From the IMG/VR virus record IMGVR_UViG_2713896901_000007, positions 1 to 8,637 of that record: a stretch of 8,637 nt of DNA; one strand, given 5' to 3'. Each line of letters starts with the position of its first letter. Within the stretch, counting starts at the first letter, position 1. This document shows, piece by piece, positions 1 to 8,637 of this stretch. Both the position numbers and the translations under genes were made by a program. The stretch comes from a virus (taxonomy: Duplodnaviria; Heunggongvirae; Uroviricota; Caudoviricetes). The notes under the pieces were generated by a model, which was given only the letters and a program-made list of their open reading frames with translations, was not told the origin of the DNA and ran no database searches.

Positions 1-320
1 TGATTAAAGTTAACAGTTTCTGTATCCGGTTCAGGGTCGACCGGAACAAAGGAAGCCGACTCCTCATTCCAGCGGTTTTCCTGCATATATTCGGAATCCC
101 AGGAATTGAGAGCAGGGCGGGCCATGCCGGGTTTATCCTTGCAGACAAGAAATTTATAAGCACAGTCCTGAGCGTCCGGGTATTGTTCCAGAAATAACCA
201 GCTAAATTTGGCTATTGCCCGGCGTTCGTCGCCTGCTTCAATGGCTGTGGCCACAGGTTTAGCGCCTTCTGCTGTTGCCTGTTCGTCCGGAATGGCGGCG
301 CAAATAAAGACTTTACTCAT
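1..320 (-). CDS. hypothetical early-left phage protein, partial (3' end beyond window start; at least 106 codons)
   Basis: Reverse-strand ATG at 320..318 preceded by GAGGT about 8 nt upstream. My manual translation is open for 106 codons to position 3 with no stop (MSKVFICAAIPDEQATAEGAKPV...TETVNFN). Absent from the ORF track, presumably because no stop lies in the window. Family not recognised. Confidence 0.55.
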   Translation of the reverse strand, partial: MSKVFICAAIPDEQATAEGAKPVATAIEAGDERRAIAKFSWLFLEQYPDAQDCAYKFLVCKDKPGMARPALNSWDSEYMQENRWNEESASFVPVDPEPDTETVNFN

Positions 321-412
321 TTTGTTTTACCTCATTACAGATTTAAGGGTGAACAAATCCCTGCCATTGCTGACATATAAAAATAAAACCGGATATTTAT
401 TATGGGGCTGTT

Positions 413-604
413 TTAAAGGCCTGCCGGGATTTCGTTATTGTTCATGCGAATAACTTTGTCGACAGGATAACAGGTCCCGGGAATTTTTTGCTCAGCCGCG
501 GCAGTCATGCATTCTTCCATTGAGTCATGTATGTCAATAACAAGATCAATCGGTTCATCAGAAACAAAAAAAACAGTCAGAACGAGTATAAATGCCGTAT
601 TCAT
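413..604 (-). CDS. small hypothetical protein (63 aa) with hydrophobic N-terminus, early-left operon
   Basis: ATG at 604..602 overlaps the TGA stop of the upstream ORF (ATGA coupling). Product MNTAFILVLTVFFVSDEP... begins with a 14-residue hydrophobic stretch. It is an internal start within track ORF 413..658. Function unknown. Confidence 0.45.
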   Translation of the reverse strand: MNTAFILVLTVFFVSDEPIDLVIDIHDSMEECMTAAAEQKIPGTCYPVDKVIRMNNNEIPAGL

Positions 605-789
605 TGCCTGCATCCTGTTTGCATCAGACGTAAACGGGCCAGCATCGAAACAATGCATATTTTATTTAGCAGTTCCTGTTCGTGTTTTCTTTTATTAATG
701 GCATCTTCAGTAAATATCTGATTGCTGATAGTGACACCAATTTCAAAACAACCTTCAGACGTATTAACGTTTGGTAATAACGTTTCCAT
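601..789 (-). CDS. small hypothetical protein (62 aa), early-left operon, at the position where lambdoid phages carry kil-type genes
   Basis: ATG at 789..787 with GAGGA 7 nt upstream. The track's longer form (601..894) starts at GTG with no Shine-Dalgarno. The stop overlaps the next ORF's start. The kil analogy is positional only. Confidence 0.45.
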   Translation of the reverse strand: METLLPNVNTSEGCFEIGVTISNQIFTEDAINKRKHEQELLNKICIVSMLARLRLMQTGCRQ

Positions 790-1017
790 TATCGCGTCCT
801 CAACAATGAATTTTGTGATGCGGTGCCTGGTGCCTCCAGGTGACGTTAACCAGTTAATAATTAACGTCGGATACAGAGAATCCACCCATAACACTGTTTT
901 TAGCTTTAACTGTTCCGCGTGCGCTTAGCCGCATTCACCACATCACAAAATTCACTTTAAAAAGGGCGGCAGAGCAGTCACGGAGTAAAACTGATACCGC
1001 CAAACGCCACCAGAAAA

Positions 1018-1407
1018 TTGATAACAGAGGGCGTTGTAGCGGGGTTGTCACTTAAGCGTATGGTCAACCTGATAACCCGGTGTCCTCAACGGGGAAGGAA
1101 TAACCCCGCCATACTTACCGCCGTGCCATTTCGCGGAGTGCCACAACCGGAAGCGCACGGTCGAATTAAATTTAACGACACCGTACAGAGAGACCAATTT
1201 CGCCGTGCGCTTTCGCGTTATGCCCTGGCTTTTCAGGGATATATCCTTTCAGTAAACTGTCAGTACCGGATTCTTATCCGTGTCCGGCGCACGACCACAC
1301 GTGACAGCGTGTTGGTCTCCATTTTTAACCCAGAACCTCAATGGAGGATAAAATGCCAAACAAAAAAAGAAATCCGCTTATTGAAAAACAGATTGAATGC
1401 CTGGTAA
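1018..1407 (+). CDS. questionable ORF, Arg-rich basic product (129 aa from TTG, 115 aa from ATG 1060)
   Basis: Only ORF of 60 codons or more on either strand across about 930..1340, in a locally GC-richer stretch. No convincing Shine-Dalgarno at either start, and the composition is unusual (many Arg). May be a decayed gene or non-coding. Confidence 0.2.
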   Translation: MITEGVVAGLSLKRMVNLITRCPQRGRNNPAILTAVPFRGVPQPEAHGRIKFNDTVQRDQFRRALSRYALAFQGYILSVNCQYRILIRVRRTTTRDSVLVSIFNPEPQWRIKCQTKKEIRLLKNRLNAW

Positions 1408-1562
1408 ATCAACTCAGGCAATCAGGGTTATTAAAAACTCATTCAGAGTTGAGGCTCACAGAATCAGCATTCGACGATAAATTAAATAATGTCCTTTATA
1501 ATGGCATTATTGATTTTAATCGTTCTGTTGGTCGCCGCGGCCCTGCTGGTGTTTCCTTATAA
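1353..1562 (+). CDS. hypothetical small protein (69 aa)
   Basis: ATG 1353 with GGAGGA immediately upstream (spacer 4-5 nt). Its stop (1560..1562) directly abuts the stop of the convergent 216-aa gene (1563..1565). The last 13 residues look off-frame, while the +1 frame encodes a transmembrane-like peptide (see findings). Confidence 0.35.
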   Translation: MPNKKRNPLIEKQIECLVNQLRQSGLLKTHSELRLTESAFDDKLNNVLYNGIIDFNRSVGRRGPAGVSL

Positions 1563-2201
1563 TTACCAGTCAATCCAGAGCGGACCGTGTTCAGCGTAAA
1601 TATAACTGTACACATCCAGATTATATTTGTGGTCTGTTAAGAACAGGCCGCAAATACATGCCGAAGCTTCCAGGGCAGCGGCTCTGTTACTGAATAACCA
1701 TGTAGCAACATTCCAGCGTTTTTCTGCATCCCAGTCTTTCTCAAGGCCTGATACCATGAAGAAACCGTTAGTGTTGCCATCAAATAATTCTGTTTCCAGA
1801 TTTTTAAGCAATGCCTGATGGACTCTTGCCAGGTATTCCGCCGGAATTTCGCCACGAATTCTGATGAGATTGTCATAAACAAACATGTTCCCCGCATATG
1901 GCGATTTTTCTTTCTTGTTTTTTAAACCAGTATCATGAGCAAACTGATCAATTTCTTCTTCCGTTGGTTTCGTATTGATGTTTTGCGCTGTCGTTTCTGC
2001 AATTTTATTTGCCACACTCTCTGAGTCGTGTTTATTTACAGACGCACAGAAATACAATCCGGTAAACGCATCGCGCACATTACGAGCCATATTATCAGTG
2101 TCTTTTTTCGTTACCGATTCCAATGCAAGTTCGTTCAGACGATGACGAAGTGTGTGTACTGCAATCTCCTGGATTGAAGTAGGTAAATCTTTAAATTCCA
2201 T
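1563..2201 (-). CDS. uncharacterised protein (212 aa from ATG 2201; 216 aa if started at 2213), second cistron downstream of pL
   Basis: Long clean ORF. The ATG at 2201 has GAGG 6 nt upstream; the alternative ATG at 2213 overlaps the upstream gene's stop by 1 nt (TGATG). I see no Walker, HTH or other recognisable motif by eye. Confidence 0.8.
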   Translation of the reverse strand: MEFKDLPTSIQEIAVHTLRHRLNELALESVTKKDTDNMARNVRDAFTGLYFCASVNKHDSESVANKIAETTAQNINTKPTEEEIDQFAHDTGLKNKKEKSPYAGNMFVYDNLIRIRGEIPAEYLARVHQALLKNLETELFDGNTNGFFMVSGLEKDWDAEKRWNVATWLFSNRAAALEASACICGLFLTDHKYNLDVYSYIYAEHGPLWIDW

Positions 2202-2212
2202 CGTCAACCTCA

Positions 2213-2365
2213 TCAGTCAGAGTTTCTTGCTAACCAGCGATGCGCGCCAGCTTCGGTTTTAAACGTTTTACTTTTGGTATACGTCATCGCGGTGAATGTG
2301 CCGTCCTGGTTGGGAAACACGCCGTACACCAGAGATTCGTTGTTGCCAAGATCGATAGTATCCAT
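2213..2365 (-). CDS. small protein (50 aa), probably YdaF/YdaG-like Rac early-left protein
   Basis: ATG at 2365..2363 with TGAGG 5 nt upstream (MDTIDLGNNESLVYGVFPNQDG...). The track's 76-aa form starts at 2443 with no clear Shine-Dalgarno. Family assignment is from memory of Rac gene order and is unverified. Confidence 0.55.
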   Translation of the reverse strand: MDTIDLGNNESLVYGVFPNQDGTFTAMTYTKSKTFKTEAGAHRWLARNSD

Positions 2366-2542
2366 GCTGACCTCATTTCCCCTTAACGCCGGGGTAGCGG
2401 AACAAAAACCTGCTGCATAGTTAAAGTTGAACCCTGCCGTCATGTTCTTACGCCTCGGGCTGGCTACTTAACCCCTGACCACTGCCTGGTAACTCGAAGT
2501 ATTGCCCTGCGTGCTGTGGGGCGGGGTGGGTGGCATGCTGGA

Positions 2543-2571
2543 ACTATAGGAAATGCCTAATTGATTGTCAA
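2543..2571 (-). promoter_or_regulatory. pL-like sigma70 promoter (TTGACA-17 nt-TATAGT) reading leftward
   Basis: Minus-strand -35 TTGACA at 2571..2566 and -10 TATAGT at 2548..2543 with a 17-nt spacer. The surrounding 40 nt nearly duplicate the pR module, including TTAGGC in the spacer. Confidence 0.6.
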
Positions 2572-2584
2572 TAGGCTTTGCCTA
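2572..2584. promoter_or_regulatory. OL-like operator, inverted repeat TAGGC-N3-GCCTA abutting the pL -35
   Basis: Perfect 5-bp arms, TAGGCTTTGCCTA. The same half-site recurs at 2555..2560 and in the racR-ydaS intergenic region. Confidence 0.5.
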
Positions 2585-2681
2585 ATATTCTGGGCGTAAC
2601 CTAATAGGTGATGCGAATGAAAAAAGTGATGGGAGGGATTAAATAACGGAATCCAGGAGTTTTCCGTCAGACCATATAAGT

Positions 2682-3158
2682 TTAAGTTCCAGTTTTTGTG
2701 ATGCTCTGGCTTTTCCGTTCAGATTCTAGAACTTTCAGATACTTACCAACTTTCATTTCCATCGCTGCTATGTAGGCGCGAACATCGTGGTCAACCCAGT
2801 CTGGTTCTGTAGCATTTCCTGATAACAGGAAAGCTACAATCGCTCTTATTTCATCAGAGGCTGCCTGATAAAGGTTGTTTATGTCTAAAAGTTCACTTTT
2901 TGTATCTGAGTTGGTGGGGGTTGGTATGGGGTATTCGTTAAGCCCCCAATGCTCTGGACCAACAACATCAGAAAAGAAACGCCATAATTCTGGAAGTTTA
3001 TCTTTACTTATGGAGCCTTTCTTAATCCAGTCATAGATTGATGGTGGTTGGACTTTGAAGTGGCGAGCGACCTCCGCCTTTGATTTGACGGATCCCGATG
3101 CGATTTTTTTGTTAATGGCCTGCTCTATTGCTCGGCCTAAGTCTTTACCACTAAGCAT
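2682..3158 (-). CDS. racR: prophage repressor, cI-like XRE-family HTH (158 aa), RacR-like
   Basis: N-terminal Cro/C1-type HTH (SKAEVARHFKVQPPSIYDWIKKGSIS). Divergent from a 98-aa Cro-like and 141-aa gene pair, matching Rac racR-ydaS-ydaT order and sizes. AGGAG lies about 10 nt upstream of the ATG at 3158. Confidence 0.85.
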   Translation of the reverse strand: MLSGKDLGRAIEQAINKKIASGSVKSKAEVARHFKVQPPSIYDWIKKGSISKDKLPELWRFFSDVVGPEHWGLNEYPIPTPTNSDTKSELLDINNLYQAASDEIRAIVAFLLSGNATEPDWVDHDVRAYIAAMEMKVGKYLKVLESERKSQSITKTGT

Positions 3159-3212
3159 TGCTTAATATTCTCCTATGCTCATTGTATTAGGCAATCCCTA
3201 TCCTCACTGCAT

Positions 3213-3252
3213 TAGGCATAGCCTATTGACATTGGTGTTAGGCGTCGCCTAA
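3213..3252. promoter_or_regulatory. OR-like operators: TAGGC-ata-GCCTA (3213..3225) and TTAGGCG-t-CGCCTAA (3238..3252)
   Basis: Two inverted repeats sharing the TAGGC/GCCTA half-site. One abuts the pR -35 and the other lies across the spacer and -10. A possible leftward pRM -10 (TACAAT, plus coordinates 3186..3181) with a poor -35 sits nearby. Confidence 0.55.
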
Positions 3253-3255
3253 TAT
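3226..3255 (+). promoter_or_regulatory. pR-like sigma70 promoter (TTGACA-18 nt-TAATAT) for the ydaS operon
   Basis: -35 at 3226..3231 and -10 at 3250..3255, about 27 nt upstream of the ydaS ATG. GGAG Shine-Dalgarno at 3270..3273. Confidence 0.6.
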
Positions 3256-3281
3256 CTCTGTGTGTTTTTGGAGTTCATTCG

Positions 3282-3578
3282 ATGAAAAAAGAGAACTATT
3301 CATTCAAGCGAGCTTGTGCTGTTGTCGGTGGGCAATCAGCAATGGCTAGGCTTTTAGGTGTATCACCTCCAAGCGTAAATCAATGGATCAAAGGGGTACG
3401 TCAATTGCCTGCAGAGAGATGTCCAGCAATTGAACGTGCAACAAGAGGTGACGTTCTGTGCGAAGAACTTCGTCCTGATATTGACTGGTCATATTTACGA
3501 CGTTCGGCATGTTATTCGCAGAATATGTCAGTGAAGCAACTAAATGACAGTAACAAATCCTCATTTGATCATACCTGA
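3282..3578 (+). CDS. ydaS: Cro-like HTH regulator (98 aa), YdaS family
   Basis: HTH segment SAMARLLGVSPPSVNQWIKG. It is the first gene divergent from the repressor, and its length matches Rac YdaS. Confidence 0.8.
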   Translation: MKKENYSFKRACAVVGGQSAMARLLGVSPPSVNQWIKGVRQLPAERCPAIERATRGDVLCEELRPDIDWSYLRRSACYSQNMSVKQLNDSNKSSFDHT

Positions 3579-3600
3579 AACATCAAGAGGAAAATGATTC

Positions 3601-4026
3601 ATGAAAATCAAGCATGAACACATCCGCATAGCGATGAATGCCTGGGCGCGTCCTGATGGCGAAAAGGTTCCGGCAGCTGAAATAACCCGGGCTTATTTTG
3701 AGTTGGGTATGACGTTTCCTGAACTGTACGACAACAGCCATCCTGAAGCCCTGGCTCGCAATACCCAGAAAATTTTCCGCTGGGTAGAGAAAGACACTCC
3801 TGATGCGGTTGAAAAAATTCAGGCGTTGTTACCTGCGATCGAAAAGGCAATGCCGCCTCTGCTGGTGGCCCGAATGCGCAGTCACAGTTCAGCCTATTTT
3901 CGGGAGCTGCTGGAGACGCGGGAGCGGCTGGTGAGGGATGCAGATGATTTTATTGCGGTGGCAATTGCTGGTTTCAACCAGATTAATCGCGGTGGCCCGG
4001 CAGGAAATGCCGTGGTGATGCACTAA
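3601..4026 (+). CDS. ydaT: YdaT-family protein (141 aa), at the cII position
   Basis: Immediately follows ydaS (22-nt gap, AAGAGG upstream). Size and position match Rac YdaT. Assigned by synteny and memory, not by search. Confidence 0.7.
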   Translation: MKIKHEHIRIAMNAWARPDGEKVPAAEITRAYFELGMTFPELYDNSHPEALARNTQKIFRWVEKDTPDAVEKIQALLPAIEKAMPPLLVARMRSHSSAYFRELLETRERLVRDADDFIAVAIAGFNQINRGGPAGNAVVMH

Positions 4027-4049
4027 AAGCACGGTGTTCGGGGTTTTTT

Positions 4050-5012
4050 ATGAGCAGCAAGCTTCATGGTCTTGTCTGGGAAGGGTGCGCCTTCACCGGC
4101 ATGATCTTATCCAGGGTGGCAGTGATGGCTCGTCTTGCAGACTACAGCAATGATGAAGGTGTGTCATGGCCTGCAGTAGAGACCATTCGTCGTCAGATTG
4201 GGGCAAAGAGTGAATCAACGGTTAAAGCGGCGATAGCGGAACTGGAAAAGAGCGGCTGGCTGACAAAGGAAGAGCGTAAGGTTGGCGGACGTAACGTAAG
4301 CAATATCTACCGGCTTAATGTGGAAAAACTCGAAGCTGCAGCAGCGGCGGCGCGAGAGGCATATAAACCGAAAAGAAAAATTAGCCCGGCAAAAAATGAC
4401 CCGTTAACGGTTGACCCGTCAAATATTGACCCCTCAACGGTTGACCCGTCAAATTTTGATGGCTCAACCGTTGATAAAAAACGGTCGGTTAGGGGGGCGA
4501 TGATTGACCCCGATCCGTCAGTATTAAAATCTGATCCGTCAGATAAAAGATCTTCTTGTCCGGACGCTTTGCAACCGGACCCGCAGACGGCTGAACAGGA
4601 TTTTTTAACCCGACACCCTGATGCGGTTGTGTTCAGTGCGAAAAAACGCCAGTGGGGAAGTCAGGAAGATTTGGCGTGCGCACAGTGGATCTGGGGACGA
4701 ATCGTGAGTCTTTACGAGCAGGCGGCCAGCGATGATGGCGAGATCACGCGACCGAAAGAACCAAACTGGACCGCGTGGGCCAATGACGTGCGCACAATGC
4801 GGATGCTGGATGGCAGAACTCACAGACAAATTTGCGAAATGTTTGGGCGGGTACAGCGGGATCCATTCTGGGTAAAAAACATCATGAGCCCGTCAAAGCT
4901 CCGCGAAAAATGGGACGAACTGGTCATCCGCCTGGGGCGTTCACCTGTACAGCGTTGTGTGAATCATATTTCTGAACCGGACACCGAAATTCCGCCGGGG
5001 TTCAGGGGGTAA
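4050..5012 (+). CDS. replication initiator, lambda O-like (320 aa), with ori iterons inside its linker
   Basis: N-terminal winged-helix initiator-like segment. Central DPSxx peptide repeats are encoded by 15-bp tandem DNA repeats. The gene directly precedes a DnaC-like gene. Corresponds positionally to Rac ydaU. Confidence 0.75.
   Translation: MSSKLHGLVWEGCAFTGMILSRVAVMARLADYSNDEGVSWPAVETIRRQIGAKSESTVKAAIAELEKSGWLTKEERKVGGRNVSNIYRLNVEKLEAAAAAAREAYKPKRKISPAKNDPLTVDPSNIDPSTVDPSNFDGSTVDKKRSVRGAMIDPDPSVLKSDPSDKRSSCPDALQPDPQTAEQDFLTRHPDAVVFSAKKRQWGSQEDLACAQWIWGRIVSLYEQAASDDGEITRPKEPNWTAWANDVRTMRMLDGRTHRQICEMFGRVQRDPFWVKNIMSPSKLREKWDELVIRLGRSPVQRCVNHISEPDTEIPPGFRG
4396..4470. repeat. five tandem ~15-bp iterons (consensus TTGACCCGTCAANNN), putative replication origin
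   Basis: Direct repeats at about 4396, 4411, 4426, 4441 and 4456, each with internal TTGAC..GTCAA dyad symmetry. Followed by duplicated GATCCGTCAG motifs at 4511..4545. Confidence 0.6.
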
Positions 5013-5018
5013 CGAACC

Positions 5019-5195
5019 ATGAAAAATATTGCGACAGGCGGCGTTCTGGAACGTATCCGCAGACTGACCCCGCCACATGTAACCGCCCCATTCAGAACGG
5101 TAGCGGAGTGGCGCGAGTGGCAACTTGCTGAAGGCCAGAAGCGTAGCGAGGAGATCAACCGCCTGAATCGCCAGTTGCGGGTGGAAAAATTATGA
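5019..5195 (+). CDS. DnaC/IstB-like helicase loader, N-terminal segment (58 aa), separated from the ATPase domain by a frame break
   Basis: ATG 5019 with AGGGGG Shine-Dalgarno, 6 nt after the O-like stop. Ends at TGA 5193..5195 just after an A5 run (5185..5189). Not in the ORF track, presumably below its length cut-off. My own translation. Confidence 0.5.
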   Translation: MKNIATGGVLERIRRLTPPHVTAPFRTVAEWREWQLAEGQKRSEEINRLNRQLRVEKL

Positions 5196-5764
5196 ATCGC
5201 TCAGGCATCCAGCCGTTGCACCGTAAATGCTCGTTTGCGAATTACCATGTACAGAACGATGGCCAGCGATACGCGTTAAGTCAGGCGAAATCCATCGCTG
5301 ATGAACTGATGACCGGATGCACAAATTTCGCGTTCAGCGGAAAACCTGGTACTGGAAAAAACCATCTGGCGGCGGCTATCGGGAATCGCCTGCTGAAAGA
5401 CGGCCAGACAGTGATAGTGGTTACTGTGGCTGATGTTATGAGTGCCCTGCACGCCAGCTATGACGACGGGCAGTCAGGTGAAAAATTTTTGCGGGAATTG
5501 TGCGAAGTGGATCTGCTGGTTCTTGATGAAATTGGCATTCAGCGTGAGACGAAAAACGAGCAGGTGGTACTGCATCAGATTGTTGATCGCCGGACAGCAT
5601 CGATGCGCAGTATGGGGATGCTGACAAACCTGAACTATGAGGCCATGAAAACGTTGCTCGGTGAGAGGGTTATGGATCGCATGACCATGAACGGCGGGCG
5701 ATGGGTTAATTTTAACTGGGAAAGCTGGCGACCGAATGTCGTCCAGCCAGGAATCACGAAGTGA
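5192..5764 (+). CDS. DnaC-like AAA+ helicase loader, ATPase domain (190 aa)
   Basis: Walker [19 protein letters not shown] and Walker [10 protein letters not shown], which I recall as close to E. coli DnaC. The ATG overlaps the upstream stop (ATGA). Corresponds positionally to Rac ydaV. Confidence 0.8.
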
Positions 5765-5786
5765 TTTTTACCGGGAGGAAATTTTA

Positions 5787-6548
5787 ATGGAGACTGTTTT
5801 TGACGCACTGAAAGCGATGGGAAAGGCCACGTCCATAGAACTTGCTGCGCGACTTGATGTCAGTCGTGAAGAAGTGCTTAACGAACTATGGGAACTGAAA
5901 AAGGCTGGTTTTGTTGATAAAAGCGCGTACACCTGGCGTGTGGCTGATAACAACGTTCAGCAGGAACAACCAGCGCAGGCAGAACTGCCGGAAGAAACCA
6001 CCACAGCAACAGTAGCGAAAATCTCAGAGTGCGATTTAACCGCGACGATTGAACAACGCGGACCACAAACGGCGGATGAACTGGCTACGTTGTTCGGTAC
6101 CACATCACGCAAAGTAGCGTCAACGCTGGCAATGGCAATCAGCAAAGGGCGTCTGATTCGTGTAAATCAGAACGGTAAATTTCGTTACTGCATGCCGGAC
6201 GATAATTTACCAGCTGAGCCGAAAGCCGCATTGGTAACGGGAAATGATGGTAAAGCCTTTCCTCAGCCAGCAGGTGTTGCGTTACCAGCACAGGAAGCTG
6301 TAACACAGGAAGAAATTAAAACAGAAACTGTGGCGGACATTGTGCAGTCGCTGCCATCGTTCACCGAAACGCGGGCGGATGACCTGATTTTACCATCTCT
6401 GCACCTGGCAAACCGCGAACTGCGTCGGGCGAAAAATCATGTCCAGAAGTGGGAGCGTGTCTGCGCCGCACTGCGGGAGCTGAATAAACACCGGGATATT
6501 GTCCGACAGATTGTCGATTCCTCCAGTCGCGTTGTGTTGGAAAAGTGA
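5787..6548 (+). CDS. hypothetical protein with two predicted winged-helix domains and a C-terminal helical tail (253 aa)
   Basis: ATG 5787 with GGGAGGA 7 nt upstream. The track start at 5736 lacks a Shine-Dalgarno and overlaps the loader gene. The two wH-like segments are residues about 1-50 and about 110-150. Possibly ydaW-like. Confidence 0.7.
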
Positions 6549-6555
6549 GGCGCTT

Positions 6556-6966
6556 ATGAGAAACGTTTTTACACCTGAATATCGGGAGCAACTGAAGGCG
6601 CGTATTGTGGAACTGGTGCGCAGAGATGGGCGGAAAACACGTAAGCAACTGGAGGATGAAACCGGAGCAACGAGACACCTGATAGAAGTTCTGGCGAAAG
6701 AGCTGGTAGTTAGTGGCACGCTATATGGTTCAGGCCATGGAATATTTCCTTCAGAACAGGCTCGTAAGGACTGGATAAAAGCCTGCAAAAAAATGTCGAG
6801 AGCGGCAGTGAAAAAGAAGAGCGACTCTGGCCTGATTTATTCATTGCCAGATGGCGAAATACGTCGTTACAACAGGCGTCATAATATAATTTGTAATGAG
6901 AGCCGTAACAGTGAAGTGATGCAGCGAGTTTTGATATTTTACACAGGAGTAATGATGGTTCAGTGA
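6556..6966 (+). CDS. hypothetical protein (136 aa), C-terminus encoded by AT-rich DNA and possibly truncated or fused at a junction
   Basis: ATG 6556 with GTGAGG 5 nt upstream, 7 nt after the previous stop. Composition changes sharply at about 6840 inside the ORF. Confidence 0.55.
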   Translation: MRNVFTPEYREQLKARIVELVRRDGRKTRKQLEDETGATRHLIEVLAKELVVSGTLYGSGHGIFPSEQARKDWIKACKKMSRAAVKKKSDSGLIYSLPDGEIRRYNRRHNIICNESRNSEVMQRVLIFYTGVMMVQ

Positions 6967-7321
6967 AAACAATATGAAATCTTTATCTTCTGGTCTTTCA
7001 ACAGATGGGAAAAGTGTAGATATATGAAAATTGTATAGCAATAATTCGCAGCATGGATGCTGTTTGTATGTTGATAAAGTGCTCCCAGTATGCGAGTGTA
7101 AGAGTTGAACCAGCTCCAACTAAGAAACTGGGGGGGATTATTCAGAATGTAGCTAAGTGAATGTTGTTATGAGTATCTGAAAAATTTTTAATGGGTCTAA
7201 GAACACAGCAATGCACAAATGAGGAGTTATCTTTTATTGTGCTTATTAATATGCTCAATGACCCATTGAGATTGATGTTAGTTATGTTAGCCAGAGTGAT
7301 ATAGTGATTATATCTCTGTTG

Positions 7322-8095
7322 TTATATGCTGAAATGAATAATACTATTCCAGAGTGCAGCAGCGAAAGTCTCCTGATGATTGAGTCCTGGGAATTGTACG
7401 ATAGAAAAATTACTGTATTTTTCTGTTAAAATATTTCTCAAAACAGATTCTGCTTTAATGGCTTCAGGATATAAAGATGCGGAGTAATCAAGGCTAAGAT
7501 CTCCGTTAAGTAAGCATATGCTTTTAGTATGCTTTGATTCTGGCATATCATTTTTTATGATCTTGATGATTCTTTCATCCTGCCATAGAAGTGATGGTGC
7601 TGAGATATAATAATAGCTAAAACATGAATTGTGTTTTAAACAATCAAGAACAAAAATGGCACCTAGTGAGTGTCCCCATATACCGAGTTTGGAAGAGGTC
7701 GGAACAACGGTGCTGACCCAGGGCATGATCTGAGTTAGCAATAACTCTCGGAAAGTCTGACTTCCTCCACCAGTGAAGTAGATCCATGCTGGTTTGGAGT
7801 TATCAATAATAGCATTTTCACCACTAGGAGTGTAATCGTAAGCACGGCGGTGAATGTTAAGGTTATCCCAGGATTCATAACTAAGTGTAACTAACACTGG
7901 TGGATTGGGTAGTGCATCAATAACAGGCAGAATATCAGAAATGTAATTGTTGGCACTATTCCCATCAAGTATATAAAGAGTTGCATTATTTTTTTCAATG
8001 TTTTTTGGAGTAAAAATACATATTTTATATTTGGTGTCATGGTTAATTGAGTTAAATATGCGTGTTTGACAATGAATGTCCATATGTTTAGTCAT
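7322..8095 (-). CDS. alpha/beta-hydrolase, esterase-type (257 aa), in a low-GC segment
   Basis: GHSLGA nucleophile elbow (GxSxG), upstream LDGN motif and a C-terminal GLNH segment, resembling the Fes/IroE putative-esterase fold as I remember it. ATG 8095 with GGGGAGAA upstream. No N-terminal signal peptide. Confidence 0.75.
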   Translation of the reverse strand: MTKHMDIHCQTRIFNSINHDTKYKICIFTPKNIEKNNATLYILDGNSANNYISDILPVIDALPNPPVLVTLSYESWDNLNIHRRAYDYTPSGENAIIDNSKPAWIYFTGGGSQTFRELLLTQIMPWVSTVVPTSSKLGIWGHSLGAIFVLDCLKHNSCFSYYYISAPSLLWQDERIIKIIKNDMPESKHTKSICLLNGDLSLDYSASLYPEAIKAESVLRNILTEKYSNFSIVQFPGLNHQETFAAALWNSIIHFSI

Positions 8096-8460
8096 GCGTT
8101 CTCCCCATGAGCATTAAAGGATGCTTAAGATATGCTATGTCACTGATGAAAAATTTGTTGTGTGTGTTTAGATATTTTATCTACCTCCATTATGATTTAA
8201 GACTGATATATGTTATCAGCAAAGGTACATCGTTATTATTTTACCTGTCAATACATTTGATATTGATTATCGTTTACATCGCTTGCTTAGGAAATTGAAG
8301 GCAGATAACTATCATGTCAATGAACTAACCCACAGTCTAACGTACTTCTTTCCCCAATCACCAACAACCAAATTCCTGTTATCATCACCGGGATTTTGGC
8401 GCAACTTCATGGTGCAGAGGTAAATAGCATCAAGCAAAATCTCTTTTTCCGTTGTTGTCC

Positions 8461-8637
8461 TTATGGGACGTCTGTCTTTCTGACCGATTTCATATTGGCG
8501 AGGTAATGGGAAGTTAAGTAGAATGGCTGCGGGTGCTTGAGGCTATCTGTCTCAGGCATGAACACCAAAGGCAGATAGAGAAAAGCCCCAGTTAACATTA
8601 CGCGTCCTGCAAGACGCTTAACATTAATCTGAGGCTC
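8461..8637 (-). CDS. possible 3' end of a gene entering from the right window edge (58 codons, no start in window)
   Basis: My manual translation of the minus frame is open from 8637 to a TAA at 8463..8461 (...LAGRVMLTGAFLYLPLVFMPETDSLKHPQPFYLTSHYLANMKSVRKTDVP). An open frame of this length could be chance. Confidence 0.2.
   Translation of the reverse strand, partial: EPQINVKRLAGRVMLTGAFLYLPLVFMPETDSLKHPQPFYLTSHYLANMKSVRKTDVP

Follow-up and report, generated by a model that had tools for sequence, protein, structure and literature searches.

A convergent gene pair, p212 and orf69, in the early operons of Escherichia and Salmonella prophages

The stretch of Caudoviricetes DNA analysed here (the window, 8,637 nucleotides; IMG/VR record IMGVR_UViG_2713896901_000007) carries a gene for a 212-aa protein, p212, between an operator-bearing promoter and the sequences for DicF and DicB. 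The initial annotation saw p212 as the second gene of a two-gene module, the first being a 50-aa ORF directly upstream. Is this small ORF the conserved partner of p212? Or, does p212 travel with another gene, and what might the two then do? Here we investigate the locus by comparison with K-12 Rac and Qin, with related viral contigs and complete genomes, and with relatives in Salmonella.

A mosaic early region and its genes

By blastn, positions 2378-3624 of the window are 95% identical to the immunity region of K-12 Rac (racR, ydaS, ydaT), positions 2220-2403 are 93% identical to K-12 Qin ydfA, and positions 24-1293 are 87% identical to the dicBF arm of K-12 Qin. The window is a mosaic prophage early region, in which a Qin-type dicBF left arm is joined to a Rac-type immunity region. 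YdaS and YdaT are recognised by Pfam, and their genes are divergent from racR. Positions 1294-2219 have no counterpart in K-12 Rac or K-12 Qin. This cassette replaces the ydfB-ydfC of K-12 Qin, with ydfA on one side and the leader RNA that gives rise to DicF on the other, within a dicBF-type operon under RacR-type immunity. Its GC content is about 0.40-0.43, versus about 0.49 in the flanks. The features of the region are as follows.

413-658, minus strand: DUF1482 (YdfD-like) ORF (Pfam PF07358, 74.9 bits); it probably starts at an internal codon that overlaps the stop of dicB
601-789, minus strand: DicB cell-division inhibitor (Pfam PF05358, 130 bits, residues 36-97 of ORF 601-894)
964-1015, minus strand: DicF small RNA (Rfam RF00039, 76.4 bits against a gathering score of 48)
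1016-1330, minus strand: structured, conserved leader RNA that precedes DicF on the pL transcript (alignment and RNAalifold)
1294-2219, unstranded: the cassette, as delimited against K-12 Qin (no blastn alignment between the Qin-like flanks)
1353-1562, plus strand: orf69, convergent gene for a basic 69-aa protein (PHROG 4274; RefSeq annotation; dN/dS; Salmonella homologues)
1563-2201, minus strand: p212, gene for the 212-aa protein (full-length match to PHROG 2151 at 1e-144; homologues; AlphaFold models; dN/dS)
1624-1656, plus strand (orf69 sense): 15-bp hairpin (-19.5 kcal/mol, z-score -2.9)
2213-2365, minus strand: ydfA, first cistron, 50-aa DUF1391 protein of the YdfA/YdaF family (Pfam PF07151)
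2571 to 2543, minus strand: pL-like σ70 promoter TTGACA-17-TATAGT (11 of 12 matches in a consensus scan)
2547-2559, 2572-2584 and 2591-2603, unstranded: three TAGGCnnnGCCTA palindromes, presumed OL, overlapping pL (pattern search)
2682-3158, minus strand: RacR repressor (DNA 95% identical to the racR region of K-12 Rac; RefSeq name in a near-identical locus)

The K-12 Qin dicBF operon (dicBp-ydfA-ydfB-ydfC-dicF-dicB-ydfD-ydfE) has the same repressor-controlled promoter, ydfA, leader, DicF, DicB and YdfD-like gene. It differs in its repressor, which is DicA where that of the window is RacR-type, and in having ydfB and ydfC where the window has p212 and the convergent orf69; nothing similar to ydfB or ydfC was found anywhere in the window. 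Some related p212 loci hold ydfB and/or ydfC too. The left arm of K-12 Rac (racR, ydaG-ydaF facing sieB, kilS/kilR) shares with the window the immunity region, a DUF1391 early cistron and a gene on the opposite strand that faces the early small genes; however, the window lacks ydaG and sieB, and has DicF and DicB downstream rather than KilS and KilR. A tblastn search of 79 related loci with K-12 SieB detected no similarity, and orf69 is analogous to sieB in its convergent position only. The suggestion that the larger gene is an insertion is borne out against both K-12 prophages, that is, against the ydaG-ydaF and convergent sieB of Rac and the ydfA-ydfB-ydfC of Qin; p212 is not a gene of all Rac-like prophages, being absent from K-12 Rac.

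An operator-bearing promoter ahead of the two ORFs, as first proposed, is present in the sequence: an 11 of 12 match to the σ70 consensus, with its three TAGGCnnnGCCTA palindromes. Three mirror palindromes of the same pattern are found at 3188-3251, beside the rightward promoter, and the two sets flank racR on both sides. The pattern matches eight times in the window versus 2.2 expected, and eight matches were reached in none of 200 shuffles. The p212 transcript strand continues into DicF and DicB, which had been missed. In K-12 Rac, a reduction of RacR increases ydaF and ydaG about 40-fold (PMC6765115), and because of this response we can soundly infer that the ydfA-p212 operon is under repressor control. 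Studies of K-12 are also the basis for its polycistronic reading (PMC6765115; bioRxiv 10.1101/2023.04.14.536235).

Both ORFs of the proposed module exist on the minus strand, at 2213-2443 and 1563-2213. The first, of 76 aa, matches DUF1391 over residues 28-75 (98.9 bits, cut-off 27.3). Its internal ATG at 2365, with GAGG 5 nt ahead, yields a 50-aa protein nearly identical to K-12 YdfA. The 76-aa form is unsupported: the Rac/Qin mosaic junction found by blastn, at about 2378-2403, is within its extension, and RefSeq uses the short form in a near-identical locus. The second ORF could encode 216 aa, and its ATG at 2201 gives a 212-aa protein starting MEFKDLP, a start shared by the family alignment, PHROG 2151 and RefSeq. 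With GAGG 6 nt upstream of this ATG and the ydfA stop codon 11 nt before it, the spacing is tight and the proposed coupling of the two ORFs is plausible. The two are not a unit, as ydfA is often present without p212.

The p212 ORF is a real gene, having more than 100 homologue clusters and a constrained C-terminal half (dN/dS 0.16-0.25, purifying selection). The exact 212-aa sequence is also on record from Escherichia albertii. AlphaFold models predict a helical N-domain (about residues 1-90) and a ferredoxin/ACT-like C-domain (about residues 98-212). The N-domain is fast-evolving, with dN/dS of 0.29-0.81, and close alleles differ in it almost wholly by non-synonymous changes. The best fold matches of the C-domain model are regulatory or oligomerisation domains, ACT and ArgR-C; they are generic, and no specific fold match was obtained. 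An enzymatic role seems less likely for the C-domain than one in binding or regulation.

A second gene of the cassette, orf69, was missed by the initial annotation. It is on the opposite strand, with its stop codon abutting that of p212 and a GGAGG 5 nt ahead of its ATG. The product is small and basic (pI 9.7), while p212 is acidic (pI 5.3). Between divergent alleles the dN/dS of orf69 is 0.19-0.27, indicating purifying selection. A consensus scan of the window found no convincing σ70 promoter for orf69; the sole match overlaps its start codon.

The 15-bp hairpin lies 62 nt beyond the orf69 stop codon, inside about codons 182-192 of p212. Two of its pairs are G.U, which are A.C mismatches on the opposite strand. 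All E. coli alleles, and the Salmonella loci as well, have a hairpin at this place, although the amino acids encoded there differ between the genera. In two Salmonella loci it was scanned as terminator-like and is followed by TTTCATATTT. The hairpin is described from single-sequence folds, because its stems are out of register across genera in RNAalifold. It is probably the 3' end, or a stabiliser, of the orf69 transcript.

Neither p212 nor orf69 matches anything in Pfam, NCBIfam, PADLOC or PDB sequences, whether single sequences or profiles are used, and their PHROG matches are families of unknown function only. Pfam, NCBIfam, PADLOC and fold searches revealed in neither of them a domain known from toxins, immunity proteins, defence systems or anti-defence systems. 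The initial impression that p212 has no recognisable motif is thus upheld, and profile and structure searches with it returned no characterised family. The sole match in PADLOC-DB 2.0 is a weak one on the YdfA-like protein (AbiEi, E = 0.0016, 32 residues). A literature search found no paper on the p212 gene or on its 'Ybl81' label.

Linkage and distribution of the pair

The p212 gene is carried by 79 viral-contig loci in IMG/VR, 76 of which have downstream sequence. At 72 of these 76 informative loci orf69 is present at the same spacing; three have an unrelated convergent gene and one a truncated p212. The rest of the surroundings is not constant. The repressor is RacR, a DicA-like protein (93%, 54-65% or 27-34% identity), or none that our queries detected, and the division inhibitor downstream is dicB or kilR. 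The small genes upstream may be ydfA, ydfA-ydfB, ydfA-ydfB-ydfC, or ydfB or ydfC without ydfA. The combination of a RacR-type repressor with p212, as in the window, is uncommon (four of the 79 loci). Among the 25 genomes listed as matches to the locus, the match reaches racR in only the four top-ranked ones.

In most IMG/VR loci ydfA is immediately upstream of p212. At eight loci, however, ydfB and/or ydfC lie between the two, at three ydfA is missing, and thousands of genomes have ydfA without p212. The counts for orf69 and the variety of repressors and upstream genes therefore make ydfA a neighbour of p212 and orf69 its linked gene. The module of ydfA and p212 does not hold up; the conserved partner of p212 is the convergent 69-aa gene. 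Still, orf69 is dispensable for carrying p212, because a few p212 loci and clusters have an unrelated convergent gene. Several homologue clusters have a 211-aa form of p212 that ends 'FKG' and, in the place of orf69, such an unrelated gene. Conversely, in all the contexts examined orf69 occurred together with a C-domain gene.

Among 5,426 complete E. coli genomes, p212 is present in 591 (at least 80% coverage) and orf69 in 597; the cassette is thus found in about 11%, or about one in nine. Carriers include strains of O157:H7, O26, O111 and O145. This frequency speaks against a strain-specific insertion; p212 is common, and the slot that this prophage accessory gene occupies is already known to vary. 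The two families occur in the accessory genomes of Escherichia and Salmonella only. Two scans of 185,579 GTDB species-representative genomes found no relatives of either. Deposited phage genomes contain no full-length p212 gene, only N-domain relatives.

The ~315-nt leader between orf69 and DicF is also conserved. It is kept in K-12 Qin, where it is the ydfC-dicF spacer, in PPompW and in Salmonella prophages. RNAalifold gives a structure of 69 pairs, seven with compensatory changes, and the G.U pairs favour the minus strand. We had considered a conserved 'leader' of orf69, or a hairpin that hides its ribosome-binding site, and rejected both, as the conservation is that of the minus-strand DicF precursor. 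The conserved DNA upstream of orf69 is assigned to the DicF leader because it is present in K-12, which has no orf69. Rfam did not find DicF in the Salmonella prophage loci. There, the leader is followed by a different hairpin and a U-run, with a compensatory change between two loci. The leader seems to be a conserved platform for processing, with small-RNA cargo that can be exchanged.

Domain exchange in p212 and its relatives

Outside Escherichia, C-domain proteins are found in Salmonella enterica only. Those of 217-220 aa have a different N-domain and those of 286-294 aa an inserted XRE helix-turn-helix; both share only the C-domain with p212 (27-38% identity). The XRE-bearing lineage matches phage repressor and CII-like PHROGs. 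The Salmonella loci are in P2/186-like prophages, with an integrase, a repressor and then, divergently, cox followed by the C-domain gene. As in P2/186-type early operons after cox/apl, the C-domain gene comes first after cox and under the prophage repressor; the two positions are analogous, although the gene matched no named family. Phage 186 carries cII where the C-domain gene follows cox in Salmonella.

Each Salmonella C-domain gene is faced by an ORF of 64-69 aa that overlaps its 3' end and is 52-53% identical to orf69, including the C-terminal GRRGPAG motif. Reciprocal look-up from orf69 homologues led to the same convergent arrangement. The opposite charge is found in both genera, with pI 4.6 and 9.4 in Salmonella as against the 5.3 and 9.7 of E. 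coli. One Salmonella lineage has, directly adjoining orf69, a C-domain gene that lacks the N-domain and was missed in the annotation; on its far side the N-domain has a gene of its own. The conserved core is thus the p212 C-domain with orf69, around which the repressor, the upstream genes, the division inhibitor and the N-domain are all exchanged. Together p212 and orf69 make up an accessory cassette of two genes that is mobile among the early operons of temperate phages.

The N-domain has a wider distribution of its own. A profile search with p212 of 1.84 billion representative proteins returned one full-length cluster, many proteins of 50-200 aa that share residues 1-55 (some to about 90), and two that share only residues 100-193. 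About 45 representative proteins have this N-terminus and then diverge. PHROGs 1363, 9419, 6937 and 33007 match the p212 N-terminus only, and the N-domain is also present, fused to other C-termini, in Stx2 phages and PPompW prophages. No Pfam domain was found in any N- or C-domain family member tested. Homology of the N-domain to YdfB, YdfC or YdaG was rejected on reading the sequences. Matches to two giant proteins look spurious; one of these has a Pfam F-actin-binding match at the same place.

Five different C-termini correspond to five unrelated convergent small ORFs, each its own PHROG family. In PPompW the slot has a 77-aa convergent ORF, and in another locus (L080) one of about 170 aa with a coiled coil and CxxC. 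The Stx2-phage member of the N-domain family has no annotated convergent ORF downstream. Because the N-domain variants each have a different convergent ORF, the locus has the look of a polymorphic effector/partner set, with a putative cognate function. Such effector-immunity systems likewise have a constant N-terminus and alternative C-termini, and the convergent ORFs are candidates for the small gene that accompanies each C-terminus there; they differ in that the pair of the window is convergent, not co-directional, and has no known toxin, immunity or delivery domain. The novelty here lies in the convergent pair, which is conserved, and in the modular N/C architecture.

Possible roles of the pair

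We tentatively favour the explanation that p212 and orf69 encode an antagonistic protein pair, the expression of which is made reciprocal by convergent transcription. The p212 protein would be made only once the repressor is lifted, on a polycistronic transcript with DicF and DicB. The orf69 gene would be a separate transcription unit, with its own Shine-Dalgarno sequence and 3' hairpin, running against the pL transcript. Head-on transcription and the resulting RNA duplex may make expression mutually exclusive, with orf69 expressed in the repressed prophage and p212 after derepression. The two proteins may act on each other as effector and neutraliser, loosely like toxin-antitoxin or effector-immunity pairs. 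In favour of antagonism are the linkage in IMG/VR loci and E. coli genomes, the persistence of the pair in Salmonella, the purifying selection on both genes, the charges, the GGAGG and hairpin of orf69, and the different convergent ORF that goes with each of the other C-termini. Like type II toxin-antitoxin systems, the cassette has two tightly linked small genes with oppositely charged products. Canonical toxin-antitoxin pairs are co-directional, whereas the p212 and orf69 genes run towards each other until their stop codons abut, and neither product matches a known toxin or antitoxin family. This orientation, orf69 having no convincing promoter, the p212 loci without orf69 and the negative domain searches count against antagonism.

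Could the linkage reflect a shared history as a single inserted segment, rather than a shared function? That these are two independent accessory genes travelling together is possible, and we place it second. In that case p212, as with other accessory genes of pL operons, would serve in host takeover or anti-defence early in the lytic cycle, and orf69 would be a 'moron' expressed in the lysogen from the sieB slot, with its target elsewhere, for example a superinfecting phage. Unrelated convergent genes fill this slot elsewhere (sieB in Rac, the PPompW and L080 ORFs), and there are the few loci with p212 and no orf69. Morons are often lower in GC than their surroundings, as the cassette is. However, the genes have stayed adjacent down to about 30% identity in the C-domain and about 50% in orf69, in genomes that are highly mosaic. 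Their adjacency has also survived a swap of the N-domain, the insertion of a domain and the deletion of the N-domain, all within 300 bp of the junction. Independence would also have to accommodate an orf69 that is never away from the C-domain gene in the contexts examined, and two proteins with no similarity to SieB or to PADLOC models.

Rather unlikely, in our view, is a regulatory module that uses head-on transcription to tune lysis-lysogeny or the early transcript that reaches DicF and DicB. The C-domain would then serve a regulator or adaptor for oligomerisation or ligand sensing, and orf69 would be a small nucleic-acid-binding protein or an anti-activator. The ACT and ArgR-C fold matches of the C-domain fit such a role, as do the PHROG matches of the XRE-bearing lineage, the place of the Salmonella gene directly after cox, and the basic charge of orf69. 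In each context, too, the DicF processing leader follows the pair directly. Yet p212 has no DNA-binding domain, and no operator-like repeats were noticed around orf69. An establishment model of the CII/pE type would fit the Salmonella layout; we rejected it as a general model because transcription of orf69 in the window would be antisense, not sense, to racR, and such a role fails in the E. coli layout.

A toxic, abortive-infection or anti-defence module of the 50-aa ydfA product and p212, as the initial annotation had it, is very improbable: the genes are adjacent, close and on one transcript, with ydfA directly upstream in most loci, but ydfA is far more widespread than p212, is separated from it or missing at the loci counted above and is replaced by cox upstream of the Salmonella relatives, and induction of the K-12 operon with YdfA, YdfB and YdfC did not inhibit growth when dicF and dicB were absent (PMC5069750).

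The antagonistic pair might be one case of something broader. A speculative and rather doubtful extension is a so far unrecognised polymorphic effector family at the head of enterobacterial temperate-phage early operons, with a shared N-domain, swappable C-domains and head-on cognate small proteins, in which convergent transcription ties each partner to one of the two opposite states of the lysis-lysogeny switch. In this scheme the neutraliser would come from the resident prophage, and the effector from a phage that is induced or incoming. If this is true, phages would be competing with one another, or controlling their own induction, by a new logic.

[quoted passage not shown] If p212 and orf69 are unrelated passengers, they are an ordinary pair of orphan prophage genes. 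The corrected pairing, of the C-domain with orf69 rather than with ydfA, makes the hypothesis of an antagonistic pair directly testable. Such a pair, tied to the prophage switch, would represent a new control of toxic early genes or of competition with related phages.

The 212-aa protein and the convergent genes

Within codons 1-90 of the gene for the 212-aa protein, which encode its N-terminal domain (window 1931-2201, - strand), near-identical alleles differ almost only by non-synonymous changes. For these alleles dN reaches at most 0.029, and dS is 0 in most pairs with a maximum of 0.018; over the C-terminal domain the same pairs differ almost only synonymously. The pattern is suggestive of diversifying selection, or of recombination, in the N-terminal domain, although the counts are too small for a test.

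Where the same N-terminal domain is joined to other C-termini, or where a variant of the 212-aa protein occurs without the convergent 69-aa gene (orf69), a different convergent ORF lies downstream in each case. The four comparison loci are as follows, and each ORF belongs to its own separate PHROG family of unknown function.

Convergent ORFs at the four loci
L091 717-959: 80-aa zinc-ribbon-like ORF
L093 3584-3775: 63-aa ORF
L005 4386-4619: 77-aa ORF
L080 (the variant of the 212-aa protein) 5799-6557: ~170-aa coiled-coil/CxxC ORF

Just past its start, orf69 itself carries a run of seven A's (window 1359-1368, + strand, codons 3-6), in which a 1-nt deletion causes a frameshift in eight IMG/VR loci. 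Could this be phase variation? Sequencing error is likelier, because two of the eight loci also have single-base deletions in the gene for the 212-aa protein, one of them at a position where the allele of the window has an A.

Other features of the window

Two further features were identified.

Window 7322-8095, - strand: 257-aa putative esterase (Pfam PF00756, GHSLGA motif)
Window 8531-8637, + strand: sok antitoxin RNA of a hok/sok-type locus (Rfam RF01794, 67.9 bits)

The putative esterase gene comes after the replication and DUF1627/DUF977 genes, on the opposite strand and in an AT-rich stretch (GC 0.33-0.39), and looks like a separate cargo gene. The window ends before the sok RNA is complete.

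Leaders and division inhibitors of the leftward operon

The 5' leader from the leftward promoter pL to the first cistron, ydfA, is ~170 nt (window 2444-2542, - strand). It begins very C-rich on the transcribed strand, CCACCCACCCCGCCCC, and this start may act as a signal for Rho loading or for antitermination.

A second leader, conserved and apparently a structured RNA, lies upstream of the small RNA DicF.

Window 1016-1330, - strand: structured RNA leader, ~315 nt
Counterparts: L003 6065-6382; L087 6815-7150; L088 7065-7385

This leader is also present in Salmonella P2/186-like prophages, in which Rfam detects no DicF. There a different hairpin with a U-run comes next, and two loci differ in it by a compensatory change. 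The leader resembles a processing platform whose small-RNA cargo can be exchanged.

DicF, DicB and a YdfD-like gene continue the RacR-controlled leftward operon (window 601-1015, - strand), which makes the prophage a Rac/Qin hybrid. Its cell-division inhibitors should be controlled by RacR rather than by DicA.

What the first reader, a model, noticed from the sequence alone, without database searches (positions are those of the whole stretch)
2543..3255. Duplicated operator-promoter modules flank the repressor gene (OL/pL and OR/pR)
The minus-strand segment TAGGCAAAGCCTATTGACAATCAATTAGGCATTTCCTATAGT (plus 2584..2543) and the plus-strand segment TAGGCATAGCCTATTGACATTGGTGTTAGGCGTCGCCTAATAT (3213..3255) share the same layout. 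Each has an inverted repeat TAGGC-N3-GCCTA abutting a consensus -35 and a TTAGGC half-site in the spacer. This defines a probable repressor half-site (TTAGGC) and shows both early operons under one repressor.
Basis: seen in the sequence. Interest (0 to 1): 0.5.

Follow-up and report, generated by a model that had tools for sequence, protein, structure and literature searches.

The report
Rac-type prophage repressor's two operator-promoter sets
The repressor gene of a Rac-like E. coli prophage has the same repressor-binding sites on both sides, each laid over a strong outward promoter; this is the ordinary phage-lambda layout, the right-hand set is already proven experimentally in E. coli K-12, and the left-hand set seems not to have been described.

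Summary
Both quoted strings sit exactly where stated. The palindrome TAGGC-N3-GCCTA occurs three times in perfect form (0 expected by chance), and only beside racR.

The "half-site in the spacer" is the first half of a second full palindrome that overlaps the -10 hexamer. Each module therefore reads operator, TTGACA, N6-7, operator/-10. The right side has two further sites and the left side has one weak candidate.

The right module (OR/pR) is already published for the near-identical K-12 locus. That work covers RacR footprints, the motif (T/A)TAGGC-n3-GCCTA(T/A), the mapped ydaS start site and -10 mutagenesis.

I did not find the left module (OL/pL) described in the papers I could search. Comparative evidence supports it strongly:
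- It recurs downstream of RacR homologues in 9 of 10 loci chosen by protein alone, across six genera, with unalignable flanks.
- In 58 close relatives, variation avoids the half-sites and promoter hexamers (4/70 against 90/192 columns, p = 3e-11).
- Published RNA-seq shows the leftward genes are derepressed when RacR is depleted.

In this window pL would drive a ydfA-like gene, DicF and DicB.

This is a textbook lambdoid architecture, half already known and half a new member of a known kind. Interest is low to moderate.

The parts
2547..2559 (.). OL1: the promoter-proximal operator. It reads TAGGCATTTCCTA on the minus strand (one mismatch to TAGGC-N3-GCCTA). It fills the pL spacer, and its last two bases begin the -10 hexamer.
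   Evidence: Conserved at a fixed 25-bp distance from OL2 in Escherichia, Mixta, Morganella, Proteus, Achromobacter and Pigmentiphaga loci.
2572..2584 (.). OL2: a perfect palindrome, TAGGCAAAGCCTA on the minus strand, directly abutting the pL -35 hexamer.
   Evidence: In 58 close relatives only its N3 spacer varies.
2591..2603 (.). Possible OL3: a weak site, TAGGTTACGCCCA on the minus strand (two mismatches), with its centre 19 bp from OL2.
   Evidence: Only the ATTAGGT half is conserved within Escherichia, K-12 has three mismatches, and distant loci show no counterpart at a fixed position. This part is doubtful.
2543..2571 (-). pL: the predicted leftward early promoter. The -35 TTGACA is at 2571..2566, the spacer is 17 nt, and the -10 TATAGT is at 2548..2543. 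The predicted start is about A2536.
   Evidence: 11/12 match, the best in the window. Both hexamers are invariant in 58 relatives and conserved across genera. The start site is inferred, not mapped.
2366..2536 (-). Predicted pL leader, about 171 nt. The first ~60 nt are C-rich and poorly structured.
   Evidence: The 5' ~100 nt of the predicted leader (window 2440-2539) is 95-98% conserved in E. coli phages that carry other immunity regions.
2213..2365 (-). First gene of the leftward operon: a DUF1391 (ydfA/ydaF-like) protein of 50 aa. The 76-aa ORF call is over-extended.
   Evidence: Pfam PF07151, E = 1e-28. The alignment with Qin ydfA places the start codon at 2365..2363.
2682..3158 (-). racR: repressor of 158 aa with an N-terminal helix-turn-helix and no peptidase domain.
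   Evidence: It is 99% identical to E. coli RacR.
3152..3164 (.). OR4: TAAGCATTGCTTA (two mismatches), lying across the racR start codon. This is the site called O3 in PMC9638921.
   Evidence: literature. A site at -6 relative to the repressor ATG is present in all homologue classes examined.
3188..3200 (.). OR3: TAGGCAATCCCTA (one mismatch), over the -35 region of the leaderless racR promoter (the -10 GAGAAT lies at 3167-3172, read on the minus strand).
   Evidence: The racR promoters were mapped in K-12.
3213..3225 (.). OR2: a perfect palindrome, TAGGCATAGCCTA, directly abutting the pR -35 hexamer.
   Evidence: Only the spacer varies among relatives.
3239..3251 (.). OR1: a perfect palindrome, TAGGCGTCGCCTA, filling the pR spacer and overlapping the -10 hexamer.
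   Evidence: In K-12 this promoter region is protected at the lowest RacR concentration tested.
3226..3255 (+). pR (PydaST): -35 TTGACA at 3226-3231, 18-nt spacer, -10 TAATAT at 3250-3255.
   Evidence: In K-12 the start site was mapped by primer extension and a -10 mutation abolished activity (PMC9638921).
3282..3578 (+). ydaS: the Cro-like first gene of the rightward operon. Its helix-turn-helix is related to that of RacR.
   Evidence: Pfam YdaS_toxin and P22_Cro. RacR residues 18-46 are 41% identical to YdaS residues 9-37, E = 2e-5.
3601..4026 (+). ydaT: CII-like second gene of the rightward operon. An exact YdaT-box, ATGATTCATGAAAATCAA, lies at 3594-3611.
   Evidence: The box sequence is as published for K-12.
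964..1015 (-). DicF small RNA, a distal product of the leftward operon.
   Evidence: Rfam RF00039, 76.4 bits, E = 6e-16.
601..789 (-). DicB homologue (62 aa, cell-division inhibitor), downstream of DicF.
   Evidence: The ORF contains METLLPNVNTSEGCFEIG... The related strain RM11911 has dicB annotated at the same relative position. The match to K-12 DicB rests on my recollection of its sequence, not on an alignment run here.

Best explanation
This is the immunity region of a Rac-type lambdoid prophage.

The operator. RacR dimers recognise a 17-bp operator, ATTAGGC-N3-GCCTAAT, whose core is TAGGC-N3-GCCTA. Clusters of this operator lie on both sides of racR.

The modules. On each side two operators 25-26 bp apart bracket a near-consensus sigma-70 promoter that fires away from racR. 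The distal operator abuts the -35 hexamer. The proximal operator fills the spacer and overlaps the -10 hexamer. Bound repressor therefore blocks RNA polymerase.

The right side. OR1 and OR2 shut off pR, which drives ydaS (Cro-like), ydaT (CII-like) and the replication genes. OR3 and OR4 lie over the leaderless racR promoter and the racR start codon, and they provide autoregulation.

The left side. OL1 and OL2 shut off pL. In this window pL drives a ~171-nt leader, a ydfA-like gene, a 216-aa ORF, DicF and DicB. In K-12 Rac the corresponding operon is ydaG-ydaF-kilR-racC-recET.

What is shown and what is inferred:
- Shown for the K-12 orthologue in the literature: RacR binding at OR, the position of pR, and its repression.
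- Shown here: the motif, its statistics, its layout, and its conservation at both sides across genera.
- Inferred: RacR binding at OL, pL activity and its start site, use of the same sites by YdaS, and any OL-OR looping.
For: Sequence:
- Three perfect palindromes and four near-perfect ones occur beside racR; apart from one 2-mismatch match at 1805-1817, none occurs elsewhere in the window.
- The two best promoter matches in the window lie inside the operator pairs.
- Both flanks are homologous to K-12 Rac, and every half-site is identical.

Literature for OR/pR:
- EMSA and ChIP-qPCR: PMC5700373.
- DNase I footprints, the motif, the mapped ydaS start site and -10 mutagenesis: PMC9638921.
- 'Four operators': PMC11879457.

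Comparative evidence for OL/pL:
- Loci were fetched by RacR protein similarity only. The pair 'TAGGC-N3-GCCTA, TTGAC(A/T), N6, TAGGC-N3-NCCTA, (A/T)TA(T/G)T' lies downstream of the repressor in 9 of 10 of them. The repressors share 57-99% identity (full-length homologues) or ~75% over only the N-terminal 77 residues, across six genera, and the flanks cannot be aligned.
- In every case ORFs follow on the same strand.
- A scan of viral contigs with the DNA pattern alone returned 119 loci. Of these, 103 carry a RacR homologue next to the module, and 62 carry two divergent modules 638-642 bp apart around racR.
- In 58 distinct close relatives, 4 of 70 half-site or hexamer columns vary, against 90 of 192 other non-coding columns (Fisher p = 3e-11). 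The N3 spacers vary freely, 11 of 18.

Expression:
- ydaG, ydaF, kilR, ydaE and racC rise 40-70-fold when RacR is depleted by the C protein (PMC6765115 and PMC11014345).
- The same genes rise when racR is silenced by CRISPRi (bioRxiv 10.64898/2026.09.06.749655).
- In both experiments racR transcript falls. In the CRISPRi case Cascade sits inside racR. Read-through from the racR promoters therefore cannot explain the rise.

Domain logic:
- Proteins that share only the N-terminal 77 residues with RacR keep the same operators.
Against: - No binding, footprint or start-site data for the left module were found in the searchable papers. All support for pL is comparative or indirect.
- One protein-selected locus, Klebsiella sp. 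L009, shows no OL pair within 2.4 kb downstream.
- OL1 carries a mismatch in this window, and OL3 is weak and not conserved. The left cluster may therefore hold only two sites.
- The viral loci were selected by the pattern itself, so their modules are not independent evidence. Only the adjacency of RacR and the second site cluster are independent.
- The 58 relatives share ancestry, so the Fisher p-value overstates independence.
- Derepression of leftward genes after RacR loss could be partly indirect, through YdaT or prophage excision.
Confidence: 0.85

Rival explanations
1. The left-hand sites are real RacR sites, but their main role is architectural. They would act as an auxiliary operator that helps repress pR or autoregulate racR through a 640-bp DNA loop. 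The promoter-like hexamers between them would be weak or incidental.
For: The OL2-OR2 distance is tightly kept at 638-642 bp in 62 loci. Lambda CI and the Rac-like CP-933P repressor PaaR2 form octamers, and looping between OL and OR is known for lambda (PMC8630535).
Against: The -35 TTGAC(A/T) and the -10 are conserved in position and sequence across six genera while the spacer bases change. An 11/12 promoter match is unlikely to be kept without use. Same-strand ORFs follow in every locus. In distant relatives OL lies 0.4-1.5 kb from the repressor gene, so no fixed loop geometry is conserved. The tight 638-642 bp spacing in close relatives follows simply from a fixed gene length. The two roles are not exclusive.
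Confidence: 0.07
2. Leftward genes are expressed by read-through from the racR promoters and not from a separate pL. The left palindromes would then be a roadblock or a relic.
For: A Rho-dependent terminator inside racR (trac) is reported to prevent read-through into kil. Rho defects are lethal in rac+ cells (PMC4150792). Read-through transcription therefore does exist.
Against: Leftward genes go up while racR transcript goes down, after C-protein expression and after CRISPRi with Cascade bound inside racR. The module has full promoter anatomy and is conserved.
Confidence: 0.05
3. The sites at OL are used mainly by the Cro-like YdaS rather than by RacR.
For: RacR and YdaS have related helix-turn-helix segments, 41% identical over 29 residues. 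The same operator family occurs with a YdaS-family Cro but an unrelated CI-type repressor in L071. YdaS is reported to repress its own promoter.
Against: The identical motif at OR is footprinted by RacR. Leftward genes are derepressed on RacR loss, a condition in which YdaS is abundant. Shared use by both proteins, as in lambda, is the simplest reading and is compatible with the main explanation.
Confidence: 0.03
4. The resemblance between the two modules is a chance or relic duplication with no function on the left side.
For: None beyond the absence of direct experiments on the left side.
Against: No exact motif match appeared in 200 shuffles. The module is conserved across genera with diverged flanks. 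Substitutions avoid the functional positions, p = 3e-11.
Confidence: 0.01

Closest known systems
E. coli K-12 Rac prophage racR-ydaS intergenic region (RacR operators and PydaST; PMC5700373, PMC9638921, PMC11879457)
   Same: It is orthologous. RacR is 99% identical and the intergenic region about 97% identical. It has the same four sites, the same -35 TTGACA and -10 TAATAT, and the same leaderless racR promoter -10, GAGAAT.
   Different: There are a few substitutions in operator spacers and between sites. For example OR2 has ATA here and ACA in K-12, and the -10 of PracR2 reads AGTGAG here and AGTAAG in K-12. The papers I could read describe only this right-hand region. The left module is present in K-12 too (L001 3131-3168) but is not discussed in them.
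Bacteriophage lambda OL/pL - cI - OR/pR switch
   Same: A repressor gene lies between two operator clusters, each overlapping a strong outward promoter. The operators are 17-bp pseudo-palindromes spaced about 2.4 helical turns apart (25-26 bp here; 23-24 bp in lambda, from general knowledge). The repressor mRNA is leaderless. Cro-like and CII-like genes lie to the right.
   Different: The operator sequence is unrelated. RacR has no Peptidase_S24 domain, so no RecA-mediated cleavage is expected. The right side has four sites. The left side has two convincing sites rather than three. The OL-OR distance is 641 bp rather than about 2.4 kb, because no rexAB-like genes intervene. No N/nut system is evident. 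YdaS is reported not to repress racR.
CP-933P (E. coli O157:H7) PaaR2/YdaS switch with PR933P, PRM933P and PL933P (PMC8630535)
   Same: [quoted passage not shown] This is the same logic as proposed here.
   Different: Its operators have a different sequence (18-bp palindromes, consensus GTTTAGTAA). Its repressor is different (PaaR2), and a toxin-antitoxin pair lies in the repressor operon.
Qin prophage DicA/DicC with dicBp (PMC10448788)
   Same: The leftward operon content matches: a DUF1391 gene, then DicF, then DicB. In Qin this operon is driven by dicBp, the PL analogue repressed by DicA. The window's ydfA-like gene and its ribosome-binding region align with Qin.
   Different: The operator-promoter segment does not align with dicBp. 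In the window the same cargo sits behind RacR-type operators, and there is an extra C-rich leader of about 90 nt that Qin lacks.

Membership tests
RacR operator family, (T/A)TAGGC-n3-GCCTA(T/A) | Sequence match to the published inverted repeat and to the ATTAGGC monomer site | tested here: met
   There are three perfect and four near-perfect matches beside racR, flanked by AT/AA. The motif definition comes from PMC9638921.
RacR operator family, (T/A)TAGGC-n3-GCCTA(T/A) | A RacR orthologue encoded next to the sites | tested here: met
   The 158-aa ORF at 3158..2682 is 99% identical to E. coli RacR.
RacR operator family, (T/A)TAGGC-n3-GCCTA(T/A) | Physical binding of RacR (EMSA or footprint) | not testable with these tools
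   This is published for the K-12 right-hand region only. I found no data for the left-hand sites.
Lambdoid immunity region (OL/pL - repressor - OR/pR) | The repressor gene is flanked on both sides by clusters of the same operator | tested here: met
   Also true in 9 of 10 protein-selected homologous loci.
Lambdoid immunity region (OL/pL - repressor - OR/pR) | Each cluster overlaps an outward-firing sigma-70 promoter heading an early operon | tested here: met
   At sequence level, there are 11/12 and 10/12 consensus matches with operators over the -35 edge and the -10, and ORFs follow on the correct strand. Activity is shown experimentally only for pR in K-12.
Lambdoid immunity region (OL/pL - repressor - OR/pR) | Three operators of graded affinity per cluster | tested here: inconclusive
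   The right side has four sites with 0, 0, 1 and 2 mismatches. The left side has two good sites plus one doubtful, non-conserved site.
Lambdoid immunity region (OL/pL - repressor - OR/pR) | Divergent Cro-like and CII-like genes on the right | tested here: met
   YdaS matches the YdaS_toxin and P22_Cro families, and YdaT matches the YdaT_toxin family. The CII-like function of YdaT comes from PMC9986795 and PMC11879457.
Lambdoid immunity region (OL/pL - repressor - OR/pR) | Repressor inactivated by RecA-stimulated self-cleavage (S24 peptidase domain) | tested here: not met
   RacR shows no Peptidase_S24 match. Relatives that share its N-terminal domain do carry one, for example L011. This feature defines the lambda CI subtype, not the layout.
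Lambdoid immunity region (OL/pL - repressor - OR/pR) | Cooperative long-range OL-OR looping by repressor oligomers | not testable with these tools
   Only the spacing could be measured: 641 bp here and 638-642 bp in 62 loci.
Qin DicA/dicBp-type left promoter | DicA-type operator sequences at the promoter of the DUF1391-DicF-DicB operon | tested here: not met
   The cargo genes align with Qin, but the operator-promoter segment does not. The cargo is the same and the immunity specificity is different.

The most novel reading that the evidence does not exclude
The operator-promoter cassette 'TAGGC-N3-GCCTA, TTGACA, N6, TAGGC-N3-GCCTA/-10' may be a portable immunity specificity. It would travel with a YdaS-family Cro and be served by interchangeable repressor bodies:
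- the 158-aa RacR;
- fusions of the RacR N-domain to an S24 peptidase (about 365 aa);
- a canonical HTH_3+S24 CI with no detectable similarity to RacR (L071).

In Rac-type prophages, OL and OR (about 640 bp apart) might in addition be bridged by RacR oligomers. One repressor pool would then lock both the YdaST lethality module and the left-arm division inhibitors (KilR, or DicF and DicB).
Probability: 0.3. Interest if true: 0.45.

Novelty: new member of a known kind. Interest (0 to 1): 0.25.

Why it matters
RacR is one of the few essential transcription factors of E. coli K-12, and published work treats its target as the racR-ydaS intergenic region. [quoted passage not shown]

A second RacR-controlled promoter immediately downstream of racR would give a direct explanation for the 40-70-fold induction of kilR, racC, recET and related genes when RacR falls. 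In prophages like this one it would put the division inhibitors DicF and DicB under RacR.

It also gives a defined pair of sites for testing cooperative or looped repression. None of this changes how lambdoid switches are understood; it completes the map of a well-studied cryptic prophage.

Tried and rejected
- **Structured leader RNA.** I asked whether the pL leader is a structured RNA, such as a put-like antiterminator or a known family. Rfam at E <= 1 found nothing there. The leader folds worse than shuffled sequence, z = +1.4. It looks more like an unstructured C-rich segment, possibly rut-like; I did not pursue this.
- **YdaT at pL.** I looked for a YdaT-box at pL, because the spacer contains AATCAA. 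Only that half-site is present. The single full box is at 3594-3611 over the ydaT start codon.
- **Third left operator.** The site at 2591-2603 has two mismatches here and three in K-12, with no fixed counterpart in distant loci. I kept it only as doubtful.
- **TTAGGC alone as a signal.** It is not enriched significantly, 7 matches against 3.6 expected. The evidence lies in the full palindrome.
- **Prior description of a Rac OL/pL.** I searched nine papers and found none. Conter et al. 1996 (J Bacteriol 178:5100, on kil) is not held in the library. As I recall, that paper and the older sbcA literature may discuss Rac-repressor control of the leftward operon. Absence from my search is therefore not proof of novelty.
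- **Solved structures.** No PDB relative of RacR was found by sequence. I made no structure prediction because it would not bear on the finding.
- **The 76-aa ORF at 2443..2213.** I rejected it as over-extended. The conserved gene starts at 2365.
Full report
**What the window is.** The 8.6-kb window is the immunity and early region of a Rac-type lambdoid prophage of Escherichia. Bases 2200-3600 are about 96% identical to racR loci in more than a thousand complete E. coli genomes, where the genes are annotated racR, ydaS and a DUF1391 family protein. No complete genome matches the whole window colinearly, so it is a mosaic.

The gene order is as follows:
- racR, 3158..2682, minus strand, 158 aa
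- ydaS, 3282-3578 (Cro-like)
- ydaT, 3601-4026 (CII-like)
- a replication organiser, 4050-5012
- an IstB/DnaC-like ATPase, 5192-5764

To the left, on the minus strand, lie:
- a DUF1391 gene
- a 216-aa ORF
- DicF RNA, 1015..964 (Rfam 76 bits)
- a DicB homologue, 789..601

**Checking the observation.** Both quoted strings are present exactly at the stated coordinates. The exact palindrome TAGGC-N3-GCCTA occurs three times, at 2572-2584, 3213-3225 and 3239-3251. It appeared in none of 200 dinucleotide-preserving shuffles.

Allowing two mismatches gives eight hits against 2.2 expected. Seven of them lie beside racR: 2547, 2572 and 2591 on the left, and 3152, 3188, 3213 and 3239 on the right.

The window contains only two sigma-70-like sites scoring at least 10 of 12:
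- TTGACA, 17 nt, TATAGT on the minus strand (2571..2543)
- TTGACA, 18 nt, TAATAT on the plus strand (3226..3255)

That number is about what chance gives. Their positions inside operator pairs are what matter.

The "TTAGGC half-site in the spacer" is the first half of a second complete palindrome: TAGGCGTCGCCTA on the right, and TAGGCATTTCCTA on the minus strand on the left. Its last two bases start the -10 hexamer. Each module is therefore [operator][TTGACA][6-7 nt][operator overlapping the -10], with operator centres 25 bp (left) or 26 bp (right) apart.

**What is already known.** The window's two flanks of racR align with K-12 Rac at 95-97% identity, and every half-site is identical. Published K-12 work covers the right side:
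- Krishnamurthi et al. 2017 noted three GCCTAA/TTAGGC repeats in the 123-bp racR-ydaS intergenic region. They showed RacR binding by thermal shift, EMSA (three complexes) and ChIP-qPCR, and repression of a promoter fusion (PMC5700373).
- The 2022 NAR paper mapped a single ydaS start site with -35 TTGACA and -10 TAATAT, and abolished the promoter by mutating the -10.
- The same paper footprinted RacR. Protection of the ydaS promoter appeared at the lowest concentration, and protection of the racR promoters at higher concentrations.
- It derived ATTAGGC as the monomer site and (T/A)TAGGC-n3-GCCTA(T/A) as the operator. One operator lies across the racR ATG (PMC9638921).
- A 2025 paper refers to four operators (PMC11879457).
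- racR mRNA is leaderless (PMC4681348).

The OR/pR half of the finding and the half-site are therefore correct and already published.

**The left module.** None of the papers I could search describes RacR sites or a promoter downstream of racR. [quoted passage not shown] I could not read Conter et al. 1996, so an older description cannot be excluded.

*Protein-selected loci.* I fetched loci from species-representative genomes using the RacR protein alone. In 9 of 10 usable loci a pair of TAGGC-N3-GCCTA sites exactly 25 bp apart lies downstream of the repressor gene. TTGAC(A/T) abuts the first site, and (A/T)TA(T/G)T overlaps the end of the second. The pair always points away from the repressor. 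The loci come from Escherichia coli, E. ruysiae, Mixta, Morganella, Proteus, Achromobacter and Pigmentiphaga. The full-length homologues are 57-99% identical to RacR; the Achromobacter and Pigmentiphaga proteins share ~75% identity over only the N-terminal 77 residues. The surrounding sequence cannot be aligned. ORFs follow on the same strand. The exception is a Klebsiella locus with no pair within 2.4 kb.

*Variable distance.* In some classes the pair lies 0.4-1.5 kb beyond the repressor gene, with extra genes in between, much as rexAB separates cI from OL in lambda.

*Fixed right-hand positions.* On the right the sites sit at fixed positions relative to the repressor ATG. These are -66, -41 and -6 in distant classes, and -93, -67, -42 and -6 in the E. 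coli Rac class.

Of these, 103 have a RacR homologue beside the module. In 62, two divergent modules lie 638-642 bp apart around racR.

*Substitution pattern.* Among 58 distinct close relatives, only 4 of 70 half-site and hexamer columns vary, against 90 of 192 other non-coding columns (Fisher p = 3e-11). The central N3 spacers vary in 11 of 18 columns. The sequences are related, so the p-value is generous, but the pattern is plain in the alignment.

**Expression evidence from the literature.** When RacR is depleted by an interfering C protein, ydaG, ydaF, kilR, ydaE and racC rise 40-70-fold while racR falls (PMC6765115 and PMC11014345). When racR is silenced by Cascade bound inside its coding sequence, ydaG, kilR, ydaE, racC, recE, recT and others are derepressed (bioRxiv 10.64898/2026.09.06.749655). 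Transcription through racR is reduced or blocked in these experiments. The leftward genes must therefore have their own RacR-sensitive promoter between racR and ydaG, which is where pL lies. This is an inference. Indirect effects through YdaT or prophage excision are not excluded.

**Mechanism.** My reading is classical promoter occlusion. A RacR dimer occupies the 17-bp ATTAGGC-N3-GCCTAAT site. On each side, one dimer sits against the -35 and one lies over the spacer and -10. Adjacent dimers about 2.4 turns apart probably bind cooperatively, as proposed for OR.

OR3 and OR4 lie over the leaderless racR promoter and the racR start codon, and they give autoregulation.

YdaS probably uses the same sites. 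Its helix-turn-helix is 41% identical to that of RacR over 29 residues, and it is reported to repress its own promoter.

RacR has no S24 peptidase domain, so induction is not by RecA cleavage.

Looping between OL and OR is possible but untested.

**What pL drives here.** The predicted start is about A2536. A leader of about 171 nt follows. Its first 60 nt are C-rich (C/G ratio 1.7) and it is less structured than shuffled sequence. This leader is 95-98% conserved in E. coli phages that have other immunity regions.

The first gene is a 50-aa ydfA-like DUF1391 protein starting at 2365. The 76-aa ORF call is over-extended. Further downstream come DicF and DicB.

The cargo aligns with the Qin dicBF operon, whose promoter dicBp is the DicA-repressed PL analogue (PMC10448788). 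The operator-promoter segment does not align. The same cargo therefore sits behind a different immunity specificity.

**Comparison and novelty.**
- The layout is that of lambda, with different operator sequences, four right-hand sites, two convincing left-hand sites, a short 641-bp OL-OR distance, and a repressor that lacks a cleavage domain.
- The closest experimental precedent for the left module is PL933P of the Rac-like prophage CP-933P. It was found by the same reasoning and shown to be regulated by PaaR2 and YdaS (PMC8630535).
- The right half of the finding is already known.
- The left half is a new member of a known kind.

**Side observation.** The same operator cassette also occurs with other repressor bodies:
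- about 365-aa proteins that join the RacR N-terminal 77 residues (about 75% identity) to a Peptidase_S24 domain;
- in L071, a 213-aa HTH_3+S24 CI with no detectable similarity to RacR, paired with a YdaS-family Cro. Three sites lie in their intergenic region and a perfect pair at the PL position.

This suggests the specificity is portable between repressor scaffolds. I did not test this further.

**Verdict.** Confidence that pL/OL is a functional RacR-repressed promoter is about 0.85. Interest is low to moderate at 0.25. The result is what a lambdoid specialist would expect. It does fill a gap in the map of an essential E. coli regulator, and it is directly testable.

Noticed in passing
window 964-1015 (-), 757-966 (-), 601-789 (-): DicF RNA (Rfam 76 bits) lies on the minus strand, with a sub-threshold STnc100 match beside it and a DicB homologue downstream. 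The left arm of this Rac-type prophage therefore carries the Qin-type dicBF cargo, presumably under RacR rather than DicA control.
   Followed up: partly
window 2366-2536 (-): The predicted pL leader is about 171 nt. Its first ~60 nt are C-rich (C/G ratio 1.7), and it is less structured than shuffled sequence (z = +1.4). Its first ~100 nt (window 2440-2539) are 95-98% conserved in E. coli phages that carry unrelated immunity regions, and most of it is absent from Qin. It may be a Rho-loading (rut-like) or other leader element.
   Followed up: partly
L071 10037-11320; L011 2501-3710; also L045, L105, L121, L131: The same TAGGC-N3-GCCTA operator-promoter cassette occurs with repressors of different build. 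One is an HTH_3+Peptidase_S24 CI with no similarity to RacR, paired with a YdaS-family Cro. Others are ~365-aa fusions of the RacR N-terminal 77 residues to Peptidase_S24.
   Followed up: partly
window 3594-3611: An exact copy of the published K-12 YdaT-box, ATGATTCATGAAAATCAA, overlaps the ydaT start codon. Only a lone AATCAA half-site lies in the pL spacer.
   Followed up: yes
window 2685-3158 (-) versus 3282-3575 (+): RacR residues 18-46 and YdaS residues 9-37 are 41% identical and share 'PPS(I/V)xxWIK'. The repressor and its Cro-like partner have related helix-turn-helix units, consistent with shared operators.
   Followed up: partly
window 8531-8637 (+): A sok antitoxin RNA (hok/sok family, Rfam 68 bits) is cut off by the end of the window.
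   Followed up: no
window 7322-8095 (-): A 257-aa esterase / alpha-beta-hydrolase-like ORF lies in an AT-rich stretch downstream of the replication genes. It looks like a cargo (moron-like) gene and is not present in K-12 Rac.
   Followed up: no
window 2213-2443 (-): The mechanical 76-aa ORF is an over-extension. Alignment with Qin ydfA shows the conserved DUF1391 gene starts at 2365 (50 aa) and is preceded by a GGGGAAATGAGG ribosome-binding region.
   Followed up: yes
L009 (Klebsiella sp. R390), 2501-5429: This is the only protein-selected RacR homologue locus without a recognisable OL pair within 2.4 kb downstream. Its OR1 also carries a mismatch.
   Followed up: no

Follow-up and report, generated by a model that had tools for sequence, protein, structure and literature searches.

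A leaderless esterase of the IroE/PfeE/BesA family as exchangeable cargo of lambdoid prophages in Escherichia albertii and Escherichia coli

The DNA analysed here (the window) is one entire 8,637-bp draft contig of Escherichia albertii (L016, 100% identical), carrying part of a lambdoid prophage. Near its right end an AT-rich stretch with a single esterase-like gene runs against the direction of the early-right operon, which raises the question of how this gene came to lie there and what its product would do in the lysogen.

A low-GC block in a variable slot of the prophage

An initial annotation of the sequence had proposed that a low-GC segment at about 6840-8330 was either horizontally acquired cargo or the margin of another island next to a truncated prophage. 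The compositional part of this claim holds, as 6840-8330 has a GC content of 0.355 compared with 0.515 for positions 3600-6839 (z = 10.3) and is essentially the lowest-GC 1491-bp stretch in the window (minimum 0.353, start 6833). Two-breakpoint likelihood segmentation placed the change points at 6835 and 8385, near the limits first estimated by eye. The windowed analysis extends to codon usage, with a GC3 of 0.306 in the esterase gene (GC 0.360) against 0.47-0.59 in the adjoining replication genes (O-like gene to DUF1627) and 0.43 in the DUF977 gene next to the slot. Judged against the flanking early-right operon, the segment is supported as compositionally foreign cargo. The elements that define the slot are as follows.

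6835-8385, no strand: low-GC block, GC 0.355 compared with 0.516 to the left and 0.464 to the right (likelihood segmentation and sliding windows)
6927-8475, no strand: exchangeable cargo module of about 1.55 kb, delimited by homology breakpoints
6556-6966, plus strand: DUF977/Ren-like gene (PF06163, E = 4e-25; phrog_142 'Ren-like exclusion protein'), the last backbone gene left of the slot
8531-8637, plus strand: 5' part of the sok/hok locus (Rfam RF01794, 67.9 bits), 3'-truncated by the contig end, the first backbone element right of the slot

The prophage is intact on both sides of the segment. Complete E. albertii genomes that are 99.3-99.8% identical to the window (L012-L015) continue on one side with hok, DUF968, Q, holin, lysozyme, Rz and terminase genes, and on the other side carry dicB, exonuclease and integrase genes. 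That the low-GC block marks where a separate genomic island meets a truncated prophage, the second half of the initial proposal, might be suspected from the window stopping 300 bp past the block. This stop, however, is the end of a complete draft contig, the near-identical genomes run on to terminase, and the window is already back in the backbone at the sok/hok locus (8476-8637), with hokD the next gene after the sok/hok 5' part in all homologous loci. The probability left to an island edge is practically negligible.

Comparison with related prophages, which had been suggested at the outset as a means of finding the insertion boundaries, located them closely: two prophages with other cargo (L003 and L004) align to the window until 6926-6929 and then anew from 8476-8494. 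The boundaries were derived from such prophages in the absence of an empty-slot reference in the E. coli collection; when 6600-6966 joined to 8453-8637 was used as the query, the two halves were never adjacent in these genomes. The module so delimited (6927-8475) supplies the DUF977 gene with its final 40 nt (13 codons) and further contains the esterase gene with the non-coding flank on either side. In esterase-carrying prophages identity to the window is only about 70% in the body of the DUF977 gene compared with 81-99% in the module, a disparity that points to exchange of the module between these prophages.

In prophages with the same backbone (L003, L004, L009 and L010) the slot is occupied by genes for a 932-aa SEC-C/LmuA-like protein, a DUF551 protein, a 210-aa hypothetical protein or a Ser/Thr kinase and PP2C pair. 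The segment therefore has the attributes of an accessory cassette, namely a position between conserved backbone genes, unrelated genes at that position in sister prophages and a deviant composition. The esterase gene itself is found in 471 of 5426 complete E. coli genomes (~9%), nearly always as a single copy, and lies between DUF977 and hokD at every locus examined, including ECs1077 of the Sakai prophage Sp4, with a GC content there of 0.344-0.348. The initial annotation had held that the same gene in homologous prophages, at similar composition, would speak against acquired cargo. Such prophages do exist, yet the cargo status stands, since other genes fill the slot in sister prophages that share the backbone; for the same reason the esterase cassette is a prophage moron in a variable slot, and its presence is a replacement polymorphism.

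Two candidate features of the module were rejected. A perfect 12-nt inverted repeat around it (6970-6981/8486-8497) is not a credible mobility signature, as 3 positions of the left arm are mismatched in the Sp4 allele and the right arm is part of the hok/sok backbone. Small ORFs in the flanks, at 6841-7119 (minus strand) and 8107-8298 (plus strand), were not retained as genes; neither has a PHROG match and the latter is frameshifted in L005. Elsewhere in the prophage of this E. albertii strain, the DnaC-like replication gene is frameshifted.

Family, catalytic residues and leader of the 257-aa protein

The esterase gene and the codons of its predicted catalytic residues are located as follows.

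7322-8095, minus strand: gene for a leaderless serine esterase of the IroE/PfeE/BesA family, 257 aa (assigned from PF00756, phrog_8493, IroE 2gzr, AF2 with Foldseek, and dN/dS)
7667-7669, minus strand: codon of Ser143, putative nucleophile in GHSLGA, equivalent to IroE Ser189
7376-7378, minus strand: codon of His240, equivalent to IroE His287
7964-7966, minus strand: codon of Asp44 (LDGN), equivalent to IroE Asp90
7844-7846, minus strand: codon of Arg84 (RAYDYTP), equivalent to IroE Arg130

The protein had been described initially as a minus-strand α/β hydrolase of the Fes/IroE superfamily on the strength of its GHSLGA (residues 141-146) and LDGN (residues 43-46) motifs, and the profile, sequence and structure searches agree. 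The record of the identical protein is named 'alpha/beta hydrolase [Escherichia albertii]', and RefSeq gives no more specific name than 'alpha/beta hydrolase'. The match to Pfam PF00756 has 25.9 bits, barely over the cut-off of 22, phrog_8493 is matched over its full length, and no NCBIfam family is reached at E ≤ 1. The recommended homology search for a substrate class gave a consistent answer, the nearest solved relatives all being siderophore esterases. In a phmmer search of solved structures the best match is IroE (2gzr, E = 4.9e-25 over residues 8-253), followed by PfeE (2.3e-11) and BES (3.4e-11), with further matches to an IroE-like protein and EstA/EstB; every match at E < 0.1 is a siderophore esterase. 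The AF2 model (pLDDT 87.4, pTM 0.89) is confident from residue 9 on, and its best 30 Foldseek matches in the PDB are likewise all siderophore esterases (TM 0.71-0.85), followed, after a drop, by S-formylglutathione hydrolases and Fes. Identity to any characterised or named relative is only 27-33%. Sequence and modelled fold together place the 257-aa protein in the IroE/PfeE/BesA siderophore-esterase family.

In an alignment of 69 family members D44, G45, N46, R84, D87, Y88, S143 and H240 are invariant. Where IroE and the proteins nearest to it have Glu243 (MEG motif), the prophage esterase has Asn197, a departure that counts against the siderophore-esterase reading, although IroE is itself described as dependent on a dyad. 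If an acid contacts His240, Asp199 is a candidate. Larsen et al. in 2006 are said to have assigned Asp90 and Arg130 a mechanistic role in IroE. In the prophage esterase Ser143 and His240 would be expected to carry out catalysis, alongside Asp44 and Arg84, which are invariant in the family. Conservation of a catalytic triad had been proposed as the test of a real esterase; the Ser and His are conserved, but a triad is the wrong expectation for siderophore esterases, because IroE works by a Ser189-His287 dyad (PMC10515146).

The absence of a signal peptide, also claimed initially, is borne out. Every aligned relative has 45-55 extra N-terminal residues, including a hydrophobic segment, and its alignment with the 257-aa protein begins at about residue 46-55. 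Within the first 60 residues of the latter the maximum 15-residue Kyte-Doolittle mean is 0.29, compared with 1.2-2.6 in leader-bearing relatives. No upstream extension of the ORF is possible, as its ATG is the first start codon to follow a stop. Lacking a leader, the esterase is presumably cytoplasmic.

Among the named systems, IroE (2GZR/2GZS) is the best solved sequence match (Foldseek TM 0.78-0.82), with equivalents of its Ser-His dyad and Asp90/Arg130 conserved, and both proteins are single-domain, without the Fes-type N-terminal domain. Their identity, however, is only 26-28%. IroE is a periplasmic enzyme (PMC11852561) with a hydrophobic anchor or signal at its N-terminus, whereas the prophage esterase lacks such an N-terminus; the iroE gene belongs to iroBCDEN (iroA locus; salmochelin/enterobactin trilactone hydrolase) and that of the prophage esterase to a cargo slot. 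PfeE of Pseudomonas aeruginosa (6GI0) has the same fold and is the top Foldseek match (E = 1.8e-18). PfeE and Cee (Campylobacter) share the GHSxG motif and the catalytic His with the prophage esterase at 20-23% identity, but both are periplasmic ferric-enterobactin esterases linked to a TonB-dependent receptor gene (PMC8001512, PMC11852561). With no leader, no siderophore-gene linkage and no NCBIfam match, the prophage protein does not belong with the periplasmic esterases IroE, PfeE and Cee.

The ferri-bacillibactin esterase BesA/BES of Bacillus (2QM0) is of the same fold family (Foldseek rank 9). Identity to it is about 20%, its host is Gram-positive, and its gene sits in a siderophore regulon, not a prophage. 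BesA works intracellularly and so offers the nearest model of how a family member without a leader would operate. Fes/IroD also belong to PF00756 and are cytoplasmic, and the reaction proposed here would be analogous to theirs (PMC8001512). By contrast, Fes structures reach a TMt of only 0.46 (~46% of length) at Foldseek rank 34 or lower, and the single-domain architecture of the 257-aa protein sets it apart from Fes/IroD (Fes architecture: PMC10515146). ECs1077 (WP_000160654.1, phrog_8493) of E. coli O157:H7 Sakai prophage Sp4 is this very gene, likewise in the DUF977-hok/sok slot (257 aa, GC 0.344), but another allele in another species, with 92% amino-acid and 92.5-92.8% nucleotide identity and a flanking DUF977 gene that is about 70% identical.

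Expression signals, distribution and selection

The esterase gene lies on the strand opposite to the early-right operon and has private flanks of 355-380 nt, in which the following sites were found.

8101-8106, minus strand: Shine-Dalgarno GGGGAG, 5 nt before the ATG, read from the sequence and conserved in L001 and L005
8189-8216, minus strand: weak candidate sigma-70 promoter of the esterase gene (ATAACA, 16 nt, CATAAT; 9/12 match)
8259-8277, no strand: best Fur-box-like site of the whole window, a lead only, 15/19 to GATAATGATAATCATTATC, 164-182 nt upstream of the ATG

Both hexamers of the candidate promoter are kept in three alleles; promoter-like sites in the region number 11 compared with 8.1 ± 2.8 in shuffles, which is not above chance, and no minus-strand terminator for the esterase gene was found in the promoter/terminator scan of the region. 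The Fur-box-like site is borderline, with a score of at least 15 in 10 of 300 shuffles of the segment. It is no more than partly conserved in L001 and L005, and its position, some 43 nt upstream of the candidate -35, is unfavourable. The 5' flank of the gene is 98.4-98.8% identical to that of Sp4 compared with 92.5% for the CDS. Regulatory constraint was rejected as the cause, since the order is reversed in the comparison with L005 (flank 88.5%, CDS 95.0%); the identity to Sp4 is better accounted for by a recombination breakpoint close to the start codon.

About 460 of the 471 E. coli carriers match at least 80% of a query spanning the DUF977 gene to sok. The carriers include O157:H7 Sakai, O26, O145 and O103 STEC, and the gene is likewise carried by E. 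albertii. Three full-length alleles were compared, each of 257 aa, and among the alleles dN/dS is 0.16-0.24 at dS 0.14-0.33, which demonstrates purifying selection at the level of sequence. Constant length, low dN/dS and a good Shine-Dalgarno indicate a functional gene, the esterase activity being predicted.

The esterase forms an isolated, Escherichia-only clade, of which the closest outside protein is 31-33% identical; the nearest outside relatives are encoded by stand-alone genes on Pantoea and Duffyella megaplasmids, a context that is uninformative as to substrate. At every locus examined the flanks were DUF977 and hok/sok, with no siderophore genes adjoining. Among isolated phages, a DNA search matched the DUF977 or sok flanks only and a protein search gave true iroE alone (~28% identity), so that no catalogued phage has the esterase gene. 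The scanned GTDB representative genomes contained no relative, and no defence-protein model of PADLOC-DB 2.0 was matched at E ≤ 1. Literature searches found nothing on ECs1077 or WP_000160654 and no functional study of the gene; those for prophages together with IroE or siderophore esterases returned unrelated genome surveys only.

Proposed function and alternative readings

The reading that we favour, with a probability of roughly 0.6, is that the moron encodes a functional cytoplasmic siderophore-type esterase, expressed in the lysogen and acting on catecholate trilactone siderophores. The carrier is a Rac/Qin/Sp4-type lambdoid prophage of E. albertii, with the gene as an AT-rich, oppositely oriented single-gene cassette in a recombination-prone slot that runs from the last replication-module gene (DUF977/Ren-like) to the hok/sok-nin region. 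Its cytoplasmic location, its substrate, its expression in the lysogen and any benefit to the host are inferred: the esterase would most likely be transcribed in the lysogen from its own promoter and may cleave catecholate trilactone siderophore esters (enterobactin or linear fragments) in the cell, much like Fes or BesA, which would alter the handling of siderophore-bound iron by the lysogen. Counting against this, E. coli already has the cytoplasmic Fes, the gene has no siderophore-gene linkage, and neither a confident promoter nor a terminator accompanies it.

A rival reading is a real esterase with a non-siderophore substrate, the cassette serving anti-phage defence, superinfection exclusion or counter-defence, as would be expected for a hypervariable slot. 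Other occupants of the slot are defence-like (the 932-aa SEC-C protein has a weak LmuA match, and there is the Ser/Thr kinase and PP2C phosphatase pair), the left neighbour falls in a PHROG of Ren-like exclusion proteins, and the esterase is an orphan clade restricted to Escherichia prophages and without iron-gene linkage. A defence role is nonetheless an unlikely, if possible, explanation given the lack of even a marginal PADLOC match (E ≤ 1), the siderophore esterases that make up the best 30 structural and all E < 0.1 solved-structure matches, and the retention of the family-invariant D44 and R84. Quite improbable is a more elaborate scheme, in which a phage lineage of attaching-effacing Escherichia would have captured a siderophore esterase, shed its leader and now manipulate the catecholate-siderophore pool of the host in the cell as a competition or exclusion factor. 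It might do so by destroying enterobactin or siderophore-linked toxins such as catechol microcins, or by shifting the Fur-controlled expression of TonB-dependent receptors used by other phages and colicins.

Loss of the signal peptide could instead have left a decaying, non-functional remnant of a periplasmic esterase, since the leader of all Gram-negative relatives is missing and the prophage of this strain already carries a frameshifted DnaC-like gene. Decay is hard to reconcile with the low dN/dS and the uniform length of all full-length alleles, and with the invariant catalytic residues, the strong Shine-Dalgarno and an AF2 model that is confident almost from the N-terminus, and is very unlikely. 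Slighter still is the chance that the esterase is a type III secretion system effector of attaching-effacing pathogens. The carriers listed are mostly LEE-positive (O157, O26, O145, O103 and E. albertii), and many non-LEE effector genes are, like this one, of low GC and prophage-borne. The gene, however, also occurs in non-STEC pig and clinical isolates and lies away from the tail-fibre end of the prophage, near which effector genes are usually found, and the lineage pattern may merely mirror the distribution of Sp4-like prophages and the excess of STEC among complete genomes.

As a genome feature the moron is otherwise unremarkable for a mosaic lambdoid prophage, its family member itself being uncharacterised. 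The slot between DUF977/ren-like and hok/sok in Rac/Qin/Sp4-type prophages is well delimited and could be a place to look for further accessory or defence genes. Should the protein prove to hydrolyse enterobactin inside the cell, STEC and E. albertii pathogens would have in it a prophage-borne supplement to their iron acquisition.

The esterase gene within an intact prophage

The window covers the region for immunity and replication in a lambdoid prophage of the Rac/Qin/Sp4 type, arranged as follows.

Features of the window
757-966 (-), dicB ORF, downstream of DicF
964-1015 (-), DicF antisense sRNA (Rfam, 76.4 bits)
1563-2213 (-), 216-aa ORF (phrog_2151, function unknown; GC 0.418), in the leftward region between the repressor gene and dicF
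beyond this ORF, RacR-like repressor gene
then, in order, YdaS/Cro, YdaT, O-like HTH_36 protein (gene 4050-5012) and DnaC/IstB-like ATPase
4385-4474 (+), five tandem 15-nt repeats in the O-like gene (TRF period 15/30)
5019-5764 (+), DnaC/IstB-like replication gene, ydaV-type (248 aa in relatives)
between the DnaC/IstB-like and DUF977 genes, DUF1627 gene
directly before the esterase gene, DUF977 gene ('Ren-like exclusion protein' PHROG)
8531-8637, 5' start of the sok/hok locus after the esterase gene, truncated by the end of the window

The entire 8637-bp contig BBVL01000051.1 of an E. albertii draft (assembly GCA_001514705.1) has the same sequence as the window, and exactly the same protein carries the name 'alpha/beta hydrolase [Escherichia albertii]'. 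In longer E. albertii contigs 99.3-99.8% identical to the window (among them L012 and L013, both from complete genomes, and L014 and L015), the prophage continues on one side with hok, DUF968, Q, holin, lysozyme, Rz, pRha and terminase and on the other with dicB, exonuclease and integrase. The truncated prophage or island edge suspected in the initial annotation is therefore a contig-end artefact. Both window ends fall within the lambdoid prophage, and the assembly probably broke there at sequence common to several prophages.

The compositional description in that annotation was accurate. The GC content is 0.355 over 6840-8330 compared with 0.515 over 3600-6839 (z = 10.3), with change points at 6835 and 8385 by two-breakpoint likelihood segmentation; the block is essentially the window minimum, the lowest-GC 1491-bp stretch being 0.353. 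Its single long ORF (7322-8095, minus strand, 257 aa) has GGGGAG 5 nt upstream of the ATG, encodes the motifs GHSLGA (residues 141-146) and LDGN (43-46), and has a GC3 of 0.306 compared with 0.47-0.59 in the neighbouring replication genes.

In E. coli prophages that share this backbone, other genes occupy the slot, which bears out the status of the segment as cargo.

Occupants of the slot in same-backbone E. coli prophages
L003:5608-8406, 932-aa SEC-C-domain protein, weak LmuA (Lamassu) match
L004:5532-6251, DUF551 protein
L009:4533-5165, 210-aa hypothetical protein
L010:5441-6935, Ser/Thr kinase and PP2C phosphatase pair

Homology to these prophages ends at window positions 6926-6929 and restarts at 8476-8494, delimiting a module of ~1.55 kb into which the final 13 DUF977 codons fall. 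In esterase-carrying prophages the module is 81-99% identical to the window whereas the DUF977 body is only ~70% identical; recombination therefore carries the module from one backbone to another. The order DUF977 - esterase gene - hokD was found in all loci examined, including the O157:H7 Sakai prophage Sp4, where the copy is ECs1077, annotated 'hypothetical protein'. The gene is present, almost always as a single copy, in 471 of 5426 complete E. coli genomes, and ~460 of these carriers match at least 80% of a query spanning the DUF977 gene to sok. Homologous prophages thus hold the same gene at the same position (GC 0.344-0.348 in the E. coli alleles), making it conserved cargo. No empty DUF977-hok/sok slot was found when a joined-flank query was searched against E. 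coli genomes, and none of the isolated phages in INPHARED carries the gene. The DUF977-hokD slot has the look of a hotspot for accessory or defence genes.

A 12-nt perfect inverted repeat (CAATATGAAATC / GATTTCATATTG) at 6970-6981 and 8486-8497 brackets the module almost exactly; since its left arm has three mismatches in the O157 Sp4 allele and its right arm is hok/sok backbone, it is probably due to chance. In L005, a locus with another allele, an unrelated sequence of ~230 nt stands in place of the 127 nt from the upstream flank of the esterase gene to hok/sok (8349-8475), and 84 of these 127 nt (about 8357-8440, plus strand) are a partial pseudogene in the RefSeq annotation of E. coli. This stretch looks like a remnant of earlier slot cargo.

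Family, active site and location of the esterase

The Pfam match to PF00756 is marginal (25.9 bits) and neither NCBIfam nor PADLOC gave a match, while phrog_8493, a PHROGs family of unknown function, matches over the full length. The best solved-structure match is IroE (2gzr, E = 4.9e-25, residues 8-253), followed by PfeE, BES, an IroE-like hydrolase and fungal EstA/EstB. An AlphaFold2 model built from a 69-sequence alignment (pLDDT 87.4, pTM 0.89) found only siderophore esterases among its best 30 Foldseek matches in the PDB, with a clear step down thereafter to S-formylglutathione hydrolases and Fes; no comparable viral structure was found in BFVD. D44, G45, N46, R84, D87, Y88, G141-H142-S143, G145 and H240 do not vary in the family alignment. 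S143, H240, D44 and R84 correspond to Ser189, His287, Asp90 and Arg130 of IroE. The initial annotation had tied the assignment to a conserved catalytic triad; the dyad residues S143 and H240 are conserved, but the triad is the wrong test since IroE is described as working with a Ser189-His287 dyad instead (PMC10515146). The position of IroE Glu243 (MEG) is Asn197 in the prophage esterase, with Asp199 two residues on.

In all aligned relatives (true IroE, Pantoea, Alcaligenes and Pseudomonas proteins) the N-terminus is longer by 45-55 residues, which include a hydrophobic signal or anchor. The prophage esterase lacks this extension; its N-terminal hydropathy is 0.29 compared with 1.2-2.6 in the relatives, and no upstream extension of the ORF is possible, in agreement with the initial annotation of a protein without signal peptide. 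Bacillus BesA is cytoplasmic, and the prophage esterase is most simply read from its N-terminus as cytoplasmic, like BesA or Fes. Fes is cytoplasmic (PMC8001512) and IroE, PfeE and Cee are periplasmic (PMC11852561).

In a HMMER search run exhaustively over 1.84 billion representative proteins, every hit above 40% identity was the same Escherichia protein in fragmentary or variant form; the closest full-length proteins beyond these (31-33% identical) are Pantoea and Duffyella megaplasmid hydrolases encoded by stand-alone genes. By these comparisons the prophage esterase is an isolated clade. The dN/dS of 0.16-0.24 at dS 0.14-0.33 among three alleles of identical length indicates that the gene is maintained by selection.

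Flanking sequences and other elements

The esterase gene lies antisense to the early-right operon, and its private flanks measure 355 nt on the downstream side and 380 nt on the upstream side.

Candidate sites upstream of the esterase gene
8216-8189 (-), candidate sigma-70 promoter, 9/12 match, both hexamers kept in three alleles
8259-8277, best Fur-box-like site of the window, 15/19, a score reached in 3% of shuffles

Promoter-like sites are no more frequent in the segment than in shuffles, and no minus-strand terminator was detected for the gene. The Fur-box-like site, upstream of the candidate promoter and only partly conserved, is a lead rather than evidence. The upstream flank shares 98.4-98.8% identity with the O157 Sp4 allele, compared with 92.5% for the CDS, but falls below the CDS in conservation against a third allele, a pattern better explained by recombination with a breakpoint close to the start codon than by constraint. 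The 3' flank (6967-7330, minus strand) has a more stable fold than its shuffled versions (MFE -71.3 kcal/mol, z = -3.3) and contains a palindromic hairpin at 7254-7270; no U-tract terminator was found.

Elsewhere in the window, a 1-nt deletion near 5185 splits the DnaC/IstB-like gene into ORFs of 58 and 190 aa. The alignment of L012 (CP117628.1) with the window has no gaps here, and L012 therefore has the same lesion, while the gene is intact in L013-L015; given the shared lesion, the prophage of this sublineage may be replication-defective. The repeats in the O-like gene encode DPSxxDPS as a recurring peptide, strains differ by a 30-nt indel at 4415-4444, and the arrangement resembles origin iterons within an initiator gene, as in lambda O. 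An STnc100 match over the dicB region is sub-threshold (36.4 bits; gathering score 47). The 216-aa ORF, without a Pfam or PADLOC match, has a 212-aa counterpart in all E. albertii loci and in the E. coli locus L002, and may be another accessory gene.

Interpretation

The reading we favour, with a probability of about 0.6, is a moron cassette coding for a functional intracellular IroE/BesA-like serine esterase, which would cleave a siderophore of the catecholate trilactone type or fragments of it. That a selected, family-typical esterase is exchangeable cargo of an intact prophage is very probable; a siderophore as its substrate is tentative, at slightly under even odds. The main rival, in which the esterase serves phage-phage conflict or acts on another substrate, draws on the defence-like appearance of the alternative slot occupants and on the lack of any iron-gene linkage, but PADLOC lends it no support and we consider it rather unlikely. 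A pseudogene remnant is very improbable and a T3SS effector still more so, and an island edge, given the near-identical contigs that continue the prophage, is hardly credible.

In fold and active site, the prophage esterase belongs with the IroE/PfeE/BesA clade. It lacks three defining features of periplasmic IroE, PfeE and Cee: it has no export leader, its gene is unlinked to a siderophore locus and it is unrecognised by NCBI's naming models; nor does it share the architecture of Fes. It therefore joins a known enzyme family as an uncharacterised protein, on a genetic element of a familiar type, and neither ECs1077 nor WP_000160654 turned up in any paper of the literature searched. As a feature it is ordinary; the gene, however, occurs widely among STEC and E. 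albertii, and what it does could be tested at little cost.
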